From positions 33,975 to 97,974 of the forward strand of contig JAZLAV010000018.1 of NCBI GenBank assembly GCA_045613315.1: 64,000 bases of DNA, given 5' to 3'. This document shows, one piece after another, positions 1-64,000 of the stretch. The translations under genes and the position numbers were made by a program. Positions within the stretch are counted from its first letter, which is position 1; each line of letters starts with the position of its first letter. The notes beneath the pieces are model-generated. The model ran no database searches, had not been told where the DNA came from, and was given only the letters and a program-made list of their open reading frames with translations. The stretch comes from Candidatus Enterousia sp. (GTDB lineage Bacteria > Pseudomonadota > Alphaproteobacteria > Rs-D84).

Positions 1-300
1 ACATCACTTGTTACAGATGCGAAAATATTGTTCGGTGTGCCCAGTACTGCATTTGTTCCGCGACCAAAAGTCGAAAGCGCCGTTGTCCAAATTATTCCAA
101 ATGCGAAAAAAATAAATGCGATTGCTGGTGATTTAGAAAAAATTGAATGCGTTACTGCAAAACTTTTTGGACAAAGACGTAAAATGATACGCGGAATAAT
201 GCCCGGGGTTGATTGGGCGAAGTTTGGGTTGGCGGGTACCGAACGTGCCGAAGATTTGTCGCCGGAAATGTTTGTGCAAATTGCACGGTCTGTGTTATAA
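1..300 (+). CDS. rsmA: 16S rRNA dimethyltransferase RsmA/KsgA, C-terminal fragment (gene starts upstream of window)
   Basis: Frame 1 is open from base 1 to TAA at 298-300. The translation ...AFVPRPKVESAVVQIIP...FGQRRKMIRG... matches the conserved C-terminal block of KsgA (E. coli PPPKVDSAVV ... FNQRRKTIRN). Confidence 0.8.
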   Translation, partial: TSLVTDAKILFGVPSTAFVPRPKVESAVVQIIPNAKKINAIAGDLEKIECVTAKLFGQRRKMIRGIMPGVDWAKFGLAGTERAEDLSPEMFVQIARSVL

Positions 301-324
301 TAAAAATAAAAAACGGAGAGAGAA

Positions 325-2028
325 ATGCCATTATCGCTTTTAATATTTTTGGGAGTTTTGTTTGTATTGGTTGGTTTGTTGCGCACGTTGCGTATTGGTG
401 CGTTGGTTGCGTTTTTAGCGGCCGGTATAATATCTGGGCCATACGGGTTAAATCTTTTTGAAATGAACCAGACATGGCAGTTGTTGGGGGATGTGGGCAT
501 TTTGTTTTTATGGTTTAATATTGGTTTGGAAATCAATATGGGGCGTTTATGGGATATGCGCAAAACGATATTTGGCCTGGGCGCGTCCCAGGTGTTAACC
601 GTTGCCGTGATGTTATTCCCGATTTTATTTGGTATAACGGCGTGGTCTGTGATGGGGTGTATAATGGTTGCGCTGGTTTTGGCGATGTCCAGCACGTCCG
701 AAGATTTACAATTATTGGCCGACAGAAACGAATTAAATACAAATGTCGGACACCAGTCGTTTTCAATTTTGCTTTTTCAAGATTTATTGTCGATTCCGAT
801 TTTGGCGATGTTGCCTGTGTTTGCCGGGAAATCGTTTAATTTTGGTGCGGCCGCAATAGATATTGCCGTGTTGTCGATAATGTTAATCGTATCGGTTGTT
901 ATTGTTGGTCGTTGTATATTAAATCCGCTTTTAAAAGGAGTTGTAAAACTGAAATGTCGCGAAGCGTTGTTGTTAACAGTTATGCTTAATATTGCTGTGT
1001 GGGCGGCTGTGTTGGATATGATGGGGTTGCCGGTTGGATTGGGTGCGTTTTTGGCTGGTATGTTAATGTCAGAAACGATTTATCGTCACCAAATCAGTGC
1101 GGAAATAAGTCCATATTCAATGTTATTCTTGGCGTTTTTCTTTATTGCGTTGGGAATGGGACTTAATGTGTCATTGTTAATGGAAAAATGGAATTACATA
1201 TTGGTCGGTTTGGCCGGATTGGTGTTCATAAAATTTGCCGCGTTATTTATGGTGTCGCGTGTGCGTGGTGTTAATGTCCCAGATGCGGTGTTTTTGGCGT
1301 TAATGTTGTCCCAGGGCGGGGAATTTGGATTGCTTATGCTGCAAACGATGAAAAATGCCGGTATCAGTGCGATTCCGCTAACCAGTTCAGAGGTTTTGAC
1401 CGCAATAATAATTATGTCTATTATGACGACTCCAATTTTATTGGCAATGTATGATTTTATGCGTCGACGTGGTTGGATTTTCGCGTCATATCGTCCGCGC
1501 AGTTTGGACCGTTCGGGATTAGAGGTCGCGCCGTCTGTCGTTATTTTGGGGTTCGGCCGTGTCGGGCAAATTGTTGCAAAGTTAATGGAACAAAACAATA
1601 TTTCATATGTTGCGATTGATATGGATGTGAACGCAGTGGTGCGTGGTCGTGAAAACAACTATAACGTTGTGTTCGGTAATTGTAAAAATGCAGATGTATT
1701 GCGTAATTTTGGTTTGCACCCGCGCAAGACCCGTACGGTGATTGTTGCACTTGATAATGCCGAAACGTCCAAGGACGCGTTGCTTACCGTAAAATCGATT
1801 GCGCCACGGGTGCGGATTTTTGCGCGTGCGCGTAATTTGGATGAATGTCGTGTGTTGCGTAAACACGGCGCGTTCAGTGCGATGCCGGAAACAATTGAAT
1901 CGGCAGTTGTGTTGGGATGTCGCGCATTACAGAATATGGATATATCTGATGCGAAATTGAATGTAGCACTGAAAAAGTTGCGCGAAGATGACTATTCAGG
2001 ATTGGAAAATTCTGTGCATTTGGCGTAA
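325..2028 (+). CDS. CPA2-family monovalent cation/H+ antiporter with C-terminal RCK/TrkA-N domain (KefB/KefC-like K+ efflux)
   Basis: 567 aa with a polytopic N-terminal membrane domain and a C-terminal Rossmann-like GFGRVGQIVAKLMEQNNISYVAIDMD typical of KTN/RCK domains. RBS GGAGAG lies upstream of the ATG at 325. Confidence 0.7.
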   Translation: MPLSLLIFLGVLFVLVGLLRTLRIGALVAFLAAGIISGPYGLNLFEMNQTWQLLGDVGILFLWFNIGLEINMGRLWDMRKTIFGLGASQVLTVAVMLFPILFGITAWSVMGCIMVALVLAMSSTSEDLQLLADRNELNTNVGHQSFSILLFQDLLSIPILAMLPVFAGKSFNFGAAAIDIAVLSIMLIVSVVIVGRCILNPLLKGVVKLKCREALLLTVMLNIAVWAAVLDMMGLPVGLGAFLAGMLMSETIYRHQISAEISPYSMLFLAFFFIALGMGLNVSLLMEKWNYILVGLAGLVFIKFAALFMVSRVRGVNVPDAVFLALMLSQGGEFGLLMLQTMKNAGISAIPLTSSEVLTAIIIMSIMTTPILLAMYDFMRRRGWIFASYRPRSLDRSGLEVAPSVVILGFGRVGQIVAKLMEQNNISYVAIDMDVNAVVRGRENNYNVVFGNCKNADVLRNFGLHPRKTRTVIVALDNAETSKDALLTVKSIAPRVRIFARARNLDECRVLRKHGAFSAMPETIESAVVLGCRALQNMDISDAKLNVALKKLREDDYSGLENSVHLA

Positions 2029-2116
2029 TAACTATTGTCCCACATTTGTGGGACATTTTATTTGATTTTATGTACCAATGTTGCTATATTCATTTTCGCA
2101 ACGTAAGGGCGCATAA

Positions 2117-2647
2117 ATGAAAAAATTTTTAAAATATTTACTGATAATTCTGGCGATAATTTTGCTGGACCAAATATCCAAAGATATACTGATTGCGTTA
2201 ATAACAGGGCATGTGCCGTTGGTGGCGCCTGCGTGGGAACTGATACCGGTGCCGTATTTAATGGCGCATGTAAACGATTTGTTTAATGTTGTGTTTACGT
2301 GGAATCCGGGGACATCGTTTTCAATGTTCCGTGTTTTGGGGGAAACAGCACCGTTTGTAATAATTGTTGCAACCGCATTTGTGATTGGGTTTATATTATA
2401 CTATCTTTTTGTGCGGGCAATGAATTATGAACGGTTGTCGTTGGCCTTTATTGCGGGTGGGGCGTTGGGAAATTTAATAGACCGTGTGCGTTTTGGGGCG
2501 GTAATCGATTTTCTGGATTTTCATATTGGTGGGGCGCATTGGCCGGCATTTAATGTGGCGGATGCATTTATATGTATTGGGGTTGGGTTGTATATTTTAA
2601 ATTGGTTCATTGCGCGTCGTCGTTGTATTCGTGCAAACAAACAATAG
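2117..2647 (+). CDS. lspA: lipoprotein signal peptidase II
   Basis: 176 aa, four TM segments, with the SPase II motifs NPGTSFSMF and FNVADAFICIGVGLYI. Confidence 0.85.
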   Translation: MKKFLKYLLIILAIILLDQISKDILIALITGHVPLVAPAWELIPVPYLMAHVNDLFNVVFTWNPGTSFSMFRVLGETAPFVIIVATAFVIGFILYYLFVRAMNYERLSLAFIAGGALGNLIDRVRFGAVIDFLDFHIGGAHWPAFNVADAFICIGVGLYILNWFIARRRCIRANKQ

Positions 2648-2655
2648 GATGAAAA

Positions 2656-4212
2656 ATGGTTCAATATCTGGATAATAATAATTCTGGTTTTGCGATGTGG
2701 AACGCAAATAAATCGGCAACGCGCAAACGCAGTGGTTTGGGAATTTTGTGGTGGTTTCTTATATTTATGGTGTCGTGGTGGGCATTTGGTACAATTTTTG
2801 GCGATAAACCCAAGACGGATGTTTTGTCCGAAACGGACGTTATTGAACAAGATGTGTCGGCGGTACCCTTAAATAAAATCGCGTCTGATAAAATAAATGC
2901 CGATGTTCGCGGGCTGCGCGTGTCGAACATTGAATTGAACGAATTCCCAGATGGTGCGGAAAATGTAAAATTATTATCTGGGGAAAAAGATTTTATTGAA
3001 ATCGGTTTGAATGCAAACGGAACAATTGCGCCGGTTGCAGATACGGTGTGGAACAATGTGGGCGACAAATACACATGGCGTAATTCAGATGGTGTTGAAT
3101 TTAACCGCGTCGTTTCGGTTTCTGATTATGTAATAACAATCAACGATGAAATAAAAAATAATTCTGATCGTGATTTTTCTTTTTCGCCGTATGTGCGTAT
3201 TCGTCGAAATAATGATCATGTGACGTCTGCGGGTGTTTATACGGGGGCGGTTGCGTTGGTAAATGGCGATGTTGAACACAATGATTGGCGCGCAATCGCC
3301 AAAAAACCACGTGCATATACCACAACAAATGGATTTGCGGGATTTGCAGACCAGTATTGGGAAACGGTTGTTAAAATTGATACGCCGGATCAAACAATTC
3401 GTGCCCAGAAAAACGGCGATACATATGGTATTGAAACAACTGCGCGCCCGGTTATGGTTTCTGCGGGTGATGCCAAAAATGTAATAACACATATTTTTGC
3501 AGGGCCCCGTGACGGTCGCATTTTGCGCGATGTGGAACGGAATATTTCCGGTATCGAAAAAACGGTTGATTATGGGTGGTTCTGGTTCTTGGCAATGCCG
3601 ATGTTGTGGTTAATTAACACGATAAATGCGTTTGTTATGAATTATGGAATTGCCATTATTATTATGACGATTTTGCTGCGTTTGGCGATGTGGCCATTGA
3701 CGCGCAAATCATACACATCCATGGCGGCGATGCAGAAAATGCAGCCCGAAATGCAACGGATTCAGAAACTTTACGCAAATGACAAACAGCGTATGCAGTT
3801 GGAAATGATGAAACTGTATCAGACGCATAAAACATCGCCGATGTCGGGTTGTTTGCCGATGTTGATTCAGATTCCAATTTTCTTTGCGTTATATAAAGCG
3901 TTGCTGATTTCGGTGCAAATGCGTAATGCACATTTTCTGTGGATATCTGATTTGGCGGTGATGGATCCGTATTTCATTTTGCCGATACTGATGGGGCTGT
4001 CAATGTGGTTGCAACAGCGTTTGCAGTCGGGTGCAACCAAATCGTCCGATAAAAACGATGTTGCGGCACAAACACAACGTGCGATGCGTTGGATGCCGAT
4101 TATATTTACAGTAATGTTTGCGTGGATGCCGGCCGGGTTGGTGTTGTATTGGACTGTATCAAATCTGTTCGGAATCGTGCAGATGTATATAATAAAACGT
4201 AAAATGAAATAA
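2656..4212 (+). CDS. yidC: membrane protein insertase YidC
   Basis: 518 aa. The C-terminal 60-kDa IMP region MWPLTRKSYTSMAAMQKMQPEMQRIQKLY...MSGCLPMLIQIPIFFALYKAL is a clear YidC/Oxa1 core. Confidence 0.85.
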   Translation: MVQYLDNNNSGFAMWNANKSATRKRSGLGILWWFLIFMVSWWAFGTIFGDKPKTDVLSETDVIEQDVSAVPLNKIASDKINADVRGLRVSNIELNEFPDGAENVKLLSGEKDFIEIGLNANGTIAPVADTVWNNVGDKYTWRNSDGVEFNRVVSVSDYVITINDEIKNNSDRDFSFSPYVRIRRNNDHVTSAGVYTGAVALVNGDVEHNDWRAIAKKPRAYTTTNGFAGFADQYWETVVKIDTPDQTIRAQKNGDTYGIETTARPVMVSAGDAKNVITHIFAGPRDGRILRDVERNISGIEKTVDYGWFWFLAMPMLWLINTINAFVMNYGIAIIIMTILLRLAMWPLTRKSYTSMAAMQKMQPEMQRIQKLYANDKQRMQLEMMKLYQTHKTSPMSGCLPMLIQIPIFFALYKALLISVQMRNAHFLWISDLAVMDPYFILPILMGLSMWLQQRLQSGATKSSDKNDVAAQTQRAMRWMPIIFTVMFAWMPAGLVLYWTVSNLFGIVQMYIIKRKMK

Positions 4213-4213
4213 T

Positions 4214-4243
4214 AAAAATGCCCGTTCGGGCATTTTTATTATT
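4214..4243 (+). terminator. rho-independent terminator after yidC
   Basis: aaaaatgcccgttcgggcatttttatt: GC stem, 3-nt loop, T-run. Confidence 0.7.
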
Positions 4244-4577
4244 GTACCAGGTATCGATACAGTGCATATGGCGTCTGGATTGTGCGTGCGGTGACACCAA
4301 TTGCGCGTTTCGATAAATCGACACATGAATATGCGTGTGTTTGGGTAAATTCATGCGGGGCGTCAATCGGAACATATACAAATTGCCATCCGTGCATGCG
4401 CAAAATACGAATGTCGCGTGTGGTAAAATATATCTTTTCAATTTTGCCAGGCCGTACAAATTGATACATGACAAGTTTTTTGCCAAATTGAAATATCGGT
4501 GCACAATGCCGAAATTTTCGACACAGTAAACGTGGCAATACCTTGGACGTGTTATGTGAAAATGCGATGATAATCAT
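4239..4577 (-). CDS. hypothetical protein (112 aa), downstream of virB10
   Basis: Intact ORF with a GGGGG RBS 6-8 nt upstream of the ATG. No recognisable domain. Confidence 0.4.
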   Translation of the reverse strand: MIIIAFSHNTSKVLPRLLCRKFRHCAPIFQFGKKLVMYQFVRPGKIEKIYFTTRDIRILRMHGWQFVYVPIDAPHEFTQTHAYSCVDLSKRAIGVTARTIQTPYALYRYLVQ

Positions 4578-4596
4578 AATTATTCCCCCGGGTTGT

Positions 4597-4941
4597 TTAT
4601 TTGTTTATCCAACCGCGGATGATGGCGGCGTGCTCGATTGTTTCCATGGCATCGTGCCACAATGCCGCGGCACGATTTTCCGCCCAGATATATTGGTGCG
4701 GGGCACGACGACGATCGCCATATTTTTTCATGACCCCCAATTGTTCGTCGGTTAATTTCCCGCACAGATACAATTTTGTCACCAATGATTCAACATCCAT
4801 CAATTCGCACACGCGACGGGTCGGATTGCCATGTTGGCGTGTAAAACCATTTTGAACCGATTTGGAATACAAGAACCAAAACCATAATTGTTCGGCGCTT
4901 TGGAATTTTTCTGGTGTATATGCGATTTGTGTTTTTGTCAT
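4597..4941 (-). CDS. hypothetical protein (114 aa)
   Basis: Intact ORF with a GGGAG RBS upstream. No domain recognised. Confidence 0.4.
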   Translation of the reverse strand: MTKTQIAYTPEKFQSAEQLWFWFLYSKSVQNGFTRQHGNPTRRVCELMDVESLVTKLYLCGKLTDEQLGVMKKYGDRRRAPHQYIWAENRAAALWHDAMETIEHAAIIRGWINK

Positions 4942-5178
4942 TTGTTTTTCTCCCTTGGTAAATTAAATTTAATGTATTTATAGACACGAATTAGAACGAT
5001 ATTAAATATTACAACCGCCGGTTGAAGTGCGAATCGGTTTTCCGATTCGTGTATAGAATTTGGTTTTGTGTAATCGAATCGGCCGTTGCGGTTTGTTTTT
5101 AATAAAAACCGCGCATTTAATGCGCGGTTTTATTGCATATGGTACATTATGAAGAGTTCATTGTGCCCCCCCGTGGAT

Positions 5179-5212
5179 AAAAAATAACCCGCATCGTGCG
5201 GGTTATTTTTAT
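5179..5212 (-). terminator. terminator hairpin downstream of virB10
   Basis: aaaaaataacccgcatcgtgcgggttattttt: an inverted repeat flanked by A/T runs. On the minus strand it follows the virB10 stop at 5232. A second hairpin sits at 5104-5134 (aaaaaccgcgcatttaatgcgcggtttt). Confidence 0.6.
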
Positions 5213-5231
5213 GGTTAACTTATCTTTACCA

Positions 5232-7580
5232 TCACAAAATCGGTGGAAAACAATCGCCACCCGTTTGTGGACAGCAATTGAATCCTTGGTCACCCATATC
5301 GGTATAAATTTCGCCGGTACAGCAACCGTTTGCATCCGGTGCCAATCCGTCTTCACAGGTTATAATGTTTTCCGTCGGTGCCGTTTCAACGGGCAACTTT
5401 TCTGATTGGTACGGATTCTTTATCGAACCATCGTCATTATATTTCAATCCCAAAACCTGTTCGTTATAGGTTTTTGTATCGGTGGCTTTACTGGCGATAC
5501 TGTTGTTGTTGCTTGTGGATTGTTGATTTTGATAAACTGCTTCCTGGCGAGCATTATTTATTGCCTGGTAATTACTGGCCTGGCAATATGCAACCAGTGT
5601 ACTGTACGAATACCCCAATTTATTTAACGCATCCGCGATGACGGCATTATAATCCATTGCACGCAACGCACCGGTTTTGGAATCTGTAATACAATATTGC
5701 GACAGGTTAAACGAACGTGCCTGGCCAACCCACGAACCGTCGTCATAATCGGCCTTGGCGTCCCAATGGGGAACCGAACGAACAACGGTTGCCCTGTTCG
5801 CTGCGCCGTTCATATAGCATTTTTTACTGCCGTCTGTACAAGCAACCATCAAATCATACGGTGAATAAACTGTAATGCGTGTACCGGCCGGAATTGTGAA
5901 CGGTGGAACGGTATTGTCCATCATATCAACCAATAACTTTTGTGCCACCTGGTTCCAGGCGGTAATAATTTCATTTTTCGCCAGTTCAGATGAACGCATT
6001 GTTCCGCTTTGCACAACCGTGTTGTTGTCCAAATCAATTTGATTAACAAATTTATCGGCAACGGGTGCAATCATATTTACCGCCGCCGGTACAATGGCGG
6101 TTAACATCGGCATAACAAATTGTTCCAAGTAATCGGTACTGCCGCGACCGGGCACACCAACACGTCCCTGGGCATCGGCCGATGTTGGTTCGGTACCATT
6201 TTGGAAATTAAATTCAACGCCGTTTGGTAAAACAAATTGATACCATTTTATATTCATACGACCAATTGCCTTGTACGGGCCCGGAACATTTCCGGTGACA
6301 TAGCCCAACATAAGTGTTCCCGTGGGAATAATGATTGTTCGACCGTTATCTGAATATACGTTTCTATCAACTGTGGCACGCACAGGGAAATGCAGATTAT
6401 CGGCTTCCAGTGCAGCATCCGCCCGAACGTCGGAAACAATCGTTGCGGGAATCGGTTTGTATTGGCGCAATATAAATGTTCGGTCGTATGGTTGGGTTGC
6501 AACAATGGCATTTTGGTCCGTGGTGCCATAGGACACATCTGTATCCGGTTGCTTCGTTACCAGTTTTTTCATGCCCCCAGTCGGCGCGTCGGCAACAACG
6601 GCATCGGTTGCGCGCACGGATGTTTTACGTGCCCATGGCGCGTCATTCAATGTTGGCATATTGCCAGACGATACAACATTTCCAATATGTTCGGCATCGG
6701 TACCGATGCGTTTGCCATCACCGTTAATGTCGGTGATAATACCGCTGTCCGGGTTGTAAACACCGGTGGCGTTTTTGCATTCTGTATCTGAAAAAGGATG
6801 AAAATAGTATGCACCGTGTTCCGGTTTTATCCAACCAATTTGATTGCCCGATGCATCATATCCCGGGAACGCAAAATCAGAACAAGATTCCGACGCACGT
6901 GCGACCGGTTTTGGTTCTTCAATCGGTGTCGAAATTTCCTTTTTCCCGGCGAACGGGTCGGCGGGCGCAATCGTTTTTATTTCCGATTCAATTTCGTTGA
7001 CCGCGGGTTTCACAACGGGTTCCGGTTCCACGATTGGTTTTGCAACCGGTTTCGGTGTTTCTTTGATTTCAGGTGCGGTGGCGCCCAAAATAACAGTTAT
7101 TTTTTCCGCTGTTTTCATCGTGTCGGGTTCCGATGCCGCGCGCCAATCAACATACATTGTCACCGTTTCCGGTTTCATTGCGATATTTGGTGCGTATTCC
7201 AAAATCACACGGCACGGAATCGCAGCGGTTATTTCGCCGGCATCCGTACAGGTCGTTTTTACATTAAATCCATCGATTTCCTTGTTCCGGCGAACGGTTG
7301 CACGGGCGGGCGCATTGGTTTTTACGGTAATTGTTTCGGTTTTTTTTGTACCAACCATAACATTTGCCCAATCAACAGTGTCATTGGACAACGTGACCTT
7401 GACCTGGACATCATTTACCTTTTGAGTGTTTTTTTTCGCCCTGCCGCCGCCAATTAACAATGTTAACAGTATAACAACAACCAAAAATGCCGCCCCCAAC
7501 AGCAACCATTGAACGTATTTTGGTGTTGTATTGCGCAAATCTGAAAATTGCTGGCCAAGTTTATTCATGTTAATTCGCAC
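5232..7580 (-). CDS. virB10: type IV secretion system protein VirB10/TrbI family, with about 200-aa Cys-rich C-terminal extension
   Basis: N-terminal TM (WLLLGAAFLVVVILLTLLIGG), a Pro-rich linker (KETPKPVAKPIVEPEPVVKPAVNE), and the VirB10 C-terminal barrel region (NGRTIIIPTGTLMLGYVTG...ADAQGRVGVPGRGSTDYLEQF...FTIPAGTRITVYSPYDL). Possible starts are GTG at 7580 or ATG at 7568. Confidence 0.75.
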   Translation of the reverse strand: MRINMNKLGQQFSDLRNTTPKYVQWLLLGAAFLVVVILLTLLIGGGRAKKNTQKVNDVQVKVTLSNDTVDWANVMVGTKKTETITVKTNAPARATVRRNKEIDGFNVKTTCTDAGEITAAIPCRVILEYAPNIAMKPETVTMYVDWRAASEPDTMKTAEKITVILGATAPEIKETPKPVAKPIVEPEPVVKPAVNEIESEIKTIAPADPFAGKKEISTPIEEPKPVARASESCSDFAFPGYDASGNQIGWIKPEHGAYYFHPFSDTECKNATGVYNPDSGIITDINGDGKRIGTDAEHIGNVVSSGNMPTLNDAPWARKTSVRATDAVVADAPTGGMKKLVTKQPDTDVSYGTTDQNAIVATQPYDRTFILRQYKPIPATIVSDVRADAALEADNLHFPVRATVDRNVYSDNGRTIIIPTGTLMLGYVTGNVPGPYKAIGRMNIKWYQFVLPNGVEFNFQNGTEPTSADAQGRVGVPGRGSTDYLEQFVMPMLTAIVPAAVNMIAPVADKFVNQIDLDNNTVVQSGTMRSSELAKNEIITAWNQVAQKLLVDMMDNTVPPFTIPAGTRITVYSPYDLMVACTDGSKKCYMNGAANRATVVRSVPHWDAKADYDDGSWVGQARSFNLSQYCITDSKTGALRAMDYNAVIADALNKLGYSYSTLVAYCQASNYQAINNARQEAVYQNQQSTSNNNSIASKATDTKTYNEQVLGLKYNDDGSIKNPYQSEKLPVETAPTENIITCEDGLAPDANGCCTGEIYTDMGDQGFNCCPQTGGDCFPPIL

Positions 7581-7589
7581 CCGAAATAA

Positions 7590-9131
7590 TTATTGTATTC
7601 TTACCACGTTGCAACTGGCACCACTGAACTTTAACAATTGGTCGCACAGTTTTTGTGCCGTTTCAATGTCTGCCATTGGCCCGATGCGTAAACGATACAG
7701 ACGCGCGGTCGTTGAACCCGCACCCAATTCACCGACACCCTGTTCGTCGACAGCAAAGAACACCTTGTCCTTGTACGGGGTAAGCAACCCAGAACCATTT
7801 TCACCACTGAATTTTGCCAACAGGCCAACCCAATAATCATCCAATGCTTTGACCGAGGTGTCGGATTTCAATTCAACCGCGACGCCGGTTTGATTGCTGG
7901 AAATAATGGGAATGTTCGATTGCGGTAAATATGAACCCGCCGTCACACGTTCGGTTGGCATCATCGTAACCGCCCCAGACGATGTAGTGCCTGTGATTGT
8001 TGGTTGTGGATATACCTGGCCTGCGACAAAACCAGACGGCATATAATAACCCGCTGGATTTGTGTTTTGGACATTTCCAACCATAACTGGTGTGCCGGTG
8101 TAGTTTACCCCGGCCGCGTTAATCGCGTTCACATCATATCCATATGCCATCGTATTTAACGATTGACCGGACATCATGGATTGTGCAACGTTGGCCTCGG
8201 CCAATGCCATAACGGAATTGGTATCCGCAATAAGGAACGGTTTTTCGCGCTTTTTAATGCACACTATGCGTTGACCACTGCGCAGAACCATATCGCCAAC
8301 GGCTTCTACTATCAATAAACGTCCATCTTCACCGTCGGTGCGGAATCCAACCGGGGATTCGCCGCCTTCGACCAATAATGATACGACGGGACGCTGGGTC
8401 ATGGCAATAACCTTGTCCCCAAAGTCAATATATGTAAATATGCGATCGCGCCATACGCGTTCGGGCGCAATTACATAGTCGTCCGGGTTCGGAACAAATA
8501 TATCCAAATCGAAACGAAATTCAGATGGATCAATCTTCATAGATTTAATCCAACCATAATCTTCGCCGTCAACACCAATGGTGCCACCCGATGTCTTGGT
8601 TGTCTTTTTGAATATAGACGACATTCCGCCCGCGGCCGTGGTGGTTGTGCCCGCTATATTTGGCAATGCCGCGTTACCATCCATAACCACTTCCACCTGG
8701 GAATAGGTAATTTCAGACGAATTTGTTGGTTCCGCGCGAAGATAGAAAATATACTGATTGCCCGATTTGCCAGACACAATCATATTTGTGTCGCCACCCT
8801 GGGTATTGGCATTTGGGGTAATGTACATCACGTTTGCGCCCGGGGTTGTGTCGATTTGGAACATACCATCGTTTCCGATAGTCGCCTCGTCAATCTGTTC
8901 GCCGGTGGGCAACGATATCATTGTCACCATGCCACTGCGTAATCTTATTGGTAAAACGGTTCCCTTGGACCAAGATAGTTGTGCGTATCCGGGTTTCGTA
9001 CTGCCCGCGGCCATGTTGGCATTCGGATTGTTCCACGCGGTTTGCACCGCCATAGCATTCAATGGTGCCGTGCACACAATCGCCAAACACAGTAATGATA
9101 CATTTATTTTTAAGGTATTCAAAAAAGTCAT
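7590..9131 (-). CDS. virB9: type IV secretion system protein VirB9/TrbG family, fused to C-terminal SPOR-like domain
   Basis: Signal peptide, then a VirB9 N-domain (PIRLRSGMVTMISLPTGEQI...TNMIVSGKSGNQYIFYLRA) and C-domain (RIFTYIDFGDKVIAMTQRPVVSLLVEGG...LRSGQRIVCIKK). The roughly 95-aa C-terminal tail ...LYRLRIGPMADIETAQKLCDQLLKFSGASCNVVRI resembles SPOR peptidoglycan-binding domains. Confidence 0.75.
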   Translation of the reverse strand: MTFLNTLKINVSLLCLAIVCTAPLNAMAVQTAWNNPNANMAAGSTKPGYAQLSWSKGTVLPIRLRSGMVTMISLPTGEQIDEATIGNDGMFQIDTTPGANVMYITPNANTQGGDTNMIVSGKSGNQYIFYLRAEPTNSSEITYSQVEVVMDGNAALPNIAGTTTTAAGGMSSIFKKTTKTSGGTIGVDGEDYGWIKSMKIDPSEFRFDLDIFVPNPDDYVIAPERVWRDRIFTYIDFGDKVIAMTQRPVVSLLVEGGESPVGFRTDGEDGRLLIVEAVGDMVLRSGQRIVCIKKREKPFLIADTNSVMALAEANVAQSMMSGQSLNTMAYGYDVNAINAAGVNYTGTPVMVGNVQNTNPAGYYMPSGFVAGQVYPQPTITGTTSSGAVTMMPTERVTAGSYLPQSNIPIISSNQTGVAVELKSDTSVKALDDYWVGLLAKFSGENGSGLLTPYKDKVFFAVDEQGVGELGAGSTTARLYRLRIGPMADIETAQKLCDQLLKFSGASCNVVRIQ

Positions 9132-9159
9132 GCCGTTCTTTCCTTTCTTGTGTTCAGGG

Positions 9160-9894
9160 CTATTCGTTTCCGATAACGAATGCGTTCAACGGGTCGTCAT
9201 CGCCCGTTTCAACAGAATATCCTGTGACCCGCAACCCCAATGGATTTTCCATGTGGTCTGTCCATTTGGTGCTTTGGGTATTATCGGGTTCCACCTTTAC
9301 TTTTATTCTATAATCTTTTCGGTCGGTCTGTCCATAACTATTTGTGCAGAACCATTTAAAATCAACCGTATATGTTGTTCCGTCGGCTGTGTATTTCGTG
9401 ATACCACCCTGGGAAAATTCCACAGAACACGAAAACCCAAAATTGCCGTCAACACCATTGGCCGTGTTCAACAGATATTCTTGATACATCGCGGTATTGG
9501 CAAACCCGGCATAGACGTCGGACGATGACATTGTTCTGATACGGTTCCAATTGTTCGTCATAATGCGAATGTTTGGGTCGATTTCGTTTCTAGTTTTTAT
9601 ATATTCGGCAATAAATGCGCGTTTGTATTCGTCCAAACCGTCAACATCGGGCATAACCTTGGTTAATGTAATTTCGGTATTTGTTGGGTTCGCAGACCGC
9701 AGAAAGAACACCTCGGGCCGGTCCAGTGGGAACATTTTGTACAATGTCACCGCCATTGCGGCCAAAACAACCAACGTTGTCGCAAAGACAAGCATTAAAA
9801 CCCGAGATAGCAAAATTGGCGGTTCTATGCGGTTTTGCACGGTTTCTCCCCCTTGTGTATGTTGATTGTAGACAAAATCGCGGTGGTGGTGCAA
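9160..9894 (-). CDS. virB8: type IV secretion system protein VirB8/TrbF family
   Basis: Bitopic: a cytoplasmic N-terminus, one TM (VLMLVFATTLVVLAAMAVTLY), and a periplasmic NTF2-like domain with the VirB8 NPxG motif (ENPLGLRVTGYSV). Confidence 0.75.
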   Translation of the reverse strand: MHHHRDFVYNQHTQGGETVQNRIEPPILLSRVLMLVFATTLVVLAAMAVTLYKMFPLDRPEVFFLRSANPTNTEITLTKVMPDVDGLDEYKRAFIAEYIKTRNEIDPNIRIMTNNWNRIRTMSSSDVYAGFANTAMYQEYLLNTANGVDGNFGFSCSVEFSQGGITKYTADGTTYTVDFKWFCTNSYGQTDRKDYRIKVKVEPDNTQSTKWTDHMENPLGLRVTGYSVETGDDDPLNAFVIGNE

Positions 9895-9945
9895 GTAAAA
9901 ATTACAATATTTTTAGATTTTACAAAAGATAATGTTAATTTTTGC

Positions 9946-9974
9946 TTGCACAAAAATATTTAAAACAATATAAT
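9946..9974 (+). promoter_or_regulatory. sigma70-like promoter for tRNA-Trp-secE-nusG
   Basis: TTGCAC, 17-nt spacer, TATAAT; about 90 nt upstream of tRNA-Trp. The same region is divergent to the virB8 operon. Confidence 0.5.
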
Positions 9975-10066
9975 ATTTCCACTTGATTTTTTATAATGAC
10001 GTGGTATCTTAGCGCAGACTATTGGGGTATTGCGGCATAAATCGGGCGATATTGTATGGTTATCAC

Positions 10067-10140
10067 AGGGGCATAGTTCAACGGTAGAATATCGGTCTCC
10101 AAAACCGCGGATGAGGGTTCGATTCCTTCTGCCCCTGCCA
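10067..10140 (+). tRNA. trnW: tRNA-Trp (anticodon CCA)
   Basis: Cloverleaf by eye: acceptor AGGGGCA/TGCCCCT, anticodon loop CTCCAAA, T-loop GTTCGATTC, encoded CCA end. It lies in the canonical position before secE-nusG. Confidence 0.85.
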
Positions 10141-10191
10141 GAAATCTGGCGCAAAAACAATGGTCGCAAAAGAAAAAATTGGATGATTTTT

Positions 10192-10371
10192 ATGAAAAAA
10201 ATACTGGAATATATTAATTCTGTGCGTGGCGAATGGTTCAAGATTGTTTGGCCGTCGCGCGATGATGTTTTTCGTGCAACGATAATGATTCTGGTGTTTT
10301 CTGGATTGGCTGCATTGTTCTTTTTCTTGGTTGACAGTGCGCTTAATTCGATTGTTGGTTGGATTTTCTAA
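10192..10371 (+). CDS. secE: preprotein translocase subunit SecE
   Basis: MKKILEYINSVRGEWFKIVWPSRDDVFRATIMILVF... matches the SecE C-terminal TM region (E. coli ...KVTWPSRKEV...). The alternative ATG at 10183 is in frame. Confidence 0.8.
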   Translation: MKKILEYINSVRGEWFKIVWPSRDDVFRATIMILVFSGLAALFFFLVDSALNSIVGWIF

Positions 10372-10395
10372 GAACACAGGCCAAAGGAAGTATAA

Positions 10396-10929
10396 ATGGA
10401 AGAAAAAATGCAATGGTTTGTTGTAAATGTTCATACAGGTTGCGAAGACAAGGTCGCCCGTGGTTTGCGTGAACAAATTGATAAACGTCGCCTTAACGCA
10501 TTTTTTGGCGAGATTTTGGTCCCCACTCGTGAAGTCATAGAAATCAAGGCGGGTAAACGCGTTAAATCCGAAAAGAAGTTTTTTCCGGGTTATATCGTGG
10601 TCCAGATGATTATGAATAACGAAACGTTTTCGTTGGTAAAACTGATGCCCCAGGTGGTTATGTTCCTGGGTGCACGTCAAAAACCAATTCCAGTCAGCGA
10701 AGAAGAAGCGCGTCGTCTTATCAAACAGGTAGAAGAAGGCGTAGTTGCTGTTGATGATATTTCGTACGAAGTTGGCCAAGAAGTTCATGTTATCGACGGT
10801 CCGTTTGCGGGATTCAATGGTGTTATTTCCGAATCGGACAACCTGAAACAGAAAATGACGGTTACCATTTTGGTATTTGGCCGTGAAACAAGTGTTGAAT
10901 TAGATTTTACCCAGGTGGAAAAAATCTAG
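10396..10929 (+). CDS. nusG: transcription termination/antitermination factor NusG
   Basis: 177 aa. ...FFPGYIVVQMIMNNETFSLVKLMPQVVMFLG... and the C-terminal KOW IDGPFAGFNGVISE...VELDFTQVEKI are near-identical in pattern to E. coli NusG. Confidence 0.9.
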   Translation: MEEKMQWFVVNVHTGCEDKVARGLREQIDKRRLNAFFGEILVPTREVIEIKAGKRVKSEKKFFPGYIVVQMIMNNETFSLVKLMPQVVMFLGARQKPIPVSEEEARRLIKQVEEGVVAVDDISYEVGQEVHVIDGPFAGFNGVISESDNLKQKMTVTILVFGRETSVELDFTQVEKI

Positions 10930-11028
10930 GGCTGGCACAGTGAGTTTTCGCGATTTAGTAAAATCGCACAATCGTGGTAGATGCGCCACATCGCACCACA
11001 ACACAACAAACAAAAATGGAGTGAAATT

Positions 11029-11460
11029 ATGGCAAAAAAAGAAGTCAAGGGATTGGTCAAATTGGTCGTCCCGGCAAAACAAGCAAATCCAGCGCCACCG
11101 ATTGGGCCGGCATTGGGTGCGGCGGGTGTTAATATCGCCGAATTCTGTAAACAATTTAATGACAAAACCGCAGACAAAGAACCAGGTATGCCGATTCCGT
11201 GCATTATCACGGTTTATACCGACCGCAGTTTCGAATTCATTATGAAATTGCCACCGGTGTCTTACTATATTAAAAAGGCACTGAAATTGAAAATCGGTTC
11301 GCACAAGCCGGGTCGCGATTTTGTTGGTACAATCACAAAAGATCAAATCAAGCAAATTGCCGAGGCTAAAATGCCGGATCTTAATTGCTCTACCGTTGAA
11401 TCGGCCATGAATATTGTCGCCGGTCAATGTCGTTCTATGGGTGTAAAGGTGGAGGAATAA
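11029..11460 (+). CDS. rplK: 50S ribosomal protein L11
   Basis: [44 protein letters not shown]... The ORF-track start at 10981 is an upstream in-frame extension; the true start is the MAKK ATG. Confidence 0.9.
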
Positions 11461-11463
11461 GAT

Positions 11464-12138
11464 ATGAAAGCTACTAAAAGACAACAGACTTGGACAGCAT
11501 TAGACAAAGAAAAAGTCTATTCCATTGCGGATGCAATTGAAGCGTTGCGTCCGTTTGCATCCAAGAAGTTTGATGAAAGTTTGGAAATCGCAATCCGTTT
11601 GGGTATTGATGTGACCAAGGCCGACCAGAACATTCGTGGAATGTTGTCGTTGCCAAATGGTACCGGTAAAAAGGTCCGTGTTGCGGTCTTTACCGTTAAT
11701 TCCCAGGACGATGCCAAAAAGGCTGGCGCCGATGTTGTTGGTGGCGAAGAATTAATCGAAGCCGTGGCAAATGGCCAAATTAATTTCGACCGTGTTATCG
11801 CAACACCGGATATGATGCCAAAAATGTCCAAGGTCGCACGTGTTTTGGGCCCCAAGGGTTTGATGCCGAATCCAAAATTGGGTACGGTCACAAACAATGT
11901 TGCCGAAGCAGTCAAAATTGCCAAGGCGGGCCAAATTGAATATCGTGCCGAAAAGAAGGGCATTATTCACGCCGGTATTGGTAAAATGTCGTTCACGACG
12001 GAACAATTGGTTGAAAATGCAAATGCGTTGATTGATCAATTGAAAAAGGTTAAACCATCATCGACCAAGGGCCAGTATATATTGGGTGCGGCGGTTGCCA
12101 CAACCCAGGGACCGGGTCTGAAAGTTGATGTAAAATAA
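11464..12138 (+). CDS. rplA: 50S ribosomal protein L1
   Basis: 224 aa L1 signature sequence, immediately after rplK. Confidence 0.9.
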   Translation: MKATKRQQTWTALDKEKVYSIADAIEALRPFASKKFDESLEIAIRLGIDVTKADQNIRGMLSLPNGTGKKVRVAVFTVNSQDDAKKAGADVVGGEELIEAVANGQINFDRVIATPDMMPKMSKVARVLGPKGLMPNPKLGTVTNNVAEAVKIAKAGQIEYRAEKKGIIHAGIGKMSFTTEQLVENANALIDQLKKVKPSSTKGQYILGAAVATTQGPGLKVDVK

Positions 12139-12324
12139 TAATTCGGTTCGGACAAATGTCTGAACCGAAAACGAGATTTCTGTCCAAGACTGATGGTGTC
12201 GTGGAAATCACGGCTTAATTGCCATCATAGACAAAGAAACAATTCTTTGGGGCAGGAACCAAGAGCCCCATCTGGATGAAAGTCCGGTGGAAAGTTGAAC
12301 AAAACGAAGAAGTAAGGGTATAAG
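12139..12324 (+). promoter_or_regulatory. rplA terminator/attenuator hairpin plus rplJ (L10) leader
   Basis: Hairpin ttcggttcggacaaatgtctgaaccgaa just after the rplA stop, followed by about 150 nt of untranslated leader before rplJ. This is the position of the L10(L12)4 autoregulatory leader in other bacteria (established knowledge; the structure was not modelled here). Confidence 0.4.
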
Positions 12325-12804
12325 ATGAGACGCGAAGAAAAATCAGATTTGATTTCAGCGTTGCAGTCGTCGCTTCAGGGTGCAAACGGTGTTTTCGTCG
12401 TCGAAAACAATGGTTTGACAGTTAAAGAATTCGAAGCCCTGCGTAATGAATTACGTCCATTGGTTTCGATTTTCAAAGTTGTCAAAAACCGTTTGATGAA
12501 ATTGGCATTGAAAGATACCGATTTCGAAGCTGTATCCGATATGATGAAACGTCCGACCGCGGTTGCCGTTGCAACCGATGCGCTGGCCGTGACCAAGGTT
12601 TTGGCCAAGTTTGCAGAAGATCACGCAAACCTGAACATTATCGGTGGTAAAATGGATGCAGACGTCTTGGACAAAGACGGCATTGTGCAATTATCCAAGC
12701 TTCCGTCGCTGTTGGAAATTCGTGGTACAATCGCGCGTATATTGGTCGAACCAGCATCGCGCCTGGCACGTGTTTCAGCAGAGTATGGAAAAAAGAATCA
12801 ATAA
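12325..12804 (+). CDS. rplJ: 50S ribosomal protein L10
   Basis: 159 aa; position and sequence (…VVKNRLMKLALKDT…) typical of L10. Confidence 0.85.
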   Translation: MRREEKSDLISALQSSLQGANGVFVVENNGLTVKEFEALRNELRPLVSIFKVVKNRLMKLALKDTDFEAVSDMMKRPTAVAVATDALAVTKVLAKFAEDHANLNIIGGKMDADVLDKDGIVQLSKLPSLLEIRGTIARILVEPASRLARVSAEYGKKNQ

Positions 12805-12827
12805 AAACCTGAATAAGGAGTATTAAA

Positions 12828-13193
12828 ATGGCAGACATTCAGAAATTAGTTGAAGAATTGTCAAAATTGAGTGTTTTGGAAGCGGTTGAACTGTCCAAAG
12901 CATTGGAAGAAACATGGGGTGTTAGTGCCGCCGCCGCAGTTGCAGTTGCAGCCGGTCCAGCAACAGCCGCCGCCGAAGAAAAGACAGAATTTGATGTAGT
13001 TTTGTCGGATGTTGGCGCAAACAAATTGGCTGTTATCAAAGCGGTTAAAGACATCACTGGTTTGGGATTGGGCGAAGCCAAGGCTTTGGTCGAATCTGCA
13101 CCAAAGGCAATCAAAGAAGCCGTTGCCAAAGATGAAGCCGATAAAATGAAGGCGACATTAGAAGCAGCCGGTGCAAAAGTTGATTTGAAATAA
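12828..13193 (+). CDS. rplL: 50S ribosomal protein L7/L12
   Basis: 121 aa. N-terminal dimerisation helix, Ala-rich hinge ([19 protein letters not shown]), and the C-terminal domain ...[32 protein letters not shown]... Confidence 0.9.
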
Positions 13194-13196
13194 TCA

Positions 13197-13253
13197 AAAC
13201 CCGCGAACACGCGGTTCGTGTTCAAAGAAAATCCCAAACCAAATGGTTTGGGT
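13197..13253 (+). terminator. rplL-rpoB intergenic attenuator (two hairpins)
   Basis: ccgcgaacacgcgg and cccaaaccaaatggtttggg hairpins between the rplL stop and rpoB, without a long T-run. This is consistent with the known partial terminator at this position. Confidence 0.4.
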
Positions 13254-13358
13254 CACTCAAGTGCCCACCAAGGATAAAATCCACGGTGGGCAAATGGGCG
13301 TAAAAAACAAAACAAAAATTTTGTTTGCAAAACGCAAAAATATAAAGGATAGAAACCC

Positions 13359-16300
13359 ATGGCCGTTATCCAGAAATTTAGAAAATCGTTTGGTAAAAGT
13401 TTTTTGCAAACTCCGCTTCCCGATTTAGTCGAAATTCAATATAATTCCTATAAAGACTTTTTACAGGCGGATGTCGAACCGCAAAATCGCAAGAATATGG
13501 GATTGCAGAACGTGTTTTCGTCCATGTTCCCAATCAAAGATTATGCGGGGATTGCAGACCTGGAATTCGTTGAATATACATTGGATAAACCTGTGTATAA
13601 CGTCAAGGAATGCATGCTGCGTAATATGACATATTCCAGCAAATTGAAATTGAAATTAAGATTGATTCTTTGGGATATCGCCGAAGATGGTAAAAAAACA
13701 CTGCGCGATATCAAAGAACAAGAGATATTTATGGGCGAAGTGCCGTTAATGACCGAACGCGGCAGTTTCATTGCATCCGGTGTTGAACGTGTTATCGTTT
13801 CACAAATGCATCGTGCCCAGGGTGTTGTTTTCGCAACCACCAAGGAAGCCAAGGTTGCAGGCAATCCAGTGACATATACGGCGCGTATCATCCCGGAACA
13901 TGGTTCTTGGATCGATTTCGAAGAAGCCAAGGGTGTCATTTATGTTCGTATTGATCGTCGTCGCAAGATTCCGGCGACGGTGTTGTTGCGTTGTCTGCCG
14001 GCGGCCGAAGACGAAAAGAAATGGGCGGCGGATCCACGCAAACAAAATATTCGTGGAATGTCCGATTCAGAAATACTGTCTGCGTTCTATAACCGTATCG
14101 CGTTAAAGTTCGATGGCAAAATGTGGATTGGCGACACAAATGCATTTGAAGGTTTGGATAAATACCGTTTGAATTATGATTTGATTAACCCACGGGATAA
14201 AAAAACATTGGCATCCAAGGGTGATCGTTTAACCGCAAAACGTTTGTCCAAAATCGTTTCTGCATCTAAAACATTTGGTATTTTGCCGGAATCGTTGGTT
14301 GGTGAATACCTGTTTGACCCGATTATGAATGGTGATGAAGTTCTGTATTCAGCGGGTACGGAAATTACCGAAGAAATCTTGTCTGATTTGGATAAATTGG
14401 GTGTCAAAGAAATATCGTTGATTTCCATCGATAATGCGACAATTACTGCACATATGCGCAATACATTGTTCGCAGACAAAACAACAAATCGTGAAGAAGC
14501 GTTGATTGAAATTTATAATATTATCCGTCCGGGAGAACGCCCAACGGTCGAAGCGGCAATCAACCTTTTCCAACGCCAGGGATTTGACCCCGCATACTAT
14601 GATTTGTCGGCGGTTGGTCGTTTCAAGATGAACAAACGTCTTAAAATAGATTCCGGGAAACGCCCAGAAGATGATCGTTTGTTGACCAAGGCGGATTTCT
14701 TGGCTGTGTTAAAGACATTAACAAATATCATTGACCACAAAGACACAATAGACGATATTGACAACCTGTCGAATCGTCGTGTTCGCGCGGTTGGTGAATT
14801 GCTGGAACAAAATTTCCGCACGGGTATGTTGCGGATTGAACGTTTGGTCCGCGAAGCATTAAGCAGCCCGAATATCGCGACAATGCAACCCCAAGATGTT
14901 ATTAACGTTAAACCGTTGATGAGTTTGGTTTCCGAATTCTTGGGAACTTCACAGTTGTCGCAATTTATGGACGCATATAATCCGTTGTCTGAATTGGAAC
15001 ACAAGCGTTTGATTTCGGCATTGGGGCCGGGTGGGTTAAATCGTGAACGTGCCGGCATCGATGTCCGCGACGTTCATCCGACACACTATGGTCGTTTGTG
15101 CCCGATTCATACACCCGAAGGTGCGAACATTGGTCTGATTTCGCACATGGCAACCTATGCACGCGTGAATCCGTATGGATTTATTGAAACGCCGTACTAT
15201 GTTGTCGAAAACAGTCGCGTCACAGACAAAATTGTATATTTGACGGCCGATGAAGAATTGGGGCACAAAATTGCCCAGGGTAATACCCCGACATCCGACA
15301 AGGGGATTTTGGCCGACGATATGGTGACGGCGCGTGTTGATGGCGAATTTACCATGGTACCAAAAGAAGAAATCGACCTTATTGACGTTGCCCCACGCCA
15401 GGTGGTGTCCATCGCAACCGGTTTAATCCCGTTCGTTGAAAACGATGACGCGAACCGTGCGTTGATGGGGTCGAACATGCAACGCCAGGGTGTACCACTT
15501 ATGCGGGTCCAGGCCCCATTGGTTGGAACCGGCATTGAACGCGAGGTTGCGCGCGATTCCCGCACGGGTGTTGTTGCCAAACATGCCGGCGTCGTTGAAT
15601 CAGTTGATGCAAATCGTATCGTTGTTAAATGTATGAACAGCCGTAATGTTGTGACGGGTGTTGATATTTACAACCTGGAAAAATTCGAACGCAGCAACAG
15701 TGAAACATTGATTCACCAAAAACCGTTGGTCAAGGTTGGCGATCGTATTGGCGCCGGCGACATTATCGCGGACGGTTCGTCAATGAATTATGGTGAATTG
15801 GCGTTGGGTCGCAATGTGTTGGTTGCATTTTTGCCGTGGCGCGGATACAACTATGAAGACGCTATTGTGATTAGTGAACGTATTTCACGTGATGACGCGT
15901 TTACATCAATCAAGATTGTTGAAAAAGAATTCAAGGTTCGTGATACGCAATTGGGCCCAGAAAGTTTCACACGCGACATTCCAAATGTCGGCGAAGAGGC
16001 ATTAAAGAATCTGGACGAATCTGGTATTATCTATGTCGGTGCACGTGTAAAACAGGGCGATATTTTGGTCGGTCGTGTTTCGCCAAAATCCGAAACATTG
16101 TTAACCCCAGAAGAAGCGTTGTTGCGCAACATCTTTGGTGAAAAGGCTTTGAATGTTAAGGATACATCACTGCGCGTTGGTCCAAACGAAGAAGGTACCG
16201 TTATCGGTGTGAACGTATTGACCCGCCATGGTGTCAAAAAAGACGAACGCACCCAGATGATTGAATTACAGAAAATCGAAAAGATTAACAAAGACCGCGA

Positions 16301-17495
16301 TGAAGAAACATCTATTATCGAAAAGGGCTTTGCGGATCAGATTTTCCAAATTGCAGAAAACGACATCATCGATGGTGGTACAGGGTCTTTGAAACCGTTC
16401 GTTGGTAAAAAATTGACCGCCGAAGTGTTCGAAGGTATCAAGGCCGCCGATGTTAAAAAATTGGTCGTCAAGAACAAAGAACATCAGGCTAAAATCGATG
16501 AATTGCGCGAACAACACGTCATTAAATTAAAAGAATTGAATGATCGTGCCGATGCGGAAATTGCCAAGGCAACCGAAAGCAATTCGTTGAATGCCGGGGT
16601 GTTGAAAGAAGTCAAGGTCTATATTGCACACAAAATGAAGTTGCAACCGGGTGATAAAATGGCCGGTCGTCACGGAAACAAGGGTATCGTTTCCACCGTC
16701 GTTCCAATCGAAAATATGCCATATATGGAAGATGGGACCCCGGTCGATATCGTATTGAACCCGTTGGGTGTGCCAAGTCGTATGAACATTGGCCAGATTT
16801 TGGAAACGCACCTTGGGATGGCGGCGCGTACCCTGGGCCAACAAATAGGCAAGGTTTTAGACGAAGTCAAGGCCAAACGTGCAGTCACAGATGATTTGCG
16901 TTCGATTATGGGAAAAATCTATGGCAAAGAGACGGCTGAAAAATTGGAAAAAATGACCGACACAGATGTTCGAGCAGAAGCGGCTTTGTTGCGTGACGGT
17001 GTTCCAATGGCAACGCCAACATTTGACGGTGCAACATCTGACGATATTCACAATATGCTGAAATTGGCGGGATTGCCAGAAACGGGTCAGTTCAACCTGT
17101 ACGATGGTATGACCGGTGAAAAGTTTGCACGTCCGGTGACCGTTGGTGTTATGTATATGATGAAATTGCACCACTTTGTTGATGAAAAGATTCACGCACG
17201 TTCCATCGGTAACTATTCGTTGGTGACGCAACAGCCGTTGTCTGGTAAAGCACACATGGGTGGCCAGCGTTTGGGCGAAATGGAGGTGTGGGCATTAGAA
17301 GCACACGGTGCGGCGCATCTGTTGCGAGAAATGCTGACCGTGAAATCTGACGATATTGCTGGACGTAACAAGATGTACGAATCCATCATATCGGGTTCAA
17401 CCGACATCCAAACCGGAACCCCAGAAGCGTTCAATGTGTTTGTTCGCGAACTGCGTGGGTTGGGATTGGCGATGACACCGAAAAAAATTGATTAG
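13359..17495 (+). CDS. rpoB: DNA-directed RNA polymerase subunit beta
   Basis: 1378 aa with conserved blocks throughout (…ARIIPEHGSWIDFE…, …GKVTPKGE-like GRVSPKSETLLTPEE…, …MAGRHGNKGIVS…). Confidence 0.95.
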   Translation: MAVIQKFRKSFGKSFLQTPLPDLVEIQYNSYKDFLQADVEPQNRKNMGLQNVFSSMFPIKDYAGIADLEFVEYTLDKPVYNVKECMLRNMTYSSKLKLKLRLILWDIAEDGKKTLRDIKEQEIFMGEVPLMTERGSFIASGVERVIVSQMHRAQGVVFATTKEAKVAGNPVTYTARIIPEHGSWIDFEEAKGVIYVRIDRRRKIPATVLLRCLPAAEDEKKWAADPRKQNIRGMSDSEILSAFYNRIALKFDGKMWIGDTNAFEGLDKYRLNYDLINPRDKKTLASKGDRLTAKRLSKIVSASKTFGILPESLVGEYLFDPIMNGDEVLYSAGTEITEEILSDLDKLGVKEISLISIDNATITAHMRNTLFADKTTNREEALIEIYNIIRPGERPTVEAAINLFQRQGFDPAYYDLSAVGRFKMNKRLKIDSGKRPEDDRLLTKADFLAVLKTLTNIIDHKDTIDDIDNLSNRRVRAVGELLEQNFRTGMLRIERLVREALSSPNIATMQPQDVINVKPLMSLVSEFLGTSQLSQFMDAYNPLSELEHKRLISALGPGGLNRERAGIDVRDVHPTHYGRLCPIHTPEGANIGLISHMATYARVNPYGFIETPYYVVENSRVTDKIVYLTADEELGHKIAQGNTPTSDKGILADDMVTARVDGEFTMVPKEEIDLIDVAPRQVVSIATGLIPFVENDDANRALMGSNMQRQGVPLMRVQAPLVGTGIEREVARDSRTGVVAKHAGVVESVDANRIVVKCMNSRNVVTGVDIYNLEKFERSNSETLIHQKPLVKVGDRIGAGDIIADGSSMNYGELALGRNVLVAFLPWRGYNYEDAIVISERISRDDAFTSIKIVEKEFKVRDTQLGPESFTRDIPNVGEEALKNLDESGIIYVGARVKQGDILVGRVSPKSETLLTPEEALLRNIFGEKALNVKDTSLRVGPNEEGTVIGVNVLTRHGVKKDERTQMIELQKIEKINKDRDEETSIIEKGFADQIFQIAENDIIDGGTGSLKPFVGKKLTAEVFEGIKAADVKKLVVKNKEHQAKIDELREQHVIKLKELNDRADAEIAKATESNSLNAGVLKEVKVYIAHKMKLQPGDKMAGRHGNKGIVSTVVPIENMPYMEDGTPVDIVLNPLGVPSRMNIGQILETHLGMAARTLGQQIGKVLDEVKAKRAVTDDLRSIMGKIYGKETAEKLEKMTDTDVRAEAALLRDGVPMATPTFDGATSDDIHNMLKLAGLPETGQFNLYDGMTGEKFARPVTVGVMYMMKLHHFVDEKIHARSIGNYSLVTQQPLSGKAHMGGQRLGEMEVWALEAHGAAHLLREMLTVKSDDIAGRNKMYESIISGSTDIQTGTPEAFNVFVRELRGLGLAMTPKKID

Positions 17496-17511
17496 TGGGC
17501 GGTATTAGTTT

Positions 17512-17531
17512 GTCGGCGTTTTTTCGCCGAC
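17512..17531 (+). terminator. hairpin after rpoB
   Basis: gtcggcgttttttcgccgac; weak or partial, because rpoC follows and is presumably co-transcribed. Confidence 0.3.
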
Positions 17532-17565
17532 ACTAACTACTAACACTAACCACTAACAACTAAAA
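17532..17565 (+). repeat. CA-rich ctaac-type low-complexity motif
   Basis: actaactactaacactaaccactaacaactaa. The 15-mer ctaacactaaccact recurs at about 50188-50204. Confidence 0.5.
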
Positions 17566-17594
17566 ATAAAAGCGACGAAAAGGAGCTAGTAAAT

Positions 17595-20500
17595 ATGACA
17601 AATATGTTGCAGAAGATATTTGGACAAATTGAAACCAAGGAACAGTTTGATGCATTGCGTATCACAATTGCATCACCCGAAGAAATTCTGTCGTGGTCAC
17701 ATGGCGAAGTAAAAAAACCGGAAACGATAAACTATCATTCTTTGAAACCAGAATCCGAAGGACTGTTCTGCCAGCAAATTTTTGGACCGGTCAAAGATTA
17801 TGAATGTGCGTGCGGTAAATATAAAAGAATCAAGTTCCGCGGTGTTGTCTGCGAACGTTGCGGGGTCGAAGTTGGGCCATCATCCGTTCGTCGTGAACGC
17901 ATGGGGCATATCAAATTGGCTATGCCGGTGGCGCACACGTGGTTTTTACGCGAAGGTAAAATCGCGACATTGTTAAACAATCTGCCCCAGAAAAAATTGG
18001 AACAGGTTATTTCATACGATGCATATATTGTTATCGAACCGGGGTTAACAAACCTTAAACAATACGATGTTATAAGCGAAGATGAATACCAGGCCGCCGT
18101 TGAAGAATTTGGCGTTGACGCGTTCCAGGTTGGTATCGGTGCCGAAGGGGTTCGTTCCATTATCGCGGGTTTGGATATGGGCGATGAACGCACACGTTTG
18201 CGTGCGGAATTGGCGGAAACAAAATCCGAAGCAAAACGTAAATCTATTGTTAAACAATTAAAGTTGGTCGAGGCATTTTTGGATTCTAAAACAGATCCTG
18301 CGTGGATGTTGCCGGATATTATCCCGGTTATTCCACCAGATATGCGCCCGTTGGTCACATTGGACGCGGGGCATGTTGCGGCATCCGACCTGAACGATTT
18401 GTATCGTCGTGTTATTATTCGTAATAACCGATTAAAGCGGTTCAAGGAAATGAATGCACCTGAAATCATTATCCGTAACGAAAAACGTATGTTACAGGAA
18501 GCGGTTGATTCACTGTTTGATAACGGGCACAAGGCTCGTCCAATGGTTTCACAAAACCGCCGTCCGTTGAAATCGTTGTCTGATTCATTACGCGGTAAAT
18601 CGGGTCGTTTCCGTATGAATATGTTGGGTAAACGTGTGGACTATTCCGGTCGTTCGGTTATTGTGTCGGGGCCATCATTAAAGTTGCACCAGGTTGGTTT
18701 GCCCAAGGCAATGGCATTGGAATTATTCAAACCGTTCGTGTTTGCGCGACTTTTGGCGGGCGATTATGCAAATACATTAAAAACCGCACGCAAAATGGTT
18801 GAAAACGGTGAAGATATTGTATGGGAAATTTTGGAAAAGGTTATTTATCAACATCCTGTATTGTTGAACCGTGCACCAACATTACACAGATTGTCGTTGT
18901 TGGCATTTGAACCGGTTTTGATTGAGGGCAAGGCCATTCGTCTGCACCCATTGGTGTGTAAAGGCTTTAACGCAGACTTTGACGGTGACCAGATGTCTGT
19001 GCACGTTCCAATTTCATTGGAAGCGCAATTGGAAGCACGCACGTTGATGCTATCGTCGAATAACGTTCTGTCGCCGGCAAACGGCGAACCAATGATTGTG
19101 CCATCACAAGACATGGTTTTGGGTGTGTATTACATTTCGTTGATGAACGGAACGGTTGATGAAAAATCGCCGCGTTTCGCCAATATGGACGAAGTTAAAA
19201 TGGCATTGGAAAACCGGTCCATTACACTGCACACACCAATCGTTGCGCGTATTAATGGCAAACGTTACGAAACAACGGCCGGTCGTATGATTTTGGGCGA
19301 ATTGTTGCCAAAGTCCGATAAAATGCCGTTCGATTTGGTGAACAAGGTTATGCCATCGGGCGAAATCAAGAAATTGTTGGCAACAACATATGAACGTTGT
19401 GGCGACAAGGCAATGATTATGTTGGCCGATGCGTTAAAGAACACCGGGTTCGAACAGGCGGCACGTTCTGGTATTTCCATTGGGTTTGACGATATTGTTA
19501 TTCCAAAAGAAAAGACAGAAATGATTGCGGCTGCAAATAAAGCGGCGGCTGAAATTGAAAAACAATACCAAAACGGTTTGTTGTCGGGTGGCGAACGTCA
19601 TAACAAGTTGATTGACTTGTGGCAGAAAACGACCGATGAATTGGGTGATAAAGCATACGAAGCGTTGGGTAAAACCGAAGGCGATAAATGGAACAGTATT
19701 TATATGATGGCTGTATCCAAGGCGCGTGGTTCCAAGGGCCAGATTCAGCAGGTCGCAGGTATGCGTGGTATGATGCAGAAACCAGACGGTTCCATTATTG
19801 AAGTTCCGATTATTTCAAACTTTAAAGAAGGTTTGACAATGGCGGAATACTTTACATCAACCCACGGTGCGCGTAAAGGTATGTCCGACACCGCATTGAA
19901 AACGGCCGAAGCCGGATACCTGACCCGTCGTTTGGTTGAATTGGCGCAAAATACCGTTATTACCGAACACGATTGCGGAACAACAGATTTCATTACTGCA
20001 AAACCAGTTTACCAGGGTTCTACACTGTCGGTGCCATTGGGGGATGTTGTTTTGGGTCGTACCGCGGCGCACGATATTGTGCATCCGATATCCAAGGAAA
20101 TTATTGTTCCGGCCGGCGAATTGATTACAAAATCGGCAGCGCGTATGATTAACGAATCCGGGTTGCCATCGGTTGATGTGCGTTCGGTTTTGACATGTCA
20201 CAGTGATGGTTTGTGCGCGAAATGTTATGGTATGGATTTGTCGCGTAATGCGCTGGTTCATGTTGGTGAAGCGGTCGGTGTTATTGCCGGTCAATCCATC
20301 GGTGAACCGGGGACCCAGTTGACGTTGCGTACGTTCCACATTGGTGGTATTGCATCCGGTGGTGCCGAAAGTCACTTTATTGAAATGCCGGTTGCGGGTA
20401 AACTGAAATTGATTGGCGTGAACACGATTACCAATTCAAATGGTCGCGTCGTGGTATTAAGCCGTAATGGTGAAATCGCGGTTGTTGATAACAAGGGCGA

Positions 20501-21704
20501 AGTTTTGTTCAGTTGCGCGTTGCCATATGCGTCGATGTTAATCAAAAACGATGGCGATACGGTTGACAAGGGTGAAAAAGTCGCAGAATGGGATCCATAT
20601 TCCAACACGATTATCGCTGAAAAAGATGGTGTTGCCCAGTTCAAAGATTTGATTGAAAACGTATCGTTCCAGGAAGAAGTTGATTCCATGACTGGTATCG
20701 TTTCGCGCAAGGTTATTAACTGGAAAACCAATACCAAGAAAGCATTAAGCCCGGCAATCACGTTGGTTGATGAAAAGGGTAATGTGATTTCGTTGGGTGG
20801 TAAAAAGATTGCCGAATATATGTTGCCAACATATTCTGTATTGAATGTGTCGAACGGTGACAAGGTCGCAGCAGGTGATGTTTTGGCGCGTATTCCGGTA
20901 CAAACCAAAAGAACCAGCGATATTACGGGCGGTCTGCCACGCGTTGAAGAATTATTGGAAGTTCGTCGTCCATCCAACCCGGCATTGTTGGCGGAAATCG
21001 ACGGGACAATTGATTTAGAAGATTCTAAATCTAAAATCATTATTCGTATTGAACCGGATGATGGTTCTGCCCCGGTTGAATACGCTGTGCCAAAGGGTAC
21101 AAATCTGTTGGTGCGCAGTGGTGACACCGTGCGCAAAGCCGACAAATTGGTCGATGGTGACCCGGTACCCCAGGATATTTTACGTATCTTGGGCCAGAAA
21201 GAATTGGCGCAATTTATGGTCGAACAGGTTCAACAGGTTTATCGTCTGCAGGGCGTGTCAATTAACGACAAACATATTGAAATTTTGATTCGTGAAATGA
21301 CCCGTCGTGTTGAAATTACAAATCCGGGCGATACAGGGTTCCTTATGGGCCAGGTTGTTGACTGTGTTGATTTCGAAGAAGAAAACGCACGTGTCGCACG
21401 TGATGGGGGCAAATTGGCCGAAGCATCCCAGGTCTTGGTTGGTTTGACCCGTGCATCGTTGACATCGCGTTCGTTTATTTCCAACGCGTCGTTCCAACAG
21501 ACAACAAAAGTGTTGGTGGATGCCGCAATTTCGGGTTCAACCGATAAATTGGTCGGTATTAACGAAAACCTTATTGTGGGTCGTTTGATTCCAATTGGCA
21601 CTGGGGCATATGTCCGTCGCGTTCGCGAAATTGCCAAAGAGGAAGAAAAAGCCGAAAAGTTGGCCCGCGAAGGTGGCGAACAACAACAATTGTTGGATAT
21701 TTAA
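17595..21704 (+). CDS. rpoC: DNA-directed RNA polymerase subunit beta'
   Basis: 1369 aa. Zn-binding CxxC...CxxC N-terminus and the NADFDGD active-site motif are present. Confidence 0.95.
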   Translation: MTNMLQKIFGQIETKEQFDALRITIASPEEILSWSHGEVKKPETINYHSLKPESEGLFCQQIFGPVKDYECACGKYKRIKFRGVVCERCGVEVGPSSVRRERMGHIKLAMPVAHTWFLREGKIATLLNNLPQKKLEQVISYDAYIVIEPGLTNLKQYDVISEDEYQAAVEEFGVDAFQVGIGAEGVRSIIAGLDMGDERTRLRAELAETKSEAKRKSIVKQLKLVEAFLDSKTDPAWMLPDIIPVIPPDMRPLVTLDAGHVAASDLNDLYRRVIIRNNRLKRFKEMNAPEIIIRNEKRMLQEAVDSLFDNGHKARPMVSQNRRPLKSLSDSLRGKSGRFRMNMLGKRVDYSGRSVIVSGPSLKLHQVGLPKAMALELFKPFVFARLLAGDYANTLKTARKMVENGEDIVWEILEKVIYQHPVLLNRAPTLHRLSLLAFEPVLIEGKAIRLHPLVCKGFNADFDGDQMSVHVPISLEAQLEARTLMLSSNNVLSPANGEPMIVPSQDMVLGVYYISLMNGTVDEKSPRFANMDEVKMALENRSITLHTPIVARINGKRYETTAGRMILGELLPKSDKMPFDLVNKVMPSGEIKKLLATTYERCGDKAMIMLADALKNTGFEQAARSGISIGFDDIVIPKEKTEMIAAANKAAAEIEKQYQNGLLSGGERHNKLIDLWQKTTDELGDKAYEALGKTEGDKWNSIYMMAVSKARGSKGQIQQVAGMRGMMQKPDGSIIEVPIISNFKEGLTMAEYFTSTHGARKGMSDTALKTAEAGYLTRRLVELAQNTVITEHDCGTTDFITAKPVYQGSTLSVPLGDVVLGRTAAHDIVHPISKEIIVPAGELITKSAARMINESGLPSVDVRSVLTCHSDGLCAKCYGMDLSRNALVHVGEAVGVIAGQSIGEPGTQLTLRTFHIGGIASGGAESHFIEMPVAGKLKLIGVNTITNSNGRVVVLSRNGEIAVVDNKGEVLFSCALPYASMLIKNDGDTVDKGEKVAEWDPYSNTIIAEKDGVAQFKDLIENVSFQEEVDSMTGIVSRKVINWKTNTKKALSPAITLVDEKGNVISLGGKKIAEYMLPTYSVLNVSNGDKVAAGDVLARIPVQTKRTSDITGGLPRVEELLEVRRPSNPALLAEIDGTIDLEDSKSKIIIRIEPDDGSAPVEYAVPKGTNLLVRSGDTVRKADKLVDGDPVPQDILRILGQKELAQFMVEQVQQVYRLQGVSINDKHIEILIREMTRRVEITNPGDTGFLMGQVVDCVDFEEENARVARDGGKLAEASQVLVGLTRASLTSRSFISNASFQQTTKVLVDAAISGSTDKLVGINENLIVGRLIPIGTGAYVRRVREIAKEEEKAEKLAREGGEQQQLLDI

Positions 21705-21785
21705 TGGGTTGCAGGTTGTAAGTCGTAGGTTATTGGTATATCCACATACCTACAACCAGCAACCAACAACCTACAACAAACAACC
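21705..21785 (+). repeat. imperfect long inverted repeat plus CA-rich tract after rpoC
   Basis: ggttgcaggttgtaagtcgtaggt...acctacaaccagcaacc can pair, and is followed by caaccaacaacctacaacaaacaacc. It shares the 11-mer ggttgcaggtt with 50006-50016. Confidence 0.45.
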
Positions 21786-22184
21786 ATGAAAGAAATACCT
21801 GCGATTTTTTGTGATATTGATGGTGTGGTTGCGCATAAATGGGCAATCGCAGATTATGACCGTTTTGGCGAACCTAATATGAATATGGTTCGTGTTTTGG
21901 AAACACTGGGTCGTGATTTTACAATCATTTTTATCACGGGACGTTGGGCGATGGGACAACATAATGTAGAAGCGTTTATAGACGGTCTTTTGCCGAACAT
22001 AAAAAAACGTGTGTTTTGTAAACCCCATGATTACCCGGGTACCAGCGCAGAATTTAAATTAGAAACAGTAAAAGAATTGGAAAAGGACGGATACAAATTT
22101 TATATGGGATTTGACGATTTTACCCCGGTTGTTGGTTTGTTGCACAACCACGGTATGTTTGTTGCCCAGGTTGTATCGAATTAA
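21786..22184 (+). CDS. HAD-superfamily (subfamily IIIA-like) phosphatase, 132 aa
   Basis: Motif I FCDIDGVV (hhhDxDGV) and a later ...CKPHDYPG... resembling the KP(H) motif of GmhB/PNK-type HAD-IIIA phosphatases. Confidence 0.5.
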   Translation: MKEIPAIFCDIDGVVAHKWAIADYDRFGEPNMNMVRVLETLGRDFTIIFITGRWAMGQHNVEAFIDGLLPNIKKRVFCKPHDYPGTSAEFKLETVKELEKDGYKFYMGFDDFTPVVGLLHNHGMFVAQVVSN

Positions 22185-22247
22185 ACTTTTCCTTGCAAAA
22201 CAAGAATATTCTTATAAAATATCAATCGTTAAACAAAGGATAGAAAA

Positions 22248-22397
22248 ATGGCAACGCCAAAAAGTAAAACAAGTAAAGCCCGCAGCGCACAACGTCGCAG
22301 CCACGATGCATTATCCGTAATGCCATGTGGTGTTTGCAAAAAATGTGGTGAAAAGAAACGTCCACATCATATTTGCCCTGCATGCGGTGCGAAATAA
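22248..22397 (+). CDS. rpmF: 50S ribosomal protein L32
   Basis: Not in the ORF track (49 aa). MATPKSKTSKARSAQRRSHDALSVMPCGVCKKCGEKKRPHHICPACGAK carries the L32 N-terminus and a CxxC...CxxC zinc ribbon. RBS AAAGGA lies upstream, and the canonical rpmF-plsX pairing is present. Confidence 0.85.
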   Translation: MATPKSKTSKARSAQRRSHDALSVMPCGVCKKCGEKKRPHHICPACGAK

Positions 22398-22468
22398 AAA
22401 TCAAACGTATTTAACGGCAGAATGGGCGCAGGTGTGTGCCGTTCTGCCATTTTTTCATTGATACAATT

Positions 22469-23533
22469 ATGCAAGAAAAAAAGATAATAGCAATTGACGC
22501 AATGAGTGGTGACAAAGGCCCCCGTGCGGTTTTTGGTGGAATGAACCAATACCTGTATCAAAACGGCGAAGAACACATTTTCTTTCGTGTGTTTGGTGAC
22601 GAACGTGTGTTGCGTAAATTGTTGTCTAAATATCCGCGCGTGGCACGCAATTGCGAAATAATTCATGCGCCAAACATTATTCGCGGAACCGACAAAATTC
22701 GCGATGTCCTGCGTCATGCCCAGGACACGTCCATGTATATGGCAATCCGGGATGTTCGCGAAGGTAAAAGCGCGGCAATTATTAGTGCCGGTAATACGGG
22801 CGTGTTAATGTCTTTGTCAAAATTGGCATTAAAAACAATCGAGGGTATTTCGCGTCCGGCAATTACAACAATGTTGCCAAGTGGTGCGGGTGACGATCGT
22901 GTTGTTATGTTGGATTTGGGCGCAAATGTCCAGTGTACGGCGGAAAATCTGTTTGATTTCGCTATTTTGGGCAGTGTGTATGCCGAACAAATTGGCAAAA
23001 TGCCAAAGCCAAAGTTGGGTGTCCTTAATATCGGCGAAGAAGAAACCAAGGGCAACGAAACATTACAACGAATTAACCACGTTTTGATGGAACACAAGGA
23101 TGTGTTGCCGTATGAATACCTGGGGTTTGTTGAACCAAATGATATTTCCGCCGGTGTTGTCCAGGTTGTCGTGACCGATGGTTTTACGGGTAATGTTGTG
23201 TTAAAAACCGTTGAAGGAACGGCAAAGTTAATCAAACGTGTTATTGTTGAAAACTTTAAGAAGTCTGTGCTGGCGATTTTAGGTGCGTTTTTCCTGGTTC
23301 ATGTTTTCAAACGGTTAAAACATAAAATCGATCCGCGGTCCTATGCTGGTGCAACATTTTTGGGGTTAAATGGTTTTTCGTTCAAAACACACGGCAACAG
23401 TGATGCATTGGCGTTCGCAAATGCAATTAAATACGCGGCCGATTTGACACATGCAAATCTTAACGGGTTGATTGCGGCACGTGCGTCCGCGGTTGCGCCT
23501 GTGCGGGCGTTATTACAGGAAACCGTTGAATAA
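22469..23533 (+). CDS. plsX: phosphate acyltransferase PlsX
   Basis: MQEKKIIAIDAMSGDKGPRAVFGGMNQ... is a typical PlsX N-terminus, with the C-terminal FKTHGNSD region. The ORF-track start at 22436 is probably an upstream extension. Confidence 0.85.
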   Translation: MQEKKIIAIDAMSGDKGPRAVFGGMNQYLYQNGEEHIFFRVFGDERVLRKLLSKYPRVARNCEIIHAPNIIRGTDKIRDVLRHAQDTSMYMAIRDVREGKSAAIISAGNTGVLMSLSKLALKTIEGISRPAITTMLPSGAGDDRVVMLDLGANVQCTAENLFDFAILGSVYAEQIGKMPKPKLGVLNIGEEETKGNETLQRINHVLMEHKDVLPYEYLGFVEPNDISAGVVQVVVTDGFTGNVVLKTVEGTAKLIKRVIVENFKKSVLAILGAFFLVHVFKRLKHKIDPRSYAGATFLGLNGFSFKTHGNSDALAFANAIKYAADLTHANLNGLIAARASAVAPVRALLQETVE

Positions 23534-23552
23534 TCATCTGTAAAAAACGAAA

Positions 23553-23585
23553 TAAAAATACCGGCAAATGCCGGTGTTTTTTTAG
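23553..23585. terminator. bidirectional terminator between plsX and ihfA
   Basis: aaaaataccggcaaatgccggtgttttttt: a perfect stem with A-run and T-run on either side, serving convergent genes. Confidence 0.7.
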
Positions 23586-23872
23586 TTCCCGTTTGCAACC
23601 CGTTTACGGAATTCGGTGCTGGGGCGAAATGTCGCGACGCGTCGCGCAGAAATCACCGCCGGTGCGCCCGTCTTTGGGTTGCGGCCCATACGCGCAGATT
23701 TCGTTAATATCTTGAATGTTCCAAATCCAGCAAATTTGACGTCTTCGCCGTTAATAAGTGCTTCGCGGATTTCATCAAAAACCACATCGACCAATTTGGC
23801 GGCGTCCGCCGTGGTAAGTCCAAAGCGTTCCCGCAATCTGTTTGCAAAATCAATTCTTGTAATTGTTGCCAT
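23582..23872 (-). CDS. ihfA: integration host factor subunit alpha (HU/IHF family)
   Basis: MATITRIDFANRL...FGTFKILTKSARMGRNPKTGAPAVISARRVATFRP... matches the IHF-alpha arm (E. coli ...[25 protein letters not shown]). The upstream in-frame extension in the ORF track was rejected. Confidence 0.75.
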   Translation of the reverse strand: MATITRIDFANRLRERFGLTTADAAKLVDVVFDEIREALINGEDVKFAGFGTFKILTKSARMGRNPKTGAPAVISARRVATFRPSTEFRKRVANGN

Positions 23873-23967
23873 TTTTTCCGTCCTTTTAAAAATATTTTGT
23901 GCCGTTATTATAACCCGCACGATTATAACTTGCAATATTAAAATCGGCGAATAAAATATAAAGGCCT

Positions 23968-24043
23968 GTCCCCATAGTTCAACTGGATAGAACAGGGGTT
24001 TCCTAAACCCCTGATGTGGGTTCGATTCCCGCTGGGGATACCA
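23968..24043 (+). tRNA. tRNA-Arg (anticodon CCU)
   Basis: Acceptor GTCCCCA/TGGGGAT (one G-U pair), anticodon stem GGGGT/ACCCC with loop TTCCTAA, T-loop TTCGATT, encoded CCA. Confidence 0.65.
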
Positions 24044-24067
24044 TCATAGAAATACAAGGGAAAACCT

Positions 24068-24400
24068 ATGACGTCAAAGAAAGCTGTTCGTATTGGAATT
24101 ATTGCATCATTATTGCCACATTTGTTTTGTTGTGTGTTGCCGATTGTGTTGTCGGTGGTGGGGCTTTTTGCACCGGAATTTGCACACGCACATATTATGC
24201 CTGCATGGGTGGAACCGTGGCTGTTTGTGTTTTCGGCCGGTATGTTGGGATTGTCGTGGGTAATGGTGGTGCGTGAATGTGCGTGTGAGTGCGATCATTG
24301 TCACGGCGAACACAGTCATAATGTTTCCAAAATTATTTTGACGTGTGTCACGTTATTATTTATCGCCAGTGTTATCTTGCATGTGATTGCACATCATTAA
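24068..24400 (+). CDS. MerT-like small membrane protein with CC motif and Cys/His-rich loop (putative metal-ion transporter)
   Basis: 110 aa with three predicted TMs. The first TM carries LFCCVLPIVL (compare the MerT CC pair in TM1), and the loop ECACECDHCHGEHSH is Cys/His-rich. There are no merR/merA/merP neighbours. Confidence 0.4.
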   Translation: MTSKKAVRIGIIASLLPHLFCCVLPIVLSVVGLFAPEFAHAHIMPAWVEPWLFVFSAGMLGLSWVMVVRECACECDHCHGEHSHNVSKIILTCVTLLFIASVILHVIAHH

Positions 24401-26049
24401 ACAAATTTTTCGGGCATTAATTTACAAATGTTTTTCCATATCCGACGGAACAGCGATGTGTCGGGGCTGTGCGAGTACGTGTGTGGTTTTGTGTCAAATT
24501 GACGCATGCCCGTCCATTGAACATTACCGTTTGGCGACAAAGATAAACGCCATGATGTTTTGGTGTCTTCCATAATCATATCGCGTAATTTACGTGCGAA
24601 ATCGGCGCTTTCAAAAATGGCAACGTTTTCGGTGTTAAAATACGCGCTGCGTGGGTCCAGATTAAAACTGCCAATCCACGAAATGCGGTCGTCAAAAACA
24701 ATAGATTTACTGTGCAGGACCGAAAACACGGGTGCCACGCGTGCACGACCGTATTTTTTTGCCCGCAAATTTTCCGCAGACAGCATAAATTCATAAACAT
24801 CTGCACCCGATTCCAACAATTTTTTACGATATTTTTCCCATTTTGCATAAACCGATGCCGCGTTCGTAGATGATAACGAATTTGTGACAATTGTGACATG
24901 GGCACCGGATTGTTCTTCGTTTAACATATATTCCAATCCGCGCGCGCCCGGAACGAAATATGCCGCCGAAACAAATACCGATTCGCGAGTTTGTGCCAAA
25001 AGATCCTGTAATTTTTTTATAATTTCGCCACGATATTCTTCTTTTTCGCGCATTGACATTTCCACCTTGGACGGTGGGTCGGCCAAAAATGTGCCCCGGC
25101 CCCAACTGAAATCGATAGTTTTTTGTTTGAATGCCCGTTGGGTTATTAAAATTGCGGTGTTATAAAGGCGGGCTTCTTCGACGCTTTTGTTTTCGATTTC
25201 GGCGAATTTTTGTTCCAGTTTCTTGATTGCGTGTTTTGATTTCGCCTTGGGGAAAACCGATGCAGGAATCGACAATTTGTGATTCCAGTATTCGTCAAAC
25301 GATTTCGTTGCGGATTTGGTCATGGGGCCAATAAATAAAACATCGGTGTCTGAAAAGTTCGCGGATGTTTCCGGCATAAAATAGTTGCTGCCTATGTTCC
25401 GGCCCCCGGTAATGTACGCAATATTGTCAACAATGAACAGTTTGTTGTGCATACGGGAATTCAGACGATTAAAATCCATAAACAATTGTGGCATAAACAG
25501 CAATTTTGAACGACGCCGGACGGTGTTAAACACCTTGACCTCTATATTCGGGTGTTGGTTTAACAACATAACGTCCGCCACATCCGATTTTGTGCCATAA
25601 TCGTCCAGCAAAATACGCACCTTGACCCCGCGGTCCGCAGCGTTTTTTAGTTCGCCAATAAGAACCTTGGATGTTAAATCGTTGCTGTAAATATATGTTT
25701 GCAGGTCAATTGTTTTTGTTGCCATACGGGCAAACGCCGCCCGCGCTACAAATGCGGATGTCCCGTCGTCAATAAGTGTTGCGCCACTGACGTTTTCGCC
25801 CTGCGCCAGTTCGGCTGCATAGCATTGTGCAATCGGGGTTGTCATTGGGTCATAGTCAAAATCAGCGGGTGTGATTTTTGGTGCGTACCCATTAAGTCGA
25901 TTGTCGTTAACGGTTGTTGGAACGGTTGCGCACCCGACCAGTGGTAACGCCAGCAAACACCAACAAAGTTTCGATGACAACAACAAATAGTCTCCTTTTT
26001 TGCGCGTTGGATTATAAACGTCTTTTATAAATAATACAAGATTTTTCAT
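24397..26049 (-). CDS. phospholipase D / cardiolipin-synthase family lipoprotein (two HKD motifs)
   Basis: Two HKD motifs: MHNKLFIVDNIAYITGGRNIGSNYF and HSKSIVFDDRISWIGSFNLDPRS. There is a lipobox LALPLVGC. A likely alternative start is TTG at about 25986, 5 nt after an AAGGAG RBS, which would put the lipoprotein signal peptide at the N-terminus. Confidence 0.75.
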   Translation of the reverse strand: MKNLVLFIKDVYNPTRKKGDYLLLSSKLCWCLLALPLVGCATVPTTVNDNRLNGYAPKITPADFDYDPMTTPIAQCYAAELAQGENVSGATLIDDGTSAFVARAAFARMATKTIDLQTYIYSNDLTSKVLIGELKNAADRGVKVRILLDDYGTKSDVADVMLLNQHPNIEVKVFNTVRRRSKLLFMPQLFMDFNRLNSRMHNKLFIVDNIAYITGGRNIGSNYFMPETSANFSDTDVLFIGPMTKSATKSFDEYWNHKLSIPASVFPKAKSKHAIKKLEQKFAEIENKSVEEARLYNTAILITQRAFKQKTIDFSWGRGTFLADPPSKVEMSMREKEEYRGEIIKKLQDLLAQTRESVFVSAAYFVPGARGLEYMLNEEQSGAHVTIVTNSLSSTNAASVYAKWEKYRKKLLESGADVYEFMLSAENLRAKKYGRARVAPVFSVLHSKSIVFDDRISWIGSFNLDPRSAYFNTENVAIFESADFARKLRDMIMEDTKTSWRLSLSPNGNVQWTGMRQFDTKPHTYSHSPDTSLFRRIWKNICKLMPEKFV

Positions 26050-26168
26050 TAACTGTTTTAACGAATTATGAAAACTTTCACAGTTTGTGTAAAATAAAAA
26101 TGTTTTTTTGCTTGTTTATGGGGTGTATGTATGATAAAATGATACGTAATAGAAGGGAAGGATTTACA

Positions 26169-28454
26169 ATGAAAAGACTTGTCGTTGTGTTAAGTGGTTT
26201 GCTGGTGTTGCCCGCATTTGCTGAGGTTGCGCCATTTTTCTATGATGATGCACTGGAATATTCCGATGCGGAATATGTTGACGATGGTGTGTTGGTGGAC
26301 GACGGTGTCGTCGTTGCCGACGAAGATGTCGCGCCGGTTGCACCCGTTATTAACACAAATCCACGTGTCGCGGCATCATCTCGTAATGGGTTGCGTTCGG
26401 CACCAACGGCAAATGTTGCGTCAAATCGCACAACGGGGGTAAATTCTCGCGTCACTGCGGCGCGCACAACAACGTCGCGTACGGCCGTGCCGTCACGTGT
26501 GACAACAACTCGTGGGACCGTTTCCCGGGTGGCAACAAATAATACAACGACTGGCGGTGTGTCGGCGCGTCGTGCAACGACAACCGGGGGTGCAAATACC
26601 GCGCGTGCCGGAACGACCACGACAACCGCCACAACAACAATGACAACGTCAACGGGTCAAACAACCGGAGTTTACGAGAATAATAACCTTTATACCGGTC
26701 GAGTGGGGGTTCGTTCGTCGGCGTCTGCGCGTGTGCCGGCGATTCGTGTTGCGTCCGCGACAATGACAACGTCGGCATCCGATGTGTCAGCCGCGGCCAA
26801 AGAAACGGCCAGCACGATGGATGCAATAAAAGAATTGTCCGATTATTGCAAGGCGCAATATACCGCATGTATGGATAATTTCTGCAATGTTTTGGATGAT
26901 AATCAGGGTCGTTGTTCGTGCAGCAAAAATGTCAAGAACTATGAAAAAACCGAAACTGCATTAAAGGCTGCGACCGAAGAATTACAGGAAGTTGCGCAAA
27001 AAATTCAATATATCGGTTTAAGCAAGGATGAAATCACAACCCTGTTTAGCGAGACCGAGGCCGAATCCGCAATGCGTGGCCAGTCGGACAGCAGCCAGAT
27101 TAAGGCAAGTTTGGATAAAATTAAAAATATGATTGTCGATGTCAAAACCGGCACGGCGTCGTCTGTGACGGCTGATTCCGGGATGTCGTTTGATTTATCG
27201 AACCTGTTGGACTTTACGATTTCCAGTAGTGGTTTTGACCTGTCTGCGTTGTTTGGGACCACAACATCAAACAACACATCGTCGATTGGCAATCAACGTG
27301 GAGAAACGCTGTATAAAACCGCGGCTGCCCGGTGCAAGGCAGCGGTGTTGACGGACTGTATATCAAATGGTGTTGATGCGGCCGTTATAACCAATTCGTA
27401 TGATATGGAAATCGATAAACAGTGTATCGCATATGAACGCAGTTTGTCGGATGCAAACGACGAAATGTCGGCGACCGTGCGTAACGCAAAAACCGTTTTG
27501 CAAAAGGCGCGTTTGATGGTTGCGCAACAAAAGAACAGTTATGACCTGCGCGGGTGCATAAGTGCATTGGATTCCTGTATGCAGGACGACTATGTATGCG
27601 GTGCGGATTACGAATACTGTCTGGACCCGTCGGGCAAGTATATTGTCGACGGGGCAATTGTTGTCGGTTCATTGCCGGGCAAGGTGTTGACGCAAGCGGC
27701 GAAAGAATCTGGTATTCTTAACGAAGGATTGTATCAAACGTGGACATATACTCTTTCGGGTAGCAATGCTATATCGCCGTGGGATGGAAGGGATGATCAA
27801 AGTGGTAATTTGGCATCATATATTACCGCAACTTTAACATCTGATACTGTGGAAAATGTAGATTCAAATATGTCCAAATTCCTGCAGTACAAGATTGGAT
27901 ATAATGCCGGTGGTAAAAATTACGGTATGTGTATGTCCGTCCTTAATAAGTGCCAGGATTATACATACAGTAGTGGTACGTACGTGAATAATAACAGAAT
28001 TATCGAAGAGTTTCTGTATCGTACATTGCCACGAATCAAGGCAGGCCAGGATGCGTTGTTGTCAAGTTATGCCGAAACATGCATATCGGATGTGACGTCG
28101 TGTTTAAGCTCTAATAATTACAGAACAGATGGTGGTGCGTCTGCGAATAATATTGCACTTAATGCGTGCAGAAATATCATCCAGACGTGTATGTCGGTCA
28201 ACGGCAATGTTTTGTCGGCCCCAACCCCCGGCGAAATAAGTACTTGGGCGAAATATGTGTATAGTGCTGAAGAAGGTTCGGACGCCAACAGTGTGCAGAT
28301 ACAAAATTATACTTACTGCATAACCAATATCGAGCAAGACGGAACAGGGGTTGCTACAGAATGGGACGAAACAGCAAAATCGTGTACATGTAACACGGGT
28401 TATAGTTGGACAGGTTCGGCCACGGCCTTGGGGTCGTGCGAGGCAGATTCCTGA
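26169..28454 (+). CDS. large secreted protein of unknown function (signal peptide; Thr/Arg/Val-rich low-complexity region; Cys-rich C-terminal region with EGF-like pattern)
   Basis: AGGA RBS 7 nt before the ATG at 26169. Signal peptide MKRLVVVLSGLLVLPAFA. Repetitive stretch ...TTSRTAVPSRVTTTRGTVSRVATNNTTTGG.... Many paired Cys. The C-terminal stretch CTCNTGYSWTGSATALGSCE fits a C-x-C-x2-G-Y-x-x-G...C EGF-like pattern. Confidence 0.6.
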   Translation: MKRLVVVLSGLLVLPAFAEVAPFFYDDALEYSDAEYVDDGVLVDDGVVVADEDVAPVAPVINTNPRVAASSRNGLRSAPTANVASNRTTGVNSRVTAARTTTSRTAVPSRVTTTRGTVSRVATNNTTTGGVSARRATTTGGANTARAGTTTTTATTTMTTSTGQTTGVYENNNLYTGRVGVRSSASARVPAIRVASATMTTSASDVSAAAKETASTMDAIKELSDYCKAQYTACMDNFCNVLDDNQGRCSCSKNVKNYEKTETALKAATEELQEVAQKIQYIGLSKDEITTLFSETEAESAMRGQSDSSQIKASLDKIKNMIVDVKTGTASSVTADSGMSFDLSNLLDFTISSSGFDLSALFGTTTSNNTSSIGNQRGETLYKTAAARCKAAVLTDCISNGVDAAVITNSYDMEIDKQCIAYERSLSDANDEMSATVRNAKTVLQKARLMVAQQKNSYDLRGCISALDSCMQDDYVCGADYEYCLDPSGKYIVDGAIVVGSLPGKVLTQAAKESGILNEGLYQTWTYTLSGSNAISPWDGRDDQSGNLASYITATLTSDTVENVDSNMSKFLQYKIGYNAGGKNYGMCMSVLNKCQDYTYSSGTYVNNNRIIEEFLYRTLPRIKAGQDALLSSYAETCISDVTSCLSSNNYRTDGGASANNIALNACRNIIQTCMSVNGNVLSAPTPGEISTWAKYVYSAEEGSDANSVQIQNYTYCITNIEQDGTGVATEWDETAKSCTCNTGYSWTGSATALGSCEADS

Positions 28455-28502
28455 TCGTCTGGTGGCACAGGTTCCACATGTGGAAATCTATAATATGCTT
28501 GT

Positions 28503-28529
28503 AAAAACCGCCCGTTTGGGCGGTTTTTT
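28503..28529 (+). terminator. rho-independent terminator
   Basis: aaaaaccgcccgtttgggcggtttttt. Confidence 0.7.
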
Positions 28530-28635
28530 GTTTCGCATTGTTTGTCGGAATTCGATTCCAGATAACAAAATCTCCTTTGTGTGGTAAAGGGGATTTTTGC
28601 CCCCTGGAATAACTACTGGATTCTGGCCATCAACA

Positions 28636-28664
28636 AAAATGCGCCGAACGGCGCGTTTTTACCG
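28636..28664 (-). terminator. terminator downstream of mraZ
   Basis: On the minus strand: taaaaacgcgccgttcggcgcattttt. Confidence 0.65.
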
Positions 28665-28688
28665 ATTGGTCACAATCACAATTCACGA

Positions 28689-29138
28689 CTAATCGCCAAC
28701 CACCAAATCCGGGTGATTGTTGCGCAGGCGCACCATTGCGGCGTTTTGCATTTTCTGGAACGCGTCCGGGTTCCAAATCTGGAAACTGTTCCCACGACCA
28801 ACAAAGACCGCGCGATCGGTAATGCCCGCGTGTGCCAATAAATCGGCCGGAATTACAATGCGACCCGTCACGTCAAATGCCAATTGCCGTGCATCCGCAA
28901 ATAACATCGCCGTTAAATCGTCCAATTTGTCATCAAAAACCCCGATTTTGTCGGTGGCCGCCGCCAATGCGTCCATGCGCGACATGGATAATCCTTCGAT
29001 GCAATTGTTGGTAAAAGAACGGTACAAAACCACCCCGGCAAATTTTTCAGATGAAACGGCGGCCCGAAATGTCGCCGGCACAGAAATACGTCCCTTGGTA
29101 TCCAAACGATTTTCATAAGATGAGAGAAACAATGACAT
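28689..29138 (-). CDS. mraZ: transcriptional regulator MraZ
   Basis: MSLFLSSYENRLDTKGRISVPATFR...GRIVIPADLLAHAGITDRAVFVGRGNSFQIWNPDAF shows the two MraZ half-domains. The ORF-track start at 29195 is an upstream extension. Confidence 0.85.
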   Translation of the reverse strand: MSLFLSSYENRLDTKGRISVPATFRAAVSSEKFAGVVLYRSFTNNCIEGLSMSRMDALAAATDKIGVFDDKLDDLTAMLFADARQLAFDVTGRIVIPADLLAHAGITDRAVFVGRGNSFQIWNPDAFQKMQNAAMVRLRNNHPDLVVGD

Positions 29139-29305
29139 TGCTATCCTTGGTTTCTTTGCTGCCGGTTTTATCGGACCGTGTATGAAACATAGCACGTGAT
29201 ATTCTGGTTGTCAATGACAAACCATAATTATTTTATGGGATTTTATGGTCAGATAAGTAAAAAACAAATATTTTAAAATAAAATGAAAATAATTTAATTT
29301 TATGC

Positions 29306-29335
29306 TTGACGACCGATTCGTTTTTGTTCTATGAT
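29306..29335 (+). promoter_or_regulatory. sigma70-like promoter for the 29515 ORF
   Basis: TTGACG, 18-nt spacer, TATGAT, inside an AT-rich 370-bp divergent region shared with mraZ. Confidence 0.45.
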
Positions 29336-29514
29336 AGTTGTATAGACAAGGAAGGAATCTATAAAAAGCCCAGAAAACCGAATAAAACCCGGATTTCTGC
29401 AAAAAACAAAAAGACAGGGAAAGATTGAGGCCGATTTTTGTAAATACATCGTGTAAATACAAAATCTAATCAATTTTACTTTAACAACGCAAACAAACCA
29501 GGGGGGACACGCGC

Positions 29515-29850
29515 ATGTCAAAAAATATAAAAGATATTATGATCGCATTGAACAAGGTTTTAACAACAACTGTTTGGGTCAATGCCGACCGCCAAATTGT
29601 ATCATTGGCCGATGAATTGCAAATTGGTAAAAATAACTCGCCACGTTCAATCGAAGATTTGTCCCGTCCGTCATTGGTCGGTGCATATGTTTCATTACAA
29701 ATTCGTACCGACGATTTCGAAGTTGCAGCGGAAAGCCTGGAAACACGTGATTTGGCATTGCGTGTAAAATCTATGGTCTTTGCCGAAGCAAAAAAGATTT
29801 TGGATGTCGCCGATACATCCGTCAAATCGGGTGTCGCAATGGCCGCATAA
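29515..29850 (+). CDS. hypothetical protein (111 aa)
   Basis: GGGGGG RBS, then an ATG. No motif recognised. Two terminator hairpins follow at 29855-29880 and 29922-29956. Confidence 0.45.
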   Translation: MSKNIKDIMIALNKVLTTTVWVNADRQIVSLADELQIGKNNSPRSIEDLSRPSLVGAYVSLQIRTDDFEVAAESLETRDLALRVKSMVFAEAKKILDVADTSVKSGVAMAA

Positions 29851-30041
29851 TTTGCCCGCGACACGCACGTGTCGGTTTTGTGGGCATTTGAACAGTTTTC
29901 CGGTTACGGAAAGGAAGGGAGTCCCGCCGACAAGTAATTGTCGGCGGTCCATTTTTACGAAAGTTAAAAGTGCAGGGGGCAAATACTTGTTTTCTGGAAT
30001 CAGATTTCAAGGTCCCGTCATACCGATGGATGCCGGCTTTT

Positions 30042-32030
30042 TTACCAAATTTTGACTCGTTTGTCCGGTGCAATGTACATTTTATCTGTTTCCGTAATGC
30101 CATACGCGTCGTACCATGCGTCAATTTGTGGTAAAATGCCGTTCACACGATTCCGCCCCAGGGAATGTTCATCGACCTTGGTCAGACGCAATTTTTCGTC
30201 GTCGCGTATGTTGCCCGCCCATGCACCTGCGTACGCAATAAAAAACCGCATATCCGCCGAAAGTCCCATCACGTCATTTGATGGTGCCCCAAAATTTTTA
30301 TATGCCGTGTATGACACCGTCACCCCGCCATAGTCCGCCAGGTTTTCCCCCAATGTAAATGTGCCGTTTGCATGAATGCCCGGTGCAATTTCAATTTTAT
30401 CAAAGAAATCACGCAACACGTTTGCATGGTTAACAAATTTTTCGGCGTCACTTGCCGTCCACCAATCGCGCAGGTTGCCGTTCGCGTCAAAATGACGACC
30501 GGAATCGTCGAACCCGTGTGTCATTTCGTGACCAATGACGGCACCTATTGCGCCATAATTAAACGCGTCATCCGCCGCCATATCAAAAAACGGGTACTGT
30601 AAAATTCCCGCAGGAAAACAGATTTCGTTTGTTGACGGGTCATAATATGCGTTAACCTCGTGCGCGTTCATGTACCAAATTGTTGGGTCTTTTTCGTGTC
30701 CAATTTTGTTCAACCAAAACGCGTCTTCGAATTTCGCAACATTTACCATATTTTCCCATAATGTTGCGTTTTTATCGATGTGCAATTTGGAATAGTCGCG
30801 CCATTTTTCCGGATATCCGATTTTTGCGTGAAATGTGGACAGTTTTTCCAGCGCGCGTTCCTTGGTTTCCGGGCCCATCCATTCCTGGTTGCGTATGCGT
30901 ATGCCCAATGCGCGTTGCAGATTTTGTACCAATTTTTCCATACGCGATTTTGCCGATGCCGGAAAGAACTTTTTTACATATAAATGTCCAATTTCTTCGC
31001 CAAGTGTTCCGTCCAACATCGCAACCGCGCGTTTCCAACGTGGCTTTGGTTCCTTTTGCCCCGCCATAAAACGGTTATAAAAATCGAACGAAATGTTATA
31101 CGATGTATCGTCCAATAACGCGTCTGCGCCACTTACAATGCGGTATTTCAAATATGTTTTTATCAGTTCAAAATCTGTGTCGTGCATTATCGCAACGGAT
31201 TCAGCAATTGCTTCGGGTTGATTCACGTTAATTTCGTTGGCCGCCGTCGCCCCGCGTGCAGATAAATATGCGTCCCAATCGAATCCAGAAAATTTTTCGC
31301 GTACCGCATCTAATGTCATTTTGTGATAGTTTGCGCGTGGATCGCGTAATTTTTCCTTGGGGTAGAAAGATTTTGCCATGCGTTCTTCCAATGCATAGAT
31401 TTTGTCTGGGTCGGCCGCAATACCAAAATTTTTCATTTGTTTCGCAATAAATTTTTTATATTCTGCGCGGGTTTTGACCGATTTTTCATCCGTGTCAAAA
31501 AAGTAATCACGTGACAGACCCAAACCGCCCTGGCCAATGTTATAGATGTAATGATTGCTGTCCATTTCGTCCAGACCAACACCGTCGCCCCAAAACGCCG
31601 ATGAAAATGTGTGCATTTTACCCAGGTATGTCGGTAATTCGTCAATCGATTCCATTGCGTCAATTTCGGCAATGTATGGTGCAACAGGGGATGTTTTGTC
31701 CGCGTTTAATTTTTCTGCATTCATCGCAATATGGTACAGCGTGCCGATTTTTCCCGTGTCCGATTCTGCAATTTCGCGAACGCGTTCCAAATTGGTGTTG
31801 TGCAAAACATCAAACGCGCCGTAACGCGTATAGTCGTCTGGAATCGGATTCTTGGTCGCCCACCCACGTGTGGCATAGTCGTAAAAATCGTCGCCCGGCC
31901 GAACGGTTAAATCCATATTTTCAATCTTGATACCTGCGTCCATATTTTTCCCCTTTGATGTATAAATCGCAATTGTCGTGGTCGCAATAACGGCCACAGC
32001 ACTAATTATATTCAGAAACTTGTGTTCCAT
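30042..32030 (-). CDS. pepO: M13-family zinc metallopeptidase (neprilysin/PepO-like), membrane-anchored
   Basis: HExxH in IGAVIGHEMTHGFDD, the M13 ENLADYGG motif, ...NAYY..., and an N-terminal signal anchor. Confidence 0.8.
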   Translation of the reverse strand: MEHKFLNIISAVAVIATTTIAIYTSKGKNMDAGIKIENMDLTVRPGDDFYDYATRGWATKNPIPDDYTRYGAFDVLHNTNLERVREIAESDTGKIGTLYHIAMNAEKLNADKTSPVAPYIAEIDAMESIDELPTYLGKMHTFSSAFWGDGVGLDEMDSNHYIYNIGQGGLGLSRDYFFDTDEKSVKTRAEYKKFIAKQMKNFGIAADPDKIYALEERMAKSFYPKEKLRDPRANYHKMTLDAVREKFSGFDWDAYLSARGATAANEINVNQPEAIAESVAIMHDTDFELIKTYLKYRIVSGADALLDDTSYNISFDFYNRFMAGQKEPKPRWKRAVAMLDGTLGEEIGHLYVKKFFPASAKSRMEKLVQNLQRALGIRIRNQEWMGPETKERALEKLSTFHAKIGYPEKWRDYSKLHIDKNATLWENMVNVAKFEDAFWLNKIGHEKDPTIWYMNAHEVNAYYDPSTNEICFPAGILQYPFFDMAADDAFNYGAIGAVIGHEMTHGFDDSGRHFDANGNLRDWWTASDAEKFVNHANVLRDFFDKIEIAPGIHANGTFTLGENLADYGGVTVSYTAYKNFGAPSNDVMGLSADMRFFIAYAGAWAGNIRDDEKLRLTKVDEHSLGRNRVNGILPQIDAWYDAYGITETDKMYIAPDKRVKIW

Positions 32031-32038
32031 TTTATTTC

Positions 32039-33094
32039 CTATTTGACCAAGTTTAACACCATTTCATCCAAAATCAACATCCCGCGTTTTGTCGCGCAAA
32101 CACGATTGTTCGCGATTGTAATAAGTCCTGGGTTTTTATTTATGTATTCCATATTCAAAACATTTTTTACGTCGTCGCCAATCAACAAACCGCGCGTTGT
32201 CCGCAGACCAGTTATTATTTTTTCAACCGCACGTGCATCGGTGGACATAGGTGTAAATTGCGCGCCCGCGCCCAACTGTTCGTACCAAACGCCGTTCATA
32301 AAAACACGCCCCGCGGCACCGGTGCCGATGCCAATGTATGCGTCACCGTCCCAAATGTTTTGGTTGTGCCGGCATTCAAAACCGGGGGCGGCATAGTTAG
32401 ATACCTCGTACCGTGGCAAAGCAAGCGTTGCGTCAATCGTGTTATACATGTCGGCCATGTCCTTGTTTGACGGCATGTTCAGGTGCATTTTGCCAAATGG
32501 TGTATCGGGTTCGATGGTTAATTCATACATTGAACAATGTGTCAGCCCGATTTTGTTTATATCGTAGCATAATTTTTCAACCGTCGTGGCCGTGTGTCCC
32601 GGTAACCCATAAATAAAGTCCGCAGAAACCCGGATGCTTTTAGACATTGCGGCGTCGATAATTCTGTGAATGTCCGCGACACTGTGCCGTCGCCCCAGGA
32701 AACGCAATTCGTCGTCGTTTAACGATTGTGCCCCGACCGATAACCGATTGACCCCCGCACCGATAAATTCGCCCATGCGCACTGCGTCCAATGTCCCCGG
32801 ATTTGATTCAATTGTGATTTCTGCGTTTGGTGCGACATTAAACCGATTGCGAATTTTATTGATAATTTCGGTGAAATTGCCAGTCGGCATTAACGATGGT
32901 GTGCCACCACCAAAAAATATCGTTGGAACATCGATTTTGCCCAATTTGTCCGCCCAAAATTCAATTTCTGATAAAATCCCGTTCGTGTATGTACGCCAAT
33001 CGGGGGTTGGACATGCGTGGCTGAAAAACGCGCAATAATTGCATTTAGACATACAAAATGGAACGTGAATATATATGTTGTGTGCGCCGGTCAT
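32039..33094 (-). CDS. hemW: radical SAM heme chaperone HemW (HemN-like, oxygen-independent coproporphyrinogen oxidase family)
   Basis: IHVPFCMSKCNYCAF contains CxxxCxxC and the HemN/HemW GGGTPS glycine-rich motif. It is 8 nt upstream of pepO on the same strand. Confidence 0.75.
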   Translation of the reverse strand: MTGAHNIYIHVPFCMSKCNYCAFFSHACPTPDWRTYTNGILSEIEFWADKLGKIDVPTIFFGGGTPSLMPTGNFTEIINKIRNRFNVAPNAEITIESNPGTLDAVRMGEFIGAGVNRLSVGAQSLNDDELRFLGRRHSVADIHRIIDAAMSKSIRVSADFIYGLPGHTATTVEKLCYDINKIGLTHCSMYELTIEPDTPFGKMHLNMPSNKDMADMYNTIDATLALPRYEVSNYAAPGFECRHNQNIWDGDAYIGIGTGAAGRVFMNGVWYEQLGAGAQFTPMSTDARAVEKIITGLRTTRGLLIGDDVKNVLNMEYINKNPGLITIANNRVCATKRGMLILDEMVLNLVK

Positions 33095-33194
33095 GATTGT
33101 GTATTGTAATGCCGTGCGGCATAATCGCAAGTTATAAATGAAAACTCTTTCATACGATTTGTTTTTGTGGTATAATAGGGTAAAAGTTGTTCTA

Positions 33195-34721
33195 ATGCGT
33201 TCAGGTAAAATCGCTTTTTTAATGACATTTTTGTTGCCTTTTGCGGCATTTGCAGCAAACGAGGGCGTGCCATCGTATTACCAGGCGGAATCGGAAACGA
33301 CCGCAAATCGCGTCGCGTATGGTAAATATGCAAACAATGGATATACAAAATATGTCGGGCAATCTGGCCAAAAACAAGTTGTTGGTACGAACACATACAC
33401 GTACCAGGTTCCACGCCAAAAAATTGTGAACCCAACTAATTCCAGTGCGGTATTTACCGATGGAACATATGTTGGCGCAGCAAACGGAACATTTACGGCA
33501 AATGGAATCGCAATGCCGATTGAATCCGAAGCAAAAACCAGTATATATGCCGGGTATTCGCGTCGTTTTGCGGATTTTCAGTTCAAAACGGGTGTAAATT
33601 CTGTTTTGGAATGGGACGATATGATTTTTAACGAAATCAACGTCGGCGCACGTCATAATTTTTCGCTGCGTAATTTCGATTTATTTGCGTATGCTGATTA
33701 TACATTTGGTGATATGACATCGGGTGGTTTGTCGATGGATTATGATTTGGAACCGTATGATTGGGCGGATCCGGATTACGGTATTTTCACAATATCTATG
33801 GGGGACCAATCGGGGCGCACGAATCGTTTCAAGGTTGGTATTGGTGCACATCATATTTGGGATATTGCCGGGTGGAAATTGTCGCCATCGATTGGGTACG
33901 AAGTGTTTAAGCATAATCTTAAAATGTCGGATCACCTGTATCCGAATCCGGGGATTTATTTACCCATGATGTCGGACAAGGGCGACTATGTCTATGGCGA
34001 CGAAGAAGGGTATTATTACACGTTGCCCGTCGGGACAGAAGCCCCGTCTGATTGGTACCAGGTTTGTTTAAGTCCCGAAGACATCGCATTGGCATCGGCA
34101 CCGACGGCCGGATTTTCTCAGTTGGGGACGTCAATTTCAACGACGCCATATACCGAATCGATGGGATATGTACCGTGGGGTGTTGGACCAAATGAATGTA
34201 TTATTATTGGTGGTGATGGTCCGATACGTATTAACGGCACGACGCATATTTATAACACGACATGGTCTGGGTTCTATTTGGGGTTGGAAATTGAAAAGCA
34301 GATGACATTGTCGGACAAACTGCGTTTTTATTTCCAGGTTGGTTTGCCAAAATATTCATCCGAAGGTATTTGGCCAAATCGTGACGATTGGCAACAAAAC
34401 CCAAGTTTCCTGGATGAGGGGTCCAAAGGTGCGTACACATACACCGCGGAAATGGAATATGATTTGCGCCTGTCCAATCGGTTGCAACTGGTTATCAAGG
34501 CGGACACAAACTATTTCCACGTTGGTAAAATAGGTGGCGAATTATACGTTGCGTCATACAGTGCATTTTGGATTGATGAAAACGGTCAATATATTTTGGA
34601 CGATAACGGGTTGCCGATTATTGAAACGACGCCGGCGCATACCGAAAAAATATCGGAATCATTGAAAGAGGCCGTATGGCAATCGTTCGGTCTGCATATC
34701 GGGTTTAAATACGCATTTTAA
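33195..34721 (+). CDS. outer-membrane beta-barrel protein of unknown function
   Basis: Signal peptide FLMTFLLPFAAFA. The beta-strand-like alternating pattern ends ...GLHIGFKYAF (C-terminal aromatic residue). The start was moved to the internal ATG. Confidence 0.55.
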   Translation: MRSGKIAFLMTFLLPFAAFAANEGVPSYYQAESETTANRVAYGKYANNGYTKYVGQSGQKQVVGTNTYTYQVPRQKIVNPTNSSAVFTDGTYVGAANGTFTANGIAMPIESEAKTSIYAGYSRRFADFQFKTGVNSVLEWDDMIFNEINVGARHNFSLRNFDLFAYADYTFGDMTSGGLSMDYDLEPYDWADPDYGIFTISMGDQSGRTNRFKVGIGAHHIWDIAGWKLSPSIGYEVFKHNLKMSDHLYPNPGIYLPMMSDKGDYVYGDEEGYYYTLPVGTEAPSDWYQVCLSPEDIALASAPTAGFSQLGTSISTTPYTESMGYVPWGVGPNECIIIGGDGPIRINGTTHIYNTTWSGFYLGLEIEKQMTLSDKLRFYFQVGLPKYSSEGIWPNRDDWQQNPSFLDEGSKGAYTYTAEMEYDLRLSNRLQLVIKADTNYFHVGKIGGELYVASYSAFWIDENGQYILDDNGLPIIETTPAHTEKISESLKEAVWQSFGLHIGFKYAF

Positions 34722-34735
34722 TATGGGGGTGTCCC

Positions 34736-35782
34736 ATGGGGTACAAGACGTTTTTTTCCGCTTTTTGTGCGCTGGTATTATTTGTGCCGTGTGTTGTACG
34801 TGCAGACGAAGGTGCGTTTGATATGGCGCGTTGGGAATCTGTGTTGAACGGTGTGCGGTCGCGGGCGGCGGCGGAAAACGTTTCGCAAAAAGTGATTGAC
34901 GACACATTGCGTGCGCCGGTGTTTGTTCCGTCAGTTGTTAAAAGCGATAAGAATCAATCAGAATTCAAATTGTCTTTGTCGGAATATCTTAATCGCACGG
35001 TAAGTCAAACGCGCATTGTGGACGGTAAAAAAATGCGTTTACGGTACCCGACAATGTTGGGGCGGGTTGAAAAGGCATATGGTGTTCCGTCACATGTTAT
35101 GTTGGCATTTTGGGGTATGGAATCGAATTATGGTGCGGTGAAATCGCGTCATAAATTAACGAACGCGTTTTTGTCGTTAATGTACGACGGCCGTCGGGAA
35201 GAGTTTTTTACCAACCAGTTAATTGCGCTTATGAAGATTGCCGATAAAAACGGTCTGGATGTAAACGATATACGGGGCAGTTGGGCCGGCGCCATGGGGC
35301 ATTTTCAGTTTATTCCGACAACACTTAGCCAATATGGGGTCGATGGCAACGGCGACAACCGTGTTGATATTATAAACAGTGTAGGGGACGCAATGTTTTC
35401 TGCGGGTAATTACCTGAACAAATTGGGGTGGAATCCGAACGAACGCATTGCGCGCCGTGTGGTTTTGCCGGCGGATTTTGATACATCGTTGTTGCGGGGT
35501 GATGTCAAGAAACCTTTATCAGATTGGGCAGCAATGGGTGTTTTGAATGACGATGGGACATCGATTCCAACAAATGATATGACGGCGGGTTTGGTTGCAG
35601 ATGTCGCGGCAATTGAAACCGCGCGCACCGTGGCGGAATCAGAAAATCCAGACGTTGACGTTGCACCGATGCCAGTGATAACGGCATATTTGACATATCC
35701 GAATTTCTATCGCATTAAAAAGTGGAACAATTCGAATTGGTATGCAATAGCAATCGCGGAATTGTCAGACGCATTGAAATAG
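34736..35782 (+). CDS. mltB: lytic murein transglycosylase (MltB/Slt35 family)
   Basis: Signal peptide, plus ...AFWGMESNYG... and GAMGHFQFIPTT, characteristic of the MltB family. Confidence 0.8.
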   Translation: MGYKTFFSAFCALVLFVPCVVRADEGAFDMARWESVLNGVRSRAAAENVSQKVIDDTLRAPVFVPSVVKSDKNQSEFKLSLSEYLNRTVSQTRIVDGKKMRLRYPTMLGRVEKAYGVPSHVMLAFWGMESNYGAVKSRHKLTNAFLSLMYDGRREEFFTNQLIALMKIADKNGLDVNDIRGSWAGAMGHFQFIPTTLSQYGVDGNGDNRVDIINSVGDAMFSAGNYLNKLGWNPNERIARRVVLPADFDTSLLRGDVKKPLSDWAAMGVLNDDGTSIPTNDMTAGLVADVAAIETARTVAESENPDVDVAPMPVITAYLTYPNFYRIKKWNNSNWYAIAIAELSDALK

Positions 35783-35783
35783 G

Positions 35784-35850
35784 TTGATTTTTTGTGTATT
35801 TTATGATATAATATACAACGCAATTCGGGGGTTGGTGCCCCGTTTTTTTA
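35784..35850 (+). promoter_or_regulatory. promoter-like TTGATT-17-TATAAT immediately followed by GC hairpin with T7 run
   Basis: TTGATT (35784-89), 17-nt spacer, TATAAT (35807-12); then cgggggttggtgccccg-ttttttt (35826-50). The ordering is ambiguous: this is either the mltB terminator with a fortuitous promoter, or a leader-terminator element. Confidence 0.35.
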
Positions 35851-35888
35851 TTCCAAAATTTACTTCAAACTAAATCAAAGGATAATAT

Positions 35889-36377
35889 ATGTCAAAACAA
35901 ATACAAATTCGGCGCGGTACCGCAGCCGAGCATAGCAGTTTTACCGGTGCAATCGGTGAACTTACAATGGATACAACCAACAAAACAATCCGGGTCCACG
36001 ATGGCACAACCGCGGGTGGCACAGTTTTGGCGAAACAAAGCGAAATACCCGATTTAACAAATGTTGATTATGTAATTGAAACACAATTACCCACGGCGGA
36101 AAATAATTACACATGGTACAGAAAATACAAAAGTGGCTGGGTCGAACAGGGGGGAATACTAAATGCGGGAGGCACATCTGCAGTAACGGTTTCATTACCA
36201 ATCACAATGAACAATTCAGAATATAATATTCACGCAACTTGTATAAATTCTGTCGAATATTGGTGTGGGTCATCCGCACACACAACAAACACATGTACAT
36301 TTCGTACAACAAACCGTAACGGCGAAGGTTATATGCAACGGGTTAGTTGGTGTGTTTCTGGTATAATAGCAAACTAA
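35889..36377 (+). CDS. phage tail-fibre-like protein (N-terminal IQIRRGTAAE...GEL...DGTTAGG motif)
   Basis: MSKQIQIRRGTAAEHSSFTGAIGELTMDTTNKTIRVHDGTTAGG matches the conserved N-terminus shared by phage tail fibres and the major tropism determinant (IQLRRGTAAEW...GELG.ETDTGK.KIGDG). RBS AAAGGA. Confidence 0.55.
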   Translation: MSKQIQIRRGTAAEHSSFTGAIGELTMDTTNKTIRVHDGTTAGGTVLAKQSEIPDLTNVDYVIETQLPTAENNYTWYRKYKSGWVEQGGILNAGGTSAVTVSLPITMNNSEYNIHATCINSVEYWCGSSAHTTNTCTFRTTNRNGEGYMQRVSWCVSGIIAN

Positions 36378-37552
36378 AATTTTAAACACGTACTTATAAT
36401 ATCAGACAAATTATGCTTATAATTTTGATAAGTATAATTTTGTCTGGTTTCGTCTTTGACCTTTTTTGATAAATTTCTTAAATCAGATTCCGACATTTCC
36501 AGCATTTTATTTATGCGTTTTTCTATTTCGGTTATGGATATCTTGTTAAACTCAAATCCGTATTTACTGATGTTTAATCCCGTACTTTGTGAACAAATTG
36601 GTATTAAACCGCCGTTTGCCATACACATTAAAGTCGCAACCGCGCCACCTTCGGATACAGACGGTGTAATTACGGCGACATTATTATCCATAATACGTTT
36701 AAAATCATCGGACTCAACATCAACAAATTCGTAATATGTTATATTTTTGTGTTTGCCGGTAAACACATCTTTATAATAATCATACAATATTTGTTCGCCC
36801 CTGCTAAAACCACATATTGTTAAATTCAATTCGGGGTGTTTTTTAAATAATTCGATTACTAAATCCAATCCTTTGTGCAAACCACCGGACGAACCAAAAA
36901 ACAGGAAGTTTGTTTTTATGTTTGTAAAATCTTTACTGTCAATATTAATATCATATGTGTCATAATAAAATGCATTTAAATTAAAAATACGATTTTTTAC
37001 GTTATGTGTGTTTTTAACAAAATCATTACCCAATACGATAATATTTTTAGCAAAATTATTTATTACTGAATTATCTTGGTCACAATAACGCGCAGAATCA
37101 GGACACCATTTGCCGGTCGCGTTGTAAAAATCTATAACTTTCTGTATGGTTACAATATTTGAAAAATCGATTGAGCAACCCGGACTGTAAAAAATAGTAT
37201 TTATTTTTGGGTTTGAACACGCTATACGAAAATTATGCCCAAAACCATAAATAACATCATAATTTTCTATTTCATCATGTGATAATAATGTGTCCCAATT
37301 TGCAACATCAACGGTATAACCCATTTCATTAAATATTTGCGCAGCAGTAAAACATTCCATAAAATTTGTATGTGCCCTTGAAAGTCCTTTTGTGAATGGT
37401 GTGGTTATATATGATACAAGAACCCGTTTTTTTCGGTGTTTTGCATTAAATACGTTATATAAAATATTTCGTCCGGCTTCGTGGTGTCGTATTGCCACGC
37501 GCCAACCATGGAAAGGAATTATTTTTAATAATAATTTTTTGTATAATTTCAT
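36374..37552 (-). CDS. glycosyltransferase family 1 (GT-B, GT4-like)
   Basis: 392 aa. The C-terminal ...NVAVITPSVSEGGAVATLMCMANGGLIPICS is an EX7E-type GT1 motif region. Very AT-rich. Confidence 0.6.
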   Translation of the reverse strand: MKLYKKLLLKIIPFHGWRVAIRHHEAGRNILYNVFNAKHRKKRVLVSYITTPFTKGLSRAHTNFMECFTAAQIFNEMGYTVDVANWDTLLSHDEIENYDVIYGFGHNFRIACSNPKINTIFYSPGCSIDFSNIVTIQKVIDFYNATGKWCPDSARYCDQDNSVINNFAKNIIVLGNDFVKNTHNVKNRIFNLNAFYYDTYDINIDSKDFTNIKTNFLFFGSSGGLHKGLDLVIELFKKHPELNLTICGFSRGEQILYDYYKDVFTGKHKNITYYEFVDVESDDFKRIMDNNVAVITPSVSEGGAVATLMCMANGGLIPICSQSTGLNISKYGFEFNKISITEIEKRINKMLEMSESDLRNLSKKVKDETRQNYTYQNYKHNLSDIISTCLKF

Positions 37553-38343
37553 TGTTTTTTACCTTGCTTGTTAAACAATATATGAAATCCGAAAATTGTG
37601 ATTACCTTTTTGTCAAAAAACATAAAATTGTTTATTGAAAATATTTTTTGTATCAAAGACAATTGGCTGTTAAAAGCATGATGAATTTGTTGTTTCGTAA
37701 ACATTTGACTTACAATGTATGATTTTTCTTTTTGCCAGCGATTTTCCCCGGATGCACCATTTACATCAAAATAACACGCCCTGAACGGTATATGTTTATA
37801 CGAACATTTGTGTATATGAATAAATTCAACCCATTTTTTCCAATCGCTTACTATTTTTAAATTTTCATCATACATACCGTATTTTTCAAATAAATCACGC
37901 TTTATCAGCGTTCCTTGATGTGGTAAAGTATCCAGAATCAAAAAATTTGTATCTATTGTATCCGGAACAGTACACTCTTTATCGTATTCTTTTATGTATC
38001 TGTGACCATAAATAATATCTGCATCCAATCCGGCAGATACAAATTTTTTTAACACGTTTTTATCATACAATGAATCACCGGCATTCATAAACAAAAGGTA
38101 ATCGCCACTGGCGCGTTTGATACCTTTGTTCATCGCGTTATAAATGCCGTTATCTTTTTCAGATACAAAATAGTCCATATGCGATTTATATTTTTCAAAT
38201 ATGTCCAATGTTTCTTGGTTTGAACCGCCATCGATAACAATCCATTCAAAATCTTGAAATGTTTGATTTATAATGCTTCGGCATGTTTGTTCTGTGTTTG
38301 GGGCATTATAACATATTGTTATGATGCTTATTTTTTTACTCAT
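37549..38343 (-). CDS. glycosyltransferase family 2 (GT-A)
   Basis: ISIITICYNAPNTEQTCRSIINQTFQDFEWIVIDGGS...FMNAGD (DxD). Overlaps the downstream GT by 4 nt. Confidence 0.7.
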   Translation of the reverse strand: MSKKISIITICYNAPNTEQTCRSIINQTFQDFEWIVIDGGSNQETLDIFEKYKSHMDYFVSEKDNGIYNAMNKGIKRASGDYLLFMNAGDSLYDKNVLKKFVSAGLDADIIYGHRYIKEYDKECTVPDTIDTNFLILDTLPHQGTLIKRDLFEKYGMYDENLKIVSDWKKWVEFIHIHKCSYKHIPFRACYFDVNGASGENRWQKEKSYIVSQMFTKQQIHHAFNSQLSLIQKIFSINNFMFFDKKVITIFGFHILFNKQGKKQ

Positions 38344-39211
38344 AATTTACGGCCCTTTTTAATTTGAAATATTTTATTGGGTGATGAAAAAGCATGTGTT
38401 TTGATAAAAACATCGGATTAAAAAATCGGGATTTGCGCACCACTTGCAGTAATTTTTTTCGCAAAACAGGATTGTCCGACAGAAAATTCAACATATATAA
38501 TTTGATTTTGGCTGTGCTTTCTTGTTGGATTTGTTTTTGCCGGATACTTACATTTTCGCCGTGCCAACGATATTTCAATAATATATCTGGTAAATTATGT
38601 ATTTGTGTAATTTGTATCATGCGGGCCCACAAATCATAATCTTCGGCATTGGTGTATTCCGCACGATACCGTAAATCGTGTTTGATAAATATTTCCCTGC
38701 GTATCATAGCACTTGGGTTTGCAATATTACACATATTCAACATATCGATATATGAAATATTTTGTTTCATATGTACATCTGTGTCAGAACATCCAAATTG
38801 ATGATACGATGTTCCCAAAACCCCACATTCGGGATGGGTGTTCATATAGGCGACCTGGGTGGCAAAACGTTTTGGTAATGAAACATCGTCACTGTCCATA
38901 AGCGCGATATATTCGCCAGAACATAAAGAAAGTCCCTGGTTAAGAACCACAATACGTCCATTGTTCGTGGGGTTGTTTATAAATTTGATTCTTTTATCTT
39001 GTTTTGCATATTGGGCAATAATGTTGGCGGTGTTGTCTGTGGAACCGTCATTTATGATGAAAAATTCAAAATCAGTAAATGTTTGTGATAAAATACTTTC
39101 AATCGCCTCGGCAATATATTTTTCAGAGTTATATGCGGTCATTAACACCGATACTCGCGGGGTGTGCGATGGCGTGGCCGTGGTGCGACCCGCGTTTTCT
39201 AATGATTTCAT
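38336..39211 (-). CDS. glycosyltransferase family 2 (GT-A)
   Basis: VSVLMTAYNSEKYIAEAIESILSQTFTDFEFFIINDGSTD...LMDSDD. Confidence 0.7.
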   Translation of the reverse strand: MKSLENAGRTTATPSHTPRVSVLMTAYNSEKYIAEAIESILSQTFTDFEFFIINDGSTDNTANIIAQYAKQDKRIKFINNPTNNGRIVVLNQGLSLCSGEYIALMDSDDVSLPKRFATQVAYMNTHPECGVLGTSYHQFGCSDTDVHMKQNISYIDMLNMCNIANPSAMIRREIFIKHDLRYRAEYTNAEDYDLWARMIQITQIHNLPDILLKYRWHGENVSIRQKQIQQESTAKIKLYMLNFLSDNPVLRKKLLQVVRKSRFFNPMFLSKHMLFHHPIKYFKLKRAVNYE

Positions 39212-39310
39212 TATTGTTTCCCTTTGCGTTTGAAGACAAAGACCACGGGATGTCCCACGGCAATGAAAACTATAACCAATATGCGCGGTAATGTCAAAGA
39301 ATAAAAATAA

Positions 39311-39339
39311 TTGAAAGTTGACACGGTTTTTGCTAACCT
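39311..39339 (+). promoter_or_regulatory. candidate promoter for olsB
   Basis: TTGAAA, 17-nt spacer, TAACCT. Confidence 0.3.
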
Positions 39340-39372
39340 GTGTCTGGTAAAACGAAAAAATAAGGATTTTTT

Positions 39373-40341
39373 ATGGCCATCAAGGTGCGCGATTTCGAAG
39401 TGCGTTTAACCCGAAATAAAGAAGAACGGCGAATGGTGCGCGCGTTGCGATATGATGTTTTCGTCGAAGAAGAGGGCGCGTCCGCAACCGAAGAACAACG
39501 CGCGTTGCGCGAAGAATATGATGCATTCGACCGGTTCGCAGATTATATGGCGGTGTTCCATAATGGTAAAATCGTCGGAACATACCGCATTATTGACCGC
39601 GATGCCGCGGAAAAAATGGGCGGTTTTTATACGGAATCTGAATATAACATTTCCAAAATTAAAAAGGTCGCCGGTAATATCGCCGAAATGTCGCGCGCGT
39701 GCGTCGATGTGAATTATCGCGAAAACGCACTGGTGATGCGAATGTTGTGGGCGGGGTTGGCGGAATATGTGATGCGACGGAAAATTGCGGTGCTGTTTGG
39801 GGTCGCGTCGTTCGTCGGAACCAAATCTGCAAAATCGGCCCAGGCGATTTCGTATCTTTATTACAATCATTTGACGCCACCACACCTGAGGGCGACAATC
39901 GCACTGGAAAAATTGGCGGACGATATTGACCCACGATTGACGCGGATGAATATTTTGCCGGCGGTATTTGTTGACCCTGACGAGGCACGTCGTCAAATGA
40001 CCCCGCTTATCAAGGGGTATTTAAGTTTGGGGGCCACGTTCGGCAAGGGCGTATTCATCGATCCTGTGTTTAATTCGTATGATGTTTTTGTGACTTTACA
40101 GACCAAGGACATAAATGCCGCGTATCAAAAACATTTCTTGGGGCGGGCCGACGCATTGGCTGATATGGATGTTGATGTGCGCGACGGCGCGATAAAAACA
40201 CTGGGGAAAATTGTATTAAGCCCGGTGACCGTGCCAATTAAATTGGTGCGAACATTCTTTGATTTTATGTTGCGCGAAGATGCCGCCGATGCTGAATTCG
40301 TCGAAGATGCAGAAAAAGAAAACGATGGGGACGCTGAATAA
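39373..40341 (+). CDS. olsB: ornithine-lipid N-acyltransferase OlsB (GNAT-related, 'putative hemolysin' family)
   Basis: 322 aa. An Acetyltransf_5-like N-terminal region (…LRYDVFVEE…GKIVGTYRII…) immediately followed by a PlsC-type acyltransferase gives the olsBA arrangement. Confidence 0.6.
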   Translation: MAIKVRDFEVRLTRNKEERRMVRALRYDVFVEEEGASATEEQRALREEYDAFDRFADYMAVFHNGKIVGTYRIIDRDAAEKMGGFYTESEYNISKIKKVAGNIAEMSRACVDVNYRENALVMRMLWAGLAEYVMRRKIAVLFGVASFVGTKSAKSAQAISYLYYNHLTPPHLRATIALEKLADDIDPRLTRMNILPAVFVDPDEARRQMTPLIKGYLSLGATFGKGVFIDPVFNSYDVFVTLQTKDINAAYQKHFLGRADALADMDVDVRDGAIKTLGKIVLSPVTVPIKLVRTFFDFMLREDAADAEFVEDAEKENDGDAE

Positions 40342-40343
40342 AA

Positions 40344-41171
40344 ATGGCAATGAAAAATCCTAACTTTTTTAGCAAGGTGTTGGCCGTTATTCGTATGGTA
40401 TTATTCTGGGGCGGTATTTTTATCCAGGTGCCAATCATATTTTTGCTGCCACGTGGACCGCGTTCGGTTGCGTATATGCGCGTGTATATGTGGTGGTTAA
40501 AGGTGACAACGGGGTTGCGCGTGCGGGTGCACGGAAATTTAACAACTGCGCGACCGTTGTTGGTCGTATCAAACCATATATCGTTTTTTGAAATCGCTAT
40601 GTTGTCATATGTATTCGGGGGCAGTTTTGTTGGTAAACGCGAGGTGGCGCGGTGGCCCATTGTTGGCCCAATCGCAAAAAAATTTGGTGTGGTATTTATC
40701 GACCGTAACCCCGCCACCGCAAACCAGGCATTACACGCGGTCAACGAACAATTATCAAAATTGACATACCCACTGTTCATTTTTGCCGAGGGTACAACCA
40801 CAAACGGTGCGTATGTAAAACCGTTCAAAAGCGCGATGTTCAGTATCGTTGAAAATTCGAACATAACGGTTCAACCCGTTGTGGTAAATTACCGCACTCG
40901 TCGGGGCGATGCGATAAGAGATGAAGATATTGCAAATCATTTGGCATATTTTTCAAATGCTAAAATGGATATGGGGCCGTTGGCCATGCGTGAACGCAGC
41001 GCGTTTGCACAACTTTTTCACGTGATGGCAATGGGTGGTTTTATGGTCGAAATTACAGTTTTGCCGGCACCAAACATTGCCGGTATGAATCGGAAACAAA
41101 TTGCGGAAGCACTGTATACAATGGTTTCAGATAAATATATGGAAATCAAAGATAAACCTGCAACAAAGTAA
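40344..41171 (+). CDS. olsA: lyso-ornithine lipid O-acyltransferase OlsA / 1-acyl-glycerol-3-phosphate acyltransferase family (PlsC-like)
   Basis: Acyltransferase motifs NHISFFE (NHxxxxD/E block) and FAEGTTTNG (FPEGTR block); N-terminal TM. Confidence 0.6.
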   Translation: MAMKNPNFFSKVLAVIRMVLFWGGIFIQVPIIFLLPRGPRSVAYMRVYMWWLKVTTGLRVRVHGNLTTARPLLVVSNHISFFEIAMLSYVFGGSFVGKREVARWPIVGPIAKKFGVVFIDRNPATANQALHAVNEQLSKLTYPLFIFAEGTTTNGAYVKPFKSAMFSIVENSNITVQPVVVNYRTRRGDAIRDEDIANHLAYFSNAKMDMGPLAMRERSAFAQLFHVMAMGGFMVEITVLPAPNIAGMNRKQIAEALYTMVSDKYMEIKDKPATK

Positions 41172-41182
41172 GAGAAAGTAAA

Positions 41183-42619
41183 ATGAAAACAGCAATTACA
41201 CCAACACGTGCCGAAGATTTTAGCGGATGGTATCAAAATTTAATCGTTGCCGCCGATTTGGCGGAAAATTCGCCTGTGCGCGGCTGTATGACGATAAAAC
41301 CATATGGTTGGGCAATATGGGAACTGATGCGCGACCAGATGGATAAACGGATTAAGGCAAATGGGGTGCAAAACGCGAATTTCCCGTTGTTGATACCGAT
41401 GGACTATTTTAACCGCGAAGCGGAACATGTCGCCGGATTCGCCAAAGAAGCCGCGGTCGTCACACATTATCGGTTGAAAAAAATAGACGGCAAATTACAG
41501 CCCGACTCCGAAGCCGAATTGACCGAACCATATGTGATTCGTCCAACGTCTGAAACCATTATCGGCGAAGCGATGTCTCGTTGGGTGCAATCGTATCGTG
41601 ATTTGCCAATGAAATTGAACCAGTGGGTAAATGTTATGCGGTGGGAAATGCGGCCACGCATGTTTTTGCGTACATCTGAATTTAATTGGCAAGAAGGCCA
41701 CAATGTCTTTGCTACACACGATGAAGCAAACGCCGACGCGCGTAAAATGCATGCGATGTATCGCGAATTTATGGAAAATGTTTTGGCAATACCGGTTATT
41801 ATGGGCGAAAAAACACCCGAAGAACGCTTCGCCGGTGCCGATCATACATATACAACCGAACAAATTATGCAGGATGGCAAGGCGCTTCAGGCTGGAACGT
41901 CGCATGACCTGGGACAGCATTTTGCCAAATCGTTCGGAATCCAATTCTTGGGAACCGATGGTAAATTACAATATGCGTGGACAAATTCGTGGGGAACATC
42001 GACGCGTATGATGGGTGGTTTATTTATGGTGCATTCCGATGACGATGGTTTGGTTTTACCACCGGCCGTTGCCCCGTACCAGGTTGTTGTTATTCCGATT
42101 ACGCGTGACGAAACCGCGGACGCATTAAATGCGTATGCGCATTCATTGGCGGACAAATTGCGTGGTGCCGGCGTTCGTGTTTGGGTTGACGATTCAGATA
42201 TGCGTGCCCCAGACAAAATGTGGAAATGGATTAAACGTGGTGTGCCATTGCGTGTCGAAATCGGTGGACGCGAAATGGAATCTGATTCCGTGACTGTGAC
42301 CCGTCGCGATATCGGCAAAGATTCCAAGAAAACTGTATCCTCGGCGGAAATGATTGCCGGTGTTAACGATATGTTGGCACAAATCCAATCTGATATGTTG
42401 GTGGCTGCACAAAAACGCAACGAAACAATGATTCATAATGTTGCTGATTTGGCGGAATTGGAATCTGCGCTGGAATCTGGGAAAATTGGTTTCTTTCGTA
42501 TCAAATATGATTTAACAACAAATGATAAATTTGAAGAAATGGTTGAAAAATACAAGATTTCCCGGCGTTGTCTTGATGACAACGACCCGACATATGTGTT
42601 CGTTGCAAAATCATATTAA
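41183..42619 (+). CDS. proS: prolyl-tRNA synthetase (archaeal/eukaryote-like short type)
   Basis: ...DFSGWYQNLIVAADLAENSPVRGCMTIKPYGWAIWE... together with class II motifs; 478 aa without the bacterial INS domain. Confidence 0.8.
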   Translation: MKTAITPTRAEDFSGWYQNLIVAADLAENSPVRGCMTIKPYGWAIWELMRDQMDKRIKANGVQNANFPLLIPMDYFNREAEHVAGFAKEAAVVTHYRLKKIDGKLQPDSEAELTEPYVIRPTSETIIGEAMSRWVQSYRDLPMKLNQWVNVMRWEMRPRMFLRTSEFNWQEGHNVFATHDEANADARKMHAMYREFMENVLAIPVIMGEKTPEERFAGADHTYTTEQIMQDGKALQAGTSHDLGQHFAKSFGIQFLGTDGKLQYAWTNSWGTSTRMMGGLFMVHSDDDGLVLPPAVAPYQVVVIPITRDETADALNAYAHSLADKLRGAGVRVWVDDSDMRAPDKMWKWIKRGVPLRVEIGGREMESDSVTVTRRDIGKDSKKTVSSAEMIAGVNDMLAQIQSDMLVAAQKRNETMIHNVADLAELESALESGKIGFFRIKYDLTTNDKFEEMVEKYKISRRCLDDNDPTYVFVAKSY

Positions 42620-42645
42620 AAAAATGGGGCGGATGCCCCTTTTTT

Positions 42646-42945
42646 TTATCGCGTGCGCAGCATTCGTACGTCGTCAAATTCGGGATACATTCCAAACATT
42701 GTGCGTGCCGTTGGACACAGTGGTAAAACATGCCGATGTTGTTCGCGGGCAATATCACATACGCACCGCACCAGGTTTAATTCCACATCACCACCGCGGT
42801 ATGCATCGTCGACTTCGGTATGGTCGATAATTACAGTGTTTGGCCCGGTGCGAACAAATGTTATTTTGCCGATAACATGTCCGCCGATGTATGCGAAAAA
42901 TCCGTTGCCGTTCGGAAAAGGTATATATTTGATTTCGTTTGCCAT
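42646..42945 (-). CDS. small GNAT-like N-acetyltransferase (about 100 aa, Acetyltransf_CG-like)
   Basis: MANEIKYIPFPNGNGFFAYIGGHVIGKITFVRTGPNTVIIDHTEVDDAYRGGDVELNLVRCV... The start was moved to the internal ATG. Confidence 0.4.
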   Translation of the reverse strand: MANEIKYIPFPNGNGFFAYIGGHVIGKITFVRTGPNTVIIDHTEVDDAYRGGDVELNLVRCVCDIAREQHRHVLPLCPTARTMFGMYPEFDDVRMLRTR

Positions 42946-43037
42946 AATCCCCCCCCATTTACGGCAAATCATAGCACTCGTTTTTCATAATATAAATATG
43001 ATTGTATGCAAATAAAACGGGGCGTTTGCCCCGTTGA

Positions 43038-43973
43038 TTATTTTCTAATTTTGTCGTAGTTTTTGCGAATGATATTGCCACTGTGACGCAGTGCGGCGGA
43101 TTCGGGCGCGGCCAATTTCGGCATAAGTGTTTTTGTCACCCCCATTACGCCCACCACACCTGGTAACGACATGGCGACGCGTTTTGCGCCGATGCCTGAA
43201 ACGGTGCTGACCGTCAAGATTCTGTTTTCGTCGTTTGCAATACAGCGAATCAAATCTGCAACCGCCCCAGCAATACCGTCCCATGTTGCGCCACGTCCGC
43301 GAATAATTTCATATGCGGCCGTGTGGACACGATGTTCGATTGTTGCGCGTGCATTGTTTGTCAATGGTGTTTTTGTCTGTTTGCAAAAATCGTTTAATTC
43401 AATTGCACCGATTGTTGCCGGTGTCCATGCAACAACAGAACTGTCGCCGTGTTCACCCAAAACATATGCATTTACCGATTGTGGTGATACCGCCAGTGCG
43501 CGCGACAATATCACACGCAGACGTGCCGAATCCAGCATTGTCCCCGTTCCAATCACGCGGGCAGGGGGCAATTTAGACAATTTTTGTGCCAACATAACCA
43601 TTACATCCAACGGGTTTGTGACGACGACCAATTTTACATTTTTGTTGTCCACATTTGCCATCACGCGTGGCACGATGTCGGAAATAACATCGGCGTTTTT
43701 CTGTAATAAATCCATACGTGTTTCGCCGGGTTTCTGATTTGCACCAGCGGCAATAATCACGATTTCAGAACCGCGTATTGCGCGATAGTTGTTTGCTGCG
43801 GTAATTTTAACATCGAATGAAAATGCGGCGGCGTGCCCCAAATCTTCGGCGGCGGCGCGTGCACGGACGGCATCGCGGTCATATAAAACTATTTCGTGTG
43901 CCAGACCCGTATTTTTAACCGCGGTGGCGACGGCCGATCCGACCGACCCAATACCAATAATTGCTATTTTCAT
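43038..43973 (-). CDS. ldh: L-lactate dehydrogenase (LDH/MDH superfamily; Gln at the substrate-specificity position)
   Basis: MKIAIIGIGSVGSA (Rossmann), AGANQKPGETRMDLL (Gln rather than Arg, favouring lactate), VIGTGTMLDSARLR, GEHGDS. The start was set at MKIAIIG, with coordinate uncertainty of plus or minus 1. Confidence 0.7.
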   Translation of the reverse strand: MKIAIIGIGSVGSAVATAVKNTGLAHEIVLYDRDAVRARAAAEDLGHAAAFSFDVKITAANNYRAIRGSEIVIIAAGANQKPGETRMDLLQKNADVISDIVPRVMANVDNKNVKLVVVTNPLDVMVMLAQKLSKLPPARVIGTGTMLDSARLRVILSRALAVSPQSVNAYVLGEHGDSSVVAWTPATIGAIELNDFCKQTKTPLTNNARATIEHRVHTAAYEIIRGRGATWDGIAGAVADLIRCIANDENRILTVSTVSGIGAKRVAMSLPGVVGVMGVTKTLMPKLAAPESAALRHSGNIIRKNYDKIRK

Positions 43974-44104
43974 TTTTAATTTCCCCCTGTTAAATAACAT
44001 TATATCACAAACGCAAAAAAAAGTTCGCATAATTTGTAAAAAGCACTTGCGACGAATAAAATATATTTTCTATAATCCAATTACAAAGCAAAGGAGAAAC
44101 ACAC

Positions 44105-44584
44105 ATGAAAACATTATCAACACTTTTTGCGGCATGCGGGATTGCATTTGCGGGTGCTGCGTCGGCTGCGAACATCACAATTTATTATTCCCCGACATGT
44201 CCACATTGTCATCACGCGCGTGAATTTATTTCCAGCACACTGATTTATGAATATCCAAATTTGACGGTCAGTGAAGTTAACGTTTTCGATGAATCGAACA
44301 ACAAAATGTTTTCGGATGCGTTAAAGAAATGTGAATATGAATCTGGTGGCGTGCCGGTGTTGGTTGTCGGCGAAAAATGTTTCCAGGGCTATGCCGATTT
44401 TATGCAGGGCGAATTACGCGAAGCGGTCGAGGCTGACTTAAGCGATGCAGATAAAGCAACCGCCGCCGAAAACAAAAAGGCATTAGAAGAAAACGCAGAA
44501 AAATTTAAATCAGAACACGCAGACAGGGCAAATGCCATTTCTGAATACAAGTCAGCATCAGACGATGCGGCAAAAAAAAAATAA
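44105..44584 (+). CDS. periplasmic thioredoxin-fold protein with CPHC active site (DsbA/glutaredoxin-like)
   Basis: Signal peptide MKTLSTLFAACGIAFAGAASA, then ...YYSPTCPHCHHAREF..., then an acidic low-complexity tail. The gene ends in GCA AAA AAA AAA TAA (an A10 tract). Confidence 0.6.
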   Translation: MKTLSTLFAACGIAFAGAASAANITIYYSPTCPHCHHAREFISSTLIYEYPNLTVSEVNVFDESNNKMFSDALKKCEYESGGVPVLVVGEKCFQGYADFMQGELREAVEADLSDADKATAAENKKALEENAEKFKSEHADRANAISEYKSASDDAAKKK

Positions 44585-44693
44585 CGGTGGTTCGACCATT
44601 TGGTTCTATGGATTACTGGTTGTTTTGGTCGCGGGACTTGGGTTCGTCTTGTTAAAAAAAGACAATAAAAAATAATGTTGGGTAAAACAAACA

Positions 44694-45467
44694 ATGTTTG
44701 ATTTAACGACACTGGATTATATATACATCATCGTGGTTTTGGTTTCGACCATTTGGGCGACAATGCGCGGTGGTGTATATGAAACCATTGCAACATTGTC
44801 ATGGGTGATTGCGGCGGTGACTGCACGGTTTGCGTCGCCCATTTTGGACGGTTGGTTACAGGATTGGTTCAAATTGTCTGAATCAACGGTTGGGACATTG
44901 GTTGCGTCGTATTTTGTTGTATTTTTTGTGATATTGATAACTGTCGGGTTCTTTAACCAAAAATTGCGCGACAAAATCCAGGACAGCATTATGAACCTTA
45001 CCGATAAAACACTGGGGGTGATTTTTGGTATTGTTCGTGGTGTTGTTGTAATGGGGGTCGTGTATTGGGGTGCGTTGTGGTATTATTCCGATGCACCACG
45101 TTTGCCGCGGTGGTTGGATATGTCGCGTATGCGTCCCGTTATGCACACGACGGCGGAATTGTTGGACAAATGGTTTATCCCGGGGACCGAAAACAGGTTG
45201 TTGGCACGCGATCGTGTCGGAATGGAAGAAAAGATGAAGATTTATAATAATCTTATCAACCCGGCCGTATCTGACCGTCCCGCAAACACCGCGTCGGGCG
45301 AACGTTCGGGTGCGGACGCACCAAAGAAGCCGGCCGAAGAACCGGCGGAAACTGGATATAAAACATCGGAACGCACTGCATTGGAAAATCAGTTAATGCA
45401 AATTGAATCCGCAGCCAAGGCGGCAGAGGCACGCGAGTCCGCCAATCAGGGCGACCAAAACGATTAG
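44694..45467 (+). CDS. cvpA: CvpA-family membrane protein (colicin V production protein homologue)
   Basis: DYIYIIVVLVSTIWATMRGGVYETIATLSWVIAAVTARFASP... matches the CvpA N-terminus; 4 TMs; and a C-terminal low-complexity extension. Confidence 0.7.
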   Translation: MFDLTTLDYIYIIVVLVSTIWATMRGGVYETIATLSWVIAAVTARFASPILDGWLQDWFKLSESTVGTLVASYFVVFFVILITVGFFNQKLRDKIQDSIMNLTDKTLGVIFGIVRGVVVMGVVYWGALWYYSDAPRLPRWLDMSRMRPVMHTTAELLDKWFIPGTENRLLARDRVGMEEKMKIYNNLINPAVSDRPANTASGERSGADAPKKPAEEPAETGYKTSERTALENQLMQIESAAKAAEARESANQGDQND

Positions 45468-45649
45468 TCGTTGGTTGCAAAGATAAATAAAAACCACCGT
45501 CCGTATGGGCGGTGATTTTTGTTGGGTATTGCGGAATGTGTATTATGATAAAAATATGCAAAACAATCGTTAGAAAAATTTTTGTAAAAAATCACGCAAG
45601 TGGGGCACAATCATTGCCGAGTTTTTGATGTGGTTTTTAATATTCAACA

Positions 45650-46290
45650 AATTATTTGACGGCGACAATCACAAACGCGGGTAATCCCCATCCAAAATTT
45701 TGTATTTCCCGCCCGCGGCGGAGTGTCACGAAGTGACGGGGTGGGTATTCGGTGTCGTTTGTTCCGATGAACGGTTGGAACCCTCCCCGCCCTGCGAGCC
45801 ATCCCCTCCGATGGAGGGGAATTATTCTCTGGGCCCAGTTTCCAGAAAAACGCAATGCGTTTCCCAGGCCCCCGTTTCATTTTGTCATTGCGAGCAAAGG
45901 GTACCCACAAAATGCAACGCATTTTGCGGGGGCCGCCGGCGAAGCAATCCAGTCAATAGTGTATGGGCGTTCCGCTCACGGCTTTATTACACCCTGGATT
46001 GCCGCGGTCGCTACGCTCCCTCGCAATGACAAAGCCGCCACCCACCCACCAAACAAAATTATTCCCTTTTGGGTTTTCTGTGTTATAATGAGTATTGAAT
46101 CCAATGGGAATTGGGTTCGGGCTGTGGTAAGCCTACAAAAATCCGGTGCAAAAGCATCGTAATCTGATGTTTTTCGGTGCCTTTTGCACCGTTATACATC
46201 CCCGATTGTTTGGTCGGGGAACAGACTTGATTTTTGGTCTTTACCACTCCCCGACCGCTTTTCCTTTGGCGGTCTTTTTCTTTATAACCA
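45650..46290. repeat. GC-rich, palindrome-dense non-coding island
   Basis: About 640 bp that is markedly GC-richer than its flanks, with no coherent ORF. There are at least 10 short perfect or near-perfect hairpins: gtcacgaagtgac, cccctccgatggagggg, aaaacgcaatgcgtttt, cgccggcg, ggtgcaaaag..cttttgcacc, ccccgattgtttggtcgggg, gaccgcttttcctttggcggtc. Also a distant inverted pair tgtcattgcgag (about 45888) and ctcgcaatgaca (about 46021). Confidence 0.55.
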
Positions 46291-46301
46291 ATGGAACAAA
46301 C

Positions 46302-47348
46302 ATGGCAAATGTACATTTTGATAACGCAAAACGTAATAAAAACGATGAGTTTTATACTTGTTATGAGGATATCGAAAAAGAATTAAATCACTATGCCAAG
46401 TATTTCAAGAACAAGGTGATTTATTGCAATTGCGATGACCACGCGGGAATTGGGCTGGGAACACCAAAATCAAACTTCCTTAAATACTTTGCCGATAATT
46501 TTGAGGCATTTGGCATTAAAAAAGTAATCGCCACCCATTATGAACGCGATGGCGCATCCACAATGTATGTGTTGGACCACGATAACACCGGCGATGGTAT
46601 TATTTGCAGCGAGGATATAGAAGAAATACCATTAAAGAGTAATGGCGATTTTCGTTCGCCCGAGTGTATTGAATTGTTAAAAACCGCGGACATCGTAATT
46701 ACAAACCCGCCATTTTCGTTGTTTGGTGAGTATGTTGCGCAACTAATGGAATATAAAAAGAAATTCATAATTATTGGTAATGATAATTGCCGAACCTATA
46801 AAGATATATTCCAATTGATAAAAGGTAACAGATTCTGGAGTGGATATAATCATGTAAAAAAATTTGTAAAACCAGATGGGGAAATACAGCAGTTCGGTAA
46901 TGTTTCTTGGTACACAAATATACCAACAATACGACGTAATGAAAAGATAGAAACCGGTAAAAAATATTACGGATACGAAAGCATGTATTCCCAATACGAA
47001 AATTACGATGCAATAAATGTCAATAAGACGGACGATATCCCAATGGACTATGACGGCGTAATGGGCGTACCTATTACTTTTATTGATAGGTACAATCCAG
47101 AACAATTTGAAATTGTTGCCTTGGGTATAGTTGGTAGTTGTAATTTTACTAGTAATAAAAAAATGGAAATTTTGGACAAACAAGGCAACAGGACGGGTAA
47201 ATTTACATTTAATGCAAAGGGAACGTTGTACAGGAAATACAACCCAAACAATCCGAAAGATAACCCCGCCTTTGTAGATGTTGAAACAGGACAATTGTAT
47301 TCCAGCATTTATGCGCGAATTTTAATCAAAAAGAAAAAGGGGAACTAA
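46302..47348 (+). CDS. N6-adenine DNA methyltransferase, EcoRI-methylase-like family
   Basis: MANVHFDNAKRNKNDEFYTCYEDIEKELNHYAKYFKNKVIYCNCDD... and motif IV NPPF (ITNPPFSLF). The ORF-track ATG at 46146 lies inside the GC-rich island; the start was reset to the ATG at 46302. Confidence 0.7.
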   Translation: MANVHFDNAKRNKNDEFYTCYEDIEKELNHYAKYFKNKVIYCNCDDHAGIGLGTPKSNFLKYFADNFEAFGIKKVIATHYERDGASTMYVLDHDNTGDGIICSEDIEEIPLKSNGDFRSPECIELLKTADIVITNPPFSLFGEYVAQLMEYKKKFIIIGNDNCRTYKDIFQLIKGNRFWSGYNHVKKFVKPDGEIQQFGNVSWYTNIPTIRRNEKIETGKKYYGYESMYSQYENYDAINVNKTDDIPMDYDGVMGVPITFIDRYNPEQFEIVALGIVGSCNFTSNKKMEILDKQGNRTGKFTFNAKGTLYRKYNPNNPKDNPAFVDVETGQLYSSIYARILIKKKKGN

Positions 47349-47349
47349 T

Positions 47350-48549
47350 ATGGTGATGAAGGCAAAGTTGTTTGATACATTAACCGTTCGGCAATTGGTC
47401 GATGGTTACCGCGATTCCGGCGACAACGGTGTTGTTGCGTTTGGTGGAAAACTTAATGTGCGACCCGCATTCCAACGCGAATTTATTTATACGCCACGTG
47501 ATAGAGACATGGTTATGAAATCGGTTTATGATAATTTACCGTTAAATGTTATGTATTGGGCACGCAACCCCGATGGCACATTTGAAATTATTGATGGACA
47601 ACAGCGCACAATTTCCATATGCCAATTTATCACGAACGATGATGGTTATGGCAATCCAATCGCAATTAACTTTGATGGTCGCCGAACGCAAACATTTAAT
47701 CAAATGTCACCGGAAAAACAGCGCGAAATATTGGACGAATATAAATTAATGGTCTATGTTTGCGATGGCACCGAAGACGAAAAATTGGAATGGTTCCATA
47801 CCATAAACATTGCCGGCAAAGTGATGGAGGAACAAGAATTACTAAATGCCGACTATACGGGAACATGGCTGACATCGGCCAAGGCGTTCTTTTCCAAAAA
47901 AGACAACAATCCCGCATTGAATTATCGGTATTATGACAACGACCGAAAACACAGTTTAATTGCACTTAACGCCGATGATGCCAATCGCCAGGCGTTACTG
48001 CATTTGGTGTTGGGGTGGATTGTGGACGGCAACCCCAAATTATATCCGGAAATAAAAAACTATATGTCGATTCACCGCGCAGACGAAAATGCAGATGAAT
48101 TGATAAATTACTATAAATCGGTTGTTGATTGGGTGCACGATGTGTTCGGTGAAAAATACTATAACGAAATGCGCGGGTTGCCGTGGGGATTAATCTTTAA
48201 TAAATATCGATATGGTAAATATGACCAATCGGTTATGGCACGCGCGGTCTCGGGACTGATGGCAGACGAAGAAATACAAAACAAACGTGGCATTTTCGAG
48301 TTTCTGTTTGATATGAACCAAAAACACCTGAACCTGCGGCAATTTGATAACGCAACCAAACGCACAATTTATCAAAAGCAGGCCGGCATTTGTCCGTACT
48401 GTGCCAACACGGAAAACGCAAACAAAGTGTGGAAATTCGAGGAAATGGAGGGCGACCATATTATGCCGTGGTCCCAGGGTGGCAAAACCATTCCAGAAAA
48501 TTGCCAAATGTTATGCAAACATCATAACAGGGCAAAAAGCGACAATTAA
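47350..48549 (+). CDS. DUF262 (ParB-like, DGQQR) domain fused to C-terminal HNH endonuclease
   Basis: EIIDGQQRTISICQF is the DUF262/GmrS-type motif. The C-terminal CPYCANTEN...EGDHIMPWSQGGKTIPENCQMLCKHHNRAKSDN is a classic HNH. The ATG is 2 nt after the MTase stop, so the two are translationally coupled. Confidence 0.7.
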   Translation: MVMKAKLFDTLTVRQLVDGYRDSGDNGVVAFGGKLNVRPAFQREFIYTPRDRDMVMKSVYDNLPLNVMYWARNPDGTFEIIDGQQRTISICQFITNDDGYGNPIAINFDGRRTQTFNQMSPEKQREILDEYKLMVYVCDGTEDEKLEWFHTINIAGKVMEEQELLNADYTGTWLTSAKAFFSKKDNNPALNYRYYDNDRKHSLIALNADDANRQALLHLVLGWIVDGNPKLYPEIKNYMSIHRADENADELINYYKSVVDWVHDVFGEKYYNEMRGLPWGLIFNKYRYGKYDQSVMARAVSGLMADEEIQNKRGIFEFLFDMNQKHLNLRQFDNATKRTIYQKQAGICPYCANTENANKVWKFEEMEGDHIMPWSQGGKTIPENCQMLCKHHNRAKSDN

Positions 48550-48580
48550 AAAACACCGCCCGAATGGGCGGTGCTTATTT
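48550..48580 (+). terminator. rho-independent terminator
   Basis: caccgcccgaatgggcggtg + cttattt. Confidence 0.65.
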
Positions 48581-48583
48581 CCT

Positions 48584-48658
48584 GGTGCCAGTTGTCGGAC
48601 TTGAACCAACGACCCTCTGATTACAAATCAGATGCTCTACCAGCTGAGCTAAACTGGC
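48584..48658 (-). tRNA. tRNA-Thr (anticodon UGU)
   Basis: The reverse complement is GCCAGTTTAGCTCAGCTGGTAGAGCATCTGATTTGTAATCAGAGGGTCGTTGGTTCAAGTCCGACAACTGGCACCA. The anticodon loop TTTGTAA gives UGU, and CCA is encoded. Confidence 0.8.
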
Positions 48659-48759
48659 GTTTAATGCAACGCATATATTACATTGTTGTTTTCTAAATAT
48701 CAAGTGTAAAAATTCATAAATTACTTGCAAATATAAAATAACGGTTAAAAATACATATT

Positions 48760-50001
48760 ATGAAAAAATTACCTGAATTATTGGCGCCGGGGGGAACACT
48801 GGACGCGTTTAAAACCGCAATTTTATACGGTGCAGATGCAATTTATGCCGGTCTGCCGGGGTTTTCAATGCGCGCACGGGCGAAAATCACCACCGATGAA
48901 GTGAAAACTGGTATCGATTTGGCCCACGCGGCGGGGAAACGCGTGTATTTGGCATTTAACCTTTTTGCGCACGATGCGGAATACGCCAATATGCCACGGG
49001 TTGGTGAAACGATACGCTATTTAAAACCCGATGCGTTGATTGTGGCGGATCCGGGGGTGTTGACCTGGGTGCGGGAAAATTTCCCCGATATGCCGATTCA
49101 TATTTCAACCCAGGCGAACATCTGTTCCGCCCAATCGGTCAAATTTTGGCAACGTGCGGGGGCGTCGTTGTGCGTGTTGGCGCGCGAAGTGTCGCACAAC
49201 GATTTCAAAACTATTCGTGCCGCGTGCCCGGATGTAAAACTGGAAATATTTGTTCACGGGGCAATGTGTATGGCTTATTCTGGGCGGTGTTTGCTGTCAA
49301 ACTTTATAACGGGTCGGCCGTCAAATCGTGGGGCGTGTGCGCAGTTGTGTCGGTGGAAATATGATGTGATTTTGCGCGAAACGGAAACCGGTATCGAAAT
49401 GCCAATCGAAGAAGACGACCGGGGCGTATATATTTTGAATAGTAAAGATTTATGCCTTATGCCACGATTGGCGGATGTGTTGGAATCCCACCCGGATTCA
49501 TTAAAGATAGAGGGGCGCAATCGTTCCGAATACTATGTTGCATCGGTCGTGCACGCGTATCGTGCGGCGATGGATGCATGGGCGGCGAATCCCGAACACT
49601 TTGGTTCCGCGCCGTTTATGGACGATTTGAATAAATTAGAAACGCGTGGTTATACAACGGCGTTCTTTGATGGGCCTGTAACGCCGGATGCGCATAATTA
49701 TGAATCTGCGCGGTCGGTGTCTGATTTTCATGCGGCGGGCGTTGTCGTGGCGCGGGACGCGGAAAAAATTACATTTGAATTGCGTAATGAAACACGCATC
49801 GGTGATGAAATAACGTTTTTGATTCCGGGCGGGGCGGAAAAGGCAACTGTGAAATTGCCGGAAATCATAAATGCAAAAAACGGCGAACGCCAACCCAAAA
49901 TGTCTGCAGGCCAGGGGAACAGCATTTTAATCCCACGCACGTGGGTCGCGACGAATTACGATAAATTGGTGCCGTTGACGGTGGCATATAAACGGAAATA
50001 G
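48760..50001 (+). CDS. peptidase U32 family protein (YegQ/TrhP-like)
   Basis: …HISTQANICS…VLAREVS…EIFVHGAMCMAYSGRCLLS…GACAQLCRW… matches the conserved U32 core. Confidence 0.75.
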   Translation: MKKLPELLAPGGTLDAFKTAILYGADAIYAGLPGFSMRARAKITTDEVKTGIDLAHAAGKRVYLAFNLFAHDAEYANMPRVGETIRYLKPDALIVADPGVLTWVRENFPDMPIHISTQANICSAQSVKFWQRAGASLCVLAREVSHNDFKTIRAACPDVKLEIFVHGAMCMAYSGRCLLSNFITGRPSNRGACAQLCRWKYDVILRETETGIEMPIEEDDRGVYILNSKDLCLMPRLADVLESHPDSLKIEGRNRSEYYVASVVHAYRAAMDAWAANPEHFGSAPFMDDLNKLETRGYTTAFFDGPVTPDAHNYESARSVSDFHAAGVVVARDAEKITFELRNETRIGDEITFLIPGGAEKATVKLPEIINAKNGERQPKMSAGQGNSILIPRTWVATNYDKLVPLTVAYKRK

Positions 50002-50002
50002 G

Positions 50003-50135
50003 TTGCAGGTTCGTCATTCCCGCGCAGGCGGGAATCCAATGCCACGCAGTGATTATATTATGTTCGTTGCCGTGGGCAACAGATTGCCTGCGGCGCAGTA
50101 GATCCCGGCCTTCGCCGGGATGACGGCTTTCTGGA
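50003..50135. repeat. MITE-like palindromic element with imperfect ~24-nt terminal inverted repeats
   Basis: gtcattcccgcgcaggcgggaatc ... (internal hairpin gttgccgtgggcaac) ... gatcccggccttcgccgggatgac. Each end is itself an ATTCCC-N8-GGGAAT-type palindrome. It starts with ggttgcaggtt, which is also found after rpoC. Confidence 0.5.
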
Positions 50136-50159
50136 ATTTGGTTATAAATAAAAAACCGC

Positions 50160-50186
50160 CTAAATGGCGGTTTTGCTAATCACCAA
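50160..50186 (+). terminator. rho-independent terminator after U32 gene
   Basis: aaaaaccgcctaaatggcggttttgc. Confidence 0.65.
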
Positions 50187-50204
50187 CCACTAACACTAAC
50201 CACT

Positions 50205-50771
50205 CTATGCGGCGCGTTGTTGTTGATGCCGGCGCAGCCATAATTGCAAAACCATCTTTTGTTTTTTTGCAACCGGTTGTTTGTTTTCAACGCGAACCGT
50301 GGCCGCAACCATTTGTGGCGCACGTGTGGCCGGTGCCATCGCAACCGTTTTCGGTTTATACATTGCAGACATTGTGTTTAATGTCTTGTTCGCTTCGTTA
50401 AACCGTTTTGCAATATACGTGGTCAGTTTTTTCCGGTCGTCTGGACGAATCGTTGCACGCGAATCACGATGCTTGTTCGTCATAATAAGTTTTGTAATCT
50501 TCTTGGAATGATATTTATGAATCCGTTTAAGTAATTTTGTGACCGGATTATTCTTGTCCATTGTGGCAATTTTTGCCTTTAATAATTGCAGTGCGTTATG
50601 TGATGACGCGCCCAATGTTTTATTCGCCATTAAATTTTGTAACAAAAATGCATTGTAAAGCGCAATGTATGCGCGCAGAATTTTATTCGCATTTTCTTTG
50701 CTTATTGGTGATTTTTTCTTTTTTCGCGTTTGGGTTTTGGCAAATTTGGCCATGGTTTTATTCTGTGTCAT
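50205..50771 (-). CDS. highly basic Lys-rich protein (histone H1-like composition), unknown function
   Basis: 188 aa, about 25% K+R, no TM (…KKKKSPISKENANKILRAY…KTLNTMSAMYKPKTVAMAPATRAPQ…). Confidence 0.45.
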   Translation of the reverse strand: MTQNKTMAKFAKTQTRKKKKSPISKENANKILRAYIALYNAFLLQNLMANKTLGASSHNALQLLKAKIATMDKNNPVTKLLKRIHKYHSKKITKLIMTNKHRDSRATIRPDDRKKLTTYIAKRFNEANKTLNTMSAMYKPKTVAMAPATRAPQMVAATVRVENKQPVAKKQKMVLQLWLRRHQQQRAA

Positions 50772-51013
50772 GGCATCCCCCTTTGTTTTTTTTGTTCTTG
50801 TATTCCTTGATGAATATTATAGCGCGTGTCGTAATAATATTCAAGAGTTATGTCAAGATAAAGTTTGTTTTGACTTTATTCACACAATATAGCAAAATTG
50901 TCGCGATCGTGTCGCAAAAAATTTGCCACCGGTGGGTGTCGGCGTTGATACGATTCCCAATCTTGCCAAAAATGGGGGTTGGTGTATTCATCAAAAAACA
51001 AGGAGTTTAACAG

Positions 51014-52057
51014 ATGAAAAAAACTGTGAAAATCGCAATGGCTGCAACTTTATTAACTGTGCCGGCATTTGCGGACACACCGTATACTGCGGGGACGTTG
51101 CGTAATATTGAAAATCCGTTGTATTTACCGGCCGCCGGTGAAGCATTCAGCAAAATCGGATTCGGTATCATGTACAAAATCACCGATAGTAATGATGCAC
51201 AAAAAAAATTGTTCCACGATGGTGCCGAGGAATTTCCAATTTGGCGCCCGTCATTGGATTTGGGGTATGGTATAACTGATCGTTGGGCGGTTCATGGTCA
51301 AATCGGTTATACACACAACCGCGACATCAGCCGTTATGGTTTCCATTTGGGCCGTATCGGAACAACATACCGCGTGATTAACAGCAGTGATGGTTGGGTA
51401 TGGGACCTGTATGGCGATTTCCACATGGGTGGTATGGAAAAGATGAAGGGGTCGTTGAAAATGACTTCGATGGGAACCGCGTTTGATTATGATAACTATT
51501 CCAACGGCCGTTGGGGTTATCATGTCGGAACCAAGGTGGGCAAGGTTTGGGATCGTTGGACAACCAGTGCGTTTGTTGAATTGTTGCGTACATGGGGTAA
51601 CCACAACAACGAAATTGATGTGTCCAAGGTGACACCTGCATTGTCTGCGGCATTGGGTGGGTTGCCATTGGGTATTCCAGACAAAATATCGGTTGATTTG
51701 AAATCAACAACCGAATTTGATTTAGGTGCAAATGCGTTTTATCAGGTCAACGACAGATGGTCGTTTGGTTTGGGATTGAAATATATTTATCACGCACAAA
51801 ATGGATTGAAAAAGATTCATACGAAAATCGACAACCCATACGGTGTTGCGGCAACAAATGCACTTGTTGCCCAATACAAAGAAATGCACGACAGATTCAG
51901 CGAATTTGCCCAGTCGTTCGTTGTTGCGTACCAGGCAACTGATTATATGCAGGTTGCGGCATATTTCGAAAACACATTGGATAATGGTCAACATTTGAAC
52001 GCAAATACCACCGATTTCAAGGTAGAAACAGGTGTTCGTTTGAATGTAAAGTTCTAA
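51014..52057 (+). CDS. outer-membrane beta-barrel protein (porin-like)
   Basis: Signal peptide MKKTVKIAMAATLLTVPAFA. Alternating amphipathic strands, with a C-terminus ...VRLNVKF. Confidence 0.55.
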   Translation: MKKTVKIAMAATLLTVPAFADTPYTAGTLRNIENPLYLPAAGEAFSKIGFGIMYKITDSNDAQKKLFHDGAEEFPIWRPSLDLGYGITDRWAVHGQIGYTHNRDISRYGFHLGRIGTTYRVINSSDGWVWDLYGDFHMGGMEKMKGSLKMTSMGTAFDYDNYSNGRWGYHVGTKVGKVWDRWTTSAFVELLRTWGNHNNEIDVSKVTPALSAALGGLPLGIPDKISVDLKSTTEFDLGANAFYQVNDRWSFGLGLKYIYHAQNGLKKIHTKIDNPYGVAATNALVAQYKEMHDRFSEFAQSFVVAYQATDYMQVAAYFENTLDNGQHLNANTTDFKVETGVRLNVKF

Positions 52058-52171
52058 CAATAGACTTGAAAATTATGCCCCGCATTCGTGCGGGGTATTT
52101 TTATTCGTACAAAACGCTTTTTTATACCCGCGTTTTATGATATAATACATCATAAGAAAATAGAGGCCAGA

Positions 52172-53299
52172 GTGAGAAAGTTTAACTTTTCTGCCATGTT
52201 GATGGGTATTGTGTTCGGCGCGCCACTTTGCGCGGGCGCAGCGTATCCCGTTTATCAAAATACGGGTACAAATAATCAGATTGTTGCCAATGGTCGTGTT
52301 GTGACATACCCGGGTGGAACCCAGGTGGTTATGCCAAATACAAATGGTACGGTTGCCACGACCCAGGGTCAGGTGATTGTCGCAAATTCAGCGGTGGCCG
52401 CGAACCCAAGTCGTATAACCGGCATGTTGCCCAAGGTTGGTTCAAACGCAACCGCCGCGGGGCGTCAATATTACCAACCGGCGGACTATGACCGTTTGGC
52501 GGACAGTGGGTTGTATGTTGGACTGTCGGCCGGATACAGCGCGTCGGTTATGGGGGCGATGGGGGCCGATTACACTGGTGAAAACAAGGCGTTTGCCGTT
52601 CCGGGGGCATTCAAAGATGCCGATTTCCGGTCCGACAGTGTGATTCCGTTGCAAATATCGGTTGGTGCCGCCATAAATAACGATGTTCGTGTTGATTTTT
52701 CGTTTTTGCGTTACAGCGGGATAAGTTATGCCGAACATGTCGAAACGGCCGATGGTGCGGGCGGTTATGCAAATGCATCGGTCAGTGGTGGCGCGGTTAC
52801 AGCAAACACAACGATGTTAAATGTGTATTACAACATTGATTCATATACCGGATATGTTGCCGGTGGCGCGTTGCGTCCATATGTTGGGGTTGGTGTTGGG
52901 TTGTCGTTAAACACAATTGCGGACTATGTGGTTTTGGATAACACATTTTATTCTGAAATGGATCCAATAAACGCCGGTGTTGGCGATTTAACCGGTGTGT
53001 CCGACATTTATGCATACCACAATGGTGGCACCACGGAACAGTTGGCGTTTATGTTGGAAGGAGGGGTCACAACCGAACTGTCGGGTGGGCTGAAATTGGA
53101 TTTCTTTGTTCGTTATGCGAATCTGGGCAAGGTTAAAACATCGGGCAGTATTGTTATGTCTCAAACGGAATGGTTGGGCGATGGTGCTGGTGGCGAATAC
53201 GAAGCCCCATACGACAGTGTCTATCACTATACCGATTGGTATGAAAGCGGGCGTTTGGCAATGGTTGATGTTGGCGTTCGTCTAAGATTACAGTTCTAG
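52172..53299 (+). CDS. outer-membrane beta-barrel protein (second copy of the same style)
   Basis: A probable GTG start lies after an AGAGG RBS (an ATG alternative is at 52196). Signal peptide ...MLMGIVFGAPLCAGAA. C-terminus ...VRLRLQF. Confidence 0.5.
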   Translation: MRKFNFSAMLMGIVFGAPLCAGAAYPVYQNTGTNNQIVANGRVVTYPGGTQVVMPNTNGTVATTQGQVIVANSAVAANPSRITGMLPKVGSNATAAGRQYYQPADYDRLADSGLYVGLSAGYSASVMGAMGADYTGENKAFAVPGAFKDADFRSDSVIPLQISVGAAINNDVRVDFSFLRYSGISYAEHVETADGAGGYANASVSGGAVTANTTMLNVYYNIDSYTGYVAGGALRPYVGVGVGLSLNTIADYVVLDNTFYSEMDPINAGVGDLTGVSDIYAYHNGGTTEQLAFMLEGGVTTELSGGLKLDFFVRYANLGKVKTSGSIVMSQTEWLGDGAGGEYEAPYDSVYHYTDWYESGRLAMVDVGVRLRLQF

Positions 53300-53334
53300 A
53301 CGTGGGTGCGCATTGCACAATGGTTAAACAGAAT

Positions 53335-55005
53335 ATGAAACACGAAAACAAGATTTTGCAGATATCTTTGTTTGTGGGCATCGTTGCGATGTTGGTCGAT
53401 GGTGGTGCCAATGCCGCGGTACGTATCGGAAATAAAACAAAAAACGATGTGTACCGCCAATATATGGTGGCGAATGTTGTGTCCAATAATGCCACGTCGT
53501 CCGCTACGGCGACTGAATTGCCGGTGCGTGTCGCAGACGAAAATTTGGCAAAACAGATTGCAAATGGTAATGCCAGTATAAGTGCAACCCAGTTGGAAAG
53601 GTGCAATCGTATATATCCAAATGGCGAATTCGCGTGGGATAAACCGACCGTTGGCGTTGGCGCCGGTGGTGCAAATGCGTGTGTGGCAATTGTTGAATTG
53701 CGTGGTTATCAAATGGGGGCGGGCGGATCTGATGTGGTTTTGGCCCGTGCCAATGTGGCGGCCGGCGATGGCTTTAAATGTAATATATCTGAATTCCCAG
53801 AATTTTCATACACCATAGATGCACAAAATGTGGTTTTTCCGGCCGATTCCGAACCGACAACAGATGATGTGATAAGCGTTTTGAACGCCGAACAGAAACA
53901 AAACGCAGGACTTAAGATTGCGGCGGCAACATTGGTCGGGGCAATTGGCGGAAATATCGCGGGTAAAAATGATGTCGGCAAAAGTGGACTGGTTGGTACA
54001 GACAAAGGTAAAGTCCAAGGAACCGTGATTGGTGCATTGTCCGGGGCGGCAATTGGTGCCGGTGGCGCATACGCAGGCAAGGTCGGTGGTGATATGATTA
54101 TGTCGACCGGAATAAATGCGGCGGCCGGTGGTGTTGTGGGCAATATTATGGCGTCGGGTGATGATGTTTTGCGTATCGAAGATTGCCGCGATACCAACGG
54201 TAATTCGTCAAAATGCCTGTGGGGGTATCTGGTCGAAGGAACGCGTATGACTGCGGGCGACGGTGGTAAATTGTGCGAAAAAGAGAATAATTGTTTTTAT
54301 GCGTATTATGATTTGGATACCGATATTGTGACAACCTGTGATGAAAATAATAAAAATTGTAAAACGGATAATTTGGTATCGGTAATGGTTAATAACGCCA
54401 CAGCAAAAGATGGCGCACAACAACGGGGCACCGCACAATCGCTAAATACGGCGGAAAGAAACGCCATCCGGAACAGCGGGTACAACTTGTTCCAAATGAA
54501 CAAAGATACGAAAGAAATGTCGGCGTCGCAATCGGGTCCATATGTTCGTATTGTGTCGGCCATGCGTCCAACAACCAGAAAACCGGCAATGATTTGGGGC
54601 TTTAATGATAAATTCTTTGGCGTTAAACGTTCCGATTGGTACGCGTGGAAAAAATCCAACCCAACCACAATAATTCATTACCGTGATGCCCAGGGTAATT
54701 CGGCCGGCCAAGAATCAAACGCATCGGTGGATGATTTTGACCCAATGTATGTAAGGGCGTCTGACGGTGGCATTATCGATTTGGATAACAAGGCGCGCTT
54801 AAAGGGCACAATGATTGGTGCCGGTGCCGGCGGTGCATTGGGGGCGTTTACCGCATATCAGGGCGCCCAAAGCGATATTGACGAACGTTGGGTTTCCGCG
54901 GTGCGTGAATACAAAGATTCTTTACAGAAATTTTACTGTATGACGGGGACACGGTTTTTATCGTATTATAACGATATGGTTGTGATACCGAATGTCGACG
55001 AATAA
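53335..55005 (+). CDS. secreted glycine-zipper / Cys-containing protein of unknown function
   Basis: Signal peptide MKHENKILQISLFVGIVAMLVDGGANA. Long GxxxG-rich stretch (GAIGGNIAGKNDVGKSGLVGTDKGKVQGTVIGALSGAAIGAGGAYAGKVGG). Several Cys pairs. Confidence 0.5.
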   Translation: MKHENKILQISLFVGIVAMLVDGGANAAVRIGNKTKNDVYRQYMVANVVSNNATSSATATELPVRVADENLAKQIANGNASISATQLERCNRIYPNGEFAWDKPTVGVGAGGANACVAIVELRGYQMGAGGSDVVLARANVAAGDGFKCNISEFPEFSYTIDAQNVVFPADSEPTTDDVISVLNAEQKQNAGLKIAAATLVGAIGGNIAGKNDVGKSGLVGTDKGKVQGTVIGALSGAAIGAGGAYAGKVGGDMIMSTGINAAAGGVVGNIMASGDDVLRIEDCRDTNGNSSKCLWGYLVEGTRMTAGDGGKLCEKENNCFYAYYDLDTDIVTTCDENNKNCKTDNLVSVMVNNATAKDGAQQRGTAQSLNTAERNAIRNSGYNLFQMNKDTKEMSASQSGPYVRIVSAMRPTTRKPAMIWGFNDKFFGVKRSDWYAWKKSNPTTIIHYRDAQGNSAGQESNASVDDFDPMYVRASDGGIIDLDNKARLKGTMIGAGAGGALGAFTAYQGAQSDIDERWVSAVREYKDSLQKFYCMTGTRFLSYYNDMVVIPNVDE

Positions 55006-55028
55006 AAAACGCGCCGTTGGCGCGTTTT

Positions 55029-56390
55029 TTATTGTTTTACGATTTCCAATACACGTGACGGAACATCCGAAATTGGAACACGAATTTGTTCCATTGTGTC
55101 ACGATAACGCAATGTGACGGTGCTGTCTTCGATTGTTTGGTGGTCAACGGTTATACATACCGGTGTGCCGATTTCGTCGTGACGGCGATAATTTTTACCA
55201 ATGTTGCCACTGTTTTCCAATTCAATGCGCCCGATTCCCAATTTGCGTAAAGCGTTTTCGATGTTGGTTGATATTTCCAACAATTCGGGTACATTGCGCG
55301 CCAATGGAATAACCGCAGCCTTGACCGGACTTAACCACGGTTTCAATTTCAAAACAACGCGCGATTTGCCATCGGACAGTGCTTCTTCGGTGTATGCTTC
55401 TATCATAACCGCCAACATGGCGCGATTTACACCCATAGCCGTTTCAATGACGTATGGGATAAAGTTTTCGCCGGTTTGCGGATCGGAATAAGACAATTTG
55501 ACCGTACTGTCCGTGTTTTTAAGGACGTTCGCGTTGATTTTATATTCGTCCTGGGATTTCGTATGTGACCCCAGGTCGAAATCCTGGCGATTGTGGACAC
55601 CTTCGACTTCGTCAAAGCCATCTGGAAACGCGTATTCGATATCAACTGCGGCCTTGGCATAATGGGCCAATTTTTCGTGTGGCAAGAAGCGTAATTTTTC
55701 CGCCGGAATACCCAATGTGTCAATCCACCACGCCATACGGGTTTGTTTCCACATTTCAAAATACTGTTCGTCGGTTGAAGGGTTTACAAAATATTGCATT
55801 TCCGCCTGTTCAAATTCGCGCATACGGAACACAAAGCCACGCGGGGAAATTTCGTTACGAAAAGCCTTGCCAATCTGGGCGATACCGAACGGCAATTTGT
55901 GTGGTTTGGAATCCAGTACATTTTTGAAATTCACATATGTGGTTGTTGCCGTTTCCGGGCGCAGATACGCATTAATCGCACCGTCCGCCATTGCACCAAT
56001 GGAAAGACCCATCATCAACTGGTACGCGCGTGGCTCGGTAATGTCGGTCGAACCACAGTTATCACATTTGCTGGGGTCGCGCATTTTATCCTGGCGCATG
56101 CGGGTACCACATTTTTTGCACTCAACCAGTGGATCGGAAAACGAAGCCTCGTGCCCCGAATATTTCCACATTAAACGATTGGAAATTAATGCCGCATCAA
56201 GTCCCTCGATATCATTACGAGAATAAACCATGGCGTTCCACCACGCGTTGCGAATATTCTTCATCAGTTCCACACCATATGGGCCGTAATCATACGCACC
56301 ACCCAGGCCACCATAAATCTCGGACCCGGTGAAAATAAACCCGCGCCGCTTGCATAATGCGACAATATCATTAACTGTTTTTGCTGGCAT
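55029..56390 (-). CDS. glyQS: glycine--tRNA ligase (dimeric alpha2 type)
   Basis: MPAKTVNDIVALCKRRGFIFTGSEIYGGLGGAYDYGPYGVELMKNIRNAWW... is a textbook GlyRS2 N-terminus. Confidence 0.85.
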   Translation of the reverse strand: MPAKTVNDIVALCKRRGFIFTGSEIYGGLGGAYDYGPYGVELMKNIRNAWWNAMVYSRNDIEGLDAALISNRLMWKYSGHEASFSDPLVECKKCGTRMRQDKMRDPSKCDNCGSTDITEPRAYQLMMGLSIGAMADGAINAYLRPETATTTYVNFKNVLDSKPHKLPFGIAQIGKAFRNEISPRGFVFRMREFEQAEMQYFVNPSTDEQYFEMWKQTRMAWWIDTLGIPAEKLRFLPHEKLAHYAKAAVDIEYAFPDGFDEVEGVHNRQDFDLGSHTKSQDEYKINANVLKNTDSTVKLSYSDPQTGENFIPYVIETAMGVNRAMLAVMIEAYTEEALSDGKSRVVLKLKPWLSPVKAAVIPLARNVPELLEISTNIENALRKLGIGRIELENSGNIGKNYRRHDEIGTPVCITVDHQTIEDSTVTLRYRDTMEQIRVPISDVPSRVLEIVKQ

Positions 56391-56460
56391 AATCGTATCA
56401 CTCCAATTTATTTACGGTCATATTCTATAACTTAATAGACATTTTGCAAGGGGCAAATGC

Positions 56461-56488
56461 AAATAAAAAACGGGGCAATTGGCCCCGT
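56461..56488 (-). terminator. terminator after ferredoxin gene
   Basis: cggggcaattggccccg flanked by A-run and T-run. Confidence 0.6.
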
Positions 56489-56503
56489 GTCGTGATGCGT
56501 TTT

Positions 56504-56680
56504 TTATTCCGCGCTTATCGCGTTAACCGGACACATTGCGGCGCACGTTCCGCACGATACACACTTTGATGGGTCAATTTCGCATTTGTCGTTACCATTT
56601 GTTTTTATTGCGCCCATCGGACAAACACCCGCGCACGTGTGACAACCAACGCACTGTGATTGATTTATTTTGTATGCCAT
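56504..56680 (-). CDS. fdxA: 2x[4Fe-4S] ferredoxin (58 aa)
   Basis: Not in the ORF track. MAYKINQSQCVGCHTCAGVCPMGAIKTNGNDKCEIDPSKCVSCGTCAAMCPVNAISAE contains two CxxCxxCxxxCP clusters. Confidence 0.8.
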   Translation of the reverse strand: MAYKINQSQCVGCHTCAGVCPMGAIKTNGNDKCEIDPSKCVSCGTCAAMCPVNAISAE

Positions 56681-56695
56681 TTTGCTTTCCTTTTT

Positions 56696-57406
56696 TTAAT
56701 TGCGGTTAAATAAACTTAATACATATTGGAACATTGCGATGAAAGAGATATAAAGGTGCAATGCGCCCAATACGGCCAACTGATTCTTGCTTGTTTCGTC
56801 GCCGACATAGTTATATGCGGATTTTAATGTCTGCATGTCGTACGCGGTGAAAAGCGCAAATACCAATACACCAATTAAGCATACGATTGTGCCAAACGTG
56901 CCACCAATCAACGCCGGCCAAATGAACGACGCCAGACCAACCAAAATCAACCCAATCATTCCCATAAACAAAAATATGCGCAAGAACGATAAATCGCGGA
57001 CTGTTTTATAACCAAACATCGCCATACAGCCAAACATCACCGCAGAAATTCCAAACGCAAACAATATTGTCCACGGATTTCGTATAACGGCAAAAAGCAA
57101 CATCGGACTTATTACTATGCCCATAATAATGGCGTACAGCGCCAATAACAATGCCGCCGTGGCTGGTTTGATATGAAATGCGCGAACCTGGGCCCAGATG
57201 GACAATGCCAACCCGCCAAACAACAAAATGTAATAAATTGCGGACATACCGCCCGTGCCGTTTATCAAAAATAATCCCAACCGGGTATACATGGTTAAAT
57301 ATGATGCAATTGCGGTAATTCCAACCGCGCCAAACATTAACGCAAACACGCGTTTAAGATACAAAGACATACCGTCTGTGTGACCTGATCTTGTAATTTT
57401 TGCCAT
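56696..57406 (-). CDS. Bax inhibitor-1/YccA (TMBIM) family membrane protein
   Basis: 236 aa, 7 TMs, and a BI-1-like N-terminus (…LKRVFALMFGAVGITAIASYL…). Confidence 0.65.
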   Translation of the reverse strand: MAKITRSGHTDGMSLYLKRVFALMFGAVGITAIASYLTMYTRLGLFLINGTGGMSAIYYILLFGGLALSIWAQVRAFHIKPATAALLLALYAIIMGIVISPMLLFAVIRNPWTILFAFGISAVMFGCMAMFGYKTVRDLSFLRIFLFMGMIGLILVGLASFIWPALIGGTFGTIVCLIGVLVFALFTAYDMQTLKSAYNYVGDETSKNQLAVLGALHLYISFIAMFQYVLSLFNRN

Positions 57407-57481
57407 AATTTTCTCCTTGTTATTTGGTATTTATATAATACAATATCCGTGCAAATTCAAGGTTAAAACGGAAAAACAATT

Positions 57482-58279
57482 ATGGCAATAACAATCAATC
57501 CAATTTCCCCTGTCGCAATAAGTTTTTTTGGGATGGATGTGCGGTGGTATGCGTTGGCGTATATCGCAGGGTTTGTTTTGGGATACATGGTGCTGAAAAA
57601 AATGCTGGCGTCGCCGAAATCACCAATTGTGCTGGATAAAAAGCAATTGGAAGATTTGATGACCGCCGTAATATTGGGCGTAATATTGGGTGGCCGGTTG
57701 GGATATGTGTTAATATATAATCCGTTGTTCTTTGTTGCGCACCCGTTGGAAATTTTGGCGGTGTGGCACGGCGGGATGAGCTTTCATGGCGGACTGGTCG
57801 GAGTTTTGTTGGCGACATTGTTGTTTGCGCGTAAAAACAAGATTCGTTTTTGGTCATTGCTGGACATGATGGCGGTCGTTGCGCCGATTGGCCTTTTCTT
57901 TGGTCGTATTGCTAATTTCATAAATATGGAGGTAATGGGGCGTCCCACCGATGTTCCATGGGCGGTTGTGTTCCGTGACCAAACCACAATTCCGCGTCAC
58001 CCAAGCCCGATTTATGAAGCATTTGGCGAAGGCATCATATTGTTGGCAATAATGGCGTGTTTGTATCGTTGGGCGGGGTTGCGTCGATATCCGGGGGTGT
58101 TGGCGGGTATTTGGGGCATGGGATATGCCGTGGCGCGAATTATATGCGAACAATTCCGCGCACCCGATGTCCAGATTGGTTTTCTGACATCGTGGGGATT
58201 AACAATGGGAACACTGTTATCGACGATTATGTTTGTCGCCGGCGCAATAATTTTTGCGGTTGCATTGCGAAAAAAATAA
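57482..58279 (+). CDS. lgt: prolipoprotein diacylglyceryl transferase
   Basis: …GMDVRWYALAYIAGFVLGY…GGRLGYVL…HGGLVGV…GRIANFIN… are Lgt signature blocks. Confidence 0.85.
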   Translation: MAITINPISPVAISFFGMDVRWYALAYIAGFVLGYMVLKKMLASPKSPIVLDKKQLEDLMTAVILGVILGGRLGYVLIYNPLFFVAHPLEILAVWHGGMSFHGGLVGVLLATLLFARKNKIRFWSLLDMMAVVAPIGLFFGRIANFINMEVMGRPTDVPWAVVFRDQTTIPRHPSPIYEAFGEGIILLAIMACLYRWAGLRRYPGVLAGIWGMGYAVARIICEQFRAPDVQIGFLTSWGLTMGTLLSTIMFVAGAIIFAVALRKK

Positions 58280-58291
58280 AGGAGGCAAAAT

Positions 58292-58603
58292 ATGGCTATG
58301 ATTTATTGCCGTGAATGTGGTCGTCATTATTCAGACAGAGCGGTTGCATGTCCAAAGTGCGGTTATCGTGAGTACGACTATACAAAATCTGTTGCGATTT
58401 ATTTGGTTTTCTGTTGGGTGTTTGGTGTGATAGGTGTACACCGTTTTTATGCTGGCAAAACGGGGTCTGGGCTGTGTATGTTAATTTTGACATGTACAAT
58501 TTTTGGGATTTTTATAACAACAATATGGGCTTTAATAGACTTTATTGTTGGTGTATGCAATATATCAAAGCCAGAAAATATATTTGCGTTTAAGAAAAAA
58601 TAA
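58292..58603 (+). CDS. TM2-domain protein with N-terminal zinc ribbon
   Basis: CRECGRHYSDRAVACPKCG, then the TM2 core GVHRFYAGKTGSGLCMLIL. Confidence 0.6.
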   Translation: MAMIYCRECGRHYSDRAVACPKCGYREYDYTKSVAIYLVFCWVFGVIGVHRFYAGKTGSGLCMLILTCTIFGIFITTIWALIDFIVGVCNISKPENIFAFKKK

Positions 58604-58662
58604 ATATAGAATAGGTCAGCGAACAAAACCGCAGGTTGAAAGACCGGCGGCGAAAAAGTTTA

Positions 58663-58752
58663 GGATGGGTGGCAGAGCGGTCGAATGCGACGGTCTTGAA
58701 AACCGTTGAAGTCGCAAGGCTTCCGGGGGTTCGAATCCCTCCCCATCCGCCA
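58663..58752 (+). tRNA. tRNA-Ser (anticodon UGA), long variable arm
   Basis: Acceptor GGATGGG/CCCATCC; anticodon stem ACGGT/ACCGT with loop CTTGAAA; long extra arm; T-loop TTCGAAT; encoded CCA. Confidence 0.75.
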
Positions 58753-58762
58753 GTAATATTGG

Positions 58763-58798
58763 ACATCCCGTGGTAATCCCACGGGATGTTCTTTTTCG
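58763..58798 (+). terminator. terminator after tRNA-Ser
   Basis: acatcccgtggtaatcccacgggatgt + tctttttc. Confidence 0.6.
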
Positions 58799-58911
58799 CC
58801 CCATTTCTGGCGATTTTTACCCACGATATTTCCAATGTATATCGCCAAATTTATCAAACCAGCCCAAATAGCAAGCATTGATATACTTTGGCTATTTTCG
58901 TTGAGGCACTT

Positions 58912-59229
58912 TTAATGATTTTTACCTTTAAAACTATAATCTTTGCCATAATTTTGGGCGTCCTGTTTATGAGCCGCCCAATGTGCTTGTTGGTCATGGA
59001 ACACATACAAATTTGATGGACGATTGTCTTGTTTGTTTCGGTTTATATGATGCACAACTTCACCAGATTGTAAAGGTCTACCAAGTTTTATTTCTGCCAT
59101 ATGACGATGAACTAGCTGCCCTGAATCTTTGTACACTCTATATCCATTGGCATTAGTATATGTTTTTGACGTACTGCGAGAATAAGATGCAAATTTATTC
59201 CTCATTTTCATCACCTCCTTTAGCATCAA
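58912..59229 (-). CDS. HNH endonuclease (phage-type)
   Basis: …GEVVHHINRNKQDNRPSNLYVFHDQQAHWAAH… is an HNH motif with the conserved Asn and His. Confidence 0.65.
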   Translation of the reverse strand: MMLKEVMKMRNKFASYSRSTSKTYTNANGYRVYKDSGQLVHRHMAEIKLGRPLQSGEVVHHINRNKQDNRPSNLYVFHDQQAHWAAHKQDAQNYGKDYSFKGKNH

Positions 59230-59875
59230 GCATTTCCACCGGTATTAAATCTAGTAAATTACCATTACATTCTGGATAGTGTTTGCATACAATTTCTTTA
59301 AAGTCATCTTCTTTGCCATTGTTGTACTCGGACTTCAATCGTCTAACCTTTACTTCCTTAAATGGAAACCGGTTTCCACAATGTAAGCATTCAACAATTT
59401 CATCTGGTTCAAACCCCATACTGTTTTGACGGCATTCATCTATACCATCTTGCCAATCCTGTCCGGACAATTCTTCATGATAAGGCACATCACTATCCAA
59501 TGGTTCGTGTGAATATTCTGTTATTTCACGACCATCAGGTGTAAAATTATGCGATATAAAACTTGTACATCCGTATTCATTATGAACACTTTCTTCCAGA
59601 AGTTTTCGAGCTTTTGACTGTTCTGCCTCTGTCGATGTTATTAAATCTTTCCAACCATTAAAACCGGCCATTTGTGCGATCAGATGTTGCGCATTGCCTA
59701 GTTTGAATTCAAAATTTTTATCATCGTCCATTATATCATATTCAAGGAATATGCCAACGATATCAAAAAACTTTGGTTCGTATTCATAAATATCACCATC
59801 TTCAGAAAGGTAGCGGGTTTGGTAGTCTTTAAGCAGATTTTTTGCTTGTAATTTAAAGTAGTCTATATTTTTCAT
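59195..59875 (-). CDS. acidic hypothetical protein with Cys/His cluster
   Basis: 226 aa. ...ECLHCGNRF...CKHYPECNG... is a possible zinc site. Overlaps the HNH gene by 35 nt. Confidence 0.4.
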   Translation of the reverse strand: MKNIDYFKLQAKNLLKDYQTRYLSEDGDIYEYEPKFFDIVGIFLEYDIMDDDKNFEFKLGNAQHLIAQMAGFNGWKDLITSTEAEQSKARKLLEESVHNEYGCTSFISHNFTPDGREITEYSHEPLDSDVPYHEELSGQDWQDGIDECRQNSMGFEPDEIVECLHCGNRFPFKEVKVRRLKSEYNNGKEDDFKEIVCKHYPECNGNLLDLIPVEMLDAKGGDENEE

Positions 59876-60080
59876 AATATAAATCCTTTACCGCGTTTGC
59901 GGAGTTGCCCAAGTTCATTATCTAATATTGATTTTGCGTTCGTAGTCTCTTGGCTTAGATAATAAGCTCGGAGGTTTATATTATTTTATTTGTTGGATGA
60001 TGAAATCTTTACACGAACGGGCTAGCCTTCCAACAGGCATACGCACAATATAACATAAAACAGATAAAAAATCAATATGT

Positions 60081-61700
60081 TTATAGATTAAACAGTTTGA
60101 CTTGATACTCAAAGTCATCACTTCTTGATGCTTTATCCAAAATATCTCTAACTACCATATTAATTTTGCCACTTAATAGTTTATTCACGATTGACGGACT
60201 CAGATACGAGAGAGATAAATATTTATAAAATAATCTTGGTGAAGTACGAGCATTATGTATAACATTATCTACATTGCCATTTTGTTCGTATAGTTCCCTA
60301 TATTTCCATGCGGTGGCAAAGGCTTTTAGAATCAGATGGTTGTTGTCAGTGACATTTAGCACACCATTTTTACCACGGTCATATACTGTATTCACATATT
60401 TACGAAGGAATACTTTCTCTGTGATTGTTATGCTGTTATCACCAATTATGTATTCCATTTTGTCTGTGTTTGGATTCATATAATTTTCCTTGATAAAAGG
60501 CTGTAATTTTTGTGCATCGGTCGTAATTGCATAAATCAGCTGCTCTTGTGAATATACAACTTTCTCAACCAGTGATTGAATTAGGTTGCGTTTTTCTACG
60601 AAATTCATGTTTGTAACATCAATTCGTTTTAATATAGTTGCCAGATTTATGGGCAAATTCGACATATCGCTGTTCAGAAAATCTGTTATCGTTTTTATAA
60701 CAATTTCATCCACACGGCCAGCGGTTAGATAGAACCCCTTAGTCGCGTAATAATACGCGGTCTTTTTGCCTTTAGCACTGGTACGCTGGTTTATAAATTT
60801 TACACCATTGTGATTAAATAATTTTCCAGTCAATATATTGGGGGCATGTGTGCTTTGGGATTTATTATTCGCATTATTAGCCAGCGCAATTTGGACACGA
60901 TTAAATAGTTCTGTAGAAATAATTGGCTCGTGTTCGCCTTTGGCAAAAGTGCCTTCTTTTTTATTTTCGATTTGCCCGATGTAAATCTTATCGCGCAATA
61001 TACGGTGCATACTCATTTTAGCAATAGGATTGCCACCACGTATTTTTCGTTTATTGGTTTCCCAGCGTTTACCATATATACCATTTTGTTTTGCGTATTC
61101 GGTTAAATCATTCACAGATTGCAGTTCTAGATATTTTTCAAACAGGTGTCGCACTTGTTCTGCTTCGGTTGGGTTTACTACCAACTTTTTGTTAATCAGG
61201 TCATAACCCAAACGTGGTGCACCACCCATCCACAGTCCTTTGGCTTTTGATGCACGGATTTTATCGCGTACACGTTCGCTTGAAACTTCACGTTCAAATT
61301 GGGCGAACGACAGCAACATATTCAATGTTAATTTACCCATAGATGTACTGGTATCAAATGATTGGGTAATGGACACGAAGTTTGCACCATATTTCTCAAA
61401 GTATTTCATCATATTGTGGAAATCCAATATGGAACGTGATAATCGGTCAACCTTGTAAACAACCACAGTATTAACCAAACCGTGCGCCATATCGTCCAGC
61501 ATTTGTTTTAATGCGGGGCGTTCCATGGTTCCGCCAGATATCGCCGCATCACTGTAAGTTTTATAATATTGCCAACCATTAAACGATTGTGATGCTATAT
61601 ATGCCTTGCACGATTCTTCTTGGTTCTGCAAAGAATTAAATTCCTGTTCAAGTCCATGTTCAGTTGATTTGCGTGTATAAATCGCACACTTAATTGTCAT
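60081..61700 (-). CDS. large serine recombinase (resolvase/invertase catalytic domain + recombinase domain)
   Basis: N-terminal CAIYTRKSTEHGLEQ (catalytic Ser) ... VVVYKVDRLSRS, then a recombinase/zinc-ribbon region; 539 aa. Confidence 0.8.
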   Translation of the reverse strand: MTIKCAIYTRKSTEHGLEQEFNSLQNQEESCKAYIASQSFNGWQYYKTYSDAAISGGTMERPALKQMLDDMAHGLVNTVVVYKVDRLSRSILDFHNMMKYFEKYGANFVSITQSFDTSTSMGKLTLNMLLSFAQFEREVSSERVRDKIRASKAKGLWMGGAPRLGYDLINKKLVVNPTEAEQVRHLFEKYLELQSVNDLTEYAKQNGIYGKRWETNKRKIRGGNPIAKMSMHRILRDKIYIGQIENKKEGTFAKGEHEPIISTELFNRVQIALANNANNKSQSTHAPNILTGKLFNHNGVKFINQRTSAKGKKTAYYYATKGFYLTAGRVDEIVIKTITDFLNSDMSNLPINLATILKRIDVTNMNFVEKRNLIQSLVEKVVYSQEQLIYAITTDAQKLQPFIKENYMNPNTDKMEYIIGDNSITITEKVFLRKYVNTVYDRGKNGVLNVTDNNHLILKAFATAWKYRELYEQNGNVDNVIHNARTSPRLFYKYLSLSYLSPSIVNKLLSGKINMVVRDILDKASRSDDFEYQVKLFNL

Positions 61701-62130
61701 GTTTTATCCTTTTGTTTATTCCAAAGAAGAAATTACCAGACATTTTCATACCTGCGATTTTGGTTGCAACTGCTGACAATGAGGAATATTTGTCGCCATT
61801 ATATGAAAAACTGCCATCGTCATTGACTAACACTAGGTGTTTTATCCCCTTGAAATATCTTGTTAAAATTATACCTGGGACAAAGTTATATTTATTTGGG
61901 CACGCATGGTCTAAACATTGTTCTGGATTATCCTTGTATTTTCGAATTTTTACCAAATATTTATGTTCAATTCGAAGATTTAACCTGTCACATTGAATAT
62001 AATACCAAAGCGATCGCATTTGCCGTTTGAACGGATATTGTGAATATTTTGCCCACAATCGCGCCCGTTCATCAAATGACAGGGCTTTTAACTCCTCCAT
62101 CGTCTTGGGCATGTTATCTTTATATGACAT
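61690..62130 (-). CDS. small protein paired with serine recombinase (DUF2924-like)
   Basis: 146 aa. ...EELKALSFDERARLWAKYSQYPFKRQMRSLWYYIQ... pattern. It overlaps the recombinase start by 11 nt, the usual arrangement for DUF2924 partner proteins. Confidence 0.4.
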   Translation of the reverse strand: MSYKDNMPKTMEELKALSFDERARLWAKYSQYPFKRQMRSLWYYIQCDRLNLRIEHKYLVKIRKYKDNPEQCLDHACPNKYNFVPGIILTRYFKGIKHLVLVNDDGSFSYNGDKYSSLSAVATKIAGMKMSGNFFFGINKRIKHDN

Positions 62131-62409
62131 ATCGGCTCCTTTATAACGTCACGCAATTACCGCTCTGAAAGCCCCAGAAGTCAAGTTAATAAAACAAAAA
62201 TGTTTAATAGTTGTGATATGCGACAAGTTTGAAGCACAATGGCAAAACATATATCAATGGGTTTTATTGATAATTTACAATATAAACGGCGATTATCCAT
62301 AATTGTCATCAAATAACAATATAAAACAGTGGATTTTTTAGCCCTTTTATCCTATTGTATAAATTGTAAGTAGATATACAAGTTAGCTTAATTAACCCAT
62401 GGAAGCAAA

Positions 62410-64000: not shown

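Follow-up and report, generated by a model that had tools for sequence, protein, structure and literature searches.

The gene considered here, which encodes a CPHC thioredoxin-like protein of a Candidatus Enterousia genome, ends in ...GAT GCG GCA AAA AAA AAA TAA, a run of ten A being followed at once by the stop codon, and a message with one A fewer would carry translation past that stop into a hydrophobic tail. The question that this locus raises is whether the run is an error or a mark of decay, or whether it is a site at which decoding is altered in such a way that one gene yields two proteins. The answer that we favour, and consider fairly probable, is programmed recoding at a selectively maintained tract, most likely through slippage of RNA polymerase, giving a soluble and a membrane-anchored isoform.

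The gene and its three reading frames

The A10 tract is the longest homopolymer of the window (the whole 64-kb stretch of DNA analysed here, GC 43%), the runners-up being three A8 and four T8. The original prediction, which was made from this stretch only, had placed the run at the stop codon of the CPHC gene, and the sequence is as it described. Its alternative readings are equally borne out: one A fewer gives a product of 189 aa with the C-terminus ...AAKKNNGGSTIWFYGLLVVLVAGLGFVLLKKDNKK (stop at 44673-44675), in which a hydrophobic helix is followed by a basic tail, and one A more gives a product of 183 aa with the different, non-hydrophobic C-terminus ...KKKITVVRPFGSMDYWLFWSRDLGSSC. The junction would read ...DAAKKNNGGST... 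upon loss of one A and ...DAAKKKNNGGST... upon gain of two (or after a -2 ribosomal shift). In the AF2 model of a full-length orthologue that is 87% identical (P0001), a helix is formed by residues 164-185 and the tract falls in disordered residues 152-162, right before this transmembrane (TM) helix. The most fitting interpretation of the tail is an ordinary C-terminal TM anchor whose cytoplasmic stub carries positive charge. The tail had been likened to a GlyGly-CTERM, the rhombosortase signal, as the window does have Gly-Gly, a hydrophobic helix and a basic C-terminus in this order. This resemblance is superficial, because orthologue variants such as ...KKTAGSSS..., ...KKNNSSIYFY... and ...KKTDSHSS... 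have no GG, which is unconserved in the family, and because neither the tail nor the fused protein matched a GlyGly-CTERM model of NCBIfam at E<=10; the assignment was rejected.

The 159-aa product of the zero frame is a secreted protein of the glutaredoxin/thioredoxin fold, and an identical protein (P0004) is present in the public collection. Its putative signal segment, MKTLSTLFAACGIAFAGAASA followed by AN, has low pLDDT and lies outside the fold in the AF2 model, in which residues 23-150 reach pLDDT 85-94. A19-S20-A21-A22 is invariant in an alignment of 36 homologues, and C-P-H-C-H-H and G-V-P are likewise invariant in the homologue alignment. Pfam Glutaredoxin (PF00462) matched at 24.4 bits, barely over its gathering score of 22.9, the best PDB match found by Foldseek was cGrx2 (4tr0, E 7e-4), and no NCBIfam equivalog cutoff was reached by the protein; the thioredoxin fold, a CxxC at the N-terminus of helix 1 and the cis-Pro loop, by which glutaredoxin and thioredoxin-fold proteins are recognised, are all present. 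Related contigs keep the synteny, Ldh preceding the locus and Colicin_V following it. Scans of the 64-kb window for Rfam families and tRNAs returned four tRNAs only, none of them near the A10 site, and no terminator or attenuator was found in the tail region. The features of the locus are collected in Table 1.

Table 1. Features of the gene, the A10 tract and the out-of-frame tail (window coordinates)
Feature	Position	Strand	Basis or remark
Sigma-70-like promoter match, TTGCGA-18-TATAAT	44047-44076		consensus match only
Shine-Dalgarno-like GGAG	44093..44096	+	8 nt 5' of ATG; direct reading
Gene (short, anchorless isoform, zero frame)	44105..44584, including TAA	+	ORF list, 159 aa
Signal-peptide-like N-terminus, residues 1-21 (...AASA/AN)	44105..44167	+	sequence reading
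CPHC active-site motif, TGT CCA CAT TGT	44198..44209	+	sequence
Potential nascent-RNA hairpin, GCAUC-AGAC-GAUGC plus closing pairs	44555..44571	+	abuts 5' edge of tract
A10 tract, proposed slippage/recoding site	44572..44581	+	junction of disordered linker and TM anchor
Tail ORF, +1 frame: NNGGST / TM helix / KKDNKK / stop	44580..44675	+	appended upon -1A (or +2A)
Zero-frame TAA	44582..44584	+	directly 3' of tract; counterpart of the hidden stop in in-frame orthologues
Transmembrane helix, IWFYGLLVVLVAGLGFVLL	44598..44654	+	hydrophobicity scan
Downstream cvpA-like gene, Colicin_V family	44694..45467	+	Pfam PF02674; 19 nt past tail stop

Conservation of the tract, the hidden stop and the tail

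The orthologue set consists of 146 unique sequences from Ca. Enterousia / Rs-D84 gut Alphaproteobacteria, with tract lengths and frame states as given by consensus assemblies, related sequences counted as independent in the statistics, and a simple NJ tree. What a first reading took for the oddity of a single gene is a family-wide signal, in-frame orthologues included. An unbroken run of A8-A11 occupies the same linker/TM junction in 132/146 unique orthologues, and all but two of these (130/146) have A9 or A10. The Lys codons of the site are AAA in 236/236 cases, against 72-74% in the remainder of these genes. The flanking DNA of 81 related genomes (517 kb) has only four A/T runs of at least 9 nt on either strand, all of them terminator U-tracts or intergenic and none in long ORFs, and coding A runs of at least 9 besides this site are absent from these flanks. 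Given this scarcity of long A/T runs, the tract is far beyond what chance would produce. A coding A/T run of at least 9 nt and nucleotide conservation beyond that of amino acids and codon usage, two marks of a slippage site, are both found, and this "slippery" site is conserved across an order of small-genome gut bacteria.

The tail is in frame with the upstream domain in 103/146 unique orthologues. A hidden stop follows 0-1 nt past the tract in the +1A frame of 91/103 of these (background probability 0.06), and a zero-frame stop stands 0-1 nt past the tract in nearly all stably shifted lineages. The out-of-frame orthologues number 29, the window's clade (clade A) among them. Comparison of the assemblies thus shows a genuine tract that is kept in spite of codon usage, and the hidden stop is conserved with it; the retention of both in in-frame orthologues speaks for active maintenance of a design with two products.

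Clade A comprises at least 13 distinct diverged sequences from independent projects, with representatives of at least 4 GTDB species, and GCA AAA AAA AAA TAA is found in every one of them. Their tails differ by indels solely in multiples of 3, and none contains a stop. For the clade A tail, dN/dS is 0.147 in the TM frame (at dS ~0.95), whereas the two remaining frames give 1.25 and 1.29; the upstream domain has 0.113 and the tails of other shifted clades 0.25-0.30. Purifying selection on the out-of-frame tail is thus confined to the TM frame, and this restriction shows that the out-of-frame tail is translated. Together with the hidden stop, this selection indicates that the alternative-frame product is functional. 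Two more cases came from cluster look-ups, P0183/P0185 being a further shifted lineage and P0162 a sporadic +1A variant. The original prediction had made its case depend in part on conservation of the hydrophobic tail in orthologues, and the tail is conserved, being in frame in most and intact and selected in clade A; this conservation within the family also lends support, at the level of sequence, to its main proposal that a real anchor is reached by slippage on the A-tract and that soluble and tethered isoforms would result.

Proposed joining of the tail to the upstream domain

In clade A, standard decoding would halt at the TAA beside the tract and give the soluble periplasmic 159-aa protein, and a minority of expression events would shift the effective tract length by -1 (or +2) to give a membrane-anchored isoform of 189-190 aa. 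RNA polymerase, slipping on the 9-10-nt rA:dT hybrid, is the most likely agent, possibly with some help from the adjoining nascent-RNA hairpin. Most orthologues would have the opposite polarity, the anchored form being in frame and a +1A slip meeting the hidden stop at once, so that the same clean anchorless product would be made. The tail is probably attached to the upstream domain through recoding; the recoding event is probably transcriptional, and its biological purpose may be the setting of the soluble:anchored ratio. A tract of 9-10 corresponds to the length of the RNA:DNA hybrid of RNA polymerase and to the threshold for efficient slippage by the bacterial enzyme (PMC5009743). Insertions predominate when RNA polymerase slips in A/T runs, homopolymer deletions being rarer (PMC5574713), and a hidden stop that sits in the +1A frame is consistent with this bias. 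Clade A needs -1A or +2A and, deletions being rarer, its anchored isoform might be very scarce or made otherwise.

Every clade A member has the upstream hairpin, the mean z being -1.84 vs -0.40 in in-frame relatives. The hairpin is short (4-5 bp plus closing pairs), weak in 3/13 clade A members, and without covariation support, compensatory pairs in clade A being zero. Folding of 12 clade A sequences with RNAalifold yielded -8.1 kcal/mol (covariation term -0.36) and no other conserved structure, the aligned flanks of the tract show no SD-like motif, and the single-sequence fold of the window (z=-3.9) is partly due to pairing of the A-run with U-rich TM codons. A role of the hairpin in slippage is suggestive only.

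Translation rather than transcription could be the step at which the isoforms arise, through ribosomal frameshifting on the A-run of a uniform mRNA, with -1 programmed ribosomal frameshifting (PRF) on A_AAA_AAA in the in-frame and +1A lineages and, in clade A, tRNA-Lys in the P site moving by +1 or -2 in response to the adjacent TAA. The heptamer A_AAA_AAA is slippery in the classical manner of E. coli dnaX (PMC5009743), the stop that closely follows the tract in shifted lineages could stimulate shifting if it is slow to decode, and a -2 slip would, judging from the sequence, re-pair perfectly on AAA. Seven A's would suffice for this, yet the tract is kept at 9-10, and as lineages need opposite shift directions two distinct ribosomal mechanisms would be required. 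A search for conserved SD-like elements or structures downstream found none, and the stimulators of -1 PRF (an SD-like element, a stem-loop or a pseudoknot) are missing from the clade A alignment. The heptamer and the frame agree only in the other lineages (in-frame and +1A-requiring); in the window it is the +1 frame that contains the anchor, and a -1 shift leads to ...KKKITVVRPFGSMD..., not to the anchor. Ribosome sliding on poly(A) is also the less likely route because its published threshold is ~A11, sliding in E. coli being weak on A9/A10 tracts and becoming robust only once A11 is reached (PMC4363877). We consider it unlikely that ribosomes make the two forms. The tail could also be translated alone, as a membrane peptide of ~35-47 aa from an internal +1-frame ATG (44532 or 44565): an ORF at 44532-44675 does exist in the window, and most clade A members have an ATG 7 nt 5' of the tract. 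That ATG is absent from two members (L056, L123) and is preceded by no SD, and the same tail is the in-frame C-terminus of 103 orthologues. In frame-2 lineages the stretch from the upstream stop to the tract contains no start codon whatever, and their tails therefore cannot be translated on their own. An independent start, being neither conserved nor, in those lineages, present, was rejected as highly improbable.

The original prediction had left the choice between slipped-strand phase variation and transcriptional slippage; the evidence favours the latter, RNA-level process, and phase variation seems quite unlikely. Homopolymers of 9-11 nt are hotspots of replication slippage, and A9 (anchor ON) and A10 (OFF) subpopulations could switch by slipped-strand mispairing while assemblies show the majority allele. 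Some sequences do differ in tract length: L155 has A11 and L156 A10, with 812/812 identity outside the tract, L045 (A10) and L124 (A9) are 98.6% identical, and L133 and L135 have A9 where L134 has A8. Differences such as L155/L156 and L045/L124 indicate that the tract also mutates, or is mis-assembled, in DNA. Against this, the frame state appears clade-specific and stable, being shared by the clade A sequences, by 9 contigs of one clade A species that all carry A10 in independent samples, and within ~30 near-identical strain pairs of equal tract length; the comparison of strains for contingency-locus behaviour, based on consensus alleles only, thus sets two variant pairs against ~30 invariant pairs and 9 concordant contigs. 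No near-identical full-length (ON) twin of any 159-aa (OFF) protein is among the top 120 database hits, the nearest being <=88% identical. Counts of A in related strains, which the original prediction had asked for, gave A10 throughout clade A and A9/A10 in most of the family with few length variants, a restriction to 9-10 that is unlike typical contingency loci. In addition, the in-frame and shifted sister lineages L152 and L154 both have A10, and the difference in frame therefore lies outside the tract. The possibility that the gene truly has A9 and owes its tenth A to a homopolymer error (of sequencing, as raised at the outset, or of assembly), or that the anchor was lost by frameshift and its tail is decaying, deserves very little credence. 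Gain of one base in a long homopolymer is a well-known type of error or mutation, and the sporadic variant L124 has a junk tail, but the same A10/TAA recurs in the diverged clade A sequences and the 9 contigs, across many independent assemblies and assemblers, and 52 other sequences have an A10 assembled in frame. This recurrence, along with an intact tail and purifying selection specific to one frame at such divergence, effectively rules out sequencing error or a pseudogene.

RNA polymerase slippage thus being the reading that we retain, a broader version of it can be put forward tentatively, though we find it more doubtful than not. The site would be an ancient selected slippage switch whose polarity has flipped at least 8 times, each lineage setting the soluble:anchored ratio through its default isoform: in-frame lineages would be mostly anchored, in +1A lineages the anchored form would be the common slip product, and in clade A (-1A) it would be a rare product boosted by the hairpin, as in Roseiflexus IS630.

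Comparison with known slippage systems and significance

The closest bacterial parallel is dnaX (tau/gamma) of Thermus thermophilus, in which RNA polymerase slips at an A9 run and produces mRNAs with extra A's (PMC5009743). There, as here, a homopolymer of 9 A/T lies in a bacterial ORF, out-of-frame stops give a clean truncated second product, and one gene would yield two functional proteins; some bacteria even have a dnaX of reverse polarity, with the zero-frame stop right after the shift site (PMC5009743). Unlike dnaX, the present family is a secreted CPHC family of the Grx/Trx fold in which a C-terminal TM anchor would be gained or lost, it holds both polarities within itself on a tract kept at 9-10, and its slippage is predicted from sequence. 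In the Roseiflexus IS630 element, a stem-loop directly 5' of the slippery motif promotes forward realignment and transcripts one base short (PMC5009743). Clade A similarly needs -1A and has a hairpin abutting its tract, but the motif there is U5C5 rather than A10, and the hairpin here has no covariation support. The editing site of the Ebola virus GP gene is a functional analogy only and implies no evolutionary relation: polymerase slippage on an A-run selects a soluble or a transmembrane glycoprotein, the unedited form being the soluble one as in clade A (PMC5009743), whereas the enzyme is a viral RNA-dependent RNA polymerase, the run is 7 nt long and the host is eukaryotic.

Buchnera and Blochmannia, like the present bacteria, are host-associated and have reduced genomes (those of Ca. 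Enterousia/Rs-D84 are under 1 Mb; PMC12306168), and their conserved poly(A) interruptions of ~10 nt are thought to be expressed through RNA polymerase infidelity (PMC5009743), although transcription errors that restore the reading frame were not found in Buchnera data (PMC5574713). Their tracts are regarded mainly as damage that is tolerated in AT-rich genomes with many long runs, in contrast to the genome studied here, which avoids long runs elsewhere. The locus also recalls the phase-variable loci of Neisseria, Haemophilus and Campylobacter, where a coding homopolymer in an envelope protein gene alters the product by its length, but it differs from them in that its state appears clade-fixed rather than strain-variable, its tract length tightly bounded and both products apparently functional. 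The literature on Enterousia, and that on transcriptional slippage with transmembrane/periplasmic isoforms, yielded no prior description of such a case.

At present, at least 5 GTDB species and many MAGs are annotated with a truncated hypothetical protein of 159 aa, the anchor being unannotated. If confirmed, this would be a well-supported and phylogenetically deep case of recoding that joins the short list of productive bacterial slippage sites (dnaX, IS elements, Shigella T3SS genes), and it would be the first in which polymerase slippage toggles a membrane anchor in bacteria, a cellular counterpart of Ebola sGP/GP. The family, with in-frame, +1A and -1A polarities on the same tract, offers a natural experiment on the direction and efficiency of RNA polymerase slippage. 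For the organisms themselves it would mean that this periplasmic thiol-disulfide oxidoreductase comes from a single gene in two versions, one diffusible and one tethered.

Gene, protein and surroundings in the window

The 159-aa gene ends GAT GCG GCA AAA AAA AAA TAA, and its A10 run is the longest homopolymer of the 64-kb window (GC content 43%). Removal of one A (-1A) joins the gene to an ORF in the +1 frame that reaches position 44675, with a product ending ...AAKKNNGGSTIWFYGLLVVLVAGLGFVLLKKDNKK at its stop codon, and addition of one A (+1A) gives a non-hydrophobic extension of 24 residues. The original prediction had described an A10 tract at the stop of a CPHC gene, with a hydrophobic tail one A shorter and a non-hydrophobic one one A longer, all of which were found; its likening of the tail to a GlyGly-CTERM signal was rejected. 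The RNA of positions 44540-44700 has an unusually stable predicted fold (MFE -40.9 kcal/mol, z -3.9), partly because A10 can pair with U-rich codons for Leu, Val and Phe in the TM segment, a pairing that found no support in the clade alignment.

Features of the window (nucleotides) and of the modelled full-length orthologue P0001 (residues)
Feature	Position	Strand	Remark
159-aa gene	44105-44584	+	
A10 run	44572-44581	+	
Small GNAT acetyltransferase gene	42646-42972	-	MICRKWGGIMANE...
C8 run (G8 in the GNAT gene)	42949-42956	+	
Stretch after cvpA, with putative restriction/defence islet	45470-48660		
EcoRI-type adenine methyltransferase	46146-47348		
GmrSD/HNH endonuclease-like gene	47350-48549		
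tRNA-Thr	48583-48658	-	
Signal peptide (predicted)	residues 1-21		by eye and AF2 model
Thioredoxin/glutaredoxin fold	residues 23-109		AF2 model
Long helix	residues 114-144		AF2 model
Disordered segment holding the KK tract	residues 152-162		AF2 model
TM helix	residues 164-185		AF2 model

The N-terminus of the window protein resembles a signal peptide; the protein also has a CPHC motif and a Pfam Glutaredoxin match marginally above the threshold. P0001, which is 87% identical to it, was used for the AF2 model (mean pLDDT 77.7). The closest solved folds are small glutaredoxins and thioredoxins (best 4tr0, E 7e-4), and sequence-level matches in PDB and NCBIfam are weak. Invariant in the family are CPHC with the HH directly after it (CPHCHH), a second Cys pair (C76 and C92 in P0001) and a G-V-P loop. 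Glutaredoxin models do not explain the invariant HH or the second Cys pair; a structural disulfide or a metal site may be built from the histidines and C76/C92. E. coli DsbA has CPHC as its active-site motif, which makes an oxidising periplasmic role plausible by analogy.

The gene is flanked, in conserved synteny, by a divergently transcribed ldh-type dehydrogenase gene and a cvpA-like gene. The G8 run of the GNAT gene lies between two candidate start codons; it may be non-coding, as an SD-like or 5'-UTR element, or another slippery run. On the other side, cvpA is followed by a stretch of about 680 nt with no convincing ORF and no Rfam match, and then by what looks like a small restriction/defence islet beside a tRNA gene.

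The tract and the shifted tail across the family

A protein search with the fused (A9) protein returned 1214 homologues, mostly of 187-200 aa and with an in-frame hydrophobic tail. Twelve distinct proteins are exactly 159 aa long (82-89% identity to that of the window), all ending ...AKKK as in the window. At the DNA level, 80 GTDB species representatives, 68 metagenome loci and 8 targeted contigs were sampled. The sequences come from Alphaproteobacteria of gut and rumen that are uncultured and carry the label Candidatus Enterousia or order Rs-D84, a group with genomes below 1 Mb (PMC12306168). The sequence statistics below treat related sequences as independent, and the tree was built by simple NJ.

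Among 146 unique sequences, the tract at the junction of linker and TM helix is A9 in 61 and A10 in 69 (together 130/146, the A-count in relatives that the original prediction had proposed as a check), A8 and A11 in one each, and there is no long run in 14. Lysine codons at the tract are AAA in 236/236 cases, against 72% in the cytoplasmic tail and 74% elsewhere in the same genes, and KK dipeptides of neighbouring genes are encoded by AAAAAA in just 51%. The 517 kb of flanking DNA hold only four A/T runs of at least 9, counting both strands; all are terminator U-tracts or intergenic, and no long ORF has one in its sense strand. This AAA bias and the rarity of runs show that the tract does not simply follow from a high Lys content in an AT-leaning genome. 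In the aligned flanks the tract is invariant while synonymous sites beside it vary freely; on this comparative evidence, conservation of the poly(A) tract extends across the family. The long run is gone from several lineages that keep the anchor in frame, e.g. ...AEKGGNSTIWFW... and ...ADNKGNSTIWFW... (L033, L034, L047, L062, L067, L069, L072, L109, L116, L120, L127, L128, L015 and L132), so that the switch would be dispensable in some species.

In 91/103 in-frame sequences with a tract of at least 9, +1A (equivalent to a -1 shift) places a stop (T-GA, T-AA or T-AG) 0-1 nt past the tract, the background chance of a stop as first -1-frame codon being 0.061. The +1A product would thus be cleanly truncated and anchorless, ending ...KKK or ...KKN, exactly what the zero frame of the window gene encodes.

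The TM tail is out of frame in 29 unique sequences. The window's own clade (clade A) comprises at least 13 distinct sequences (the window itself, L031, L039, L056, L060, L086, L095, L096, L103, L107, L111, L123 and L147), four of them separate GTDB species representatives, and is monophyletic in the NJ tree save one nested in-frame revertant, L081. All members carry GCA AAA AAA AAA TAA and require -1A or +2A for the anchor. Independent shifted lineages, all A9, require +1A (L133/L135, L137, L138, L145 and L139/L142/L143/L148), and others require -1A (L134, which is A8; L144; L152/L153). Stably shifted lineages likewise have their zero-frame stop 0-1 nt past the tract. The sisters L152 (shifted) and L154 (in frame), from one 90%-identity protein cluster, are both A10, which suggests that a tract length of 10 was kept or regained when the frame changed; L152/L153 (gene 401-883) differ from L154 (401-1003) by an extra base just 5' of the run (GAT GAA TCA A9.. 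versus GAT GAT GAA A8..). In the small lineage L133/L134/L135 (three metagenome sequences, tract at about 1952-1972), L133/L135 require +1A and L134 requires -1A or +2A; none of the three has an in-frame tract (A10 or A7).

Clade A tails contain no stops, and their indels are multiples of 3. Pairwise Nei-Gojobori dN/dS is 0.147 in the TM frame of the tail (dS 0.95), 1.25 and 1.29 in the two control frames and 0.113 in the upstream domain; variable tail sites number 13, 8 and 26 of 30 at the three codon positions. Smaller shifted clades give 0.25-0.30 in the TM frame. The hydrophobic tail, whose conservation in orthologues had been proposed as a check, is thus under constraint in that frame only, and this pattern indicates that it is translated. 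A separate small ORF is generally ruled out by lineages with a frame-2 tail, which have no start codon between upstream stop and tract, and by start-codon loss: the ATG 7 nt 5' of the window tract, which no SD precedes, is missing from L056 and L123.

Sequencing error, DNA change or recoding

The homopolymer sequencing error that the original prediction had kept as an alternative is excluded: the arrangement turns up again in different projects, with different assemblers and in different species, 52 other sequences were assembled with an in-frame A10, and A10 stands on 9 independently sampled contigs of one clade A species, among them two strains that differ by about 1%. Phase variation of the DNA itself is possible, since length change does occur. 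Two contigs of about 812 nt, L155 (A11) and L156 (A10), stem from separate ENA samples (ERZ27297720, ERZ28633383) and match at 812/812 positions outside the tract, and either a real slippage variant or an assembly error could account for the difference; with the extra A, the product shrinks from an anchored protein of 191 aa to a truncated one of 161 aa. L124 (A9) and L045 (A10) share 98.6% identity. However, some 30 further pairs of near-identical sequences agree in tract length, the top matches of the 159-aa proteins include no near-identical full-length twin, the frame state is clade-specific in the NJ tree and tract length is limited to 9-10. Judged on consensus assemblies, which are blind to within-sample minority alleles, the pattern does not look like that of a fast-switching contingency locus.

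Recoding could also occur at the ribosome, and frameshifting there is possible, but on poly(A) ribosomes slide weakly at A9/A10 and robustly only at A11 (PMC4363877), no conserved PRF stimulators were found around the tract, and the lineages require opposite shift directions. Bacterial RNA polymerase slips efficiently on runs of 9 A/T, matching its 9-10-bp hybrid (PMC5009743); single-base insertions dominate, rising exponentially with run length, and deletions are rarer (PMC5574713). Because of these published data, together with the missing stimulators and the opposite directions, the mechanism is most probably transcriptional slippage, which would unify the behaviour of the tract in all lineages. 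In the window's clade, the anchored form would need -1A (or +2A), the less common of the slips. All 13 clade A members can fold a hairpin whose end lies 0-2 nt 5' of the run (mean z -1.84, versus -0.40 in 91 in-frame sequences; Mann-Whitney p = 2e-4 on z, 0.06 on raw energy), with no compensatory pairs and, in three members, no advantage over shuffled sequence. Its geometry resembles that of the Roseiflexus IS630 hairpin, which drives -1-nt forward slippage (PMC5009743), and its role is a lead rather than a finding.

The site appears to be a programmed slippage system of the same kind as Thermus dnaX, where polymerase slippage and nearby out-of-frame stops give two products; in some dnaX genes the polarity is reversed, and the stop of the zero frame comes right after the site (PMC5009743). 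Ebola GP is a functional analogue. No prior description of this site was found in the literature. Tract, hidden stop and tail selection support the main reading of the original prediction, slippage that yields soluble and membrane-tethered forms, and extend it: the window gene represents a whole family with a conserved poly(A) recoding site, which would toggle a C-terminal membrane anchor.

Follow-up and report, generated by a model that had tools for sequence, protein, structure and literature searches.

The stretch of DNA analysed here (64,000 nt, hereafter the window) carries, in this order, ldh (43038-44030, minus strand), a glutaredoxin-like gene (44105-44584), cvpA (44694-45467, with a Pfam Colicin_V match), an EcoRI-family N6-adenine methyltransferase (46302-47348, plus strand; Pfam PF13651, E = 9e-101; PADLOC MTase_II), a nuclease combining GmrSD_N (DUF262) and HNH domains (47350-48549, plus strand; Pfam, and a full-length match to PADLOC REase_II, E = 9e-98), a tRNA-Thr (48583-48658, minus strand) and a U32 peptidase (48760-50001). 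The intrinsic terminator of cvpA, located by terminator scan at 45495-45514 (plus strand), marks the left edge of a non-coding gap of ~790 bp (45515-46301), which begins with an AT-rich spacer (45515-45659, GC 0.29) and extends to the methyltransferase. The hairpin-dense island studied here (45650-46290) lies within this gap. PADLOC assigns both genes behind it to Type II systems, as methyltransferase and restriction enzyme respectively, and the nuclease gene adjoins the methyltransferase in every homologous cassette examined. The methyltransferase is the first gene of the operon, and the DUF262-HNH nuclease is presumably the restriction enzyme of the pair. Both genes are AT-rich (GC 0.36 and 0.42), and no C-protein gene is present with the pair. 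The first-pass annotation of this DNA had placed the start codon of the methyltransferase inside the island, but GTG 46146 is a mechanical open-frame start; the true start is ATG 46302, the resulting 348-aa product being 100% identical to database protein P0121, with the Pfam model aligning from residue 6.

Horse, ruminant and other gut samples supplied the nearest relatives, which carry the labels "MAG: Alphaproteobacteria bacterium" and Candidatus Enterousia. In Rs-D84, the uncultured order that includes Enterousia, most genomes are smaller than 1 Mb, as are the published Candidatus Enterousia genomes (<~1 Mb; PMC12306168). Relatives whose CvpA is 80-84% identical to that of the window have another gene (347-350 aa) in the cvpA/tRNA-Thr slot. 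DNA similarity to one of them (L001) ends at 45443 and restarts at 48545, and the whole segment in between is, by this comparison, specific to the present genome.

The island had been described as a GC-rich, hairpin-dense block without any plausible ORF. It is indeed non-coding, hairpin-dense and higher in G+C than its flanks, but the GC-richness belongs to its first two thirds only (45660-46060, GC 0.56, the 99.4th percentile of 401-nt windows, for a whole-window mean of 0.434), while 46093-46279 has a GC of just 0.46. Folding as RNA, one of the checks proposed by the first-pass annotation, gave the 651-nt stretch far greater stability than shuffled sequences of equal dinucleotide content, on either strand (z = -7.4 and -6.0). 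It has eight perfect stems of 7 bp or more, against a mean of 2.8 (sd 2.1) in windows of the same size, 3.3% of which reach eight. Every palindrome listed in the annotation is present, with one base of one of them miswritten: gtcacgaagtgac at 45725-45737, tcccctccgatggagggga at 45802-45820, aaacgcaatgcgttt at 45848-45862 (where the last base is c and not the t given), ccccga/tcgggg at 46200-46219 and gaccgc/gcggtc at 46253-46274. The stem given as 10 bp is one base pair longer (11 bp, 46144-46154 with 46181-46191), and the distant inverted pair given as 12 nt is perfect over 14 nt (45881-45894 with 46020-46033). Regarding coding potential, none of the three ORFs of the region matches Pfam, and the two longest frames have no homologs (136 aa, among 5.8 billion proteins; 109 aa, among 1.84 billion proteins), while tblastn of the relatives' slot gene (347-350 aa) against the region returned nothing significant (E >= 0.5). 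A pseudogene with recognisable protein homology, the outcome that the annotation had named as contradicting its own view, was thus not encountered in the frames searched. The other hairpin-dense stretch of the window (~4500-5600) turned out to be ordinary coding DNA with terminators.

The island is two different things adjoining each other rather than one object. Among the three origins that had been suggested for it, a pile-up of palindromic mini-elements fits 45706-46033, although the nesting of one element within another is unsupported, whereas a structured non-coding RNA fits 46093-46279, where homologs are conserved and covary, but not the remainder. The third, in which decayed GC-rich DNA of foreign origin would have introduced the defence genes, finds no support: protein homology is lacking in the searches above, the mobile cassette begins only at ~46075-46083, and the copies of this cassette in four other genomes lack the first part (see below).

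Palindromic repeat modules of part A

Part A (~45706-46033, GC 0.56) is made of three modules, in the order E1, E3, E2. E1 (45706-45824, plus strand) is a GC-rich (0.63) composite palindromic module, delimited by the same order of hairpins and runs in other loci. It opens with a hairpin CCGCC-CGC-GGCGG (45709-45721) followed by AGT, continues with a second hairpin GTCAC-GAA-GTGAC (45725-45737), a G-run (45738-45745), a spacer and a C-run (45781-45792), and closes with a last hairpin TCCCCTCC-GAT-GGAGGGGA (45802-45820, CCCCTCC-loop-GGAGGGG), then AAYT. The whole series recurs in loci L100 (640-765) and L123 (1247-1345), where it sits between the terminator of a leader of the kind described below and the ribosome-binding site, as well as in a Clostridia MAG (L053, 1497-1625), while L105 has half a copy (1074-1135). 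E3 (45829-45876, no strand assigned; CTGGGCCCAG; AAACGCAATGCGTTT) is a short GC-rich palindromic piece read from the sequence and similar to the inner hairpin in E2's left arm; no homologs of it were retrieved.

E2 (45881-46033, no strand assigned) is a 153-nt MITE-like palindromic element recovered by an inverted-repeat search, with perfect 14-nt terminal inverted repeats (TTTGTCATTGCGAG / CTCGCAATGACAAA) that stand 125 nt apart, and with inner arms GCAATCCAG / CTGGATTGC. Its relatives include an element in L103 (4690-4866), which matches the left 55 nt and the right end of E2, and another in L111 (1400-1520; TTGTCAT...ATGACAA), which lies just upstream of the leader promoter of that locus and reaches Rfam WsnRNA46 (RF02625) on both strands, yet below the threshold (45 bits vs. 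65.3). Further E2-like elements occur in L138 and L082, the latter being a Brevefilum MAG in which a generic E2-type unit forms arrays, and the right arm of E2 is ~92% identical to six places in a Helicobacter canis prophage. Moreover, a close relative carries a solo arm after its U32 peptidase gene, and at the orthologous place the window has a complete 114-nt element of the same class but of a sister type (50012-50125, no strand assigned), bounded by GTCAT...ATGAC and built of 38-nt arms with one 8-bp hairpin each. This element is what the search for dispersed palindrome copies, likewise proposed by the first-pass annotation, yielded in the 64 kb of the window, without a second copy of E1 or of E2 proper.

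No target-site duplication was seen by reading at the ends of E2 (45881/46033), the exact position of these ends being uncertain, nor was any transposase seen in association with part A, and the E2-arm pattern had no match among viral contigs. A nested insertion in the long left arm of E2 was dropped, because its relative in L103 has an equally long arm. Still, E2 is a short non-coding unit with terminal inverted repeats, E1 a composite palindrome, and related copies of both are found at non-orthologous sites in other genomes. Intergenic DNA close to terminators and promoters is where REP/MITE-like modules build up. E1, E3 and E2 would be non-autonomous repeats of this REP/MITE-like sort, probably with no specific role for the neighbouring genes. 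We conclude that part A is neither a gene remnant nor a piece of the restriction-modification cassette, but ordinary, routine genome litter, of interest only as a practical warning, since automatic gene prediction sets spurious ORFs and start codons in sequence of this sort.

The leader RNA and its family

Part B (46081-46279, plus strand) starts with a TG-extended -10 box, TGtTATAAT (46081-46089), with a -10-like hexamer that recurs in the core members of the family described below, and continues with a structured leader RNA of 187 nt (46093-46279), scoring 153.7 bits with our covariance model R1. The RNA comprises helix P1 (46097-46105 with 46110-46118), helix P2 (46119-46122 with 46131-46134), a pseudoknot between the loop of P2 (46124-46130) and 46241-46247, the long-range helix P3 (46136-46143 with 46229-46236), the P4 region (46144-46191), which can be drawn as two short hairpins or one long hairpin (covariation does not discriminate between them), helix P5 (46200-46205 with 46214-46219) and an intrinsic terminator identified by terminator scan (46253-46258 with 46269-46274, then a T-run to 46279). 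The terminator ends 22 nt before ATG 46302, which gives the RNA a 5' untranslated position on the same strand as the operon. Three of its segments are mutually complementary and change in concert across the family: X (CCCCGA, 46200-46205), Y (GGTCGGGGA, 46212-46220) and Z (TCCCCGACC, 46248-46256). X and Y form P5, while Y and Z can form an alternative antiterminator helix (46212-46220 with 46248-46256) that overlaps the first four bases of the terminator stem, so that, computationally, terminator and antiterminator are mutually exclusive. An 8-codon ORF in the P1-P2 region of the window is absent from most copies of the family, in which there is no conserved leader peptide.

This RNA has no counterpart in Rfam 15. 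The gathering-threshold scan, also proposed as a check by the first-pass annotation, had no match in the region and recovered only four tRNAs from the whole window; at E <= 10, the best match within 45400-46400 reached 20.9 bits for a threshold of 55 and lay outside the leader; finally, the leaders of 14 other leader-bearing loci matched none of the 4227 families. The identity of the leader with a T-box or another known riboswitch was rejected on these results, and no published description was found in the literature on its conserved sequence words, on Enterousia or on Rs-D84. Within the window, the covariance search with default filters returned one true copy, a weak match at 4970-5134 (15-17 bits) being regarded as due to chance.

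Homologs were collected by scanning metagenomes for the pattern TTGGGTTCGGG, a gap of 20-45 nt, GCATCGTAATC, these two words having been invariant in the first four copies; their invariance in the collected copies is therefore imposed by the pattern itself. The scan returned 43 loci, among which 41 are true copies, none of them followed by the methyltransferase (0/41). In a MAFFT alignment of 40 non-identical copies, on which the structure was drawn by hand and model R1 was built, 94.6% of the cells are paired, versus 30-47% after a shift of the partners by 1-3 columns, and compensatory changes affect 27 of the 55 pairs, with all four Watson-Crick pair types represented in P3 and likewise in the pseudoknot. 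The structured domain is thus conserved, and its covariation stands far above the shifted controls. Searches with the model added diverged copies, bringing the family to at least 46 members (alignment A5); as this second alignment was fitted to the model, its figures (97.2% of cells paired, compensatory changes in 41 of 51 pairs) lean towards the model by construction. The Y:Z helix is paired at 94.8% across the family, and two of its positions outside P5 show compensatory changes, an argument for selection acting on Y:Z in its own right. Covariation also ties the 5' GGGG run to the 3' arm of P2 and to the CCCC of Z, which hints at a further layer of alternatives.

G-U cells greatly outnumber A-C cells across the family (266 vs. 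9), which shows that the structure is read on the plus strand of each locus, in keeping with RNA. A -10-like hexamer stands a few nucleotides before GAAU or the first helix in each of the 40 core members, usually in the form TAnAAT and often with TG ahead of it. The leaders are tightly coupled to the genes behind them: in 32 of 43 copies, 12-37 nt separate the T-run from an ATG, the strand being the same in every case, and GC-rich palindromic modules are present in most of the longer spacings. Among the diverged leaders, three precede methyltransferases that are ~50% identical to that of the window (L050, L017, L052) and one lies upstream of a PLD-family nuclease gene (L007), while two further sites were found in L011 (2493-2728) and L105 (6528-6740). 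The L011 site is 262 nt from the next gene, hisS, which has a -10 box of its own; such a copy would suit a free-standing small RNA. In L120, two leader halves are joined at the palindromic P4 region, possibly through an assembly chimera. Regarding copy number, L011 and L105 have two leaders each and the window one, and two contigs of ~0.9 Mb gave one match each to the strict pattern. Neither two leader patterns searched against viral contigs nor a scan of a plasmid collection returned any match, and the family was found only in uncultured gut and rumen Alphaproteobacteria, including Candidatus Enterousia. Altogether, part B is a well-supported structured RNA with a clear promoter, a pseudoknotted core and a terminator/antiterminator platform, and the family to which it belongs appears to be undescribed and unnamed.

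Downstream genes and the mobile cassette

The genes that follow the leaders encode outer-membrane beta-barrels, List_Bact_rpt (Listeria-Bacteroides-repeat) surface proteins, lipoproteins, a secreted trypsin-like protease, an acyltransferase with an Acetyltransf_5 domain (GNAT), a GmrSD_N (DUF262) protein, an XRE-type regulator (HTH_3), a PLD nuclease (PLDc_2) and the restriction-modification pair. They are functionally mixed, but mostly related to the envelope or to defence, and such a mixture is unusual for a metabolite riboswitch.

The restriction-modification pair itself is found, together with a leader, in at least five unrelated genomic contexts. In L011, the methyltransferase (69% identical to that of the window) lies between rnhA and an FtsJ-family gene. 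Upstream of it, similarity to the window covers the segment from the -10 box to the ATG and goes no further left, as is also the case in L016 and L018. The cassette of L007 (methyltransferase 71% identical) has a different upstream region, and the DNA on either side of the cassette is unrelated among the window, L011, L016, L018 and L050. Since the upstream homology stops at the -10 box and the flanks are unrelated, the mobile unit consists of the leader, the methyltransferase and the nuclease (~46075-48549), which leaves part A (45660-46060) outside the cassette. Accordingly, the copies of the cassette in four other genomes have the leader but lack part A.

The leader of the window is 87-89% identical to those of outer-membrane-protein-like genes in L101 and L107, and only ~56-58% identical to those of the orthologous methyltransferase cassettes. 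The similarity with L101 and L107 is confined to 46083-46291 (~205 nt), so that promoter and leader together behave as a discrete unit of this length. Its sequence does not follow the downstream gene, the closest leaders preceding unrelated genes.

Proposed attenuation, its alternatives and known systems

According to our preferred reading, the island juxtaposes REP/MITE-like repeats (part A) and an unrelated promoter-leader acting in cis as a riboswitch-like transcription attenuator (part B), an interpretation that we regard as probable. Transcription would start a few bases after the extended -10 box and produce the ~187-nt multi-helix pseudoknotted RNA. With X:Y (P5) formed, Z would remain free and its 3' part would build the terminator, leading to a stop; with Y:Z formed instead, four base pairs of the terminator would be taken and the RNA polymerase would read into the operon. 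An effector (metabolite, protein or other signal) recognised by the conserved core may choose between the two states, and the attenuator would then serve several envelope and defence genes of the lineage in common. When the copy of the window is folded, the terminator state reaches -82.0 kcal/mol and the Y:Z-forced state -68.9 (~13 kcal/mol apart). The terminator state being the more stable, termination would be the default, and the polymerase would get past it only with the help of an effector or factor, or within a kinetic window in the course of transcription. That the leader actually switches, what would trigger it and in which direction it would act are points that we infer from sequence and predicted folding.

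The leader might alternatively be a free-standing small RNA, or a portable strong promoter with a stabilising 5' leader, in which case nothing would switch and read-through would be partial and constitutive. Its own promoter with an efficient-looking terminator, the strong thermodynamic preference for the terminator state and the orphan-like copy 262 nt from hisS would suit such a role, and near-identical leaders before unrelated genes call to mind the reuse of promoters (PMC3575422). Against this stand the recurrent placement of an ATG 12-37 nt behind the T-run, on the same strand in 32 of the 43 copies, and a core conserved far beyond the need of a stabilising hairpin; moreover, the Y:Z helix, which shares bases with the terminator and is maintained through compensatory changes outside P5, would be needless without switching. 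We consider this explanation unlikely. A role of the hairpins as DNA, such as recombination sites through which an integron-like or cassette system exchanges the downstream genes, would account for the joint movement of leader, methyltransferase and nuclease, for a window leader closer to those of L101 and L107 than to those of the orthologous cassettes, and for the two leader halves joined at the palindromic P4 region in L120. It is nevertheless very improbable, as the excess of G-U over A-C fits a single-stranded molecule of the plus strand, most simply RNA, the promoter and the T-run are conserved, no recombinase is consistently nearby and the L120 junction may be an assembly chimera.

The two remaining alternatives bear on the island as a whole. 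For a decayed gene or a foreign GC-rich remnant that arrived with the restriction-modification genes, one can invoke the variability of the cvpA/tRNA-Thr slot, which holds a gene of 347-350 aa in relatives, and the GC content of part A, atypical for the genome; but the long frames are devoid of protein homology, tblastn finds no similarity to the slot gene of the relatives, elsewhere the cassette starts at the leader promoter without part A, and the restriction-modification genes are themselves AT-rich (GC 0.36 and 0.42), which makes this origin highly doubtful. That the whole 640 bp would form one large structured non-coding RNA is scarcely credible: the stretch does fold much better than its shuffles, with long-range pairings predicted across it, but the z-scores are alike on both strands, as expected for DNA palindromes, a promoter separates part A from part B, the leader homologs share only 46083-46291, and part A is missing from all other leader copies.

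Part B could matter more than part A. In a host lineage that is uncultured, the leader RNA connects genes on which susceptibility to phages depends, those of surface proteins, with others directed against phage DNA, namely the restriction-modification genes and the DUF262 and PLD nucleases. Small genomes of the Enterousia type (<~1 Mb) are assumed to encode few protein regulators. A leader that responds to a ligand or to a protein would represent a new class of RNA regulator, and its control of a restriction-modification operon, if true, would be, to our knowledge, a route hitherto unreported. A bolder version, which we put forward only tentatively and to which we give somewhat less than even chances, is that the RNA at 46093-46279 is the founding example of an undescribed class of riboswitch or factor-dependent attenuator. 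In gut Alphaproteobacteria with reduced genomes (relatives of Candidatus Enterousia, order Rs-D84), it would serve, under the command of one signal, as a common switch for envelope proteins (porin-like outer-membrane proteins, surface repeat proteins, lipoproteins) and anti-phage genes (a Type II restriction-modification pair, DUF262 nucleases, a PLD nuclease).

Palindromic intergenic repeats such as REP/REPIN, the Rickettsia palindromic elements, the Neisseria Correia elements and Wolbachia WsnRNA46 (RF02625) are the comparison set for part A. Like them, part A consists of short, GC-rich units that end in inverted repeats and contain hairpins, lies between genes beside terminators and promoters, recurs across genomes and gives rise to spurious ORFs; unlike them, it has no Rfam match, only the L111 relative reaching WsnRNA46 below threshold, and no target-site duplication or associated transposase was seen. 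As for part B, reused promoters (PMC3575422) also exist as near-identical units before non-homologous genes (here 87-89% over ~205 nt). The present unit differs in being mostly a long structured RNA under covariation constraint, beyond the promoter boxes, and no transposition machinery or terminal repeats were seen with it.

Known controls of Type II restriction-modification systems include C-protein operators, EcoRI-type antisense RNAs and autoregulating methyltransferases. The leader resembles them in its place just upstream of a methyltransferase-nuclease operon, with whose cassette it travels, but it is a ~187-nt structured leader with a terminator, neither a protein operator nor an antisense transcript, it also precedes genes unrelated to restriction-modification, and the pair comes without a C-protein gene; we know of no restriction-modification system controlled by such a structured leader. 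Finally, c-di-GMP-I (GEMM) riboswitches precede varied surface and virulence genes. Although the present leader matches none of the 4227 families of Rfam 15 even at E = 10, its downstream genes share no common metabolic theme and its terminator state is strongly favoured, it has in common with riboswitch and attenuator leaders (c-di-GMP-I GEMM, T-box) its own promoter, a conserved multi-helix core with a pseudoknot, covariation, and a platform of mutually exclusive antiterminator and terminator directly upstream of several different ORFs.

The slot between cvpA and tRNA-Thr

In the window, the interval separating cvpA from tRNA-Thr (45444-48545) is a variable hot spot, as its comparison with the loci L001 (10751-12054), L138 and L140 from other genomes indicates. 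The relatives carry there an HNH-like gene of 347-350 aa, which matches neither Pfam nor PADLOC profiles and is accompanied in L140 by a small GIY-YIG ORF, while in the window genome its place is taken by the restriction-modification cassette.

Diverged and rearranged copies of the leader RNA

The structured leader found upstream of the methyltransferase gene also occurs in other settings. In the mobile island of L007, the methyltransferase-nuclease pair adjoins a resolvase and is devoid of leader, a diverged copy lying instead ahead of a PLDc_2 nuclease gene (9995-10159, minus strand). In L011, a diverged copy endowed with its own -10 box (2493-2728, minus strand) lies about 3 kb from the methyltransferase-linked leader, on the opposite strand, and its three mutually complementary segments X, Y and Z are all altered in step (CTCCTGA, GTCAGGAGG and CCTCCTGACC, respectively). 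Because hisS is 262 nt away and has its own promoter, this copy may be an orphan leader or a free-standing RNA. Regarding L120 (7210-7510), two leader 5' halves are joined head to head, with the junction at the palindromic P4 region and an alanyl-tRNA synthetase gene downstream; this configuration stems either from recombination of the DNA at the palindromic site or from chimeric assembly of the metagenome. Finally, the covariance model of the leader yields a weak second match in the window (4970-5134; 15-17 bits), within an AT-rich intergenic region containing two terminators. Since no co-oriented gene follows it, this match is probably due to chance.

Palindromic elements in the window and in other genomes

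Between the stop codon of the U32 peptidase gene and a terminator (50152-50174), the window harbours a palindromic element of 114 nt (50012-50125; ends GTCATTCCCGCGCAGGCGGGAATCC and CCGGGATGAC), with arms of 38 nt that each contain an 8-bp hairpin. It belongs to the class of E2, the MITE-like element at 45881-46033. Elsewhere, the generic unit gtcattgcga...gaagcaatc is a repeat type crossing phyla, for which no literature was found: in a MAG of Brevefilum (Anaerolineae), it recurs every ~170-190 nt in a tandem-like array (L082, 6370-6930), and six units, some of them within annotated hypothetical ORFs, are present in a Helicobacter canis prophage (BK070054.1, 1500-2340). In L111, a TTGTCAT...ATGACAA palindromic element (1387-1529) lies directly upstream of a leader promoter and, while not reaching the gathering score (65.3), resembles the Rfam family WsnRNA46 (Wolbachia sRNA 46) on both strands (45 and 37 bits).

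Follow-up and report, generated by a model that had tools for sequence, protein, structure and literature searches.

The EcoRI system is a two-gene type II cassette carried on mobile DNA, in which an EcoRI-family methylase is encoded downstream of a 277-aa nuclease of the PD-(D/E)XK type. KpnI, Hpy99I and PacI are type II restriction endonucleases of the HNH type, and the characterised HNH restriction enzymes are, to our knowledge, small proteins without a ParB/Srx-like DUF262 domain. The only role known to us for the DUF262 domain is that of NTP-binding sensor in type IV enzymes that depend on modification. Expression of restriction-modification (R-M) operons is regulated by C-protein controllers, by autorepression of the methyltransferase (MTase) and, in EcoRI and Eco29kI, by antisense RNAs; the literature search gave no report of R-M operons controlled by attenuators or riboswitches. 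In the type IV enzymes GmrSD, BrxU and SspE the DUF262 domain is combined with a DUF1524/EHxxP nuclease domain, and GmrSD-type enzymes have been described as acting alone, on modified DNA.

The locus described here was analysed within a stretch of 64,000 nucleotides from Candidatus Enterousia sp., referred to below as the window. As in the EcoRI system, an EcoRI-family methylase and a nuclease form a two-gene cassette on mobile DNA, however the nuclease is an unrelated 399-aa DUF262-HNH protein, and the R-then-M order of EcoRI is replaced by an M-then-R order with the nuclease gene downstream of the MTase gene. With the HNH type II enzymes and the PADLOC family PDLC03418 the nuclease shares a beta-beta-alpha-metal HNH domain, a zinc-binding Cys4 motif and a methylase partner. 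With the GmrSD family it shares an N-terminal DUF262 domain containing the DGQQR motif, but this domain is joined to a Cys4 HNH (PF01844) instead of DUF1524/EHxxP, the protein is approximately 170 aa shorter than the GmrSD-family type IV enzymes, and its near-obligate genomic coupling to an MTase differs from the GmrSD habit of acting without a cognate methyltransferase. The locus is very probably a compact, horizontally mobile type II R-M operon, and the cassette is best read from its sequence as a classical methylation-blocked type II system.

The methylase and the DUF262-HNH nuclease

The first gene (46302–47348, forward strand) encodes a 348-aa N6-adenine DNA methyltransferase with the motifs DEFYT at residues 15–19 and catalytic NPPF at residues 135–138, in agreement with the original prediction. 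The protein matched the Pfam profile EcoRI_methylase (PF13651) at positions 2–345 of 345, with an E-value of 8.8e-101 and a score of 338 bits against a cut-off of 26.4; this full-length match above the gathering score, together with the NPPF motif, places it in the EcoRI_methylase family. The PADLOC model MTase_II (PDLC03297) covered most of its length (E 2e-91). Comparison with the genuine plasmid M.EcoRI gave 44% identity over 322 aa (E 2e-82), with NPPF common to both proteins. The C-terminal region of the MTase, beyond approximately residue 275, cannot be aligned with M.EcoRI, and the enzyme may therefore have a specificity other than GAATTC. When solved structures were searched by sequence there was no match for the MTase, and the nuclease gave marginal HNH matches only.

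Sequence composition was also considered as a guide to the recognition site. GAATTC is not avoided, with 15 sites observed compared to 19.5 expected by k-mer count, although neither this count nor the divergence of the MTase decides the specificity, and the k-mer analysis revealed no avoidance of AATT-core sites. GATC is strongly avoided, with an observed/expected ratio of 0.25 in the window and 0.20 in the clade carrying the leader described below; in other hosts of the module the ratio is a moderate 0.62–0.70, and CTAG and GGCC are avoided more. The GATC depletion is lineage-wide and is not assignable to the R-M pair, and assignment of a recognition site from k-mer avoidance was rejected. 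The host lineage also shows an extreme depletion of AG/CT dinucleotides which is strand-symmetric and independent of codon phase, and which together with the avoidance of GATC points to an unusual selective or mutational pressure at the DNA level.

The TAA stop codon of the MTase ends at 47348 and the ATG of the second gene (47350–48549, forward strand) follows after a 1-nt spacer; it is preceded by the Shine-Dalgarno sequence AAGGGG. The product is a predicted restriction nuclease of 399 aa in which a helical domain separates an N-terminal DUF262/ParB-Srx-like domain from a Cys4 HNH domain at the C-terminus, and profile searches confirmed the DUF262 and HNH assignments that had been proposed for it. 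The GmrSD_N/DUF262 domain (PF03235) spans residues 37–169 (E 5.6e-17) and contains DGQQR at residues 82–86. The segment from D82 to R86 is invariant in 72 homologs, and every BrxU/SspE/GmrSD motif for nucleotide binding and hydrolysis is kept in this domain. The HNH domain (PF01844) spans residues 348–398 (E 6e-11) and includes C348, C351, H370, N384, C385 and C389, giving the catalytic histidine, structural and metal-binding Asn/His and zinc-binding cysteine pairs of an HNH, or His-Me finger, nuclease. Residues 11–398 aligned with positions 8–371 of the 372 in the PADLOC model REase_II (PDLC03418) with an E-value of 8.9e-98; REase_II is the label given by PADLOC, and the underlying REBASE enzyme is possibly predicted rather than characterised. 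The ORF lengths and HMM E-values of both genes are far beyond chance.

Pairing and mobility of the cassette

Genomes, metagenomes and viral contigs supplied 175 loci at which the association of the two genes was examined. The MTase gene was directly upstream on the same strand at 152 loci and nearby at 14; it was absent in 3, and 6 loci were truncated at the end of a contig, leaving 169 assessable. The methylase-nuclease pair was thus present in at least 166 of the 169 assessable loci, which span many phyla, and in all 11 further loci examined afterwards. The start of the nuclease lay no more than 20 nt from the MTase stop codon in 140 of 177 loci, the commonest spacings being a 4-nt overlap (43 loci) and the +1 spacer found in the window (19 loci). 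The two proteins co-diverge (r = 0.71), and one homolog (P0151) is a single fused protein with the architecture EcoRI_methylase+GmrSD_N+HNH, a Rosetta-stone fusion. The methyltransferase and endonuclease genes are therefore adjacent, separate and co-inherited as in type II R-M systems, both products match curated type II models in PADLOC, and the proposal that they form a cognate, translationally coupled pair was borne out by the 1-nt spacer and the near-obligate pairing.

The nuclease family contains approximately 300 clusters at 50% identity. In PLSDB the EcoRI-family MTase was found on 77 plasmids and the DUF262-HNH nuclease on 70, and the pair occurs on plasmids from many phyla, while the classical EcoRI endonuclease partner was seen on small enterobacterial plasmids alone. 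Plasmid EcoRI-family MTases are more commonly partnered by the DUF262-HNH protein, and the PD-(D/E)XK enzyme EcoRI is in the minority, which is the reverse of the pairing that the original prediction had taken as normal. The same prediction regarded the pair as outside any described type II architecture. This view did not survive, as in essence the nuclease family is already known as a partner of this MTase family through the PADLOC REase_II and MTase_II models, and the family is widespread on plasmids and on many phage contigs, including Flavobacterium phage laban6-1, which carries the same pair. Standard pipelines would call the locus RM type II because PADLOC-DB contains a full-length model for the nuclease and a model for the methylase, and since defence-finding tools already recognise the pair, presenting it as a novel defence system would be wrong. 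No DUF262-HNH type II enzyme was named in the literature on PADLOC, DUF262, GmrSD and MTase classification (REBASE was outside this search), and the DUF262-HNH/EcoRI-methylase family appears to have no published biochemistry.

In the window the cassette is contained in an inserted segment of 3.04 kb (45515–48553) between duplicated terminator-like hairpins, which constitute a 26-nt imperfect direct repeat. The left edge of the segment is marked by the left copy (AAAAACCACCGTCCGTATGGGCGGTG, 45489–45514, forward strand), a terminator-like hairpin following cvpA, and the right edge by the right copy (AAAAACACCGCCCGAATGGGCGGTG, 48549–48573, forward strand), a terminator hairpin straight after the stop codon of the nuclease gene. 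Exact-protein look-ups gave no record of either the nuclease or the CvpA of the window. The pattern CACCGYCCGNATGGGCGGTG gave two exact matches in 64 kb, corresponding to the two repeat copies, compared to 0.01 expected by chance. In the comparison of synteny, neither the right copy nor the GC-rich, hairpin-rich non-coding filler at approximately 45640–46050 is common to the cassettes of relatives; the filler contains an element of approximately 150 nt with 14-nt terminal inverted repeats at 45881–45894 and 46020–46033. The flanking genes differ at every site, even in relatives that are 80–88% identical. The dinucleotide signature of the segment matches that of the host, and although the lower GC content of the MTase gene suggested a recent transfer from a distant donor, the AG/CT signature of both genes resembles that of the host and weakens this reading. 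The surroundings expected for a genomic island were found, with the GC-rich repeat stretch upstream and a tRNA-Thr(UGU) at 48583–48658 on the minus strand, and the cassette is indeed mobile. The tRNA does not appear to be its integration site, however, as there is no integrase at the locus and no tRNA-derived att repeat was found, the longest word shared with the upstream region being 12 nt and located outside the tRNA.

The presence of a DUF262 domain with DGQQR, the hallmark of GmrSD, BrxU and SspE, could mean that the nuclease is itself a type IV enzyme and that the methylase next to it in a defence island is an orphan or unrelated. BrxU and SspE are also its closest structural matches, and the HNH part gave a weak match to the PADLOC model mREase_IV (E 1.2e-3). 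We find this scarcely credible, as the type IV model scored 16.6 bits compared to 326 bits for the full-length match to the type II model, and the C-terminus is the Cys4 HNH of PF01844 with no match to the DUF1524 (EHxxP) nuclease domain. The fixed M-then-R order of overlapping or abutting genes across phyla, the fused protein and the co-divergence likewise argue against a chance neighbour. The type II pair might instead serve mainly as a selfish homing or addiction cassette, with the HNH domain cutting empty target sites or killing cells that lose the cassette, the methylase providing self-immunity only and phage defence being incidental. Such a role would fit the location of the cassette at a different chromosomal site in each relative, where it is bounded by the promoter and the stop codon, its frequency on small plasmids and phage contigs, and the 26-nt duplicated hairpin that brackets the insertion; free-standing HNH genes are, moreover, classic homing endonucleases. 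No conserved target site was seen across the compared insertion sites, however, and we do not know the DUF262-HNH architecture as a homing endonuclease family. Ordinary type II R-M systems are themselves known for post-segregational killing, so selfishness would supply a selective rationale rather than a different molecular mechanism, and as the main function of the pair it is very unlikely.

The leader upstream of the methylase gene

A leader of approximately 190 nt lies between the promoter and the MTase gene. An extended -10 promoter element, TGtTATAAT, is predicted at 46081–46089 on the forward strand, and 8 of the 9 loci with a leader have TGnTAnAAT at this position; the predicted transcription start at approximately 46096 would be the first base of helix P1. 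The 5' domain of the leader (46096–46191, forward strand) contains helices P1 (46096–46105/46110–46119) and P2 (46120–46123/46130–46133) and the long helix P3 (46144–46159/46175–46191). In the alignment of this domain 95.5% of cells were paired, compared to 28–52% when the partners were slid, 6 pairs had changed on both sides, and the covariance model R1 gave a score of 99 bits. The expression platform (46200–46279, forward strand) contains segments S1 (46200–46207), S2 (46212–46219) and S3 (46249–46256), followed by a terminator stem (46253–46259/46268–46274) and a U-run that extends to 46279. S2 is able to pair with either S1 or S3, the latter overlapping with the terminator at its 5' arm. 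The S2:S3 helix is perfectly Watson-Crick in 8 of the 9 copies and 98.6% paired overall, compared to 26–61% when slid, with independent compensatory changes at two positions (U-A to A-U in copies L016 and L178, and G-C to A-U in copy L186). The segment S1 was picked as the best-pairing 8-mer and the S1:S2 helix is therefore biased; the minimum-free-energy fold of the window leader consisted of S1:S2 and the terminator, with a z-score of -6.4. All 9 copies have the terminator stem, most with a clear U-rich tail.

A search of 188 loci using nhmmer and the covariance model gave 9 distinct leader copies, each directly 5' of the MTase ATG and all from a single host lineage, and few independent events therefore underlie the covariation. 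No copies were revealed when viral contigs were scanned by pattern. The short ORF MGIGFGLW, which starts in P1, was considered as a leader peptide and rejected because it is not conserved (copy L010 has no ATG), and no conserved leader ORF was found among the copies. The arrangement is that of a classical riboswitch or attenuator, with a promoter, structured 5' domain, anti-antiterminator, antiterminator and terminator with U-run, and it is situated where a control element of an R-M operon is expected. Unlike C-protein-controlled R-M systems, the locus contains no C-protein gene or HTH domain. The 5' UTR position with a hairpin and U-run, and the covarying antiterminator helix that is exclusive with the terminator, are the features of an attenuator; Rfam 15 provided no described RNA family, with no match at E-values up to 10 for the window leader and up to 1 for four other copies.

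The complete terminator stops 22 nt before the MTase ATG, so the default fold would yield a discrete RNA of approximately 185 nt, and the 190-nt element could accordingly be a separate small RNA gene instead of a cis-acting attenuator or riboswitch. It could also function as DNA, for example as a recombination site, a protein operator or the remnant of a MITE carried with the cassette; protein operators can also be inverted repeats, and both the restriction of the element to one host lineage and the lack of a matching Rfam family would be consistent with such origins. Many of the conserved plus-strand pairs are G-U, however, as at P1 columns 3-26 and 7-22 and P3 columns 66-86, and on the opposite strand, or if the DNA formed a cruciform, these would become A-C mismatches. 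The two covarying positions of S2:S3 are not accompanied by matching changes in the 3' arm of the terminator, a pattern that is difficult to account for unless the RNA adopts alternative folds. No further promoter is apparent in the interval from the terminator to the MTase ATG, and with a single occurrence in the window of 64 kb the element is not a dispersed repeat. A separate RNA gene or DNA-level element is accordingly possible but rather unlikely, and the leader is treated below as a cis-acting attenuator or riboswitch.

Proposed mechanism and significance

We infer that the promoter at approximately 46081–46089 gives rise to a single transcript containing the leader of approximately 190 nt, the MTase and the nuclease. 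The EcoRI-family MTase would place m6A on the adenine of a specific sequence and so protect the host DNA. The nuclease, translated through coupling to the MTase, would recognise the same sequence when unmethylated and cut it using the beta-beta-alpha-metal site of the C-terminal HNH domain; the near-obligate methylase coupling implies an enzyme that modification blocks, and not one that requires it. The retention of all the BrxU/SspE/GmrSD nucleotide motifs suggests that the DUF262 domain probably licenses the HNH domain as a switch that depends on nucleotides or senses DNA, and this switch would here serve a methylation-blocked and not a modification-dependent enzyme. These invariant nucleotide-binding motifs raise the possibility that the enzyme departs from the type II feature of having no NTP requirement, and a non-classical mode of action is possible because DUF262 otherwise comes from modification-dependent type IV enzymes. 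The default state of the leader would be OFF, with the local S1:S2 hairpin allowing the intrinsic terminator to form just before the MTase start. A signal acting at the P1–P3 domain would free S2 to pair with S3, destroying the terminator and switching the operon ON. A transcription attenuator is not obviously a solution to the timing of methylase before nuclease during R-M establishment.

The combined proposal, that DUF262 acts as the nucleotide-gated licensing module of a methylation-blocked type II enzyme and that the operon is under the control of a new riboswitch-like attenuator, is offered tentatively, the odds being against both parts holding together. For annotation the cassette is ordinary, a type II R-M system of a widespread and tool-recognised type, and the candidate novelty is the predicted structured leader RNA 5' of the MTase. 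The DUF262-HNH family is large and cross-phylum and is the main plasmid partner of EcoRI-type methylases, and the occurrence of DUF262 in an enzyme that would spare methylated DNA makes it a natural system for asking what DUF262 senses. The leader, with its alternative folds, is a candidate for a new class of cis-regulatory RNA and for a new means of controlling a toxic R-M operon. If the combined proposal is true, this gut and rumen alphaproteobacterial lineage would contain the first R-M system set by a structured RNA sensor, instead of by a C-protein, MTase autorepression or antisense RNA.

The methylase and nuclease genes and their pairing

The two open reading frames were found exactly where the original prediction had placed them, with the motifs it named and a tRNA gene adjoining. 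The MTase gene (46302-47348, + strand) encodes a protein of 348 amino acids that covers the entire Pfam EcoRI_methylase profile (E 8.8e-101) and includes the motifs DEFYT (residues 15-19) and NPPF (residues 135-138). Aligned over 322 residues with the M.EcoRI of a small plasmid from E. coli, it shows 44% identity (E 2e-82). The nuclease gene (47350-48549, + strand) encodes 399 amino acids; residues 37-169 form a GmrSD_N/DUF262 domain (E 5.6e-17), in which DGQQR occupies positions 82-86, and residues 348-398 match HNH (E 6e-11). A single nucleotide separates the MTase TAA, ending at 47348, from the nuclease ATG at 47350, and the nuclease Shine-Dalgarno sequence AAGGGG sits within the 3' end of the MTase gene. 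The adjoining tRNA-Thr(UGU) lies at 48583-48658 on the - strand.

The MTase was located by tblastn in 175 loci with nuclease relatives, taken from species-representative genomes, exact-protein look-ups, metagenomes and IMG/VR viral contigs. In 152 loci it immediately preceded the nuclease gene in the same orientation, and in 14 it was close by in another geometry, while 6 loci were truncated by a contig end. An EcoRI-type MTase was undetected by tblastn despite upstream space in three loci, one of which is a fragment. At the second, L057, the protein upstream of the nuclease (451-1452) has 333 amino acids and no Pfam match, and at the third, L157, the gene overlapping the nuclease start (3031-3999) specifies a PAPS-reductase-like domain followed by no more than a short C-terminal piece resembling EcoRI_methylase. 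These two loci suggest rare partner swaps, in which the nuclease can pair with other modification enzymes. All 11 additional loci fetched later carried the MTase-nuclease pair. The nuclease start was within 20 nt of the MTase stop in 140 of 177 loci with the M-then-R order, the most frequent junctions being a 4-nt ATGA overlap (n = 43) and the +1 spacer of the window (n = 19). The identities of MTase and nuclease to the window proteins co-varied across loci (r = 0.71), and one representative protein of 688 amino acids, P0151, fuses EcoRI_methylase, GmrSD_N and HNH in a single chain.

No two sites shared flanking genes around the pair. Its hosts include Alphaproteobacteria, Spirochaetales, Kiritimatiellia and Actinobacteria (e.g. 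Terrabacter), its plasmid hosts include Firmicutes, Bacteroidota, Gamma- and Betaproteobacteria and Actinobacteria, and the same pair is present in a cultured Flavobacterium phage. The near-constant pairing, tight junctions, co-variation, fusion and differing flanks indicate a self-contained mobile two-gene module with cooperating proteins, and the MTase and nuclease very probably form a cognate restriction-modification (R-M) system. At L184/L185 and L188 the cassette lies in defence or mobile-element surroundings with a resolvase gene directly upstream; KAP NTPase, Fic and T5orf172 genes are nearby in L184, and Kiwa KwaA/KwaB and a HigB-like toxin in L188. One subfamily (L013, L014 and L015) has a third gene after the pair (approximately 6256-7431 in L013), the product of which has 391 amino acids and GmrSD_N/DUF262 as its sole domain.

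Relation to known restriction systems

The pair had been proposed to be undescribed, which was not borne out. The PADLOC-DB MTase_II model PDLC03297 matched the MTase (E 2e-91) and the REase_II model PDLC03418 matched the nuclease (E 8.9e-98, residues 11-398 against profile positions 8-371 of 372), so that a standard defence-system scan would label the locus RM type II. An exhaustive HMMER search gave 302 nuclease clusters at 50% identity (E <= 1e-30), and RefSeq routinely labels the proteins 'adenine-specific methyltransferase EcoRI family protein' and 'DUF262 domain-containing protein'. EcoRI-family MTases had also been said to pair as a rule with PD-(D/E)XK enzymes, for which PLSDB gave no support, with 77 plasmids carrying the MTase and 70 the DUF262-HNH nuclease; there the classical R.EcoRI-then-M.EcoRI order was met only on small enterobacterial plasmids. 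The literature search on DUF262-HNH proteins returned only the general remark that COG1479/DUF262 is 'often fused to HNH', and in the PADLOC papers REBASE appears only in the reference lists. The locus holds a genuine and complete type II R-M cassette whose family is widespread and already catalogued; it does not represent a novel kind of defence system.

Conservation within the nuclease was read from 72 homologs. The invariant or near-invariant positions comprised the DUF262 motifs R38-P39..Q42-R43.F45.Y47, D82-G-Q-Q-R86 and W148-F149..I152-N153..G156, the HNH residues H370 and N384, and the cysteines C348, C351, C385 and C389. Like the GmrSD-family type IV enzymes, the nuclease joins a ParB/Srx-like nucleotide-binding head through a helical linker to a His-Me finger nuclease. 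Two of that family's defining traits are missing from it: in place of DUF1524 it carries a Cys4 HNH nuclease domain, and it is obligately coupled to a methylase. If the nuclease were modification-dependent, coupling or fusion to a methylase that shares its specificity would be suicidal, which supports reading it, from its sequence, as a methylation-blocked restriction enzyme. The conserved DUF262 pocket makes NTP-dependent cleavage a candidate property. Two HNH active-site subtypes were seen in the nuclease alignment A1 (residues 366-399), the (G/A)DH..PW...N-R-K of the window and an AHH..AF...H subtype (P0021, P0025, P0042, P0044, P0060, P0072, P0093 and P0104); these may differ in metal ligands or cleavage chemistry.

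Cassette boundaries and host composition

The closest relatives have 87%, 82% and approximately 80% nuclease identity, and their similarity to the window extends from about 50 nt upstream of the leader to the nuclease stop codon, with everything outside differing. The window has a 3.04-kb segment flanked by the two copies of an imperfect direct repeat of 26 nt; the segment holds both genes together with their leader and promoter and a GC-rich hairpin region. The left copy (45489-45514, +) is the cvpA terminator hairpin and the right copy (48549-48573, +) is the hairpin after the nuclease; the core pattern has exact matches in the 64 kb at these two positions only, against a chance expectation of 0.01. 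The GC-rich non-coding stretch (45640-46050) contains several strong hairpins and, within it, an element of about 150 nt ending in perfect 14-nt inverted repeats, TTTGTCATTGCGAG (45881-45894) and CTCGCAATGACAAA (46020-46033). This element is single-copy in the window, lies outside the part of the cassette common to relatives and may be MITE- or REP-like.

The neighbours are housekeeping genes: on the upstream side those for Ldh, a glutaredoxin-like protein and CvpA, on the downstream side one for a U32 peptidase. Horizontal acquisition at the tRNA had been proposed; the differing flanks and bounded similarity uphold mobility, but integration at the tRNA is not supported, with no integrase among the genes neighbouring the cassette in the window and no tRNA-derived repeat found in a search at the cassette. 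The MTase gene has a GC content of 0.33-0.39 against 0.45-0.50 in its surroundings. The AG/CT odds ratios of the two genes are 0.49 and 0.32, compared with 0.24-0.6 in the window and a median of 0.89 for all fetched loci, and this host-type depletion indicates that the cassette either has long been resident or was acquired from a related lineage.

The AG/CT depletion itself, seen over window positions 1-58000, is extreme and strand-symmetric, with an overall odds ratio of 0.39 (GAG/CTC 0.13, TAG/CTA 0.19, AGC/GCT 0.32); CTAG and AGCT have 13 and 16 sites in the 64 kb. It occurs in every codon phase (0.30-0.45) and in intergenic DNA (0.44-0.52), indicating an effect at the DNA level rather than codon usage, and is common to the gut/rumen alphaproteobacterial contigs L001, L010, L016, L178, L180, L182, L186 and L187. 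GATC is strongly avoided in the window (51 observed vs 205 expected, z = -10.8), with a pooled observed/expected ratio of 0.20 in eight related leader-clade loci; other hosts of the R-M family show just a moderate deficit (0.62-0.70), and for this reason the avoidance is not attributable to the R-M system. CATG is also low (0.54-0.62). Composition tables gave a GC content of 0.32-0.33 at 36000-38500 vs approximately 0.45 elsewhere. Directly after tRNA-Ser(UGA) at 58663-58752, GC drops to 0.31-0.39 and AG/CT climbs to 0.62-0.83 (58663-64000). Genes on the - strand here specify a large serine recombinase (60081-61700) and a DUF2924 protein (61690-62130); unlike the R-M cassette, the region looks like a genuine element integrated at a tRNA gene.

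A structured leader upstream of the methylase

Approximately 200 nt before the MTase ATG are conserved in nine distinct loci (the window, L001, L016, L010, L178, L180, L182, L186 and L187), the nucleases of which are only 51-88% identical. Eight of the nine carry an extended -10 element, TGnTAnAAT (46081-46089 in the window), some 7 nt upstream of the first helix. RNAalifold gave helices P1, P2 and P3, the last of them long, and an antiterminator helix, with both-side changes in 9 of 43 pairs, and the window leader folds at -82.3 kcal/mol (z = -6.4 vs dinucleotide shuffles). The share of paired cells in the 5' domain is 95.5% vs 28-52% with slid partners, and six pairs have both-side changes, the observed values being reached by 0-2 of 500 shuffles. 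Numerous conserved pairs are G-U on the + strand only, favouring an RNA over a DNA palindrome.

Three 8-nt segments, S1 to S3, follow the 5' domain. S2 (GGUCGGGG) can pair with S1 (CCCCGAUU), including two G-U pairs, or form a perfect helix with S3 (CCCCGACC). S3 shares bases with the 5' arm of a terminator (GACCGCU...GGCGGUC and a U-run) that ends 22 nt before the MTase ATG. S1 was chosen as the best-pairing 8-mer, independent leader sequences are few, and alignment A7, which covers the segments, was built as a synthetic concatenation. The S2:S3 helix is all Watson-Crick in eight of nine copies, with two independent compensatory events, GGACGGGG with CCCCGUCC in L016 and L178 and AGUCGGGG with CCCCGACU in L186, which the terminator 3' arm does not track. 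The OFF-state helices are 96.5% paired. The leader would attenuate transcription of the R-M operon, with OFF as its default state, and is a candidate effector-responsive switch, S1:S2 with the terminator forming the OFF state and the S2:S3 antiterminator the alternative to the terminator. Judged from these sequence patterns, a cis-regulatory attenuator is the moderately favoured reading.

Rfam 15 gave no family match for the window leader and four longer copies, and the 5'-domain covariance model (R1) found no copies beyond the known nine in 188 loci. All nine are in AG/CT-depleted hosts, indicating a lineage-restricted element. By eye only, two distant cassettes, L002 (approximately 4700-5033) and L008 (approximately 900-1257), have unrelated leaders of about 300 nt with several hairpins and a terminator-like stem and T-run immediately before the MTase ATG, neither matched by R1; attenuator-type control may be more general in this R-M family. 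The interest of the locus lies in its DUF262-HNH restriction enzyme, which places a type IV-style sensor domain in a predicted methylation-blocked enzyme, and in the leader RNA, which is newly noticed here.
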